Part shown: positions 1 to 64,000 of the stretch, piece by piece
Layout of the letters: the number at the start of each line of letters is the position of its first letter
Numbering within the stretch: position 1 is the stretch's first letter
Assembly (NCBI GenBank): GCA_951406725.2
Contig: OX597814.1
Span: 160,022,001 to 160,086,000, forward strand
DNA: 64,000 bases
Origin: Octopus vulgaris
Lineage: Eukaryota
Direction of reading: 5' to 3'
Position numbers and translations under genes: made by a program
Notes under the pieces: generated by a model
The model's input: the letters and a program-made list of their open reading frames with translations, nothing else
What the model was told of the DNA's origin: nothing
Database searches by the model: none

Positions 1-360
1 ACATGTAACTCCTAACAAATGTATTGAGTGCCCTTTCTTACGTGTCTATCACATTCGTGAGGGATCGATGCTAGATGGGTCGAAAGAATCGTAGTGGTTA
101 ATAAACATTCTCGTGTCTTCCGTCTTTCGTCTCTCATTAACCATATACATACATACATACATACATACATACATACATACATACATACATACATACGTAC
201 GTACATACGTACATACATACATACATACATACATACATACATACATACATACATACATACATACATACATGTGTGTGTGTGTGTGTTACGGCGGTGCCAC
301 AGTTTGGCCACAGCTCTCGAGCTGAAACTAGTAAAGAACAAAAAGCGTGTGTATGTATGG

Positions 361-640
361 ATTAGGTTTATCGATTTTAATATGCTACATGTAATACATT
401 AATCGATTTTAATACGTTATACATATTAGATTATAGATTCTAGTATTTTATAACGTGTTAGGCTTATCGATTCTAGGAAAGTAGATATATTGAGTTTAGT
501 GATTCTAGTATGTTAAATGTGCTTGAGTTATCGATTCTAGCGCATTTAATATATTAGGTTTATCGATTCTGGTATATTATATGTAATAGATTTATCAATT
601 GCAGCATGTTAAATGAATAAGATTTATCGAATTTAATTTT
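361..640. repeat. Degenerate ~32-33-bp minisatellite (core TTAGGTTTATCGATTCTAG)
   Basis: About 9 recurrences of ttatcgatt(c/t)-like words at roughly 32-33 bp spacing. Confidence 0.8.
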
Positions 641-743
641 TTAGCGTCAGCTGTCACTCGCGAAAGAGTATGACACGGTAACATGTACCATGCTTTCACT
701 AATTGTGTTAGGTGCTCATGTAATCGCTAGCAGACGAATTAGA

Positions 744-957
744 ATTTTGGCACAAGGCCAGCAATTTCGGGGCAGAGGAAAAGTCATTTCATCGACACCA
801 GTACTCAACTAGTACTTCTTTTATCGACCTCGAAAAGATGGAAGGCAAATTCGCGAAGTCGACCGCGGCGGAATTTGAACTCAAAACGTAAAGACGGAAG
901 AAATGCCTCTAAAGATTTTGCTTGGGATACTAATGATTCCGTCAGCTCACTGCCTTA
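744..957 (-). mobile_element. OK-like tRNA-derived SINE (tail type 3, GCTGGCCTTGTGCCAAAATT)
   Basis: Reverse complement matches the GAGCTG...GAGTTCAAATTCCGCC...GTCGACTT...GTCGATAAA body seen in more than 10 other copies in the window. Confidence 0.85.
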
Positions 958-1440
958 GGCTGTATGAAAATAATGCAAAGTATCGTCTGTCTTTCTGAAA
1001 TCCTTGCTGTTAGTATTGATATTAAAACTAAATTGCTAAATTTCAGGAGTCTTTAGCTTTGCCTTCTGTATCAATAAAAATGCTCCTGTCGTCAACAAAC
1101 ATCAACAAATTCGGCGATATGTCCATTACGTCCAAAGCGTCACCACGTAAGGAACTTTCGTAAGAGCTTTCTTCATTATTACATTGATCACTCGAGTGAA
1201 AAATAGAAACGGAAGCACACAACCTTGTTTAAGGAATATTCAAAAAAGAATATAGCTGGGTTTTTTTAGCATTAATTTCCATTGAACAAGCCCAATCGTT
1301 CGCCACACACTTGCAGTAGCAATCGAATAAGCATACTTGATATGCCTTTAGCTTTACGACACTTTCAGATTACCATTTTATATATTCTACCTCATTCATC
1401 CTGCGGGCTGCGACCATAGAGAGGTACTGACAATAAAAGT

Positions 1441-1497
1441 GAAACAGGAGAACGTCTCGTTCTGCAGTCAAATACTCTACCACTGAGTTGTACCTCC
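1441..1497 (-). pseudogene. tRNA-Cys(GCA) pseudogene or tRNA-derived remnant, 3'-truncated
   Basis: Minus strand reads GGAGGTACAACTCAGTGGTAGAGTATTTGACTGCAGAACGAGACGTTC, close to metazoan tRNA-Cys GGGGGTATAGCTCAGTGGTAGAGCATTTGACTGCAGATCAAGAGGTCC. The T-arm and 3' acceptor strand are lost. Confidence 0.7.
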
Positions 1498-1726
1498 AAC
1501 GCTATATATTATATGGAATGCAGCTTTAAAATCAATTTAAATTCGAAGCCGATTTTAGATTCTACCAATAAAGCACTTGGAAAACTGTACTCAAAGAAGT
1601 GTTCATGAATTAGAGAAGAAAAAAACCCCATTAAATTTAGAAATGTTGATGAAACAACACAGCAAATTGTTTAGTGTTGATTTATTTACTGCTCGCCCGA
1701 CGTCAATCGTTAAGAATACGTACACT

Positions 1727-2040
1727 GAGACCCCCTTCGGTCACGACACAGACCATGGGATTGCAGCTAGAAAGTTTCCCTCCCAGGCACAAGTCCGAGC
1801 AAGGTTGTTTATGGAAGACCAGCAGTCGCCCATGCATACCATCCTCACCTCCCCACGCCACCAGTGTTATCCAAGGGAAAGGCAAAGGCCGAAACAGCTT
1901 GGCTGCTTATGACGTCGCAACTCATTTCTACAACTGAGCGAACTGGAGCAGCGTGAAATAATGTGCCTTGCTCAAGAACACAACACACAGCCTCACAATC
2001 GTAAGCGCGACGCTCTAACCACTGAGCCATGCGCCTTCAC
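1727..2040 (-). mobile_element. OR2-like tRNA/CORE-type SINE with long tail
   Basis: Head GGCGCATGGCTCAGTGGTTAGAGCG, body TGTGTTCTTGAGCAAGGCAC..TTTCACGCTGCTCCAG, and TSD acgtacact at 1718-1726 and 2039-2047. Confidence 0.85.
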
Positions 2041-2179
2041 GTACACTAAGGTTATTGTAAAGTGATGAAAAGGCAGAAACAGTGTTACTGAAAACAACAC
2101 AATATACAACCAATAGCATTATTAATTGAAAGGGGAATACGAATCAATATTATTTCTTAAATGAAATTTAAAGAATATT

Positions 2180-2312
2180 CTGTTCTACTCTAGGCACAAT
2201 GCCCGAAATTTTTGGGGGAGGGGAAGCCAGTCGATTAGATCGACCCCAGTTCGCAACTGGTACTTAATTTATCGACCCACCCCCCGAAAGGATGAAAGGC
2301 AAAGTCGACCGC
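2180..2312 (-). mobile_element. 5'-truncated OK-like SINE (tail type 2)
   Basis: OK body plus tail TTTCGGGCATTGTGCCTAGAGTAGAA; 17-bp TSD gaaatttaaagaatatt at 2163-2179 and 2313-2329. Confidence 0.9.
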
Positions 2313-2442
2313 GAAATTTAAAGAATATTAAACGAAAACAAAATCAAAGTGAGTAATCCGCTGGAAACTTTTTAGCCATACGTATGTCATTTGTGTTGGT
2401 AAAGACATATTGTTTTTAAATGACATCATCATCATCATCATC

Positions 2443-2530
<88 letters not shown>

Positions 2531-2531
<1 letters not shown>

Positions 2532-2593
2532 ATTACTCAATAGTCAAGATAAAACTCTGAAACTCAGAGTTTTATCTTGACTATTGAGTAATT
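2531..2593. repeat. Perfect 30-bp inverted repeat with 3-nt loop, inside a short element between (TA)n tracts
   Basis: aattactcaatagtcaagataaaactctga-aac-tcagagttttatcttgactattgagtaatt. Confidence 0.95.
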
Positions 2594-2677
2594 GTAACAT
2601 ATTATTTAATAGATAAATTTCCTCTATTTACATAATATTGAGGTCTCTTTCTTTCTTTTGTTATCTTACCGTTTTTA

Positions 2678-2717
<40 letters not shown>

Positions 2718-2841
2718 CATACACATACACACATACACACATGGCTATTTGTTTTAATATCAAGCTATAAATAAAAACAATTTAACATTGCACTGAAGAA
2801 TGACTCAGTATTTTTATTAAACTTTTACAAGAAGCGGGTGA

Positions 2842-2874
2842 CAGTGACTCAGAAGTTTCGGCCAGCAATCCTTC

Positions 2875-2878
<4 letters not shown>
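2842..2878 (-). ncRNA. Truncated hammerhead-ribozyme-like motif
   Basis: Minus strand: ..GATGAA-GG-attgctgg-CC-GAAAC-ttctga-GTC-actg. The 5' CU and the stem I 5' arm are replaced by the adjacent (GATA)n tract. Confidence 0.5.
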
Positions 2879-2938
<60 letters not shown>

Positions 2939-3071
2939 CTATACATACACACACACATACACGTACACATGTAATACGCGTAGCCATTGTCTTTAAGCTA
3001 ATACCATAAATTTGTGACCTTGCGCTAATTTGAGAAATCACCATCATCCTCGCTGTTCCACTCGCCAGGCC

Positions 3072-3363
<292 letters not shown>

Positions 3364-3954
3364 TGGACACCTACGATAGCGATCATGATAATGATGATAA
3401 TAACGACAATTTTATTTCTTTATTTATTAAGACAGGAAGCTTCTGATTATTTTGAAGGGAAATGGGAAGACGTGACGTCGCTACGGTGAAAAGAAGACGA
3501 AATTCAGAGAAGCCGGCCTGCGAAGTGAGTTGCTCTTTCAGTTGATGTTAACAGTAAGTATTTTCCTAATGAATAGAGGTTGGTGGTAAGGAAAGCTAAA
3601 ATAACTATAATCATGTAAAAAGGAACATCGAAAAGTTGGTGGGAAGTGAAGAGAAGGGAACGACACCGATTAGTGTATGGAAGCTAAAGGAAAACATCAG
3701 AACGGGATGCTAAAGTGGCTGACCCTTTCCCATTAAAAATGACCCCGGTTCGAGTGGGCTGGATCCAGTTCTTTGGTTAAAAGGAATTGCTCCAATTCTA
3801 TTCATTAGAGTTTCTAGTTTTGTATTTTCTCAGGCTGTCTTATGTCGCATTCTTTTGTCTATCACCAAGTAGGATTTGTTTATTTTCATATTTTTATTAA
3901 GACTATTGTTTTTGTTTGTATTATTTGGATTATTATCGTACTATTTACTTTGAC

Positions 3955-4612
3955 TGCTGTCCCATTTCGATATATTGTTGCTGTGTGAGTGACCCATTTA
4001 ATTGTTGTCTGTTGATTTATTGTATTTTATTATTGCTAGGCTAAATGTCCCATTTTATTTTATTGCTATTGTATTAGCTGTCCTATTTTATTTTATTGTT
4101 GCTATGTTAAACGTCCTATTTTATATCAGTGCCACTGTGTTAGTAGATGTCCCATTTTATTTTATTGTTGTTGTATTGGTTGCCCTATTTTATTTTATTG
4201 TTGTTAAGCCAAATGTCCCATTTCATATCACTGTCGCTGTGTTAGATGTCCCATTTTGTTATACTATTGTATTAGTTGCGCCATTTTATTTTATTGTTGT
4301 TATGTCAAATGTCCCATTTTATATCACTGTCGCTGTGTTAGATGTTCCATTTTGCTTTATTATTGTATTAGCTGCGCCATTTTATTTTATTGTTGCTAAG
4401 TCAAATGTCCCATTTTATATCACTGTCGCTGTGTTAAATGTCCCATTTTGTTATATTATTGTATTAGTTGCGCCATTTTATTGTATTGAAGCTGTCAAAT
4501 GTCCCATTTTATATCACTGTCGCTGTGTTAAATGTCCCGTTTTATTCTATAGTTGCCCTATTTCATTTTAGTGAGACAGTGTTAAATATTCCATTTTGTA
4601 TTCTTGTTGATG
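3955..4612. repeat. ~30-36-bp minisatellite (TGTCCCATTTTATTTTATTGTTGCTGTGTTAAA); further units at ~4940-4985 and ~5540-5740
   Basis: Repeated gtcccatttt/ccatttt anchors. Unit lengths are mostly multiples of 3, which explains the spurious 189-aa ORF. Confidence 0.85.
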
Positions 4613-4614
4613 TT

Positions 4615-4925
4615 GTGAAAGCACGTGGCTTAGTGGTTAGGGCAATCGGCTCACGAAGGTATGAGCTCGATATCCACCAGTGCATTGTGTCCTTGAGCCA
4701 GACACATTATTTCACGTTGCTCCAGGTCCACTCAGCTGGCAAAGTGAGCAGTACCTGTAATTCAAAAGCCCAGCCTTGTCACATTCTGTGTCATCCTGAA
4801 TCTCCCTTGAGAACTACTTTAAGGGTACACGTGTTTGTGAAGTGCTCAGCCATTTGCTCGTTAATTTCCCAACCAAGCTGATCGGATCAACTGGAACCCT
4901 CGTCGTCGTAAGCGACGGAGCGTTA
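4615..4925 (+). mobile_element. OR2-like SINE (tail ending CCCTCGTCGTCGTAAGCGACGGAG) inserted into the minisatellite
   Basis: Head GCACGTGGCTTAGTGGTTAGG and CORE-like TGTGTCCTTGAGC..TTTCACGTTGCTCCAG; same tail as the copy at 18292-18540. Confidence 0.8.
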
Positions 4926-5225
4926 GTTTTGATTTTCATTGTCGATGTTAAATGTGCCATTTTATTCTTATTGTTATTGTATTATGTTGTGTCAGGGGGG
5001 AGTCATTTTCTTTTTGTACCTTATAATTTAACACACCGGTAAAATTTCTTATTTTTATTTTCCAAAAAATTTCGTTGCGTCTTGCAACCTTTTCAATAGT
5101 CTTGAGTCTGACCGTTATTTACACTGCGTTTCTTTTTGTTTGTTTATGCGCATGTGTGTGTGTGTGTGTCTATACATGCATGTATGTATATATGCATGTG
5201 TGTGTATGTATATATGTGTGTGTAT

Positions 5226-5423
5226 GCCATGATAGATCAGTAGCCACTACACACATTGTTTTTCTCTCCTTGTTTCTTTCAGTGTTCCTTTCTGTGGAAG
5301 AGCGTAGGCTCGAAACGTAAAAGACTTTTTTCAATTCCTGAGCGTTATATTAATACATGTGTTTGTTTTTTACACCACCTGTCTTCGTCTTTTGTTGTTT
5401 GTTTTTTTTCGTGAATTCTCCCC
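5226..5423 (+). mobile_element. Penelope-like terminal-repeat fragment carrying a hammerhead-like motif (5288-5323)
   Basis: Homologous to the 3' end of the GIY-YIG element at 50625-50833; motif cttt-CTGTGGAA-gagc-gtag-gctc-GAAAC-GTA-aaag. Confidence 0.8.
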
Positions 5424-5774
5424 ATATGTATATATGTATGCATGTGTGTGCCTCTGTATGTATGTATTCTGAATATTCATGTGCTTGCACGTCCGTGTTT
5501 GTGTGACCCAAATCCAAAAACGAAATGTTATTGTATTAGTTACCCTGTTATATTGTTGCTATGCTAAATGTCCCGTTTTATTGTTGTCGTGTTAATTTGT
5601 CTATTGTCAGGTGTCTCATTTTATATTATTGTCGCTGTGTTAGATGTCCCATTTCATTTCGTTGCTTCTGCGTTAGTTGTCCTATTCTATATTATTGTTG
5701 TATGTAGTCCAGTTTCATTTTACTGTTGGTGCTAGATGTTCAAGGCAATTGGAAAAAAATTGATGCCTGTATCT

Positions 5775-5808
<34 letters not shown>

Positions 5809-6396
5809 AATATATATATACTTTTTTTTATTAAAGTTGCAAGTACGTCACAACAAACTGGAGCTCGGAGTTTCACGTTCTCGTTCGTCGGACAGCAGTG
5901 ACGACAACTGTTCGACGAATAAAAAAGCATGTTACTCTACCTTCGGTATTCGAGTACTATTTTTTCCACTTTCTTTTGGATTTATGTGCTTACTCGTGTG
6001 TGTGTGTGCATGCGTGTGTGTGTGTGTGCTGCATGCATGCATGCGTGCGCGTGTGTGTGTGTGCGGGTTTAAAATTTATACCACTGTGAATACGATTATA
6101 TTTATATGGAGAGAAATTTACGTTAAATATGTCGTCATCGATAAGTATGATCTTTGCAATTCACTTTCTTTTGGGTTGCCAAGCATTTGGTTTACTTATT
6201 TATTTGCTCTTTTGATATCAGTCCAAGTGCTCCAATAATAATATGTAATAGTGCTGCTTTCAGTTTTATAAGCATTTCCAGAAATGTATTTTTGTAAGCT
6301 GAGGCTGCAATATCCATCGAAAGACAAATTTTTTCAGCATAATTTTTTCAAATTCACATCTGGTCGGTCACAATCAGTTTGAACATAGAAATTCTA

Positions 6397-6705
6397 AAGG
6401 ATGGTAACTTCAGCATTCTGGACAACTTGTGATTTATATTCCAGCCAATTCTCTTTGTGGGGGAGGTTGTATATACCGCATATTGAGCAGTGTATGTACT
6501 GAGTTGCCCTTTCATGTCGTTGCAAATATCTTGTAGGTGCCAGTCGGCCACATTGAGATATCATATGATTGACTGACTCTGGATGTTCTCCGCATATGCG
6601 ATACGATAGGTTGCTTTCATGCTTCAGAACATTGTACTGGTAATTCCTAGTTGGAAGGCGCTCAATTTTATCAGCAATGATATACCTTTCAGTTTCCGGC
6701 ACGAG
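6397..6705 (-). mobile_element. Dong/R4-clade non-LTR retrotransposon fragment (zinc-knuckle region)
   Basis: PETE..I.A....LPTRNY...RICGEHPESVNHMISQCGRLA..YLQRHE matches the other R4-type pieces in the window. Confidence 0.8.
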
Positions 6706-6749
6706 ATTCAAAGCAAACCTTGAAGGGAGGATGCATGTTATTGATGAGG

Positions 6750-6997
6750 TCACAAATAGATACGAAAGGACTTTAACAAGCAAACAATCAATTAATTGTT
6801 TAATCAACACATTAAACAAACAATAGATTAGTGAGTTGGTTAGATATTTAACCATTTGACTAACACTAAAGAAATCATATTGGACCAGTGCGTATGTTTA
6901 TTATCATTATTGGCGTAATAACCCACCCAAGACACAAAATTTGTTTCAATACACGAATTCGCATCAAGAATCTTGCAAAACGAATATAATAACAAAG
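6750..6997 (+). repeat. Unclassified dispersed repeat; inverted second copy at ~13700-13950
   Basis: Shared blocks ttgtttaatcaacacattaaacaaa and cccaagacaca..tgtttcaa..catcaagaatcttgcaaa. Confidence 0.75.
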
Positions 6998-7577
6998 TAT
7001 ATCTTGAGTCCTCCTTCTCTCACTTTTTGTTCCACATTTGATACTGGCACAGAGAAGGTAAATCTTCTCTGATTCCATCCTCTTCTACTTCAGTAGGTTC
7101 GCCACAATATATACGAAGTGTAAATGCACCTCCTTTCGCTTCAAAGCCTCAAAATCAACAGCCCTCTCAAAATACCTTCCATTAGCATTAACAATGAACC
7201 TGGAGTTGCCCTCTAGTCTCATCAAATTTTTCAACTCACTCTCCTTCCTGTCTCTTTCTCTCTCTCTTACCTCAGGGATATAACCCAATCTTTGAAAACA
7301 TATCTCTTACTCCCAGGAAGGGTAACCCTCTAACTCTACCAGCTCTCAGTATACTGCACTCACTTCCAACATCTCAAAGATTGCAAAGACAGCCATTAGC
7401 AACTACCTTCTACAACACACTGAATTTTTCTACTTCTACATTAACCGCTAGTATAGGTCCAGTAGATCCGTCAGGCCATACCTGCCGGTGACCAAAACTC
7501 TTATATCACTCACCAATAGGCTCTCGTTTTTGATAGATTTAGTAAAAGCAGTGGTATTGCTGACAACATCAATAAAC

Positions 7578-8010
7578 GCGACGAGCTGGCAGAAACGGCA
7601 GAGCTGGCGGAATCATTAGCACGCCGGGCGAAATGCTTGGCGGTATTTCGTCTGCCGTTTCGTTCTGAGTTCAAATTCCGCCGAGGTCGACTTTGCCTTT
7701 GATCCTTTCGGGGTCGATAAATTAAGTACCAGTTATGCACTGGGGTCGATTTAATCGACTTAATCCGTTTGTCTGTCCTTGTTTGTCCCCTCTATGTTTA
7801 GCCCCTTGTGGGTAGTAAAGAAAAAAGTATTTCGTCAGTCGCTGCGTTCTGAGTTCAAATTTCGCCGAGGTCAACTTTGCCTTTCATCCTTTGAGGTCGA
7901 TAAATTTAGTACCAGTTACGCACTGGGGTCGATGTAATCGACTTAATCCGTTTGTCTGTTCTTGTTTATTCCCTCTATCTTTAGCCCCTTGTGGGCAATA
8001 AAGAAATAAG
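7578..8010 (+). mobile_element. OK-like SINE dimer flanked by a single TSD
   Basis: Full unit 7578-7826 followed by a second unit starting GTATTTCGTC at 7827; 13-bp TSD aacatcaataaac at 7565-7577 and 8011-8023. Confidence 0.9.
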
Positions 8011-8409
8011 AACATCAATAAACTTAAAAACTGCCTGCTTATAGGTAACTAGCGCTTTTCGTATCGGTAGATCCCAGTATTCGGTACTTGCCAAAGATGC
8101 TCTCTCTAGCCAACACTTGATCAACTCTGATGTGCTTCAGGCTTTAATTTTCTCCTCTATACTCTTCCACCTATGCCTATACAGCGTACTTATTGCTAAC
8201 TCCAAAAATGTCGGCTCATACGTAGATGATACCACTCTCACTTTCTCTCTTGCGTTCTCCACTCAAACGTCAATCTATCACACCTTACGCTAAATCTGCA
8301 ATAACTCCTTGAACAGGGACCTGGAAAATACCGTTCTATGGAGTCGTGTTAATTTTCTCTTTCCGAACAGCAAGAAAGGTACCACCACTGCACATATCTT
8401 TTATTTTTA

Positions 8410-8596
8410 TCTTCCATCTTTTATTTGGTTTAGTTATTGGATTGCAGCCATGTTGAAGTACCACCTTGAAAGGTTTTGTTCAACCAAATCGGTACAGGTA
8501 TTTTTATTAAGTCTGGTGCTTAGCCTATTAGTCCATTTTGCCGAACCGCTATTACGGACTTGTAAACAAGCTAGTGCCAGTTGTAATCGATGAGAG

Positions 8597-8661
<65 letters not shown>

Positions 8662-8840
8662 GCACACACACACTACGGGGTTCCACACGGCTTCCGTCTA
8701 CCAAATTCACTCACAAGGCATTGGCCGATCCATTGCTATAGCAGAAGACGCTTGCCCAAGATGTGTCGTGTAGTGGAACTGAACCCGATGCCACGTGGTT
8801 GGAAAGTAAGGCTCTAAACCACACAACCATACATGTGCCT
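8410..8840 (-). mobile_element. OR1-like SINE with internal (CA)n
   Basis: TTTGCCGAACCGCT, TTCCGTCTACCAAATTCACTCACAAGGC and CTTGCCCAAG blocks shared with many copies. Confidence 0.85.
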
Positions 8841-9326
8841 ATATTGATACAAAAATAATTAATAAAATAAATAAATAAATAAATAATCACATCTCTTCGC
8901 GTCCTTTAAAAATGATCAATACAATACTTCATTCCTCAATATCGTTTCAGATGCCGTTTCATCTCTTTACTACCGTTTCTGTCTCTATTATTGTGTCATC
9001 TACTCGGAGTTGTCTGGTTCCGTGCCAACTCCATTCAGATACTCCCAACTCATTCGTCTTCCTACCCATATCGAGGTCACCAACCGAGGCCTCGCAAAAA
9101 ACCGCTACACTCATTACTTACAACCCTAGAATAGCAACTTGTTGGAACACCCTTTCTGGCAAACTTTTTGCCGCAACAGTCGACTTGTAACAGTTAAAGG
9201 GGTACTTTAAAGGTAGAGATATCTCAGAAATCTTGGAGAGCCTATGAAGATCATGAACTCAAGCCATTTTCTATTTCTTCAACTCCGCCAAAAAAACAAA
9301 ACAAATGCGTGCTTTTCTCTGTGTTT

Positions 9327-9374
<48 letters not shown>

Positions 9375-9546
9375 ATCGTTGAGAGTGGAAATGTTTGTGC
9401 ATATGTGAGTCTGTTTAAATGTGCATGCATGACATATATGTAAGATGCGTGTGTATGCTAGCGTGTGTACATGTGTGTGTGTGTGTTCATGCGTGTAAAT
9501 ATGTGACGGGAGTGAAAAAGAATGTGTATGCGCGTGTGTATTTGCA

Positions 9547-9577
<31 letters not shown>

Positions 9578-9598
9578 GTGTATGTATGTATGTATGTA

Positions 9599-9646
<48 letters not shown>

Positions 9647-9949
9647 TAAATAGAAAAATGAGGATATGGGGTGGGGCGGTAGGAATGGCTAGAGTTTTAT
9701 ATGTGAACTGAAAAAGACAATATAAAATAGAATAAAATGCAATGAAAGAAAAAGAAAGAGAAAAACGAAAGACACGGAAAAAAACGAGAGAGAGAGAGAG
9801 AAAGAAAGTGTGAGAGAAGGAAGAGAGAAAGAAAGAGGAAGAGAGAGAGAGAGAGAGGAAAGGAGAGACACAAAAAAAAGAGTGATGCTCTACAGTAGAA
9901 GTGAAAAAGACAGCAACAATTACAAAGACAAGAAAGACGACAGCGGTAA

Positions 9950-10230
9950 CGATGATGATGATAATGGCGATGATGATGATGGTGGTGGTGGTGGTGGTGG
10001 TGGTGGTGGTAGTGGTAGTGGTGGTGGTGGTGGTAGTGGTGGTGGTAATGATACTAATAACAACAACAGTAAGGACGGTTGTGGTGGGGAGGGTTGATAG
10101 TGGATATGCAGGTGATGGTGATGATGAAGAAGTTGATGATGAGACGAGAACGACGACGACGACGACGAAGGCGATGACGACGACGACGACGAAGGCGATG
10201 ACGACGACAACGATGACTATGCTGATAATG
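9950..10230. repeat. Compound (GAT/GGT/GAC)n microsatellite within a CA/GA-rich low-complexity block (9320-10430)
   Basis: Directly visible. Confidence 0.9.
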
Positions 10231-10660
10231 ATGTTCGCCAAGCCAGAGGGCGACACAACGTTTACTGTCAACAATTGTAGTTTAGTATAAGAAAACAATA
10301 ACGCACTGATTGTGTCGAAACACTCGACTGTATTGCAGAGAGAAGATAGTAAAGATAGAAGAAAAAGAAGAAAAAGAAGAAGAAGAAGGAAGAGAAAGGA
10401 GGAAGAGGAAGACAGGAGAGTAATGGGAGGTGGAGAGCGGGAGAGAATCGATTATGACGGCCTAAAACGTTGTCCAACACCGACAAGTTTGTTTATAGCA
10501 TTGTCTCTAATGTTTTCTTGGCATTCGTCCTGATCAAAGCAACGTGCAGACACTACTAATATTAGACTGCGCATACAAAAACTGGCAACATCAATCAGCG
10601 CAGACGGTTGTGATTTTGTGATTTTTCTGATTTTTCATAAAGCGACCACACATGAGGTTT

Positions 10661-10744
<84 letters not shown>

Positions 10745-10896
10745 CACACAGAGAGACTGATTGATAATTAGATAGATGTTTTTATGTACTAATGTCGGAC
10801 ACGCTTACAGACACAACCAGACTCAGAAATGTAAATGCACAAGAGACAGTACAATGCATGGATGTATATATAAATACATACTTACCTACATATCTA

Positions 10897-10942
<46 letters not shown>

Positions 10943-10982
10943 GTACTAAGTATATATATGTACTAAGTATATATGTACTAAG

Positions 10983-11021
<39 letters not shown>

Positions 11022-11075
11022 ACTTTTGTCTGTGACTGTATGTTGCAATATATATGTATATGTACACACATATGT

Positions 11076-11158
<83 letters not shown>

Positions 11159-11621
11159 TGCGTGTATGTGTGTACATATATACATACACGCACACACACT
11201 TACTCACACACGCATATATGCTCGTGCATATATCAACATTCGGAAACAAAAGCTTAGCGAACTCATACATACACATACTAGGCACACACATGTCCAAGCA
11301 CGTGCGCCTACACACACACGCACACGTACACACACAAACACACACACAAACATACGGGCATACACACGCACCCACGCATCCACACACACACGCATGCACG
11401 CACGCACATACACACACACACATACTCACACACGCTCGCATGCATATATTGGAAGCCGAAAACTTTCCAAAACGCTATCCGAGTTTCTCGGTTCCGATTT
11501 TTTTACTCCATTGAGCGGGGTCTTCTACGGAACCGCTAACTTACGGGGACGTAAACAAACCAACACCGGATGTCAAGTTGTGATGGAGTTTAAACACAAT
11601 ACAAGCACAAAGACAAACACC

Positions 11622-11654
<33 letters not shown>

Positions 11655-11689
11655 ACACTTAAAGAGCTTAGCTGAGAAAAGTTAGCTGA

Positions 11690-12320
11690 AATGGAAGACT
11701 AGAAGCCACCTGAATACTAAAAAGGGAGTTCCCTGTATCATGAAGGTTTGTGCCGGATGTCAAAATGCCGACATCATGACTGCTGCTCAATGCTCTGAGA
11801 AGGCTGTAAAGACTGCAAGATGTGACGTGGAGATCGTGAAAATCAAGTTCCACCAATTTATGATGGTCTTTGGGTATGTCTCTTGTGAGGGTGACGCGAT
11901 GCCCACCCCTATCTTTGAACTGGACCTTAGACTCAATTCAAATGGCTATGTGAAACTGTTGATAGTGGTCAAACCCCAGCAGGAGAGAGTTGTTGCTGGA
12001 AGGCCATATGTGTGGCAGTAAGATTCGGCTCGTTGTCATACCGCCGGAAAGAGAATAGGTTGTCAAAGAACATTTACGACTCCATCAGTCCCAGTTTCTG
12101 GCATCCCAATTCTCCCGATTGTAATCCCTTGGATTACTATGTGTGGAGCGCAGTTGAGAAAGATACCTTCCACTCCGTCTGCAAAATCAAAGCCAAGTTG
12201 GTGGCCAAAATCAAGGAGGTGTTTGATCTTCCCAGGGACTCAGTGAGGAATGCACAAAACAAAAGTAACATATACAGTTGCGTGATTTTCGACAATTTCT
12301 TGCTGCCCATTTCGAGGGTT
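11690..12320 (+). mobile_element. Tc1/mariner superfamily transposase fossil (maT/DD37D-like)
   Basis: KFHQFMMVFGYVSCEGDAMP..LRLNSNGYVKLL..VKP..RPYVWQ followed by FWHPNSPDCNPLDYYVWSAVEK; stops and frameshifts present. Confidence 0.85.
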
Positions 12321-12555
12321 TATAATAGGATGATATATATTTAGGAATCTATAATAGGTTGATAAATATTTTCAAGCTTATAAAAGTACAAATCACTATT
12401 TTTGGCCAAGATAAGATACTGAGTTTGTCAATGTTGTATTGGTACGATGTTGTAAATTCTAGTATTGGCCAAGTTATCTTAGAAGTTATGCAGGCTTATC
12501 TCTCTCAGAGCTATGTATTCTTTGACAATGATATCTGTGCTTATAAACTTATTTT

Positions 12556-12850
12556 CTTAAGCTCGTCGCTCCCTTCGGAGCATAGTTCATCGATGACTTA
12601 GGATGTTTGTCCTGCTTCTTTCTCTCCTCGGTTTTGAATTGTTATCGATGATTCTGTAACTTTGGGGGTTTTTTTCTAGGTAGGGATTTTGGCCCTTGGC
12701 AAACCCATTTTATATTAGTCTGGCCTCTTATCCTTTGACCGGGCCGACTTGGACAACAATACCAGGAGCTTGCGCTCTACCGACATAGCTCTATGAGTCA
12801 TTGCGCCCCACAGAAGCTACTACATTGCAACAAAGACTAGAGCTCGTTGT
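12556..12850 (-). mobile_element. Bipartite non-autonomous RTE-type retroelement (5'UTR joined to 3' tail)
   Basis: Minus strand CAATGACTCATAGAGCTATGTCGG..GCAAGCTCCTGGTA..GGTCAAAGG..GGCCAGACTAA resembles RTE 5'UTRs; the end TCGATGAACTATGCTCC..GGGAGCGACGAGCTTAAG resembles RTE 3' ends. Confidence 0.6.
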
Positions 12851-14459
12851 AATGTACTGATAAAAGCGAGTTATAAAATCGTCTTTGCCTAACCAATCTC
12901 GCAGCCAAATACTACGTTTGACATAACAATATGTAGGTGCAGGATTTGAACTATTTATATTACAAAGTAATTTACTATTGTAAGTTCGAATAGAACTTGC
13001 AAAGTTTCTGCACGTAGCCTAGTTAATCTTGTTCACATTTCTGTTAAAAATTTTGCAGTGTTTATGGTTCATTAGCAAGTGAAAGGGGGGGGGATAGATT
13101 AAGAAGCTATCTAATATTGTAGTATTTAATATTATATAAGTTCTAACAATTTCATAATACGCAAGATTGTACCATATGATTTTCCATTTCTATTTCTACG
13201 CTTTAGATGCAGACTGATATTGTATTACTTATCTTGTACCCAAATTCTAAATCGCGAACGTAAAATCTGAATTTTTAGCAAACTGTAAACATATTCCTAA
13301 GTATTTGTTTTCCCGTTATAAATCCCCGATCGGATAATACCATAAGCATTTACAAATTATCGATAAATCATTGTTTCTTGTAGCAATTTTTATATTTTTT
13401 GTATCCATTACTGAAAAATCCTCATTATTTCTTTCGGTGCGATGGTGTTGAAATTTCTTATTACTTTTCTTAAGTTATTGTCATCCCAGTTGTGTGCTTA
13501 ACAAATTTGTATATTTTGCTTACACATTTTAAATTTTTAACTTAATATAGCTTAATTCTATTAAATGCATTCAATTTTTTACACCTATAATTTATAATTT
13601 ATAACTAATTTCCTATTTCTATATTTATATTTGATTCTCTAATACCTTTTTCTTTGCCTATCACATACCTGAAGTTTTTTTTTCAAGTAGCAACTGTTTT
13701 ATTTCGTTTTTGTATTTGGTTTGCAAGATTCTTGATGTGAATACGTGAGTTGAAACAAATTTTATTGTGTCTTGGGAGAGTCACTACGCCAAAAATAATA
13801 ACATATGCACAGGTTCAGTTCCACTTCTTTATTGTTAGTCAATTGGTTAAATGTTTAATCAACTAACAAATCGATCATTTGTTTAATGTGTTGATTAAAC
13901 AATCATTCGGTTGTTTGTTAGTTAAAGCCCATTCGTAGGTATTTGCGTGTTATTATTATTGGAATAAGGACTCTCAAAAGACACAGCAAAACAAGTATTT
14001 TTCAGTATTTGCCCGTGGTATGTAAATTCCGATAGGAGTTCAAATTTTGTAATTACAAATGGATAATACGCAGATATTAATTCCATGCGTTGTTCATTCA
14101 CAGGATATCCCTCATATCCCTGAAACAGGTGTAAGACTACCCTTCTCTTTATAAATGTCCTAGAAATTTCACACTGCCTTGGATTTATTGTCTCATTTTA
14201 TTTAACATATACATGCTCCCACACGACACACGTTAGACTCCTCACTCATATTATTATCGAATCGGGGGTCTAGCAGCAGTCCTTCCGTAGCACTTACATA
14301 TACTTACCTGCATTTTGGGACTTTGGATACCAAAACCTCTAATATATATATATACAATATTAGATATGTACATATATACACAAGGGTACAACATGAGTAC
14401 CTATATCGCTAATGATAGAAGTCAAAAGATACTTCTGTACCACCGAATAGTCACAAATC

Positions 14460-16790
<2,331 letters not shown>

Positions 16791-17071
16791 CCAATTTATT
16801 GAAATGTCTACATTTTGACTCGAATATTTTTGTTTTCTAACAAATTTTGTTTTAGGTTCCTTTCCTTACATGGCTCCTTTAGGTTCCTTACATGGTTCCT
16901 TTTAGGTTCCTTTCCTTCTGGTCTTAACGTGATTTTACCTTTTGGTTGTTTAATGTCATCATTGCTTCTATTGTTACTGGTATTGTTGGTGTTTATACTA
17001 ATGTCGTTGAAGGAGATGGTATGTTGTTATTATTTTAAAGTTTATCTCTATAGGTTTTTCTATAGAATCCA

Positions 17072-17208
17072 GAGCCAGCGCTGAATGTTACGACTTATAC
17101 GTGTACGACATATTCGTATACGACGTATTCGTATACGACGTATTTGTAGACGACGTATTCGTTTCGACGTATTCGTATATGAAACGTCATAAGTTTCAGT
17201 ACCGGCTC
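17072..17208. mobile_element. Small MITE-like element: ~23-bp imperfect TIRs enclosing a 15-bp tandem array
   Basis: Left gagccagcgctgaatgttacgac versus reverse complement of right gagccggtactgaaacttatgac; internal (cgacgtattcgtata) repeated about 6 times. Confidence 0.6.
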
Positions 17209-17922
17209 CGAATTCCAAAGAAAATCTTTAAGAAATTTTAAAATGAGAACACCACATTGCTAACACAAAGATAAGATGCAATATTGACTTCTGAGTTCAA
17301 ATGGATGATTTCACAGCTAAGAACTCTTAAAAGATGTAATGGTCACGGCCGGAATGCTTTTGATCATAGGTCTACTCGATAAGGTTTAGAATAAGGCTAA
17401 GGTGTTACAACTATGAAAGCTGGAACAGCAACGATTACAGCAGCAGCAAAAGCAACAACTGCAATTACAACAACAACAATAACAACAACCACCTCGACGA
17501 CGACGACGACGACAACAGAAACAGCAACAACAACAACAACGTAAGACAGAAGATATTTATCACTGCATGATAAAATCATAAGATTTACAAATGAAATCGT
17601 GGAACGAAAGGCAAGATGGCGTTCAGTTCAGATTCATTGATAAGAAAGTTAAATTTTTAAATGCTCGAGTCAAAACTTAATGTCTCAGCACGACTAATTA
17701 ATTGATCAAGAAGAGACCGTTCGTAATTAGTTGGTTTCCTGTAGCGATATCAATGGTTACTTTCAAAGAGTAATTGCTGCTACTGCTGTAGCACGATATT
17801 ACAGAAAGAACGGAATACATTTCACTGCAGATATAATAATAATCAAAGCTACGATGGTTGAATGTTGTTGAGTAACTTCAGCAGGAAGCACATGTGGACA
17901 TTATTTATTACATTAGTTAATC

Positions 17923-17960
<38 letters not shown>

Positions 17961-18039
17961 AAAACAGCAGCAGCAGTTTCACCACTACCATCACCACCAC
18001 CACCACCAACACCACAAGCAACATCATCATTATTACTAA

Positions 18040-18255
18040 GGCGGCGAGCTGGTTGAATCGTTAGCACGTCGGGAAAGATGCTTAGCGGCATTTCGTCCGT
18101 CCTCACATTCTGAGTTCAAATTCTGCCGAGGAGGTCGTTTTTGCCTTTCATCCTTTCAAGGTCGATAAATCGAGTACCAGTGAACACTCGGGTCGATGTG
18201 ATCGACTAGTCCCCTTCCCCCAAATTCCAGGCTTTGTGCCTATAATAGAAAGGAT
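18040..18255 (+). mobile_element. OK-like SINE (tail type 2) ending in (ATC)n
   Basis: GGCGGCGAGCTGG head through TTGTGCCTATAATAGAAAGGA tail. Confidence 0.9.
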
Positions 18256-18291
18256 CATCATCATCATCATCATCATCATCAATACCATCAC

Positions 18292-18540
18292 CACCACTCC
18301 GTCGGTTACGACGACGAGGGTCCCAGCTGATACGATCAACGGAACAGCTTGTTCGTGAAATTAACATACAAGTGTCTTAGCACCAAAGTGTGACAGGTAC
18401 AACTCCTTTTTTGCCTGCCGATTTGACTGGAGCAACATGAAAAAAGTGCCTTGCTCAAGGACATAACGCTTCGCCGGGAATTGAACTCACGACCTTACGA
18501 TCGTGAGCCGAATACCCTAACCACTAAGCCACGCGCCCTC
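18292..18540 (-). mobile_element. OR2-like SINE, internally deleted
   Basis: Head GGGCGCGTGGCTTAGTGGTTAGGG..GAGTTCAATTCCC; tail shared with 4615-4925. Confidence 0.8.
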
Positions 18541-18574
18541 AGAGGTAGATGTGTAATATATATGTATATGTACA

Positions 18575-18930
18575 TGTGGTTGTATGACGTAGCTTTCTTG
18601 CCAACCACATGGTTCCGGTTTCAGTCCAACTGCGTGTCTTCTACTATAGCCTCGGGCCGACCAAAGTCTTGTGACCAAAGCCTTGGTAGACGAAAACTGA
18701 AAGAAGCCCGTCGTATAAGTGTGTGTGTATATGTCTGTGTCTGTTTGCTCCCCACCATCGATGTTGGTGTGTTTACGTTCCCGTAACTTAGCGGTTCAGC
18801 AAACGCGTAAGATAGAATACGTACTAGGCTTGCAAAAAATAAGTCCTGGGGTCGATTTGTTCGTCTAAAGGCGGTGCTCCAACAGGCCGCAGTCAAATGA
18901 CTGAAACAAATAAAAATAAAAGAATAAAAG
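18575..18930 (+). mobile_element. OR1-like SINE
   Basis: CCAACCACATGGTTCCGG ... GGCCGCAGTCAAATGACTGAAACAA tail. Confidence 0.9.
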
Positions 18931-19074
18931 AATATATACAAGACAATCAATACTTCATTTCATTTTACTATATATATATATTATTTATACTATATATTCT
19001 ATATAATATTATAAAGAATATAAATAAAACATAAAAAACAGAGTTGGAATTTCTTTGAATAATATATTTTTTTC

Positions 19075-19289
19075 TTTCTTTCTTTTACTTGTTTCAGTCA
19101 TTTGACTGCGGCCATGCTGGAGCACCGCATTTAATCGAGCAACTCAACCCCGGGACTTAATCTTTGTAAGCCCAGTACTTATTCTATCGGTCTCTTTTGC
19201 CGAACCGCTTAGTGACGGGGACATAAAGACACCAGCATCGATTGTCAAGCAATGCTAGGGGGACAAACACAGACACACAAACATACACG

Positions 19290-19331
<42 letters not shown>

Positions 19332-19497
19332 TACGACTGGCTTCTTTCAATTTCCGTCTACCAAATTCACTCACAAGGCTTTGGTCTGCCCGAGGTTATA
19401 GTAGAAAACACTTGCCCAAGGTGCCACGCAGTGCGACTGAACCTGGAACCATGTGGTTGGTAAGCAAGCTACTTACCACACAGCCAATCCTACGCCA
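19075..19497 (-). mobile_element. Full-length OR1-like SINE
   Basis: Head GGCGTAGGATTGGCTGTGTGGTAAGTAGCTTGC through tail GACTGAAACAAGTAAAAGA. Confidence 0.9.
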
Positions 19498-19578
19498 ATA
19501 TATATAATATATTTACGTTTATACATAATATATGTATATAATATGTATATATGATATACGTATATATCTATATATACG

Positions 19579-19611
<33 letters not shown>

Positions 19612-21392
19612 ACGTATATATGCGTGTGTATATATATCTATATGAACTTATAAATATATACACGTACATACTTACATACATATTAGATCATACATACATA
19701 CATACATACATACATACATACATACATACATACATACATAAATACATGCATACATACATACATACACTCAGCCTCTAGGTTATTAAGCTTTAATTTCCTC
19801 TTTAAAAAAAGAATCAACAAATATTCTTAAAAACTGAAATTTGTTTTCTTGGCCTTAAACAACAATATATTGTCACGTGTTCAGGCTGAAGTCGCTCAGA
19901 AGGTAAAAATGGAAGCTAAATAGAAGGGAAAAGCACTGAATTATATATAATGCAATACCTTAAAAGAAAAGTAAAAATAAAGTCAGGAATTTAAAGATTG
20001 GTGTATAAAGTGTAAAGAAACCAACATTGTGGTTAACAACAATGAAAAAGAAAGCAAAAATTCTTTAAAATACATTTTGTAAGACGAAATTTTCAAATAA
20101 ATAACAAGAACGCACGTTAAATAAAAATGATAGAAAAATAGCAACTTCAAATTTCTTCGTTAAAAATGTACATATTGCTTCGAAAGTTGTCGTCATAATA
20201 GAATTACTGTTTTCTCGTCGTTCGATGGAGAGTGACGTCATAATTATATTTCCATATCTTTCCATAAAAATAACAGCTTTCCGGGGTTGTTGTCCGTATT
20301 TCAGTGTTGCAATCAGCAACATTTTTTACATTTCATTTTTAGTGTTTCGTGGCCACCCAAATGAAAATGGTTCCACAATTTACTCTCACCTTATGACACG
20401 ACGTAAGCTTATTACAAGCAACCGAAAGAAAAACACAATCTAATTCCTTCAAAATCATGTTACTATGGAGAGCGACATTCTCCAACGTTATTGAGTTAGC
20501 TACCTTGTTCACGGATTAATGAATGACACGTCCGCCAAGGATCGTGATCTATCGCTAGGGGGATTCTTTCGTGATAGTGCTTTCGTTTTCGTCAATTAAG
20601 AAAGAGTTTCCGTTTATATTGTGTTCAATAATTAGCTTAGAGACTAGAAAATCTTCATCAGAAAGAAACCTGTCTTGTAGTCCGAATTATATCGTCCGGT
20701 CTGAAGCCAGTGGAGAGTTGTGCCAAGAGCCATCTCACGCTTTCATATGCTAAGTAAGAACGATAAAGCATAACTTCGGACAGAAAAATGGAAGAACATC
20801 TAAGAGGTCGCTGGAATGGAGACCATTAAATGTTGCATCTTTCAAGGAGTTGTTTTTCGACCCACTAAAATGTCATTTAGTTTTCTAAATTGAAAATGTT
20901 GAAGAGCTTTAAGCAGCGAATTTGCTGCACCTATTGACTTCTAAGTCACGTCAACACTTACCTTAGGACATAATAGTTGTATGGAAACAGAAATTGTAAG
21001 AAAGGAGTGAAGAAAGAGCATGGACGGACAAATAAAACAGGCATAGGGAGCAATGGAGAAGAAAGAGCGAAAAAGGAATGAAAAAGCAGAGAGAGATGGC
21101 GAAAGAAAGAGAACGAAAGAAAGCAGAAACAGTGAATGAAAGGATGAATAAAGAAAGGAGAAATATGAGGAATAGATTATGTTTGAAGGGATGCTGTGTT
21201 AGAAATAAACGAGAGACTGTCAACGATATACAGCAATGGAACACAGAAAACAAACTTGATTAACAAAAATGAAAACCACTACCGCCATCACCACCACCAC
21301 CACAACTACCACCACCACCACCACCACAACCACTACCACCACCGCCGCCGCCGCCACTATCACCACTACACCCGCCACAACCACCACCACTA

Positions 21393-21570
21393 TAGGCACA
21401 AGGACAGAAATTTTGGGACAGTGGGCTTGTCGATTACATCGACTTCAGCGCTCCGCTGGTACTTATTTTATCAACCCAGGAAGGATGACGAAAAGTTGAC
21501 TTCAGTGGAGTTTGAACGTAAAAAGCGGGAAGAAATACCGCTGAGAATTTTTGTCCGACACGCTAACCAC
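21393..21570 (-). mobile_element. Degenerate OK-like SINE
   Basis: OK body in reverse orientation, adjacent to (ACC)n. Confidence 0.7.
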
Positions 21571-21581
21571 TAAGTGATCAC

Positions 21582-21624
<43 letters not shown>

Positions 21625-21669
21625 GGCCAGAATTTTTTTAGGGCAGGAGGCCAGTTGTGATGGACGTTA

Positions 21670-22339
21670 TCTAGAAAATACCAAACATCTCTGGCATATA
21701 ACCATAAAACACATGGGGCAGACCATCAAAACCGAGTGATTTGTTCCTTGTTTAACCACTCAATATTTCTTGCTTCGCAGTTGCCGTTATTAACCTTTCG
21801 CAGACCCTTGCTTTTCTTCCGAGAGTTACGGAAAACCTTTGGGGTAAGCAGTAAAGTCCATAATTCTCTGACCTGTCGCTTCCTCTCAAGAGTTGAACAA
21901 AGAGCTGCTGGAAGGCCGCACACGTTTGCTTGAAACCGCGCAGTACGCCCATCCTGATCTGTCAAAGACTGAATTGTGGCTTTGTTTCCACATTGCACTG
22001 GCACCACCCGAGCCTATCGAATGACTTTCGTTCCTTCTTGTTTTGGTGCACGAGCCTTAGCTCTGACAACGCAGCCTTCGTGCTTCGCATTCAAGAAATG
22101 GTCGCGGGCCATCTTGCCGCTGGCACTTTTGTCGCGGCACTACTTTTTATTGCCTTTTCTAGTTTATTAATTAGCTCTTCTTCCCATCTGTTTTTCTCTA
22201 TCACTTGCTCTTTACATATTTAATTGCTCTCTTCAGGGTTTTCCATCACCTGTTATTGACTATTGTCCCTATCTAATGCAGGTTAACTAAATCGCTAATC
22301 CGGTCTCTGTAGTCTTTTCGCGTCGAGAAAGACGCACTG

Positions 22340-22340
<1 letters not shown>
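21670..22340 (-). mobile_element. Tx1/L1-clade ORF2 fragment (linker between endonuclease and RT)
   Basis: RKDYRDRISDLV..WKTLKRAIK ... FLNAKHEGCVVRAKARA..EG ... TIQSLTDQDG resembles the L1/Tx1 W..LK..IK and GA.IRSRA.W..EG motifs. Confidence 0.6.
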
Positions 22341-22400
<60 letters not shown>

Positions 22401-22434
22401 TGATGATGATGATGATGATGATAATAATAATAAT

Positions 22435-23493
22435 GTCTAGTACAGAAGACTGGATGCTGCGGTTTGTGTGCAACACGAAAGCAGCAAAAAATCATATTCT
22501 GTTGTCAAGGAAGCTTACAAATTCGCAAGGGAACTCGGCATCAACCCTGAATTAGATGAACCTGAAACCACTGCCACGAAACAAGCAAACCGGATCAAAC
22601 AGACTGTAAAAAAGAACGGAGAGAAACAAATTGGGGGTGGGGTGGAGCCAGAAGCTTCTGCAGGGACAGTATATACTCCGAAGCCGAAATGTTGATGTAG
22701 ACCAAGCAACAACTCATCAGTGGATGAGAGGCTGAGGACTGAAAGCAGAGACTGAAGGTTTCATATTAGCAGCACAAGACCAAAGCTTGCTTAAAGAAAA
22801 CTACCAGGCTAATGTTCTTCAAAACGGTTCTGACCCTAAATGCAGATTCTGCGATAAATTTGATGAAACAATAGACCATCTTGTCTCTGGATGTCCTATG
22901 CTGACCCCAAACGAATACAAATTTAACACTCCTGCTAACTGGTATGAACATCATCCTCAGCCAGTCAGTGAAGGTAAAATTTTTACCTTCTTCTGGGATT
23001 TTCCAGTCAACACCGACAGAACGATCCAGGTTAATCGACCAGACATAGTCATTAAAGACCGAGACGGAAATACTTGTAGATTAATAGATGTAAGTGATCC
23101 CACTGATGAAAATATATCTGTAAAGGAATTTGACAAATTAAGTAAATACAAGGACCTGGAAATTGAAATACAAAAGCGAGAACTGTTCTGGTTATTGTGG
23201 GTACCCTAAGTATGATAAGAAAGGGATGTCAAAAACATCTAGATAATATCCCAGGAGAATCATGTCTCAGAGAAATCCAAAAGATTGTTCTAACTAGTAC
23301 TGCCCACATCCTTAGAAAAACCCTATCAGTTTAAATGTTTGTATTATATTACATGAAGATATTTCACTACTGCCCCTGCCACTTCCCTTTCCGAAGATTT
23401 CAGTCATACTGTAACATCTTTTATTCTTCACTCGCCCTAGGACGTTGGGTGTATCTCGGCAAGTGATTGTAACAAACATACAGATTAAAAGTA
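22435..23493 (+). mobile_element. 5'-truncated Dong/R4-clade LINE (zinc knuckle, RLE endonuclease, 3'UTR) inserted in (TAA)n
   Basis: LKAETEGFILAAQDQ, CRFCDKFDETIDHLVSGC, NRPDIVIKD..CRLIDVS..KEFDKLSKYKDL; (TAA)n on both flanks. Confidence 0.9.
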
Positions 23494-23569
<76 letters not shown>

Positions 23570-23707
23570 TATGATAAAGTTTCGAACAAGAATGTCGTGA
23601 ATTTTCCACACAGTGATAATAGCATATCGGTTCCGTCGGCATTCCAGAGAGGTCGTAATACGAGAATCTGTTCGCAGTGGTTGAAGTCTGTAACATTATT
23701 TCTTTGA

Positions 23708-25140
23708 ATTTCTTTATTACCCACTAGGGGCCAAACATAGAGTTGGACAAAACAACTGATGAGATCAGTGAAACGGTAAGAGTTTACATATAATATGGTT
23801 TTAAAATGAATACAATATATAAAAATCGAATGAAATAAACAATATTAAAGACAATACAAATGAAGCGCTGATCAGGTCACGCTCCGACCCCACAAGCCCC
23901 GATCTACCGCTGGTACCTTTTTATATTTTCTTTTTGACCAGTCTATTCACACGGTTCCTTGCACGCCCAACACTCAAGCAACATGCTTCCATCTCTTTTG
24001 GAGCGTACACTCCGACAGACATTTCTTCTCCGGCCACAGCTTCCTTTTTAAATGAAAAGAAAAGAAAGATCGTAAATTGTGACCAGAGATAAAGTTGCCT
24101 GTCTTAATTCCTTTTACCCTAGTCTTCCATACTGCCTCTTTTGCTATTGCTACAACCGTGAGAAAGCAATTCTTACCTTCGTTCGTTAGAACTCCCGGTG
24201 GGTCAATTTTTATAATTGACTCAGTCGAGAGCTGTACTCTTCCTTCGCCGGACAACAGGTGCTCAGCATAAGCCCACATTTCCGTTATCTCCGGACACTG
24301 AACAATGGCGTGAGGAACGGTTTCCCTGTCCCCTCGCATCTTGGACAGGTCGGCGACTGGTGTCCACTATGTCTTGCGAGCTTATCCCGAACGGGCAAGG
24401 CATCTCTGTAACATTGCCAGGTTAAAGACTTTTGGAAATTGTCTAACGTTCTCAACCCGAATGTACGGTAAAACAGGCTGTCCAGTTGAATAAATCCGAG
24501 ACCTAGAGTCGACTCCAGGTCATCGTCGCATTTAGACGCTATCAACCCACTATATAAGAACCGTGTGGAACCCCCGCCGCTGGCATTGCCCGAGTGCCGG
24601 AATAGCAGGAGGGCCTTACGGTACTCTTTCTGCCACTTACTCGACCTCGATCTACGAGAACACCAGGCTTCCTCTTCACAAAAACTTTTGAATTCAGGGA
24701 ACATTTGTCTGGCCAGCGGAGACCACACCCGTTCACTATCCAGGTGAGTCCAGAGGTGCCTCACTCTCAACGCATGTCTGCGCATCATTAACCAAGGCAT
24801 CCCTAAACCTCCCTTTAAAGGCTTTTGGCAACAGACAGAGCGTTTCACAAGTGGCAACTTGCCCTCCCACAAAAAGCGAAAGAGCTGTCTCTCCAACTTG
24901 GTCAACCTCGAATCCGGACAGGGCACGACGGTCAGGCGGTAGGTAATGACCGATGCGATAAACACAATGGCCACCTCCGCCCTCCCTTTCAGAGATAGCC
25001 ACCGCCAAGACCAGGTCTTGACTACTGCAACCACCCTGCTCAAGACCTCCGTCCAGTTCTTCTCTATCTGGAGGCCTGGTCCAAACCAGACTCCCAGCAA
25101 CTTAACCGGTCCATCCGTCCATCGCCCCACAACTCTGTCT
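23708..25140 (-). mobile_element. 5'-truncated Tx1/L1-clade LINE (RT C-terminus, zf-RVT, 3'UTR) with 19-bp TSD
   Basis: 281-aa ORF VKLLGVWFG..WSWRWLSLKGRA..FRFLWEGK..KGGLG..ALPVRDKL..CPRC, then ETVPHAIVQC after a frameshift; TSD tgtaa(c/a)attatttctttga at 23689-23707 and 25141-25159. Confidence 0.9.
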
Positions 25141-25320
25141 TGTAAAATTATTTCTTTGATGAATGATCTTTTGCAATCTCTCTAACTGCTAGGTAAACAC
25201 TGGGCTGCTAAGAGACCAAATTTCCGCTTATGTTGTGTTCAATAGTGAGCTTAACATACATACACACATACATATATACATACATACATACATACATACA
25301 TACATACATACATACATACA

Positions 25321-25352
<32 letters not shown>

Positions 25353-25787
25353 CATGCAGACGTAGAAATTACGTAAATTACGTCATAATTTCCTATGACC
25401 TAAGAAAAAAAATTGAAAAAGCTTTTCTCCCTTCAATTCTGTTGTTTTCAGAAGAAATACATTTTTAATCAAATGCACACACGCATACGCACATACATCA
25501 AACACACGCACACGCACATAGAGATACTTTCACCGATACATGCATACGTATTCAGATACGCACATACACTCACACATCTACAAACATATACATATGCATT
25601 CACCTATATATCGAAGGCTGAAATGTAATCAAAAATAAATTGATATACCACATAACAAAAGTTTAATATTTTTAGAATATATTTATTTACCATCCCACAT
25701 TGGGAGAAATCGTACATATATATATTTATGTATAATTGTATAAAGCAAAAATGCTAGTTCAAAAATCTCTCTAGCGGACAAGGTGTT

Positions 25788-25836
25788 CAGTACTGAGGGA
25801 TGGCAGAGATAGTCCGAAACCAGGACTGGTTTACTG
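25788..25836 (+). ncRNA. Hammerhead-ribozyme-like motif (type I topology)
   Basis: cagta-CTGAGGGA-t-gg..cc-GAAA-ccag-ga-ctgg-TT-tactg: stem I cagta/tactg, stem III accag/ctggt, GUU site; the core has one extra G. Confidence 0.55.
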
Positions 25837-26092
25837 GTCTCGTCGCTATGGGATGGTAGGGGTTCGCTCCTCTGCTCGCAATTTTATCGGATGCAACTGT
25901 ACATCGTTAACCAGCTAGAGGAAATGTCTTCTTGGGGTTAAAAAGCCGCTGTAGAGTCCGCTGGAGAAATAATATTTTTTTAAGATAGTGATTGGCTATA
26001 GGGGTCCATCAGAGTAAAATAGGAACTAAAAGAGATCATAGTCAACAAATGGTCGAGAACCAATGATTTCGTCAGTTACATTGGTATTGTTG

Positions 26093-26396
26093 TTGTTTGT
26101 TCCTTCTCGAGCCACGCCTGGCTCATAGGGCTGGTTTGCCAGTTTCCTTGGCGTATAGGTTCCCCACCTGGACGGGACGCCGGTCCGTCGCAGGTGAGCA
26201 GCAAGATCCAGGAGGAAAGTGTGAGAGAAAGTTATGGCGAAAGAGTCAGCAGAAGTACGACATTACCTTCTGCCGGAGCCGCGTGGAGCTTAGGTGTTTC
26301 GCTCTTAAATACACACATCGTCCGGTCTGAGATTCGAACTCGCGATCCTTCGACTGCGAGTCCGCTGCTCTAATCACTAGACCATGTGCCTCCACA
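26093..26396 (-). mobile_element. tRNA-derived SINE with V-domain-like segment, ending in (AAC)n
   Basis: Head GGAGGCACATGGTCTAGTGATTAGAGC..GAGTTCGAATCTC; segment CCTGCGACGGACCGGCGTCCCGTCCAG shared with 62095-62351. Confidence 0.8.
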
Positions 26397-26423
26397 CATT
26401 GATATATAAATATATTATATACT

Positions 26424-26552
26424 CCGCCGAGGTCGACATTGCCTTTTTTCCTTTCGGGGTTGATAAATTAAGTACTAGTTGCATATTGGGATCGATCTAA
26501 TCGACTGGCCCCCTCCCCCAAAATTTCGGGCATTGTGCCTAGAGTAGAAAAG
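26424..26552 (+). mobile_element. 5'-truncated OK-like SINE (tail type 2)
   Basis: 15-bp TSD aatatattatatact at 26409-26423 and 26553-26567. Confidence 0.9.
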
Positions 26553-26941
26553 AATATATTATATACTGTTTGTGTACGGATCACTTAATCTGCCCTGCTA
26601 TGCCACGTACACATTACATCACAATCGCACGACAGTCAGGGGAGATGTAGTTCGGAATCCATTCACTGGGCTCTTTTACTTTTCTTTATTTACTTGTAAT
26701 TTTTTTTGTAATCTTAGAATTTTTGCTTTAAATCTTAGAATTTTTTGTTTTTAAATCTTAGCAGATAATTCATTCATACTTGAAAATCGTTTGTAGGCCA
26801 CTGCATGTCGTAAGAAATAATGCTTCAGTTGTGCTCATGACCACACGTTGTAAGGTATATTCAAGATTAAAGAAGTATTTGCTCCGAACATGTTTTGGTA
26901 TTCAAATATTTAAAGACTTTGGTGAAAATGAATCGGATATA

Positions 26942-27159
26942 TGAGGGTGTGCTGAAAAGTTCCTGGCTTTAAGGGTATCACCAAAGGCTTGGTTGGAGAC
27001 CTAACCTTCCGAGTTCTTTTACAAGGCTTGTAAAAACTGAAGGACCACTGCAGTAAGTGTGGGAATCTGAGAGGGGAATAAGTTGGATAAAATCATAATT
27101 AAGTGATCCCCCTGTATTTCCTTTTATCCAAAGCCAGGAACATTTTCAGCACCCCATTG
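26942..27159. mobile_element. Mariner-derived MITE
   Basis: TIRs tgagggtgtgctgaaaagttcctggcttt / aaagccaggaacattttcagcacccc; TA at both ends; internal KC.NLRGE-like transposase C-terminal remnant. Confidence 0.85.
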
Positions 27160-27386
27160 TATACATGCATTGGTTGGGCGAACAAGAATGTAAATTCAGT
27201 ATATAAAACTACGTAGGTGACTCAAGGGACTCAAGGATAATTGCGTCTGGTGGCAATTATCAAACTAAACTTTAAATCACAAATTTTCTCTCCCATGCTG
27301 TAAAAGTTCAATTTTATGATTTGTAACTTAGTTTGGAAAGTGCAATGCATGAAACTTTAGGCTCTTGAATTACTTATGTAGCTTTG

Positions 27387-27585
27387 CAGTGACCGCATGT
27401 GTATCGTTGGAGATTTTCTTTCTCCGTCTTCCCTTTTTTGAACTTTTTCTATATCTCTGATGAAGAGCTCCGCTCGAAACGTGATATTTTCTTTCTTTTC
27501 TTTCCTTTCCTGAGCGTCCAATAACACTGTACTTATTCCACGACCTCGCGTTGTTTTTTCTTACTTGTTCATGTTTGGATTGACT
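27387..27585 (+). mobile_element. Penelope-like terminal-repeat fragment with hammerhead motif (27451-27487)
   Basis: atatct-CTGATGAA-gagc-tcc-gctc-GAAAC-GT-gatat; homologous to 48787-48995. Confidence 0.8.
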
Positions 27586-28204
27586 GTGTATGTATGTATG
27601 TATGTATGTATGTATGTATGTATGTATGTATGTATGTATGTATGTATGTATGTATGTATGTGTGTGTGTCTGTGTATGTTTTGTGTATGTGTATGAGTGT
27701 ATGTATATATGTATGTGTGTGTGCATGTATGTATGTATGTATGTATGTATGTATGTATGTATGTATGTATATGTGTGTGTATGTTTGTATGTATGTGTGT
27801 TAGTTAGTTAGTTAGTTAGTTATTTGGCTCAAAAGCAAATAGCAAGGCCATGCATGTATGTGTGTGTATATGTATATATGTATGTATGCAAGCATGGACG
27901 CATGCATGCATGTATGTATGTATGTATGTATGCATGTATGTATGTATGTATGTATGTATGTATGTATGTATGTATGTATGTATGTATGTGTGTTTGTATT
28001 TATGTATGTAGGTTTGTGTGTATATGTATGTATGTATGCATGCATGGACGCATGCATGTATGTATGTATATATGTATGTATGCATGTATGTATGCATGTA
28101 TGTATGCATGTATGTATGTATGTATGTATGCATGCATGTATGTATGTGTGTATGTATGTGTGCATGTACGTAGGAGTCGTTATATAACAATTACGAACTA
28201 GTCT

Positions 28205-28390
28205 GGATATGTGTGTGTGGTAAACATGTTCGCTCCGCAACCACATTGTTTTGAGTTCGGTCCCACTATGTGGAGTGTTGGGCAAACGTCTTCTACTATA
28301 GCGTTGGAATAACCAGTCAGTGGTTTGTGAGAGAAATTAGTAAACGAAAACTATACGGAAGCCCGCCATGTATGTACACATATATGTGCG

Positions 28391-28453
<63 letters not shown>

Positions 28454-28635
28454 TGTATGTCACCTGTGTCTGTCATTACGTTGGCACCTATTAAAATCAC
28501 CTCTCCTTTTATGACTTGTAAGCGGTTCGGCAAATAAATCAATCAATAAGTTAGGCTTCAAAATTAAAATAAATACTGGGATCGACAAAATTGGCTGAAA
28601 CTTTTTAAGGCGATACCCCCAACATGGCTCCAGTC
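28205..28635 (+). mobile_element. Degenerate OR1-like SINE with internal (TG)n
   Basis: GTGTGGTAA..CAACCACAT..TTGGGCAA..TCTTCTACTATAGC..AGCGGTTCGGCAAA blocks. Confidence 0.75.
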
Positions 28636-29639
28636 CAAGCAGAAAAATAAAAGAAATATTTCATAAGTTATCCGGAAAAACTACAATCGTGCTAATATGA
28701 AAATAAACTGCTTTCATACGATGTTATTTCTTTATGTATTTATCTGGTTACAAAGTACACTCACCAACCGTAAAAGAAATATTTGGTGTAAACTTATGTT
28801 AATGAAGCCAAATCGAATTTCACCTGACTGCAAGTGTTACTTATTCTATTGGTAGCTATCACAAAGCTAATTGTACTAGTATTGTCTGGAAATTTTAACA
28901 ACATTTATTCTGTACACATTACTAAATATGTCATCAAAGAAGATTTTTCACTAGAATTTATCCATAACAAATTCAACTGAATTCTTATTTCTGAAAAGAA
29001 AAGAGGAAAAAAAATTTTCTTTTATTCGAGTAATGTTAAAATTAAACTATAAAGCTTTTTCAATGTTTCCTAGCAATATAACTATAAAAATAAATTTACT
29101 TTTTCCATGAGATATTTTTTTGTAAACTAATATTAATTTAGTAAAATACACAGTAAAATATATTTTTGAAACCGTCTATCTTGGCTACATGCTAAGTATA
29201 AAAAAAATTCAATTTCTTCAGAATTTGCTGACTGCACAGTAAAATCTATTGGTACGAGGAGTGAAAAAGCTGGCAATTTGGATTAAGACTTGTGTTTGGA
29301 ATCCCATGGCCTATTGAGTTGTAGCTCCACTATAGATTTTGTCTTTGAGTAATCTGCATGTCATCACCCTCTAAGCCAGAATACACCGATCTTTTTACTT
29401 TTGATGAACCTTTGAAGTGCAGTACATTCCATATTTCGGAATTTTACTCTCTCTTTTACTCTTTTACTTGTTTCAGTCATTTGACTGCGGCCCGGGGCTA
29501 TAGCAGAAGACACTTGCCCAAGATGCCACGCAGTGGGACTGAACCCAGCAACGCCGGGTCATAGTGCTAATGCATACACATACAGCTGCGTGCATGCGCA
29601 CATACACGCGAGTACTGTCCAAACCTCCGACCAGTCACA

Positions 29640-29910
29640 TAAATCTAGCTGGCATTCAATTGGCGTATCAAGTTTCGGGCATTTTGATTGGGATTTGGAT
29701 AGAAAATTCACAAAAATATCACTTCTATTGATTTTTTTAATGGCTTTGCGGGGTGACTGGAGAAATATAAAGATGTGCACGACCACCCTTGGACGGTTTT
29801 GAATGACTATAGAAAGTGCGAGCCCTCTAACTGAAAACTTGTGGATTTGTATAAAGGATACACACACACACAGAGGCAGACATTTTGCCGTTTATATATA
29901 TATATACATA
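29640..29910 (-). mobile_element. Possible non-autonomous Helitron-like 5' portion
   Basis: Minus strand begins (TA)n-AAACGGCAAAATGTCTG-(TG)n, a layout typical of invertebrate non-autonomous Helitron-like repeats; no 3' hairpin or CTAG end confirmed. Confidence 0.35.
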
Positions 29911-29912
29911 TA

Positions 29913-30091
29913 CAGTAATCCCTCGCCATATCACGGTTCACCTATCGCGCACTCTGTACATCGCGTATATCGCGGAATCCTCAGTACATCGCGGGTTTCT
30001 GCGGCCGATAGGCATTTATATCTTTTTAGACTTGAATTATTTCTATGGGAGGTTTTGGAACGTAACACCCGCGATAGTCGAAGGATTACTG
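29913..30091. mobile_element. Tigger/pogo-like MITE (179 bp)
   Basis: TIRs cagtaatccctcgccatatc / gatagtcgaaggattactg with TA TSD at 29911-29912 and 30092-30093. Confidence 0.9.
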
Positions 30092-30142
30092 TATACATAC
30101 ATACATACATACATACATACATACATACATACATACATACAT

Positions 30143-30173
<31 letters not shown>

Positions 30174-30188
30174 AAAGGTCAATATATG

Positions 30189-30258
<70 letters not shown>

Positions 30259-30310
30259 GGAGTGTGTGTGTATATTTAGATAGATAGATAGTGAGAGAGG
30301 GGGGAGAGAG

Positions 30311-30364
<54 letters not shown>

Positions 30365-30685
30365 TGACCTTTTCCTTTTCTGTCATAAATTAATATTCTA
30401 TGAGAGATTTAACTCAAAACTGTTTTTGAAAGGTTTGACAATGCTAAATCTACGCAACGCCATAAAGAAGGTTTAAGAAATTTCATTTTAGCAAACCAAG
30501 ACAAATGCATTTGCGTCACACTTGTCTATTTATCACTAATTTTCGGGATTGGGCTCAGAGTCTAATCTGTCTCTCGACATAGCTATAAGCTGGTTCTGTA
30601 TTCCACGTGATTGTCACCAGAGGTTTGGGTGTTAACTGGAGCCTAAAGTATTTTCTGATCCGTGTATTAAATACACGCAGAACAG

Positions 30686-31603
30686 AGCGAGCCGGCAGAA
30701 TCGTTAGCAGGCCGGGCAAAATGCTTAGCAGCATTTCGTTCGCCTTTACGTTTTGAGTTCAAATGCCGCCGAGGTCGATTTTTGCCTCTCATTCTTTCGG
30801 AATCAAACACAGAATACTACTGTTCCTATGTTTTTTCACTCATTCGGGGTATCATATTTTATATTAAAGATTTTACACTCTCCAAGTAATTTCTGCAACT
30901 ATACAGAACACTGTTATAAACGTAACCTTTCTCGAAATTGCTGGCCTGGTGCCAACATTTTAAATCAATATTTTGCGTGGGAGTTAAGTCGGTGAGCTGG
31001 CGGAAACGTTAGCACGCTGGGCGAAATGCTTAGCTGTATTTCGTCTGCCGTTACGTTCTGAGTTCAAATTCCGCCGAGGTCGACTTTGCCTTTCATCCTT
31101 TCGAGGTCGATAAATTAAGTACCAGTTACGCACTGGGGTCGATGTAATCGACTTAATCTGCTTGCCTGTCCTTGTCTGTCCTCTCTTTGTTTAGCCCCTT
31201 GTGGGTAGTAAAGAAATAGGTATTTCGTCTGTCTTTACGTTCTCAGTTCAAATTACTCCGAGGTCGACTCTGCCTTTCATCTTTTCGGGGTCGATAAATC
31301 AAGTACCAGTTAGTACTGGGGTCGATCTAATCGACTACCCCCCACCACCACCACCACCACCATAAAAAAAAAAATTCGGGTCTTGTGCCTAGAGTAGAAA
31401 AGAATCGTTAACACGCCGGGCAAAATGTTCAGCAGCATTTCGCCCTTCTTTACATTCTGAGTTCAAATTCCGCCGAAGCCGACTTTGCCTTTCATCTTTT
31501 CTAGGTCGGTAAAGTAAGCTCTAGTTGAACACTGGGGTCGTTGTGATCCACTCATTCCCTTCTCTGAACATGCTGGCCTTGTGCCAAATTTGAAACCAAT
31601 ATT
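30686..31603 (+). mobile_element. Cluster of OK-like SINEs including a head-to-tail trimer (30988-31603) with three different tails
   Basis: Unit 1 ends GTGGGTAGTAAAGAAATA; unit 2 (from 31219) ends GTGCCTAGAGTAGAAAAGAAT; unit 3 (from ~31401) ends GTGCCAAATTTGAAACCAATATT. Confidence 0.9.
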
Positions 31604-31689
31604 CCAGGTGCAATTTTGAACATTTAAAAAATGCTAAATTCTAGTATAGCTTCTAGCACTTACTGCAGCCTCCGCTGTTGTTGCTGCTG

Positions 31690-32189
31690 CTACCCCTCCT
31701 CTTCTTCCTCTTTTTCCTCGTCTTCCTCCTCGTCTTCTTCTTCGTCTTCCTCTTCCTCGTCTTCTTCCTCTTCCTCCTCGTCTTCCTCTTCCTCCTCGTC
31801 TTCTTCCTCTTCCTCTTCGACTTCCTCTTCGTCTTCCTCTTCCTCCTCGTCTTCCTTGACTTCCTCTTCGTCTTCTTCGTCTTCCTCTTCGTCTTCTTCC
31901 TCGTCTTCCTCCTCGTCTTCCGCTTCGTCTTCCTCCTCGTCTTCCGCTTCGTCTTCCCCCTCGTCTTCCTCCTCGCCTTCCTTCTCGTCTTCCTCCTCCT
32001 TCTCCTCCTCCTCTTCGTCTTCCTCTTCGTCTTCCTCTTCGTCTTCCTCTTCGTCTTCCTCTTCGTCTTCCTCCTTGTCTTCTTCGTCTTCCTCTTCGTC
32101 TTCTTCTTCGTCTTCATCCTCGTCTTCCTCCTCCTTCTCATCCTCTTCCTCCCCTTCCTCCTCATTTTCCTCCCCTCCCCCTCCTCCTC

Positions 32190-32259
<70 letters not shown>

Positions 32260-32283
32260 AACCACGAATGCTGCTGCTGCTGC
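31690..32283. repeat. (TCT/TCC/TCG)n then (ACT)n trinucleotide low-complexity array
   Basis: Directly visible; several frames on both strands are open. Confidence 0.9.
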
Positions 32284-32852
32284 ATAAATTACAGTCGCCA
32301 ACACCATCTGCATTTGTTTGTGCCCTTTTGACCAGTATTGCTACTTATCACTTTATCCGTGTAACGTCAAACAAAAATATTAACCTTGTTCTCATTTAGT
32401 ACAACCAAATATCGTTTATCATAAAGATAATAGCGATGTCGTTCAGTTTCTCTGGATTCTTTTTCGAAACTGCTCTTCAATACAGGCCAGAAGTTTAACA
32501 CTAAAATGATTCAATTAAGAAATAATATCAGATGTTTGATGGACTTTTCGCTCAACCTCGTCCGTCTGGAAATGTCAATAAGCAGATGAGAGCGGCAATA
32601 AACTTATTGACTGCAACGGCATTACTAACACAACACAGAGTTGGCAGTGTTAACAAACCCGAGGCGACTTCAGATTCATTGAGAAGTGCTGACACAGCAG
32701 CCATTCAATGGAAATTGACTGGGTCAATATTTGAGGAGCGGGAGTTAATTTAATTATAATGGGCCGTGACACTTTTTCTTTCTCCACCCATTATCGTAGA
32801 AAATGCGCATTGTTCATCGTCGTCGTCGTCATCGTCGATGTTGTTGTTGTTG

Positions 32853-32884
<32 letters not shown>

Positions 32885-32885
32885 G

Positions 32886-33438
32886 AGTGAGAGAGCAGTT
32901 CATGCCATCAAAGTGACACTGGGGTAAAATATACGAAGCCCAATATACCCATCATGACTACCCGTCTGATAAAGGTACACCAGGCACATGCATCACAACC
33001 ATATGTGCGCGACATGGTGATCTCATATCAAGATAAACAGCACATGACCTTGCAGGTGGGGCCCAGTTAGAATTTTCTTCAGGTCGAGTAGCCCATCCCA
33101 CTCAAACGGTCCCTGAATAAGGGTTGTTTAAGGATGTTGAAAGAACCACCCATGTTTCCAGAGGTGAACTATTCAAACCCCAAAGAATCCCTCTCAACAC
33201 ATGGCTATGATGCTCCCCCACTACTTCTGCTCGTGATCAGAGATGCACATATCGTCAGCCACTAAGGGACATGCTCAACTGGTTAAGGTCAAACAACTGA
33301 CAAGCAAATCTGTGGTATTGAGCAGAATATTTGCTGTAGCCCATCTTTTATACCAAGACAAAACAATGTACATGATAACACTTCCAATCAGTTAAGATCA
33401 GAAGCCATGAGAGCCACTGCCTGGTACTGCATCAGGGC

Positions 33439-33440
<2 letters not shown>
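32886..33440 (-). mobile_element. Non-coding ~555-bp element inserted within a (TAA)n tract
   Basis: Complex sequence sharply bounded by (TTA)n on both sides; no ORF, tRNA head or TIR seen. Strand inferred from the target orientation of the Dong elements. Confidence 0.6.
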
Positions 33441-33496
<56 letters not shown>

Positions 33497-33659
33497 GTTA
33501 TTGTTATTATTATTCGTTCACAACTTTGATTACATTTCCTAATCTAACTGGTTCCCGTCTCCTTTATTGAATGCAGATTCGCTGAGATGCGAAATATGGC
33601 TAATAATGACAGGCCGTAAGGTTTTATGTAGATAGAAAATAAAGGAAAATAAATATGCA

Positions 33660-34445
33660 AAGGAAGAAAGAAAGAAAGAAAGGAAGAAAGAAAGAAAAGA
33701 AGAAAGAAAGAAAGGAAGAAAGAAAGAAAGGAGAGAGAAATAAAGGAGGAAAGAAAGAAAGAAAGAAAGAAAGAAAGAAGGAAAGAAAGAAAGAAAGAAA
33801 CAAGGAAAGAAAGAAAGAAAGACGAGAGAAAGAAAGGAGGAACGAAAGAAAGAAAGGAGGAAAGAAAGAAAGAAAGACAGAAAACAAGGAAAGAAAGAAA
33901 GAGAGAAAGAAAGAAGGAAAGAAAAAAAGAAACAAGGAAAGAAAGAAAGAAAGACGAGAGAAAGAAAGGAGGAAAGAAAGAAAGAAGGAAAGAAAGAAAG
34001 AAAGAAAAAAAGAAAGAAGGAAAGAAAAAGAGAAAGAAAGAGAGAAAGAAGGAAAGAAAGAAAGAAACAAGGAAAGAAAGAAAGAGAGAAAGAAAGAAGG
34101 AAAGAAAGAAAGAAACAAGGAAAGAAAGAAAGAAATACGAGAGAAAGAAAGGAGGAAAGAAAGAAAGAAAGAAGGAAATAAATAAAGAAAGAAGGAAATA
34201 AATAAAGAAAGAAGGAAATAAATAAAGAAAGAAGGAAATAAATAAAGAAAGAAACAAGGAAAGAAAGAGAGAAAGAAAGAAAGAAAGAGAGAAAGAAGGA
34301 AAGAAAGAAAGAAAGAAAGAAAGAAAGAAGAGAGAAAGAAAGAAAGCAGAAAGAAAGAAGGATAAAGGAAGGAAGGAAGAAAGAAGCAAATAAAGAAAGA
34401 AATAAAAAAGAAAGAAAGAAAGAAAGGAAGAAAGAAAGAAAGAAT
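33660..34445. repeat. Polypurine (GAAA)n-derived array
   Basis: Directly visible. Confidence 0.95.
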
Positions 34446-35701
34446 GAAAAGGCAAGCGATGACTTTTCAAGGCAAAGAGTGATTTGAAGAGATTGTTTTG
34501 AGGGGAATTGTCTTTGAGGTTCTCACTAGTCACTGAAATAAAGAAATAACTGTTAAAATAATAGAAATGTGTGTTTCTACTTTGAAAGGTTTGAGTTTAA
34601 CTAAAAGAAAAAGAAAATAATAAAAATGAAAATAAAAATCTTCAAGCGATTACTATTTCTATAAGATCAGACCTGATGTCCTTCAAAAATGAATGAATAA
34701 GATAAAATAAAATAAAATAAAATAAAATAAAATAAAATAAAATGAATAAATAAATAGTCGTCGGCATCATCTCCATTTGTTTGTTGGGACTTTAAAATTT
34801 TTAATTTTTTTAAGCTTCTTAATGCAAAGTAAAATAAAGAAAAAGTAAGAATTATTTTATCAAATCATGATGATGATCAACATCATCATCATTATCATCA
34901 TCATCCTGTCGTACAAGTTCCAACGTCTTTTAACAACAACAAATCAACAACGACGACTAAATGGAAAGTCGGCCAGCTAGCAATAGCAGCCAAATCCTCA
35001 AATCACACCTACCGTTTTAAAGATAACAGGGTTAAATGTTTTGTCCTAGATGGAATGGTCCTGCGTGCGTTGAAGGCATTTGATCATAGGTATACTGGTT
35101 CAGCGTTGATTTAGGTTTTTACAACAACAACAACAACAACAGTTGTAGCAGCAGCAGCAACAACAACAACAACAACAACAACAAAATATTGTCCACCGAA
35201 CAGTTTAATGACTTTTATTTGTCTTTTATATTTTTACTTGTTTCCCAGAGTGGACTGCGGCTATGCTGGGGAATCGTTTTGAAGGACTTAATCGAACAAA
35301 TTGACCCCTGTACTTACTTTTAAAGCTTAGTACTTATCATATCACTGCCTTTTGCCAGTTATGGGGACATAAACAAACAAAAACTGGTTATCAAGTTGTG
35401 GTACGGAATCCAAATTCACAACACACATGTACGTATCCTTATGCGTACACTGTCATGTAAGCTTTTTGTGTGATATTTTTTGTATTGTATACAGGGTTAG
35501 CAAGGACCCATCTATGCAATAAATGTATCTTTTAGGTGTTTTATAATTTGGGGCCCGTCTCAGTGTTCCTTTTGACCTCCGTTTGGTCGTTCATCAGATC
35601 CATCTAGGTCGTGGTTCAGAAATACCATTAATATCAAGAATTCCAAAACGAGAGTTTTTTGGTGAAAGACTTTCAGTTCTTACTGTGTGTGTGTTTGCGT
35701 G

Positions 35702-35767
<66 letters not shown>

Positions 35768-36589
35768 TGTGTACGTGTGTGTGTGTGTGTGTGTATGAAT
35801 ATTAGGTTGAGTAAAAAGTAAGCAACGTTTGAACCATGAAGTATTTGTACCGGATTTTTGCAGTACTCCAGCTCCGTTTGTCTCCTCGCTTGACTCATGA
35901 TTTTAAGGTTAGATATCCTCTTCCATATGCTCTGCACTGGTCAGAAGAGCATAGAGCCTCTCACTCTTTGGCCAGGGCTTCCTCCAACTCTTCTTTCGTG
36001 TTTACATGGAAATCCTCCCCATTGTTTGAAAACCGAAGCACGTCACATTTCTCTCCGTACTTTCTTGGGTAAATTTTTTGTGCAAGGAATCCTCGTCTAT
36101 TCTTTCACCTATTGAACTAATATTCCCCACACTCTTCTGTTTTGTGTTTTATTTTTGTTGTACAACAGTACATTAAAACTTGAATTTTTTGTTTGTCTGT
36201 TTAATGATTTTCATAGTTTATTTCTTGCTTTCCACTTGATAATAATTTAAAAGTGAGTATGTTTATGTTTATGTTTATGTTACTGAGGTCATTGCTACCA
36301 GACGTCTCATCCGTCAACTGTAGATGCCATTTTGAACAATAAACAATACAAATGGCAATTTGTCAAAAATATCTAATCAGTTTAAAAAGCTTATAGACAG
36401 AGCTTTCTTCTACCTGTGGTGATAGTGAACTTTCTGTTGCTTGAAGGTCCTCCATCATCACAGGTAGGAGTCTTTTTGTTTTTTGTAAAGCAATCCGGTT
36501 AAAAATTAGTTTTTTGATCTCAGAAATCTCCATAAAGAAAACAATGCTACATTTATAACAAATGGTAGTTTGCAATTTTAGCACAGGGC

Positions 36590-36770
36590 CAGTAGTTCTG
36601 AGGCCAGGAGTCAAGTCAATTACATCGGCCGCAGTATTTGACTAGTGTTTTATTTTATCGACCCCGAAAAGCCAGGTTGAGGCCAGCAGGATTTGGGTTT
36701 AGATTTGAGCCCAACGAAATGCCACTACGCCTTTTGTCTGAGGTAATAATGATTCTGCCTTGTTCCCGAC
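36590..36770 (-). mobile_element. Degenerate OK-like SINE
   Basis: ttttatcgaccccgaaa and neighbouring OK blocks. Confidence 0.65.
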
Positions 36771-36879
36771 TTAACAACAACAACAACAACAATAATGTGC
36801 GGAATTATCTACCTAAAAGGAGGCAAGGCACAGTCCCTAGCAGGGATAGAATTACCGAATAGAGACTTGGTTAAACAAA

Positions 36880-38132
36880 TTGAAACTGAAGGATACTTGG
36901 TGTACTGGAGTCCAACGAGATAATGGAAAAGGAAATGAAAGAGCAACTGAAGATGGAATATTTCCGAAGACTAAGGTAGTGTTGCGCTCAAAATTGACGG
37001 GATGGAATAAAATCCAAACAGTTAATACGTGGGCGATAGCATCACTTCGCTATGGAGCGGGAAATATAAAATGACAAAAGAGAGAAGTGAAGAAAATGGA
37101 TATCAAGACCAGAAAAATGTTGATAGTACACGGAGCCTTCTACCCTAAGAGTGACACCGATAGGCTGTACTTGTCTAGAAGAAAGGGTGGGAGATGTTTG
37201 ATCAGTTGCCAAGGCTGTATCGAAGCAGAGGAAAACAGCTTAGTGTGGTGTATAAAAAAACGCCATGGAGCTACTGTTGAAACACACGAAAGAAAAACTT
37301 AAACAAGAAATGAACAAGAAATTTAAACAGGAAAAGAAAATGTATTGTCAGTTTGCAAGAGATGTGAACGTCAAGACAGATACAGAGGACCGGTGGCTAT
37401 GGATGAGAAGGAGTGACCTGAAGATAGGGACAGCTCAGGAACAAGCGTTAAGGACCAACTATATGAAGTGCAGAATAGACTATATTACCGATAGCAACAA
37501 ATTCAGAATGTGTGGTGAGTGTGGTGAAACGGTATGACACATCATTAGCGAATGCCCGAAATTGGCACAACGCAAATACAAAAGACACTATGATAATGTA
37601 GCAAGAATAATCCACTGGGAGCTCTATGGAAATCATGGCCTACAAAGAACAAAGACGTGGTATCAGAAAACTCCAGAAGGAGTCACCGAAAATGAGAATT
37701 GCAAAATCCTATGGGATGCAATGATTCAGTGCGATCACCTGACCAGACGTCGGAAACCGGACATTGTCATGGTGAATAAAAAAGAAAGAACATGTATGAT
37801 AATCGACATAGGATCAATGACAACAGGATCAATGTGAAAGAAAAAAATAAAATAAACAACTAATACGAAGTTTGTGGTCAATGAAGAGAGTAGACGTGAT
37901 ATCTATAGTAATCGGTGTACTTGGAAGCATCAGCACTCGACTACCAGCATGGGTGAAAAAGATCGGTGCAATGTAAAGGTAAAACACCTACAAAGCATTA
38001 CTTAGAACTGCAAGAATTCTTCGCAGTGTTCTTGAAGCATGACCAGTAAACAAGTGTCAACTTAGTCTGCTGGTTGTGGACAGCTGACACTTTCCATCAT
38101 ACCCAGCAAAATAAGCTGAAAGTTTTCATCAA

Positions 38133-38133
<1 letters not shown>
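36880..38133 (+). mobile_element. Dong/R4-clade LINE 3' portion ending at (TAA)n
   Basis: LRSKLTGWNKIQTVNTWAI, PKSDTDRLYLSRRKGGR, AQEQALRTN, RMCGECGETV.HIISEC, RKPDIVMVNK..CMIID; 3' end runs into (TAA)n at 38134. Confidence 0.9.
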
Positions 38134-38211
<78 letters not shown>

Positions 38212-38352
38212 AAAGAAGAAGAACAAGAACAAGAAGAACAAGAAGAAGAACAAGAAGAAGAACAAGAACAAGAAGAACAAGAAGAACAAGAAGAAGAAGA
38301 ACAACAACAACAACAATAACAACAACAATAACAACAACAATAACAATAATAA

Positions 38353-38930
38353 CCAAAGAGCTGAGAAGAAAAAAGAAGACCTTGAAATGAGAATGCATGG
38401 ACAGTTTGAAAGGAATACACAAGACGTTAAGGATAACACAGCATTGTGGGCATGGCTTGAGCGAGGTGATTTGAAGCGTACCACTGAAAGCCTGATCATT
38501 GTTGCACAAGACCAGGCTCTTGCTACCAATACAGTGAAGTATAACATCTATAAAACTTCTGACACCCAGAAATGCAGACTCTGTGGAAAGAGCATGGAAA
38601 ATATGACCCACTTGGTAAGTGGATGTGAGAGCCTTGCACAAAAAGAATACAAGCGCTTCCACGATAAAGTGTGCGTATCTTCATTGGCTCTTATGCCGTA
38701 AATACCAATATGAAGTAACAGAGAACTGGTATGAACATGTACCAAGTAAAGTTATGCAGAAGGATGGAACGGATCATGTAATCGAACACCGTCGACCGGA
38801 TATTGTCATATTGAGTAAGAGAGACAAATACTGTCAGATCATTGATGTAGCCATACCAAATGACATGAATGTTGTGAGTAAAGAGGTTGAAAAAATCACC
38901 AAGTACTCCGAATTAAAAGTGGAAATGTTT
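38353..38930 (+). mobile_element. Second Dong/R4-clade LINE fragment (distinct family)
   Basis: MHGQF..WLERGDLKRTTESLIIVAQDQAL..CRLCGKSMENMTHLVSGC; RRPDIVILSK..CQIIDVAIP..KEVEKITKYSEL. Confidence 0.9.
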
Positions 38931-39229
38931 GTTGGCTTGTTTGTTGTCTTATGTCAAACAATAGCTACTGCGTGTCGAATGTAGAATAGAAATGAAATGG
39001 TACAAAAATCTCTGAAAACGACAAAGCAAATGTATTCTGGAATATGTTCATCAATACAGATAATGAGATGGACTGATCTACTGGATAGTGTTACCAAGGA
39101 CTACCCATGTTGGAAAGTACCTCCTAAACGTAGTAGCTGTTAGACGCACAATATTTTCTTTTTGATGATTTATTCCAGGGGAAGGGATTATGTTTAGGGG
39201 AGAGGCCTGGTCGATTACTTCGACCTCAG

Positions 39230-39420
39230 GCTCTTCGAGAAATCGTATCTCTAAAAGATATGAAGAAATAATTCAAATATAAGGACATGGAAATAGAGAT
39301 AACTAGAATGTGGGTAGAATGAACAGAAATATTCCTTAATAGTAATAGATGAGAATAATTAAAACAATGCAGAAAAACAGATAAGTATATACTTGAAACC
39401 TCAAGAGTTACAAATAAAAG
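39230..39420 (+). mobile_element. Small Dong/R4 RLE C-terminal remnant
   Basis: KYKDMEIEITRMW matches KYKDLEIEISKMW at ~55650. Confidence 0.6.
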
Positions 39421-40328
39421 TAACATAAACAACAGCACTGCTGGACACCACACAGGTTGTGTAGAATATTTTCCTTGCAATATATAATATAATATACAAA
39501 ATAACAAACTCCTGAACAAAACCAAGTTACTCAACAATGCATGCGCCTATCAGCCGCTTCTCATCCACTAAGAATTCAGATATATTCTGTAAAATATTTT
39601 GTATTAGCTAAACTAAGAAGTTTATAAAAACTTTTGTAAATAAGTTTATCTTCTCTGCTAACCAAAGTTTCCAAGGTAGACATTTGCAAAATTTACTTAA
39701 TTGTTATTAATCATTATAACTTTATTTAATATCCTTCTCACATAATTATTTCTAGCTGACTTTCAGAGCTTAGGTCGTTATTATCAGTGATTGGAGTAAC
39801 CTTCTATAATCACGCTGTAGATATCCAACGGCCATTAGCGGACAGTTAAATGACCAATGGCTTGTTTATGACCTTTCTCAACTGATTAAACACTATCGTT
39901 TGTTACCGTTGGTGAAAATCATCACCTAATTAGTCTGTAAGGTGAACACAGCCAATCATAGAACTAACCATGCAGACAGTAGACGAAATATGTGAAGGTT
40001 GGATGAGTGAAGAAAACTAGCCAGGAGTCAAAAACCACACACCCCATACACACACATACGTGCATGCTAGCTATATATACATATATGCATAAATATATGC
40101 ATATAGACGTACATATAAGGCAGATGCATATACACTTACATAGGCCTGTAACCTATAATTCAAATACTAACACACATACGCACACACAAACACAAACTCG
40201 CGTGATATAAATACAAATATAGATACGTACGCATGCGTTGACACATAAATATCTCCCACACATGTATACGCTTATGTGTATACGTGAGTCTGTCTTTCTG
40301 CGTATTAGGTTGCTTGAGTCGTAACACG

Positions 40329-40398
<70 letters not shown>

Positions 40399-41294
40399 TG
40401 CACATGCGCTAGCACGCTCGTGTGTGTGTGATATTACGTGTGCGCATGCACCACTCGTTGCTTGAAACTCAGAATTTATTAGATCAATAAACCGGTAGTA
40501 TTACAAGAGAGAGGGAAGAAGCCATGATACGGTAAGTGGTGCGATCTCAACAGGTCATTATACGTCTGACTGACTGCTTGAAATATCTCGACGGCTAAAA
40601 CATCTTCAGGGCCCAATACTAAATACTGAAGTAGGCGAGTAGTAAATTTTGCCTTGTCTGTAGCTATGAGATTGTTTCTCTGATGAGGAGCATCCATGAA
40701 GCCTCTGGCTCTCGTCCATTACGGACAATCATAGTTTAATCTGCTCTTCTTCAAACAGTTGCACTACCCAAGTTATCCAAATGACAATGAGACGAGACTA
40801 CTGTTCATGCCGACATGGATGAAATCGTTCCGACATCTGTATGTGTTGTGTCTTCCGGCATAATCGTCAGGAATCTCTCAATTTGATTGTCACTAATCAG
40901 TATACAATTGTTTTGTATTTCTATCACCATTTTATTCCGCCCAGATGGACTGATAAAATTAAGGGAAAATACATGAAAGACAATGAAAGCACAACTCTTG
41001 TAAAATGGCAGAAATCTTTGTTTTTGTTTTATAACTACAGCAATCAACACATTCTAATCAGTGTATTTGGTTTCTTTTCGCTTCCAGTATTTTATCTACA
41101 GGGTAAAATGCTTGTGGAAATGTATTTATATTTCTACGAATCACTGAGAATATGTGTCCGTGTATTTACATCAGGTTTTTATTTATTTACTTGTATTTTT
41201 ATACGTGTTTACATGTGAGTTTTTAGCATATACGTATATATTGTACGCAAAAACCTATTACTCAGACACACACGCACGCGTACACACACATGCA

Positions 41295-43185
41295 TAAATG
41301 AATCCCCGCGTTACGAAAGCAGTGTGTTCCTGAAAAAGGTACTGCTACGCGAAATCCTGTAATATGGAATAATTTCTTCCATTGCTTTTCATATTATAAA
41401 GTGATAATACATTCTGGCAGATATTTTCTGAAAAATAAGTCCAACACAACAATTTTTATGCATGAAAATAAAAATTTTTCAATACACAATACAGTATGTA
41501 AACGTTAAAAAACATTTGAAGAGAAATATGTTAAGAAATAAATATAAATCATAATATAGCAGCCTGGTACGTTCTTCCCATGAAAGTTGTCGACTACTGT
41601 GTGAGGAGTAGTGATGATGGAATAAGAATTACTGGGAAGATGAGGGACACTATCTTCTAGCTTATGGTTCATCATCATCAAAATCTGCTTGAGGGGAGAA
41701 GTCGTCCAAAATAGCTTGAAATTTATGATGCATTATTTCTTTGTACTGATCAGCGTAGCAACTGAGCAAATGGTAAACTCCTATCGTAATTTTTATGTTA
41801 CATTCATGATTAGGGTTGTTAGCGAAATCTTGCAGAACCTTCTTCTATAAGTGCCAAATTTAGCAATGTTCTTTGCAGTCAATTTAAGTGGAGTTGGTAA
41901 AATTTTCGTATTTTCGCCTGTATTTTCAGCTTTATTTTTGTTTGACAGCGTTAGCTCCTCGTTAGATAACATTCTTCAAGAGGTAACTAAACTACACTAT
42001 CCTTTATGACTTCTTGATATCCTACATCATTTGCAAGTGTCACAATATCTTCGAATTTGATAGTCTTTCTTCTAGGGGTAAGCTTGTAAACTCATGGATA
42101 CAGTATGGCCACATATTCTTCCAAGCACCACTCAAAGTTGACTGTTACCTTCCATACCTATTTCTTTACTACCCACAAGGGGCTAAACACAGAGGGGACA
42201 AACAAGGACAGACACACGGATTAAGCCGATTACATCGACTCCAGTGCGTAACTGGTACTTATTTAATCGACCCCGAAAGGATGAAAGGCAAAGTCGACCT
42301 CGGCGGAATTTGAACTCAGAACGTAGCAGCAGACGAAATACCGCTAAGCATTTCGTCCGGTGTGCTAACGATTTTGCCAGCTCGCTGCCTTGTTTCCTTT
42401 CATACCATGACTTAGCTATGCTGTCCACAACATGCATTATGGAGAACTTCTTCCAGAAGTTTCTAACTATAAATTCATCCTTCTTGTCAATTGCTTTTAT
42501 ATGTTATTTGAAAGTTCGTCTCAATCTACCTTGAATTTAGCCATACATCTTGAACATTTAGTTAGAAAAAAGAAGTTGTATTCTTGGGGATATACTGATC
42601 TTTCATTGCCAGAAAGATGTTCTAAGTTCACTGGGTTGATTGGTGCTATATCTAAAACGAGCAATGCTTTGTTAAAAATATTGTTTGGTACTGTGCAGGG
42701 CAAAAATGTTTGTAAATCACTCTTCCAAAAAGTTATAAGTCTTCTATCCATTCCTAATTTAACCGCCAAATTAGTGGAAAATTAAACTTAAGGTAACCCT
42801 TGAAAGTAATACTGGTGTAGAGGCTTTAATTTTATATCACCGGCGGTATATTCTTGCAGAATAAGTGTCAGAGGATTTTTGGAAGTTTTAAATCCTGGCA
42901 TTGGTTTCTGTTCTCGAGAAATAAAAATTCTAGCAGGCTTGAACTAGAGAAGTGCAGTTTTATCAATAGCTCTAGACTGTAGCCCCACCCTAGCACTCAT
43001 AAAATTTTTCTTCAGCTGCTCAGATAATTACTAGCAGCCTCTGTATCAGTACTGACAGCTTAACTAGTCATTTTTATGTTGTGCAGATTCAAGCACTTCT
43101 TAAACTTTCAAGCCAGATTTTAGAGTCAGAAAAGGTTTTACATTGGAAGTTTCACTTTCTTTTTCCGCAAATTGCCATACAAACT
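41295..43185 (-). mobile_element. Tigger/pogo transposase fossil (CENP-B-like DDE_1), interrupted by an OK SINE
   Basis: WL..FKKCLNLHNIKMT..AVSTDTEAA, FISREQKPMPGFKTSKNPLTL..AGDIKLKPL, KALLVLD.AP..P; many stops. Confidence 0.8.
42159..42390 (-). mobile_element. Full-length OK-like SINE (tail type 1)
   Basis: ~16-bp TSD tgtt(a/t)cctt(c/t)catacc at 42143-42158 and 42391-42406. Confidence 0.9.
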
Positions 43186-43399
43186 ACGATGTTTTAATTA
43201 TCAACGTACTTATTCTTACAGCGTGTCGAGTCTGATCCTCAATCCATATACCCACGAGTGTGTGTACGTGCTTGTTCTGTGTGTGTATGTGTGTGGCGAT
43301 TTGGTATGATTCGAAAGCTCCAACATTGCAAGGAAACGCAATGTGACCAGCAGTGTATAACAATATCCGATAGTCTAGTCGATACTGTGATAGACACAC

Positions 43400-43560
43400 T
43401 GACAAAAATAAAACACACACACACATACGACGGATTTCCATACAGTTTTAGCTCGGGCTATAGTAGGAGACACATGCCAAAGGTGCTTCGCAGTCGGATT
43501 GAACCCGAGACCACATGGTTGCAAAACGATCTTCTTAACCACATGGCCATGCCTGCGCCT
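43400..43560 (-). mobile_element. OR1-like SINE 5' half; further OR1 pieces at ~11460-11640, 29445-29550, 35230-35420, 44445-44570, 45830-46010, 46290-46590, 46650-46790 and 58280-58442
   Basis: GCTATAGTAGAAGACACTTGCCCAAGGTGC and TTTTACTTGTTTCAGTCATT blocks. Confidence 0.75.
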
Positions 43561-43917
43561 ATATATAAAACTATTTTATTTTTATACATCCAACCATTAA
43601 AAGAAAATGAACCCCTACTGAAAAGAATAATAATAATAAAAAGCTTGAGAACAGCTGTTATTATTTAACATAAATGTACTTATGAACAGAGGTGTCCCAG
43701 CTATGACTCGTCCATTTAATTTCAGACATTGTATCTTGATCAATATTATTCGATATCCGTTCCTGTTTACGACGGCAAGGTGTGATTTGGAAGACATTTG
43801 ACTGTTATTTATAGCAGACCAAGCAACCACTAAGAGGATCTCTGAGTCCTGATATTCTTGTAGTTACCATCGTTACTGTTGCTACTGGTGCTGCTACTGA
43901 AACTACAGCCGCTGAAA

Positions 43918-43946
43918 ATGATGATGATGATGATGATGATGACGAC

Positions 43947-44015
<69 letters not shown>

Positions 44016-44056
44016 GGTGGTGGTGGTGGTGGTGGTGGTGGTGGTGGTGGTGGTGG

Positions 44057-44121
<65 letters not shown>

Positions 44122-44136
44122 GTGATGGTGATGGTG

Positions 44137-44211
<75 letters not shown>

Positions 44212-44228
44212 GTGATGACGATGATGAT
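43918..44228. repeat. (GAT)n/(GGT)n microsatellite
   Basis: Directly visible. Confidence 0.95.
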
Positions 44229-46097
44229 TCTACTGCTTTTGATTGTGGAATTTTTGCTGCTGATAATGATATGTAAAAATGCCCGTTAATAAATTGCATC
44301 TTTTTCAGAAAATAATTCTAAATGTAAACAAAACATCAATAGGAATAATATCGTTATTTCTGTTATTTTCTCCAAATTATAGCTTTTATTTCATCTGAAG
44401 ATCCATTTGCTTCTTAAAACAATCTATAAGAAGATCAAACTTTTATCTTTTGTCTTTTATCTTTTACTTGTTTCAGTCATTGGATTGCGACCTTGCTGGA
44501 GTACCACCTTGAAGGGTTCCGTCGAACAAGTCGACCCTAGTATTTATTTTTATGTCTGATATTTTATTCTATTATTATTCATCGTATCGCCACCAATAAA
44601 TTTGAAATTACCACATCAAAAACCACCTAAACTAACACCGTTATAGGAAATCATAACAGCTCATATCAGTCCTTCTTCCTCACAACACTACTCCCTCTAG
44701 AATTTCCCATGATTTTCTTGCAGCCTTTTGTAATTCTTCAAGAGAAACATTGTGTGAAATACATCAGTGTCGGAGGACCTGCGAAAGCCATGAGGCTCTC
44801 CCTCTTCCTGGAAGGCAAATCAAAAATAAATAAAATAAAATAAAAAGATTCTAAACTCAATTTTATAAATAAAGCTCAGACTGTAGACCATTTTACATGA
44901 AACAAAAAAAATCTCCTTGAGCTATGATCTGTGTTTATGCATTTAAGAAAAGGATACCAAAATATATTTATGTCGCTTAGGCAAAATTTCAATTGGCGAT
45001 TAATAAGTATTATATTTATACAAATAATAAGTTAACTGAAACGTAAATGCCAGAAACAGAAATAGCAGTGTGACAACTATATAATATTAAGGCATCAATT
45101 TAAATCTAGCCGCCGCAGCATTTTTTTTTTAATGTATTCATTGCAGACCTTGCAACCTTTCACACCTTCAGGGCTTGGAGGCTGTTATGTTTTCTCTGGC
45201 ACATTTCGAACAAAATTGAAACGAAAGGGCGTGGTTTTAATGGCGGGAAATAACGATTTGCACACTTTTTTTTCTTTCCTGAGCGTACTGTAAATTAAAG
45301 ACGAATTTCTTGCTAGTGATTTAATGCTCATCTTAATTTTTGGTAAGTTCGACCGAAAAATAGGGAATGTTTTTACGATTTTCTTCCACATTTACGTTTG
45401 CAACCACCTCGAGGCCAACTAAAGATGCTTCAAAGTCAAATGAATAAATAAATAAAAATGAAGCCAGGAAACGAAAATTATTATTAAACCGCTGAGAAGA
45501 AAAAAAGCGTCTTTGATGTGTCTCTGTATCTCCTAGTCTAGAATTAAAAATACACGGATTTAGAACAAAAGAAATATCGCAAAATTCTTGAGATATCCAT
45601 TAGAACTGACAATCAATTATATTTAAGTAGGTGGATTGTCTCATTAATAAACAGCACAAAGATTCTTTATGGCAAGTTTTTGATATATTGTTATTTTGGA
45701 TTTGAAAAGCAAAACACGAGACAGCTAAAATATCGTGGCATATATGTAGTGCTTTGGCACTTTCAGAGATCTATTTGTTGGCGTATAATGAAGTTCTTTG
45801 GTACTTCTTGAAATCTATTGTCTTTGATTCGTTTCAGTCCTTAGACAGCGGCCATGCTGGGGCACCATCAAGAAGTCAACACTAATACTTTTATCTTTTC
45901 TAAGTGTCGTACTTAAACCGCAAAGTTACGGAGATGTAAACAAAGCAACACCGTTATCAAACGGTGGTGCGATAGACCAAACACAACACAACACACACAT
46001 ACACAGACTTAGATACATGCACACATACATGCATACATACATACATACATACATACATGCATGCATACATACATACATACATACATACATACATACA

Positions 46098-46128
<31 letters not shown>

Positions 46129-46592
46129 CTACAATAATAAATGCCAAAACGAATTTCTGTGTATCAGTGTGTCACACTTTGACCCCCTCTCTCACAATTC
46201 AATGACACTTCTACTACTCTTGCTGGGGTGAAAATAATGATCGGCATAGAGACGATGAGGGCGGTAGTAGATTAATAGTTGAGATCTCAGGACTTATTGT
46301 TTGTAAGCCTAGTACTTATTCTATCGGTCTGTTTTGCCGAAACGCTAAGTTAGGGGAACGTAAACACACCAGCATCGGTTGCCTAGCGATATTGTAGGGG
46401 CTAAACACAGACACACAAACATATACACACACATACATATATACGACGGGCTTCTTTCAGTTTCCGTTTACCAAATCCACTCACAAGGCTTTGGTTGGGC
46501 CGAAGCTATAGTAGAAGACACTTGCCCAAGGTGCCACGCAGTGAGACTGAACCCGAAACCATGTGGTTGGTAAGCAAGCTACTTACCTCCCC

Positions 46593-46650
<58 letters not shown>

Positions 46651-47188
46651 GACGAGATTTGTTCAGTTTCCGTCTATCAAACCAACTCAAAAAGCTTTGG
46701 TTGGTCCGGTATAATAGTGGAAGACACTTGCCCAAGTTTCCACGCAGTTCTGAACCCAAACCATTTAGAGGGAAGCAACAGAGCCATGTATACGTATATG
46801 AAATACCACAGAGCCATGTATACGTATATGAAATGACTTTATAATAAATTTTTAGCATGAATTTGAATCTTTGGAACTTTTAAGAATCCATTCCTACCAT
46901 ATAACGTAGTTCCTTTGGTGTTTCTAGAAATCTCCTTGGTGAAATCTGTTATGTATTTCTTTGTCTCTTTTATAAATCAATCTCTCTGTTGTTTAGTTCA
47001 ATTTCAGCCCTGATCAAGCACATCTTTGATCAAGTACTTTCCAAACGTGACTATCCTGTCCTTCAGTATTACAGTCATGATGTATCTAAAGCTATAATAT
47101 ACAATGTGCCATGCACTTCCTGAAGACGAATTCAGTGAGTTGAAGAAAATTTGGTTGTTGTTCCTTGCAATTCTAGTCATCACGTAGA

Positions 47189-47450
47189 GTCTGTCCGTCC
47201 GTTCATCTGTCTGTCCGTCCGTTCATCTGTCTGTCCGTCCGTTCATCTGTCTGTCTGTCCGTTCATCTGTCTGTCCGTCCGTTCATCTGTCTGTTCGTCC
47301 GTTCATCTGTCTGTCCGTCCGTTCATCTGTCTGTCCGTCCGTTCATCTGTCTGTCCGTCCGTTCATCTGTCTGTCCGTCCGTTCATCTGTCTGTTCGTCC
47401 GTTCATCTGTCTGTTCGTCCGTTCATCTGTCTGTCCGTCCGTTCATCTGG
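47189..47450. repeat. 20-bp tandem minisatellite (CTGTCCGTCCGTTCATCTGT), about 13 copies
   Basis: Near-perfect 20-bp period. Confidence 0.95.
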
Positions 47451-48079
47451 GTGTCTGTCTATCTGCCTGCCTTGGAATCTTTTTATCTTCCACCCCATGG
47501 AGAATGGTTCTAGTGTCTTTCACGATTTTCGAACTTATTCAATTTGAACTTATTCAAATTCTGCTTTTAGATTTAAACATCTATACAAAAAGATTTTGTC
47601 CCGTAATCTTAGTTAATCATAGATTCTTCAACTCATGCGTGAGTTGCAAGTATGTGAGACCATAGAGTTTGTACTGTTTATGAACAAAAATAGAAATTGA
47701 GGGAAATATCTATTTCGATTGTTACCTAAAGATGCTTGACATTTGCTATGTTTGTTAAGTTAAATTCGTTACCCTTACAAAACAGACATGAAATCTCGTG
47801 GCGTATAGATACACAAATAAACACACACACACATTTGCATACATTCGTAAACAACCAAGTACGAACAGATGTACACACTTGGGTGTATGCTTCGACAATT
47901 CAGCCAACATGCCAACTCAACCACATATTTACAAATACCGGGAACTTTCTTAACTCAAAAAGGCTTGTTGCTTTGTTAGCGACTGGCTTGAACTTTTTCA
48001 AGAATTTAAATTATACATACATACATACATACATACATACATACATACATACATACATACATACATACATACATACATA

Positions 48080-48184
<105 letters not shown>

Positions 48185-48620
48185 TGGTCGTCCCACCTTC
48201 ATAGACGATTGTCATCTCTTTGTGCATCCGCGTTGTCAATGGTATTTCTGACTTTCCTTTTATGTCTTCTCAGATGACTATTCAGTCCCAGTGCAAATCC
48301 GCGCAATTTTAAGAATATCTGACAGATGAATGTGGTAATCCAATAAGTTCCAATAGGTTAAGTCTGCATACGTCTGCCTATCAATAGGTTAGGTTTGCAT
48401 ACGTCGCAACACTTCATCGCCAAAGGAATTTATGTAGATGGAATGACAAATGGGATCAACATAAAAAGACATCACTACGTAAATACAACATAATACTCTG
48501 CGTGTCCGTCATTAGTACCCGGTGACAAGCCAAAGTCAGATGATCAGTAATCACGTGCAAACGCAGACGCAGGGTTTACAACAGAGTGTTCCAATCCAAG
48601 AAGGATTCTTTGACAACAGG

Positions 48621-48716
<96 letters not shown>

Positions 48717-48733
48717 CCTCCCTATATACATAT

Positions 48734-48786
<53 letters not shown>

Positions 48787-48790
<4 letters not shown>

Positions 48791-48995
48791 ATCCCAAAAA
48801 GAAAGCACAAAAAAGCACAACAACGCGAGAACATGGAACAAATATAGTATTATTGGACGCTCAGGAAAGAAGGAAAGAAGGAGGGTTTAACGTTTCGAGC
48901 GGAGCTCTTCATCGAAAACATAGGAGAAGGAAAGATCCAGAGAAGGGAAGACAGAGGAAAAAAAATCGCCAGCGGTACACACGCGGTCACATTTT
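48787..48995 (-). mobile_element. Penelope-like terminal-repeat fragment with hammerhead motif (48885-48919), between (TA)n tracts
   Basis: Minus strand: gttt-TCGATGAA-gagc-tcc-gctc-GAAAC-GTT-aaac. Confidence 0.8.
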
Positions 48996-49027
48996 GAATG
49001 TATATATATATATATATACATTCAAAC

Positions 49028-49115
<88 letters not shown>

Positions 49116-49464
49116 TCATTTAATTAAAGACAAATCATGATGCCCCGATGAGTCTCACAATCCCTGAAATAATAAAATTTTGACCAGTTTATAATCGTTC
49201 AAGACTTTTAAGCATTCCGTCAAGCATTTTAGTACTTTAGTGTTGCTAATGAGTGCAGTTGGCTGTAAAATTGATTGTATAGAACCTTTAGATATGAACA
49301 TATAAAACTTTTTAAAGAAACGCAATTGTAATATATTCTAAGCACATCTAACATGATTTTGTATTGGCCGCTTTTGTGTTTTTTTTTTGAGAAAAAACAA
49401 TAAAAACGAAAACCAACACTCTTTGTCTATCTATATTATATTTATACATTATATATATATATAT

Positions 49465-50833
49465 CCCGGCTCGTTCCCCTGCTCCCGCCCACGTTGCCGC
49501 ACTTGCCCTTACCTCTCCAACACCACCCGCCTCACTAGCACCCACCATCGACCCTATCCCATCATCCACTCCTTCACCTGCACCTCCAGCAATATTATCT
49601 ATTGCATTTCTTGCTCTCTCTGCAATTCCTTGTACGTCGGACAAACGGGACGCCGCTTGGCTGACCGGTTCGCGGAACACCTTCGTGACATCCACCTTGC
49701 GAACGACACACCGGTCTCACGCCATTTCCGCTCCACCGGTCACTCCTTGCAACACCTATCTGTGTTCGGTTTGTCCTTACACAGAGGCCATCCGGATTCC
49801 CGTTTGCGCCGTGAACAGGAATTAATCTTCTCTCTTCGCTCTTATACGCCATTTGGTCTCAACTCTCCCCCACTCCTCATCTAACCCCCCTCTCCCCCTC
49901 CTCACCTATCCTTTCTCCCCCGACCCCTACTTCTTCAGTCCTTCATCCTTTCACCCCTACTCCCCTTCCCTTCTTCCCCCTCCCTCTTCCCCTTCCCTCT
50001 GCTCCCTCACTCCCTCTCTCCCCTTCTCTCTCCCCCTCTCCCTCTTTCCTCCTTCATCCCCCTCCTCCCCTTCCTTCTCCCCATCCTCTCCTCTTCCCCC
50101 TTCTCCTCCCCCTCTTCTTCCCCCTCTTCTCCCCCTCCCCCCTTCTCCTCACTACACCACATGACTTTACACATCACATCACATATGATGTGCCATACTA
50201 ATACACACACCAACTAATACATACTAATACGTACTAATACATACTAGTACATACTAATACTTACACCAACCCTATACATACACACGTCCAGACCCCGCAT
50301 ACGCACTTATACTCTCTCACACACACACATACACCTATACATACCAATACGTACTAATACATACTAATACATACTAATACATACACCAACCCCATACATA
50401 CGCACGTCCAGACCAATCCTACGCACTAATACTCTCTCATACACACACACACACACACACCTTTATACATACTAATACATACACCAACCCTATACATACA
50501 CACATCCAGACCCCTCCCACGCACTATTAGCTGGTCCCTCAACCCTTTTATCAACCCTATTATCTCCCTTTATTTCGCTCTCGCGTCTCATGTTTGATCT
50601 TTGACCTCTGGCCGAAATCAGATCGCCATGTTGATTCGTTAGCTACTGCACGCATTTTTTTCTCTCCTTCTTTCTGTGTTTTTCTCTCTCTGTGTATCTT
50701 TCTGTTGAAGAGCGTAGGCTCGAAACGTTAAAGACTTGTTTTATTTATATTTCCTGAGCGCCATACTAATACAATTGTTCGTTTGTTTTCCACCTGCCTT
50801 CGTCTTTTGTTTATTTTCATAAAGCTTCCCGTT
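49465..50833 (+). mobile_element. 5'-truncated Penelope-like element (Neptune-type Zn-linker plus GIY-YIG endonuclease, ORF to 49884; 3' repeat with hammerhead)
   Basis: C.RPRC.TCP..FTCTSSNIIYCISCSLCNSLYVGQTGRRLADRFAEHLRDI..PVSRHF..R..REQELI..P.GLN; (TA)n at both ends. Confidence 0.92.
50697..50734 (+). ncRNA. Minimal hammerhead-ribozyme variant in the Penelope 3' repeat
   Basis: tcttt-CTGTTGAA-gagc-gtag-gctc-GAAAC-GTT-aaaga: stem I 5 bp, stem II 4 bp, loopless palindromic stem III (ACGT). Confidence 0.7.
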
Positions 50834-51112
50834 ATATATATATATATATATATATGTAAACACATACATACAAAAACACACACACACTCACACATTGATA
50901 CATATAGACACACACACAATTATATACATGCGTATATATAATTATGCATACATATATAACTTCCTGTAACTTCTCTTAATTTATCCAGTTACAGTATTTC
51001 GCCCTTCTCATTCACCTAACATCTAACATCTACTAACATCGTAACCCTGTTTTCTTACTATACTATCATACATATTCATATACATGCATACATACATATA
51101 TACATACATACA

Positions 51113-51148
<36 letters not shown>

Positions 51149-51253
51149 TATATATTTATATATATATAAATTTTACATACATATAAATATATATGCCTTT
51201 ATGTACATATATATGCACACACACATATTTATATGCATACATACATATATATA

Positions 51254-51482
51254 TTTCTTTACTGCCCACAAGGGGCTAAACGTAGAGGGGACAAACAAGG
51301 ACAGACAAAGGGAGTAAGTCGATTACATCGACCCCAGTGCGAAACTGGTACTTTATTTATCGACCCCGAACGGATGAAAGGTAAAGTCGACCTCGGCAGA
51401 ATTTGAACTCAGAACGTAACGACAGACGAAATACCGCTAAGCATTTCGCCCGGCGCGCTAACGTTTCTGCCAGCTCGCCGCC
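51254..51482 (-). mobile_element. Full-length OK-like SINE (tail type 1)
   Basis: Complete from head to GTGGGCAGTAAAGAAAT tail. Confidence 0.9.
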
Positions 51483-51649
51483 ATACATGCATACATATAC
51501 AGACACACATCTGCACACACTAACACATGTTCCTGCAACGACGAAGAAGAAATGGAAATGATAGCTATTGGATAATGCTGGTAGTCGCAGCCTCATCTGC
51601 TCATGTAAGCGGCCACTCGTCCTCATGATTTTCGGTCACAAAGAACTGC

Positions 51650-51683
<34 letters not shown>

Positions 51684-51762
51684 GTCGTAGTCGTCGTCGT
51701 CGTCGTCGTAGTCGTCGTCGTAGTCGTCGTCATCGTCATCGTCGCCAGCATCATCATCGATA

Positions 51763-51795
<33 letters not shown>

Positions 51796-52365
51796 ATGTA
51801 TGTATGTATGTATGTATGTATGTATATACGGCATTGATAAAATTCAGTAAATATGCATGGTATTTTATACTTTATAAAGCATACACTAATTTCGACAAAT
51901 TGACTGCCAAGATTACTTAATTGCTAGTTGGACATTTATTTATATAATATTATCTTCAATATATACACACGCATATTCTCATTCCTCTTCTTAAATTTTA
52001 CATTCCTCTTCTTAAATTTTTCGCTGTGCAAAATCTTTTCGGACCTGAATTGCATCGTTTTCACACGGTTACACGCTTTTTTGAGCAAAGAACAAGGAGT
52101 GAGTGATAATGGGGAAAAATGTATGAAGGGCGCTTGATAAGGCTGAAGGCTGTGTCGAAAGGAATTCAGCGAACTAATCAATTAGGTAATTAATGTATTA
52201 ATTATTTATCTAATTATTTAATGGGTTAATATCACTGAAGTGAAATAGAACCGATCAACCAGCGTGTGTGTTTATATTTGCAATATGAGACTTTCTTAAA
52301 GAACGAAATAGTTGTTTGAACACGGAATTTTGCATCTGGAATCTTACGGAACAAATACAAATATG

Positions 52366-52403
<38 letters not shown>

Positions 52404-53867
52404 TCATGTGTGTGTGCGTGCGTGTGTGTGTGTTTGAGTGTATGTGTGTGTGTATGTGTATGTGTGTGTATGTGTGTGTAAGTGTGTGTGTGTGTGCGTG
52501 CATGTGTGTGTGCGTGCGTGTGTGTGTGTGTGTGTGCGCGTGTGTGTGTGTGCGTGCGTGTGTGTGTTTAGATATTACTTGGTGTCTTTTTACGTTTCCA
52601 GCTGTTCTTGGATTACAGAAACACGAACTGGTTATCATTTCAGATTTTGTGAAATGTTAATTCTGGTGCTTATCTTTTCAACGAAATGCCGCTTTTCGCG
52701 CCTCCAGTTCCCTTGTTGCAAATAATAAACTGGAAATAACAAGTTTCCAGCCACGAGTTACAATCAAAGGGAACATTGAACAAAATAATAGTGCTCAAAC
52801 ATATTGAAATAGTTTGATATGTATACTCAATTACAGGTGTTTTGAAGAATGTATGTAAGTGCCGCTTAGACATATGTTCATATGTTCATACCGGTATGTA
52901 GGTATGAAGATATATATAGAAGTATATGTGTGAATATGAAGATACAGTGTTTAGAGGAATGTATATAAGTGCAGCTTAGCTATATGTGAATGACTGTATG
53001 AGTATATGAACATATATAAAAGTATATGTAGGAATATAAAGATACAGTGAATAGATATGTATATGTGTTGTTCAGACATTAAATGATAAAAGGAAGAAAA
53101 AGATTAATTCAAAAAGAATCTAATTTTACAGTGTTCAGTGTTTAGTGGTGATGGAGGTTGTCATCTTCTAAATTACAAGGTAGCGGCAGTTATTTGGAAA
53201 CTGATAACCACGAACGGAAGTAGCCGAACCTTAAATTAAAGTCACTCGGCTTTACTGTAAAGAGTTAGACTCTTACTGTAGTTAATCAGGAATATTTCTC
53301 GCCATAATCAGTGTTACCAGCTTAAGGTTCATTAGCGCTGCTTACTAGAAAACTGTCTGAATGTGGTGTTTTCTAAAGCTGGGGAATCGGGTGCTGTCCA
53401 ATAAAATGATATCACTCTATGATTATTCTGATACACCGCTTACAAAATGTCTTGCGGTTGATAAAAGAACACATTACTTTAAAATATAGTGTCGTTGTTT
53501 AAGATAAAGTTTAGTAGAGCGTCCGAAATCTTCAAATAAACGGAGCGTTTCTTGGAAAATCTGAATGCTTTGTATTTAATGTGTAACAGAAATTCCTTAG
53601 CATTCTTACAGAGAATGGTATTTCATTTTAGTTCGTTTTGAATACATTAAGAAACACTTTAGCAATACTAAAATAAACTAGCTCTGATGAGCTAATGACG
53701 ATGTCTTGTAGTGGTTACTCGACTTGCCAGAAATAGCAACAAATATTTGTGTGCGTGCGTCTGTTTGAGGATGTAATTATATGTGTAATTTTGAAATGAT
53801 CGAATATATTAAAATATGAGGCTACTAGGTCACGGTTTTAAGCTTAAATATTCTACAGACATTAAAA

Positions 53868-54097
53868 GGCGGCGAGCTGGCAGAAACGTTAGCACGCCGG
53901 GCTAAATTCGTAGCCGTATTTCGTCTGTCGATACGTTCCGAGTTCAAATTCCGCCGAGGTCGACTTTGCCTGTCATCCTTTCTGGGGCGATTAAATAAGT
54001 ACCAGTTACGCACTGGGGTCGATGTAATCGACTTAATCTCTTTGTCTGTCTTTGTGTGTCCCCTCTGTGTTTAGCCCCTTGTGGGTAGTAAAGAAAT
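53868..54097 (+). mobile_element. Full-length OK-like SINE (tail type 1)
   Basis: 18-bp TSD atatt(c/t)tacagacattaa at 53848-53865 and 54098-54115. Confidence 0.92.
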
Positions 54098-55166
54098 ATA
54101 TTTTACAGACATTAATGCGTGTTTCAATTTGCATAGCATGCTGGAAGTGCGTATTTGATTTGCTGGAGAGGTAAATTCCTTACTTATCAGTTTAATAGCA
54201 CTTGAGCTAAGCACCAGGTTTCTTAGTTTTGTGAATCATTGAGAATAGTTTAACACATAAGGATCTCACGGGTTCGAGAGTGAGTAAACCCGTTGATCTA
54301 CATACTTATTGATATATAGTGTAAATGGCTTAGGTTGGTGGGAGGAGAGGAAAAAATTAGCCTCAGACTTAGAGATATAACTCAAACGCTTGCGGTACAG
54401 TGCACCTAATAACAACAACGATTCTTCTGGCCGGTTTTCACACTATTCCGGTCAAGCAAATTTCACTTACAAGACTTCGAGCGATCTGAGAATATGGTAG
54501 AAAACATTTGCTCAAAGTATTGCGGTGTGCGAGCAAACCCGAAATACGATACATATAAAAGGAAACCTTTTAAACTCGGTTACTTGGATATAGGCCGAAA
54601 CGTTTTAGAGACAATAACTATGGGAAGAATTTTCTCTAAGACAAAATCTCTCAGCGAATGCCGTTAGCATTCGAATATGCAGAAACGAGTTGATAACAAT
54701 AGTGCACATATTTATTTGATCATCTCTGCTTCATGCGCTTATACTATCTATCTACATGCATGCATGCATGCATGTATGTATGAATGTATGTATGTATGTA
54801 TGTATGTATGTATGTATGTATGTATGCATGTATGCATGCATGCATGCATGTATGTATGTATGTATGTATGTATGTATGTATGTACGTATGCATGTATGTC
54901 TCTTCTATATTTTAATTCTTATAAATCTTCCGACAAAGATACAAGTCCCCATCTTTGAGATGTAGTTAACACAGACAAATTCACATTTGGAACTTGAGGA
55001 AAGTCTTGCATATTTATACTGTTCCACTCACAAATTGGACTTGTAATGTACGAATCAGCCGGTGAATTTCTCTCTCTGAAAATCCCAGTTTATACAAGAT
55101 TCTCCTTTAAGCTTATGCATGTATGTATGTATGTATGTATGAACGCCTGCATGCATCTCTTTCTCT

Positions 55167-55239
<73 letters not shown>

Positions 55240-55273
55240 GATGTGCGCATGTGTGTACATACATATATTATCA

Positions 55274-55307
<34 letters not shown>

Positions 55308-55311
<4 letters not shown>

Positions 55312-57056
55312 TTGACATTTGCTTTATATTTGTACAAGTTGGCTCCAAGTCTCACCCGGAGACCTCAAGAGACAACAGGTTGGAAGTTCACGTTGTTGTT
55401 ATGCCTAGTGTGCCATGTATTTGGTTGTTTTTTGTGTTGTACTAGTGGATGTCTAAAAAAATGTTTGTTTTAAACCTTAAGATTACATAGAAAGTATTTT
55501 GCGTAGGATATGAGCAGTTCCCATGAGCACTATCTTTTGAACTTCTGCCATTTTTGGGTTTCCTGGTATCTGAGTTAGGTAGCAATCAGCCCCTTTTGCT
55601 ATCATTCCCAGGGCACCTATGACAACAGGTATTGTTTTAGTCTTCAGGTTCCACATTTTGCTGATTTCTATTTCAAGATCTTTATATTTGCTCAGTTTTT
55701 GGTAGGTCTTGACAGATACGTTTATATCGATTGGGACAGTCATATCAATGAGGAGGCATGTTCTTTGTTTGAAGTCTTTCAATATGATGTCTGGCCTATT
55801 TGCATCTATCTTTCTGTCAGTTTGAATGTCAGTTTCAAGCACTGGGGGTGGTTTGTGTTCCTACCAGTTTTTTTCATGGGGCAAATCCAGGTTTTTGCAG
55901 ATTACCCAGTGAATATATTGTGCAGCTCTATCATGCCTGTTGAGATACTCTGTAGGCGCTAGAAGACTGCACTTGGAGACCACATGATCAATGGTTTCAT
56001 TTTATTGCTGGCATACACGACACGTTGGACTACTGCCGATCTTTAATATGTTGGCCGGGTAGTTTCTTGTTGGTAGGCATTGATCTTGAGCTGCTATGAT
56101 AAACCCCTCTGTTTCAGATTTTAAGCCAGAGGCCATTAGCCATTGATGGGTCAGGGCTTTGTCAACATCTGCATTATTCGCTCTCTTTGGGTATTTGCCA
56201 TAGAGAGGTTTTTCTTGCCATTTATCATTCAGAATATCTAAGGCCGCAGATTTAGCACTGGTTTTCATGCGCTTAGCTTTTTCTGTGCCTGTTTCTTGTA
56301 TGTCTATCTCTAATTCCGAAATTTGTTGTATTCGGAATTCACTTAGATATTCCTTTGCTTGTTTTGTTACTGAGTATGATGCTTTCTTGTTTTCATGTTT
56401 TGAGACAAGTTTTAACATCCAGTCCTAGGTGTCTAGGCCAATTGTAGCAATCTTCATTGTTATTGCCAGTTGTAAAAGTCCACGGCCTCCCTCTTTTCTT
56501 GGCAGATAAAGTCGTTCTGTATCTGCCTTAGGGTGGTGCGTTCTATGTATTGTCAACAGTTTTCGTATTTTTCTGTCAAGATTACATATTTCAGTAATTG
56601 ACCAGGTAACGATATTGAAACTGTAAGTCACGACTGGTATGGCTAAAGCATTGATCGCTTCGATCCTGTTTCTCGCATTCAGCTCTGTCTTGAGTATTGC
56701 TCTTACTCTGCAATAACATTCTCTCCTGATCCTTTCCTTCATCTCTGAATGCCTTATTCCGTCTCCTTCAATTACCCCTAGATACTTGTAGTTCTCCGCT
56801 GGGTCTAATTCTTTTATGACATTCTGCTGGTCAAGGTTAACGTTAGATGTTTCTGTCATTTTCCCTTTGATAAAGGTAGCTTTTGCACATTTATCGAGGC
56901 CGAATTGCATTCTGATGTCATCACTGAATTGTTTGACAATCGCTAGTAAGCCCTTGAGTTGTTGGTCATTTTTGCAAAGAGCTTTAAATCATCCATGTAA
57001 ATGAGATGATTTATATTTTTATCAAACATTTTATATCCGTACTGCGCGTCATTGAG

Positions 57057-57058
<2 letters not shown>
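55308..57058 (-). mobile_element. 5'-truncated Dong/R4-clade LINE (RT motif YMDD to RLE and 3'UTR) inserted in (TAA)n
   Basis: INHLIYMDDLKLFA, MQFGLDKCAK, YKYLGV, HHPKADTERLYLPRKEGGRGL, LKSETEGFIIAAQDQ, CRVC, NRPDIIL..CLLIDM..KLSKYKDL; (TAA)n on both flanks. Confidence 0.93.
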
Positions 57059-57126
<68 letters not shown>

Positions 57127-57169
57127 GCTACTATTAATAACAAGATCAGTAACAACAACAACAATGATA

Positions 57170-57382
57170 ATCCTTTCTACTATAGTCAGAAGGTCTGAAA
57201 TTCTGGGGGAGAGAGCTAGTCGATTACATCGACCTCAGTATGTAACTGGTACTTATTTCAAAGAGCTCGAAACGATGAAAGGCAATGTCAACCTCGACGG
57301 AAATTGAACTCAGTAAGTAAAATCAAAGAAATACAGGTAAGCATTTTCTCCGGCACGCTAATGATTTTACCTGCACACCGCT
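57170..57382 (-). mobile_element. Degenerate OK-like SINE (tail type 2)
   Basis: gtcgattacatcgacc..aactggtactt..gatgaaaggcaa blocks. Confidence 0.75.
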
Positions 57383-57667
57383 TTCTTTAGTGCTTTATTA
57401 ACTAATATGGTAGTGTCTGTATTTACCGACGCATAGAATTTTGCACAGCATACATAATATCCACTTTTCTTTTTCTCACTCTCACCCTCTCTCGCATTTC
57501 TCGACACTTCTTTCATTCTCATCCCTTTCCCTCCTCCTTTACCTCAGTCTGTCCCTTTCCGTTTTTTGCTCTCTTTCTCGTCCCTCCCTAATTCTTCAAT
57601 CCCTCTTTCAACTACCTCTCTTCTCCCCGTCTACGCGACCGGTGTTCGGCCAAGCCTGACCTTTCTT

Positions 57668-57783
57668 TCCTGCTCGTACTGCGGATTCCTGCTCGTACTT
57701 CAAGACGAAAATTGGCACGAGTCTCGGTTCATACAACAGATTATTCGTACAATGGAGTACTCGTACTGCGAGGTTCTACTGTA
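57668..57783. mobile_element. One end of a Tigger-like MITE
   Basis: Ends tactcgtactgcgaggttctactg-TA with internal ctcgtact repeats; the partner TIR was not seen. Confidence 0.45.
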
Positions 57784-58039
57784 TATATATATACATACAA
57801 AACCTAGTCCCTTGGCTACACCAACGCACCCAGACACACTCCACTTCACCACCTCCTTTTCTCATACACACACGCACACACGCACATACACACACATACC
57901 CATGCGCTCGCGCGCGCGCACACACACACACACACATTCCCACTCCGTCTGCACACACACGTCAACACACACACACACACACACACCCACACACATTCTC
58001 TGACCATCTTCACACTCTCCTGTCCCAGAAATCCCTTTC

Positions 58040-58275
58040 TCTTTCTTCCACTTCCGGTCACTTTAGAAATGTAACCGTACGTGGATTCTTGGTGATTTTT
58101 TTCCATCTTTCTCTTTGGAATTTTCTCTTTCCGACGAAGAGCTATACTTGAAACGTTAATAACTCTCTCCTTTCCCGAAGCGTCAAATTAATACATTTCT
58201 TGTACACGTCCTCACGTTCATTTTTTTCTACTTTGCGCCGTATTTTAATTGTTTGTTTTTTAATTGACTATATTT
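58040..58275 (+). mobile_element. Degenerate Penelope-like terminal repeat with decayed hammerhead (58128-58160)
   Basis: ttt-CCGACGAA-gagc..cttGAAACGTTaa; homologous to 27387-27585. Confidence 0.6.
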
Positions 58276-58740
58276 ATAGACGACGGGCTTCTTTCAGTTT
58301 CCGTCCACTAAATCCACTCACAAGTCTTTGGTCGGCTCGAGGCTATAGTAGAAGACACTTGCACAAAGTATTAGACAGGAGGACTGAAACCGAATCATGT
58401 GGTTGGGAAGGAAGCTTCTTACCACACGGCCATACCTGCGCACATATGTGTGTGTATGTATGTGAGTGTGTGCGTGTATGTATATGCATACATATATATA
58501 TACTCTCGTACGTACATAGAAATAGACATATAAAATAACTATAAACGCATACATGCACACATACATTTATATATATCATATACAGATATATAATCCATAC
58601 ACACACAATCAAATACACACACACACACACAAAGCACATTCTTCATTCTAATGTTCCAACTTATTGCCTGGAAGTATAATATAATAATAAGTAATAATAT
58701 ACATTTCATACATATACAGATAAACATACATACATGTATT

Positions 58741-58800
<60 letters not shown>

Positions 58801-58858
58801 TATATATATGTGTATATATATATATATACACACGTATGTATATATATATACGTATATA

Positions 58859-58937
<79 letters not shown>

Positions 58938-59006
58938 CTTCTAATGGCCATTATTTCTTCTAATGTGCCTTAAAGTAAAACGGAATAGTAATACATGTAT
59001 GTGTGC

Positions 59007-59102
<96 letters not shown>

Positions 59103-59505
59103 GCGTGCTTGCATATATAACCTTCAATTACGGTCACTTTTAGACAATCAACAAAGGAAATTTCATCCTAAAACGTTAAACCCACTCAATGTGAATGACA
59201 ATCGCCTGAAACGTTGCTTCCAAACTTTGGTCGTTGTGTTTTTTTTTATTATATTTTATATTTATTACTATTTTATTTCTCTTAGTTTTATATTTTGGTG
59301 TTTCTCTTGTCTTTCAATGAGTTTCTTATTTCCGATTTTTTTTCTCTATCTTAACCCAACACTTCACGAAATTCTTTACATCAATGTTCTTGTCAAGTAA
59401 TTCCCTTTATTTATATTGGGAATTTGCTTCAAAACATTCATACAGTCTCGTGTTTACGCACACTGGCTGTGACGCCTCTACCATTTATGTAGTTGTCTGT
59501 CTATC

Positions 59506-59583
<78 letters not shown>

Positions 59584-59682
59584 TTATCTCTGTCTGCCTG
59601 TCTGTCTAATTATCAATTTAAATGCATACATACATATGTATGTATATATATGTATCTTTACATACATGCACACGCACACACG

Positions 59683-59721
<39 letters not shown>

Positions 59722-59862
59722 ATACATACATATAATATTTCGCTTAGGCATAGCAAGACTAATAACCTGGTGTAAAACTCAATATACGTATGGTCCAGAA
59801 CATAATGTTATATGAGTATAAAGGTAATAGAAAACAGAGAGATGACACCGGAAAAGGCAAAG

Positions 59863-60073
59863 GTTATGTAATGAAATTCATTAGCTGTTTCTGCCATATG
59901 ATGCGGTGGACTCGTTGAGTACCAGGATAATATTATATAGCTTCATCAGAGCTTTGAATATGAAGTGTACATTTTCAAAGCATACAGGCGTAATGTGTGA
60001 GAAAGTCTATAGAAAGAATCCACCCCATCCTGTAGCTGAAACAGCTGTAAGCTAATGAAGTTCATTACATAAC
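59863..60073. mobile_element. Inverted-repeat unit built from two partial copies of a hammerhead-bearing repeat
   Basis: ~50-bp imperfect inverted arms; minus strand carries agct-CTGATGAA-gctatat..atatggc-aGAAAC-agct, plus strand carries GAAAC-AGCT-GTA-agct. Confidence 0.65.
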
Positions 60074-60100
60074 AACAGGTTTTTCTAAGTCATCTCTTTG

Positions 60101-60137
<37 letters not shown>

Positions 60138-60204
60138 TATACATATAAATATATGTATATATATATATATATACACACCTTTATACATACATACATATAT
60201 ACAT

Positions 60205-60237
<33 letters not shown>

Positions 60238-60245
60238 CACACATA

Positions 60246-60292
<47 letters not shown>

Positions 60293-60294
<2 letters not shown>

Positions 60295-60610
60295 CGGTAA
60301 GCTTTATGAAAATAGACAAAAGACGAAGGCAGGTTTACGGAAATAAACAAAAGACGAAGGCAGGTGGAATATAAACAAGCAATTGTATTAGTATGGCGCT
60401 CAGGAAATATAAATGAAACAAGTCTTTAACGTTTCGAGCCTACGCTCTTCAACAGAAAGATACACAGAGAAAAAAACACAGAAAGAAGGAGAGAAAAAAA
60501 TATGCGTGCAAAAGCTAGCGAATCAACATGGCGATCTGATTTCGGCCAGAAATCAAAGATCAAACATGAGACGCAAGAGCGAAATTAGGGGAGATAATAG
60601 GGTTGAATGA
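60293..60610 (-). mobile_element. Penelope-like terminal repeat closely similar to 50540-50833, hammerhead at 60423-60460
   Basis: Motif identical to 50697-50734; 3' end abuts (TA)n. Confidence 0.88.
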
Positions 60611-62094
60611 CCCCCGGTGTGCGTGTGTGTGTGTTGACACTAGTGCATCTGGTGAATGAACGGGTAGTTGTGCCAGTAAGTGCATCAGCCGAGTGTTCTG
60701 AGAAAGGATGAGATGAGAAATGTGGTTTTTTGATGCCAGTGCGTTTTGATCGGCGAACGGGCTGTTACCCCAGTTGATTATTCCGAAATGTGACGCATCT
60801 GCTGATGCTCTGCTCTTAATACAAACAGACTGCCAATTCGAATATCTACGTTGATTGACAGAGGTACCACAAATATAATGACATGAGGTATTACCTACAT
60901 TATTCATTCCTTTGATTGCTGCTCACGAAAATGTTAGCTATTACTACTTGAATTTGAAGTAGTAACAAGCAAATGCTTCTATTGCATGCAAACGTGCATG
61001 AATCGATTTGGTAAGTTTACTTGTCGTCTCCATATAATTTTCCTGGCTCCTGGTGAACAAAACCAATGCCCGAAACTATGAATAGCAGCAGAAGATAAAA
61101 TTTTGATGATATAATAGAAGAACTGTGGAAATATCGCATGGAAAATTTCACTGTTTATTTCATGATATATTTAAGATTAAATTTGAATGCTCAGTTTGGT
61201 AATAGCATTTTCGACAACTATGTGTTCGAAATGGTAACAAAAGAAAATCAAAATCAACTAAGATGCCGTTTTATTATTTACCATAATAATTTTTGTTTCA
61301 ATCATACCAATCAAGATAAAGAAATAATGTTATTCCAATCAACTGGAGGCTATCAGGTGTCAAATCTTTGTGTTTGTAAGTAAACAATATTCGTTGTTAC
61401 AAAAATAGGCATCACAAAACAGAGTAAACAAAGCTATGGACACGCAGTTTTCATTGATAAGATATATGTAATTGTTACGCTTAATCAATGGGGATAGCTA
61501 GTACGCGGTCCCCGAGACAGGTGCTGGGGACATATCTTCAAACAAGAAAACTAACCCAAATGCTTGCAACGGAGTAGATTCCACCGAAGGAACCCAAGGT
61601 GCCAGATGTGGGTGTTAAACCGAGTGACAATGATGGGGTTTGAACGCAGAATGTAAAGAGTCGGAAAAAAACAACGCATCCCATCCGACTTTTTAACGTT
61701 TCTGTCATTTCACTGCTCTAGACTTTATTTATGGATCCATGAAGCTTGAAAACAGAGGTCGGCAATGCAACCAAGCAGAAATAGCAACATTAACACAAAA
61801 GAAAGCCGAACCAATTAATAAAAGAATGTAAGCAGCAGGTTCCAGTCGCCGTGCTTTATCACTCACAGTCAATAGTTTTATTATACGAAAAACAATCAGA
61901 TAACAGGATTGACAAAAAGGAAACAAAATATTGAAATACTAAACAGAATCACAACTTTTCATATACATTTAATAAACTGGCAGCAATGAGAAGTCAGAAA
62001 ATTACTAATGTATGTTTAACTAGCATCCATTTGACAAATATGTGGCTAAATACTTATATTGTGAACGATTCATTTTTCTGTCCACAGATAGTTA

Positions 62095-62351
62095 AATAAA
62101 ATAAATGTGCCCTTTTAAAGCCTAGCCAAGCTCATAAACCCGGTTTCCCGGTTTCTATGGGGTATGTATTCCCCAGCTGGACGGGACGCCAGTCCATCGC
62201 AGTGTTACTCACTTTGCCAGCTGAGTGGACTGGAGCAACGTGAAATGAAGTGTTTTGCTCAAGAACACAACGCGTCGCCGGCCTAGGAATCGAAACCACA
62301 ATATTACAATCATGATGCTGACACTCTAACCACTAAGCCACACGCCTCCAC
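62095..62351 (-). mobile_element. OR2-like head/CORE SINE with V-domain-like tail
   Basis: 13-bp TSD ccacagatagtta at 62082-62094 and 62352-62364; contains CTGCGATGGACTGGCGTCCCGTCCAG. Confidence 0.88.
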
Positions 62352-62899
62352 CCACAGATAGTTACTGCATTGTAAAATTTCTCTTGTCTGCTAAACTAAA
62401 TTTAATGTTGACTCGAAGTCCCTTGAACCTTCTGTATATTATTATATTATAATGTAGGTATAATTCCTTTATATAGTGTATACAGAGTAAAAAGAAAAAA
62501 AGGTTATCTTTTATATAGACTTGAACTAGCATCAGTTACATTTTACTGCAGAGATCCATCGAGAGAAATTACTACATTCTGATATCCAAAGTTTACCTTT
62601 TGGGATCACGTCAGTCCAAAGCTGAAAGATAAATTTGATTATGGCTTTGTTTACGTTCTCCGCTAAACAATAAATAAATGAAGCTACGAGCAGCTATACC
62701 ATCCATTATAATTAGCATATATGATATAGAGCCTTGATTCAGACAAGGAAATAATACAGAGAAATAATTTATACAGAAAAGGTAGATGTTTCAAATATAC
62801 TGTTGCGTGTTTGACTGGAGCTTGATAAGTTATTTTTCTCATTTTACGGACTGCTTTGATTATTTATGGAACATTAGAGCCAGTCCAGTGTACAAAATG

Positions 62900-63700
62900 A
62901 TGCACCGCAACCACATTTAGCTGATCTCAGCTTCTTTGAGGTAATTTTAGTTGTTTGTTTTCCAAACTAGACTTCTGTACAAAATATCGCACAAACCTTG
63001 CCGAAAAAATGCAGCAGCCGACTTCAATGGGGGAATGAATCTGAGTGGCACCCTTTAACATGAGACTCATCAAGGAAGACCTGGTATCTAGCTTTACTTA
63101 GTGGTGTTATTTGCAACCTGACGTTGATGGTAAATTCGATTCATAGATAGGCGGCGAGCTAGCAGAAACGTTAGCACGCCGGGCGAAATGCTTTGTGGTA
63201 TTTCGTCCGCCGCTGCGTTCTGAGTTCAAATTCCGCCGAGGTCGACTTTGCCTTTCATCCTTTCGGGGTCGATAAATTAAGCACCAGTTACGCAGTGGGG
63301 TCGATGTAATCGACTTAACCTGTTCGTTTGTCCTTGTTTGTCCCCTTGTGGGTAGTAAAGAAATAGGTAAATTCGATTCATAGGATTTCCTCTCGTATCT
63401 GAATACCTAGAGGATCTCGTCTCGGAGCCCGCTGGGCTTTCAGTTTCACCTGCTCTTCTTGCGCACTGGACAGATTGAGCAAAGTGGTCCTCGGCACTAT
63501 GATCTTATTCTTGGTTCTGGTTCTTATTTGACTGGTAAGTTGTTTCAATGCCTTTAGATATAGAACTTTGGGTAGCATCAGGTACTTTGCGTTGTTGCTC
63601 TTTGCACTTAAATTTGCTTTGGTGAATGTTCATGCTGCGTTCATACTTGAATGCCTACCATTCTATTTTTCTTTTTGCAATCATCTTAGCACCCTTCCCC
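62900..63700 (-). mobile_element. Probable N-terminal remnant of a HERO/NeSL-type RLE retrotransposon, split by an OK SINE
   Basis: AFKYERSMNIHQSKFKC (N-terminal Zn-finger-like), then HSAED, then SNLP..LD...LMLKG after the SINE is removed; heavily decayed. Confidence 0.45.
63150..63365 (+). mobile_element. Full-length OK-like SINE (tail type 1)
   Basis: 18-bp perfect TSD ggtaaattcgattcatag at 63129-63146 and 63366-63383. Confidence 0.92.
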
Positions 63701-63915
63701 ACACTGGGTGAAATTATGGTAGGACCTAACGAAGTGCTCGTTCAAACAACCACCTGAGAAGGTGCATTTTACACCTTGGATGCAAGATAATGTTTGCTCA
63801 ACATCTCACCAATGTGCTACGAGTGCAGAAATATGTCGAAACAATTGTAGTGATTTTAGATGAAGAATCTCGTTCATTCCATTTTCTGTAATCAGTCTGT
63901 CTGTCTGTCTGTCGC

Positions 63916-64000
<85 letters not shown>

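What the first reader, a model, noticed from the sequence alone, without database searches (positions are those of the whole stretch)
49465..50833. Penelope element plus dispersed short copies carrying a minimal, core-variant hammerhead ribozyme
Seen: the GIY-YIG element ends in a repeat containing tcttt-CTGTTGAA-gagc-gtag-gctc-GAAAC-GTT-aaaga. Related 200-300-bp pieces recur at 5226, 27387, 48787, 58040 and 60293. They keep stem II (GAGC/GCTC) with different loops (gtag vs tcc), and stem I covaries (tcttt/aaaga, cttt/aaag, gttt/aaac). Stem III is reduced to the loopless palindrome ACGT, and there is an extra A after CUGANGA. One subfamily has U instead of the normally invariant A6 in all three copies (5292, 50702, 60455). 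Established: Penelope-like elements carry minimal hammerheads, some of which cleave only as dimers. Inference: this is a cephalopod lineage of obligate-dimer hammerheads with a fixed non-canonical core, spread as solo terminal repeats or retrozyme-like non-autonomous units.
Basis: partly seen in the sequence, partly recalled or inferred. Interest (0 to 1): 0.8.

Follow-up and report, generated by a model that had tools for sequence, protein, structure and literature searches.

The report
Penelope hammerhead with fixed U6 core
This is the truncated tail of a young Penelope-like jumping gene whose terminal hammerhead (self-cutting RNA) motif has U instead of a normally invariant catalytic-pocket A in about 23,000 genomic copies while the rest of the motif stays conserved, so it is likely a slowed but still used ribozyme that standard hammerhead searches would miss.

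Summary
Confirmed and extended. The stretch is a 5'-truncated copy of a young Neptune-type Penelope-like element (PLE); intact ~4.5-kb units flanked by two hammerheads exist elsewhere in the genome. The minimal hammerhead, extra nucleotide after A9 and ACGU palindrome are published PLE features. The apparently new part is position 6: U in 15,730 exact motifs against 180 A (background T-to-A 106-113), in 82 of 84 copies picked by flank and 29 of 29 picked by protein. N7 takes all four bases and H17 stays A/U, as in a working hammerhead, across subfamilies up to 0.38 apart at four-fold sites. A sister clade keeps A6. The short window copies fit 5' truncations, not solo repeats, though separate 434-538 bp tandem units exist. 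Both ends of full units share locus-private variants, which suggests a circular or re-read RNA template. Cleavage is untested: no RNA data, and no pile-up of 5' ends at the cut site. Best reading: an attenuated, likely protein-assisted dimeric ribozyme (0.5); rival: a non-cleaving RNA signal (0.25). Lunse 2017 was unavailable and might list U6. This scan's earlier notes held nothing alike by sequence or place.

The parts
49465..50833 (+). 5'-truncated copy of a young Neptune-type Penelope-like element, between (TA)n runs
   Evidence: 95.5% identical over 1,410 columns to the 3' end of an intact unit (L125); 150 scored genome hits to its protein end are 96-100% identical
49465..49884 (+). C-terminal ORF fragment: CX4CXXC linker, GIY-YIG endonuclease, stop codon
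   Evidence: full ORF of a sister copy has RVT_1 (E 9e-8) and GIY-YIG
49885..50696 (+). 3' UTR / upstream part of the pseudo-LTR: C-rich tract, degenerate CATACTAATA repeats, weak hairpin near 50590-50630
   Evidence: hairpin z 0.07, not significant
50697..50734 (+). Minimal type I hammerhead motif: stem I 50697-50701/50730-50734, C3 50702, U6 50705, N7 50706, extra A 50709, stem II 50710-50713/50718-50721, loop GUAG, palindrome ACGU 50725-50728, H17 50729
50751..50760 (+). Downstream motif TTCCYGAGCG shared by U6 and A6 clades, role unknown
50825..50840 (+). Common 3' end (cccgtt) joined to (TA)n; in full units the element itself continues ATATATT here, so likely a reverse-transcription start with short target homology
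5226..5423 (+). Short 5'-truncated copy, older U6 subfamily (N7=G, H17=A); ends approximate
60293..60606 (-). Short 5'-truncated copy of the young U6 subfamily (C3 at 60455)
   Evidence: 92% to the focal copy
27387..27585 (+). Short copy of the A6 / triloop sister clade, stem I damaged; ends approximate
48787..48990 (-). Short copy of the A6 / triloop sister clade, C3-U4 damaged; ends approximate
58040..58260 (+). Old, decayed A6 copy (C3 at 58131, stem II broken); ends approximate

Best explanation
The stretch is a 5'-truncated insertion of a young Neptune-type Penelope-like retroelement whose terminal repeat carries a minimal hammerhead motif fixed for U at core position 6, and that motif is likely a slowed, protein-assisted ribozyme that would cleave only as a dimer and only in a minority of transcripts. 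Shown: the element, its intact 4.5-kb form with a U6 motif at both ends, U6 fixation, conservation of the rest of the motif, read-through of the motif in most copies, and shared private variants at both ends of full units. Inferred: reverse transcription starts about 104 nt downstream of the cut site, primed at a nicked (TA)n target, and has to pass the hammerhead to copy the ORF, so fast cleavage would destroy the template; U6 lowers the chemistry and, in some subfamilies, is predicted to pair with A15.1 and hide the dimer palindrome; occasional cleavage at both ends plus ligation would give a circular RNA that is copied for more than one turn, regenerating the 5' repeat and producing 434-538 bp retrozyme-like tandem units.
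For: U6 15,730 vs A6 180, G6 50, control T-to-A 106 and 113. 82 of 84 flank-picked motifs and 29 of 29 protein-picked motifs are U6; all 80 motifs of 40 full units are U6. Variation follows hammerhead rules: N7 T37/A25/C15/G7, H17 A63/U18/G2/C1, other motif columns C3 to U16.1 77-84 of 84, over four-fold-site distances up to 0.35-0.38. Stems covary between families (7 of 9 pairs with double changes, 0 of 500 shuffles; hand-picked related rows). Own 3' end is the strictly nearest of 40 for 19 of 32 upstream repeats; locus-private variants occur at both ends in 7 loci. A natural A6C hammerhead cleaves slowly but detectably (Perreault 2011, passages); the Anolis PLE hammerhead cleaves only with its protein (Frangieh 2024).
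Against: No cleavage was measured. In a full single- and double-mutant scan every CUGA change other than the C3-G8 swap was low and unrescued (Roberts 2023, passages). 5' truncations show no clear pile-up at the cut site (16 vs 15 of 100 listed rows at the cut-site TA vs the loop II TA, counted by eye); 1 of 30 near-full copies starts near it. Invariance of position 6 alone is not significant at this divergence, so selection FOR U is not shown; A6 is about 1.6 times the background. The predicted U6-A15.1 lock is strong for N7=U, weaker for N7=A, and for N7=C/G it is mixed or reversed. Shared variants downstream of the cut site come from one locus only (L322), so strand transfer on a linear RNA, DNA circles or gene conversion could also homogenise the ends.
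Confidence: 0.5

Rival explanations
1. The U6 motif no longer cleaves; it is kept as a folded RNA signal (binding site for the element protein, dimerisation handle, or landmark for the reverse-transcription start), and the ends are homogenised by strand transfer or DNA-level events.
For: CUGA mutants are low and unrescued; hammerhead mutants did not affect insertion by the Anolis PLE in vitro and no RNA reads ended at its cut site; no cut-site pile-up here; loop II, normally free, is nearly invariant (GUAG), which looks like a binding surface; Naiad PLEs spread without hammerheads.
Against: The free and fixed columns match catalysis (N7 free, G17 rare at 2 of 84, G8 and G12 kept); the dimer palindrome is kept; tandem short units each retain a whole motif.
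Confidence: 0.25
2. U6 is compensated: the GUAG tetraloop, the changed stem I or the element protein restores normal minimal-hammerhead rates, making this a new active-site solution.
For: U6 goes with 4-nt NUAG loops and CUUU/AAAG stem I, A6 with triloops and GUUU/AAAY; the U6 clade outnumbers A6 motifs 23,116 to 7,611 (gap ranges differ slightly) and is the one shown to have intact copies.
Against: The linkage is one phylogenetic event; two U6 copies have a UUCG loop and a U-U mismatch in stem II (L288, L289); no double mutant rescued CUGA changes in another hammerhead; efficient cleavage would be expected to leave cut-site ends.
Confidence: 0.12
3. The ribozyme is slow anyway and U6 is a tolerated accident fixed once in the founder; it has no adaptive role.
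For: About 0.4 neutral changes per site are expected along the lineage (rough), so one unchanged site is unremarkable; A6 revertants are slightly above background; all PLE minimal hammerheads tested were slow.
Against: No A6 revertant lineage has expanded beyond a few dozen copies among about 16,000, whereas N7 changed repeatedly.
Confidence: 0.13

Closest known systems
Minimal hammerheads (min-HHR) in pseudo-LTRs of metazoan PLEs (Cervera and de la Pena 2014, PMC4209133)
   Same: Type I fold, extra nucleotide between 9 and 10.1, G10.1-C11.1, loopless palindromic 15.2-16.2, two copies flanking the ORF, thousands of single copies from truncated elements; the Acropora Neptune example (CUGACGAA GGGC..GCUC GAAA CGU) is close to this genome's A6 clade
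   Different: All representatives that I read in their Fig. S3 have A6 (their descriptor required the conserved core; the one core change reported is U3-A8); here U6 is the majority state
Neptune clade of endonuclease-bearing PLEs (described in Craig et al. 2021, passages)
   Same: Single ORF, RT then CX2-5CXXC linker then C-terminal GIY-YIG, partial tandem arrangement, (TA)n targets, hammerhead in the repeat
   Different: Clade placement by RT tree not tested; hammerhead core variant
PAc Poseidon element of Anolis (Frangieh et al. 2024, PMC11167929)
   Same: Reverse transcription starts inside the RNA downstream of the hammerhead; uncleaved RNA is the usual template
   Different: PAc has its hammerhead across the start codon and starts at a site not homologous to the target; here the motif is about 740 nt upstream of the ATG and the common end has AUAUAU homology to (TA)n
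Non-LTR retrozymes of animals (Cervera and de la Pena 2020, PMC7229834; Li, Clavereau and Pollet 2026 preprint)
   Same: Short non-coding tandem units with one hammerhead each, derived from PLE repeats
   Different: Units here are 434-538 bp, carry a minimal U6 motif, have a different junction at each independent locus and are not shown to be amplified families or circular RNAs; the window copies are not such units
Natural A6C hammerhead of phage Bcep176 (Perreault et al. 2011, PMC3088659)
   Same: Natural change at position 6 with the rest of the core intact
   Different: Single phage example, C not U, full-size stems; kobs below 0.1 per min measured

Membership tests
Endonuclease-bearing PLE | One ORF with RT and C-terminal GIY-YIG | tested here: met
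   RVT_1 E 9e-8 and GIY-YIG E 0.02 (below curated cut-off) in L130 ORF, 966 aa
Endonuclease-bearing PLE | Partial-tandem pseudo-LTRs and 5'-truncated copies | tested here: met
   40 units with two motifs 4.0-4.6 kb apart among 57 long loci; scattered 5' ends
Neptune clade | CX2-5CXXC linker between RT and endonuclease | tested here: met
   CSRPRCRTC; feature as stated in Craig 2021; shared with Nematis
Neptune clade | RT phylogeny groups with named Neptune elements | not testable with these tools
   none of the 120 listed homologues carries a PLE clade name
PLE minimal hammerhead | Stems I and II, extra nucleotide after A9, palindromic loopless helix III, NUH site | tested here: met
PLE minimal hammerhead | Core C3 U4 G5 A6 N7 G8 A9 / G12 A13 A14 | tested here: not met
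   position 6 is U in 82 of 84 and 29 of 29; all other core positions met
PLE minimal hammerhead | Self-cleavage as a dimer | not testable with these tools
   no assay; no raw RNA reads listed
Non-LTR retrozyme (window's short copies) | Tandem monomers each with a hammerhead | tested here: not met
   window copies are single, with the element's common 3' end
Non-LTR retrozyme (short units elsewhere) | Tandem non-coding monomers each with a hammerhead | tested here: met
   8 loci with 434-538 bp spacing; L335 has five motifs, units differing by 0-1 position
Non-LTR retrozyme (short units elsewhere) | Expressed as circular RNA | not testable with these tools
   contigs only

The most novel reading that the evidence does not exclude
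The dominant, still-intact Penelope-like lineage of this genome has been selected for a de-tuned hammerhead (U6) that self-locks as a monomer and cuts rarely, feeding a circular RNA template that is reverse-transcribed for more than one turn; the same machinery keeps spawning new retrozyme-like circles from internal deletions. This would be a natural case of a ribozyme core substitution selected to slow catalysis, and genomic support for the rolling-circle origin of Penelope pseudo-LTRs.
Probability: 0.3. Interest if true: 0.75.

Novelty: new variant of a known kind. Interest (0 to 1): 0.52.

Why it matters
What PLE hammerheads do in vivo is an open question: they are slow, need protein in the one system tested, and were dispensable for insertion in vitro. 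Here one genome holds a natural pair: an A6 clade and a three times larger U6 clade with intact elements, so cleavage rate can be set against transposition directly. If U6 cleaves, the 'invariant' hammerhead core is wider than assumed and descriptor searches that fix CUGANGA miss about three quarters of such motifs in this genome, which also bears on claims that some PLEs lack hammerheads. If it does not cleave, it is a clean case of a ribozyme kept for a non-catalytic job. The end-homogenisation test is a simple genomic assay for circular templates that can be applied to any PLE.

Tried and rejected
Rfam scan: the 150 listed of 254 hits are nearly all microsatellite matches to miRNA models and include no hammerhead; 104 rows were not shown, so absence is not established. 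BLAST-type DNA search of the own genome found nothing (the tool skips common words) and was replaced by patterns. Metagenome scan for the U6 pattern: 0 hits, without a positive control. Sequencing runs: no RNA holder on record; laying contigs of four runs listed no variant at position 6 but also none at N7, which is known to vary, so it says nothing on U6 in the other organism labels and nothing on expression or RNA ends. Cut-site pile-up of 5' ends as a sign of cleavage: not found and confounded by TA microhomology. Downstream GAGCG pairing with stem II as an off-switch: rejected, it does not covary in L345. U6 needing the GUAG loop: weakened by L288/L289. Solo-LTR origin of short copies: rejected by scattered 5' ends (that measure is noisy because microsatellites extend the alignments). 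An A6 subfamily within the GUAG clade: A6-picked copies fall into the same flank clusters as U6 copies, apart from one three-member cluster and single copies. Lunse et al. 2017 could not be read. Earlier scan notes: nothing by sequence or place; the eight shown for 'hammerhead Penelope' (of 358) did not concern position 6.

Full report
Observation. The stretch 49465-50833 lies between (TA)n runs and holds the last 139 codons of an ORF (CSRPRCRTC linker, GIY-YIG), a low-complexity 3' UTR and the motif tcttt-CUGUUGAA-GAGC-GUAG-GCUC-GAAACGU-U-aaaga with C3 at 50702. Five related short copies are in the window: two more with U6 (5292, 60455) and three with A6 and a 3-nt loop, all three damaged. 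The 27-mer occurs 6,181 times in the 2.8-Gb genome, the reversed control 0 times. No call names the host; that it is an octopus is only my recall from the co-occurring SINE.

The element. A protein search with the window's ORF end gave 13,792 candidates, of which 150 were scored, all 96-100% identical. Of 17 loci chosen for long frames or paired hits, 7 have an unbroken frame of 1,000-1,200 codons spanning the start region, RT and endonuclease (L130). Among 57 long loci, 40 units have two motifs 4.0-4.6 kb apart: motif, about 740 nt of 5' UTR, ORF, 3' UTR, motif. The window copy is 95.5% identical to the 3' end of such a unit. The linker and the C-terminal endonuclease fit the Neptune description in Craig 2021 (passages); the 120 listed homologues carry no clade names, so the placement is by anatomy. 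Copies end at a common point about 104 nt past the cut site, followed by (TA)n (51 of 65 tallied ends continue ATATATAT), where the intact element itself continues ATATATT: inferred to be the priming site.

What is already known. Cervera and de la Pena 2014 (main text parts 1-2 of 4, supplement parts 1-2 of 3) describe minimal hammerheads in PLE repeats with the extra nucleotide after A9, the palindromic loopless helix III, low dimer-only cleavage and thousands of single copies from truncated elements. So those features are not new. Every representative I read in their Fig. S3 has A6, but their descriptor fixed the core.

Position 6. With loop GUAG and N7 free, exact counts are U6 15,730, A6 180, G6 50; T-to-A at two other positions gives 106 and 113 (C6 not counted). 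A6 is thus about 1.6 times background, and A6-picked copies mostly fall among U6 subfamilies. With stem II free, U6 motifs number 23,116 and A6 motifs 7,611 (gap ranges differ by one; controls 4 and 6). To avoid picking on the core I took the first 90 listed places (91 copies) of 15,965 matches to a downstream flank pattern: 84 have a scorable motif, 6 are truncated inside or after it and 1 has indels; position 6 is U in 82 of 84, N7 is T37/A25/C15/G7, H17 is A63/U18/G2/C1 and the other columns from C3 to U16.1 are 77-84 of 84. These places are all from the first 15 Mb of one contig. Of 30 loci picked by protein alone, 29 have a motif in range and all 29 are U6, at four-fold-site distances from the young subfamily up to 0.35-0.38. 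My rough reading: about 0.4 neutral changes per site along the lineage, so 25 unchanged columns indicate purifying selection after U6 arose (about 1e-4), whereas one unchanged column does not show selection for U itself. Stems covary between families (7 of 9 pairs, 0 of 500 shuffles, far above slid controls; 15 hand-picked related rows plus one empty row). U6 goes with NUAG loops and A6 with triloops, except two U6 copies with UUCG.

What a U6 core should do. A natural A6C hammerhead cleaves below 0.1 per min (Perreault 2011, passages); in a complete pairwise scan all CUGA changes except the C3-G8 swap were low and unrescued (Roberts 2023, passages). Folding 69 distinct U6 motifs gives a mean probability of 0.76 that U6 pairs with A15.1, and the cost of freeing the palindrome is 1.9 versus 1.1 kcal/mol with A; the effect is clear for N7=U, smaller for A, and mixed or reversed for C and G; the A6 clade is predicted to hide the palindrome by other pairings (2.7 kcal/mol). 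The window motif alone folds no better than shuffles at a significant level (12 of 200).

Genomic traces of cleavage. 5' ends of short copies are scattered, with a broad mode 60-110 nt upstream of C3 (noisy). Among 100 listed of 138 truncation junctions near the motif, 16 join exactly at the cut-site TA and 15 at the loop II TA (by eye): no clear pile-up. Of 30 of the 151 copies that run into the 5' UTR, 27 keep an upstream motif and 1 starts within 3 nt of the cut site. So templates are normally read through the motif, either uncleaved or re-ligated, as for the Anolis element, whose hammerhead cleaved only with protein and was dispensable for insertion in vitro (Frangieh 2024, parts 1-2 of 4). 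In 38 usable of 40 full units the two ends differ by 0.45% against 1.16% between loci, and variants private to one locus sit at both ends in 7 loci; the own 3' end is the strictly nearest of 40 for 19 of 32 upstream repeats of 400 nt or more, not nearest in 12 and tied in 1. Both ends are therefore often copied from one template segment. A ligated circle predicts this, as proposed in 2014; so do strand transfer, DNA circles and gene conversion, and only L322 shows shared private variants downstream of the cut site.

Retrozyme-like units. Eight loci have motifs 434-538 bp apart: 5' UTR joined to a point upstream of the motif, a different junction each time except L302/L317, which share a junction and flank. 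L335 has five motifs with units differing by 0-1 position, and L302, L303 and L335 are more than one unit long. They resemble animal retrozymes (passages of PMC7229834; part 1 and passages of the 2026 preprint), but no amplified family or circular RNA is shown, and the window's copies are not of this kind.

Mechanism, marked. Shown: anatomy, U6 fixation, motif conservation, read-through, end homogenisation. Inferred: priming site; slow, dimer-only, protein-assisted cleavage; an advantage of slowness because the RT must cross the motif; circular templates. I give this 0.5, a non-cleaving signal 0.25, full compensation 0.12 and a tolerated accident 0.13.

Novelty. I found no report of a U6 hammerhead family in searches (listings and abstract starts); an octopus repeat annotation has no occurrence of 'ribozyme' (passages). 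Lunse, Weinberg and Breaker 2017, seen only as a reference entry and in a review passage, collected very many PLE variants (recalled) and could already hold U6; bioRxiv supplements are closed and figures are not held. Verdict: a known system with an apparently undescribed, genome-dominant core variant and a useful genomic test of the circular-template idea; new variant of a known kind, interest 0.52.

Noticed in passing
window 50751-50760 and all families: TTCCYGAGCG, 15-30 nt after the cut site, is shared by the U6 and A6 clades while the spacer varies; it does not covary with stem II. Possibly a protein-binding signal for the reverse-transcription start.
   Followed up: partly
L335 (G000:C8:18598000-18604500), minus strand: Array of five U6 motifs 492-493 bp apart with an inverted piece of the motif region at its 5' end and a (TA)n/(TAGA)n 3' junction.
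   Followed up: partly
L315/L316 (G000:C6:117390000-117406900): At least three full 4.47-kb units in tandem.
   Followed up: partly
L288:1216 (+), L289:849 (-): U6 copies with a UUCG loop and a U-U mismatch in stem II, seen twice, so probably a subfamily.
   Followed up: partly
L345, L346: Other minimal A6 hammerhead families in the genome with different stems (GGAC/GUCC; GACAC/GUGUU).
   Followed up: no
L121, L122, L125-L128: Many young copies lack the stop after the GIY-YIG domain and read on about 100 codons into the C-rich 3' UTR; others (window, L130) stop at LLI.
   Followed up: no
window 7596-8010, 18037-18260, 30686-31591, 42154-42391, 51249-51485, 53866-54103, 57164-57388, 63149-63369: An abundant ~230-bp dispersed repeat (84-91% identical among the best pairs); from recall it resembles an octopus SINE.
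   Followed up: no
N7 across U6 subfamilies: N7 changed at least three times on a lineage with about 0.4 expected neutral changes per site, which seems faster than neutral.
   Followed up: no
window 4019-4601: Tandem repeat with a period of about 100 bp.
   Followed up: no
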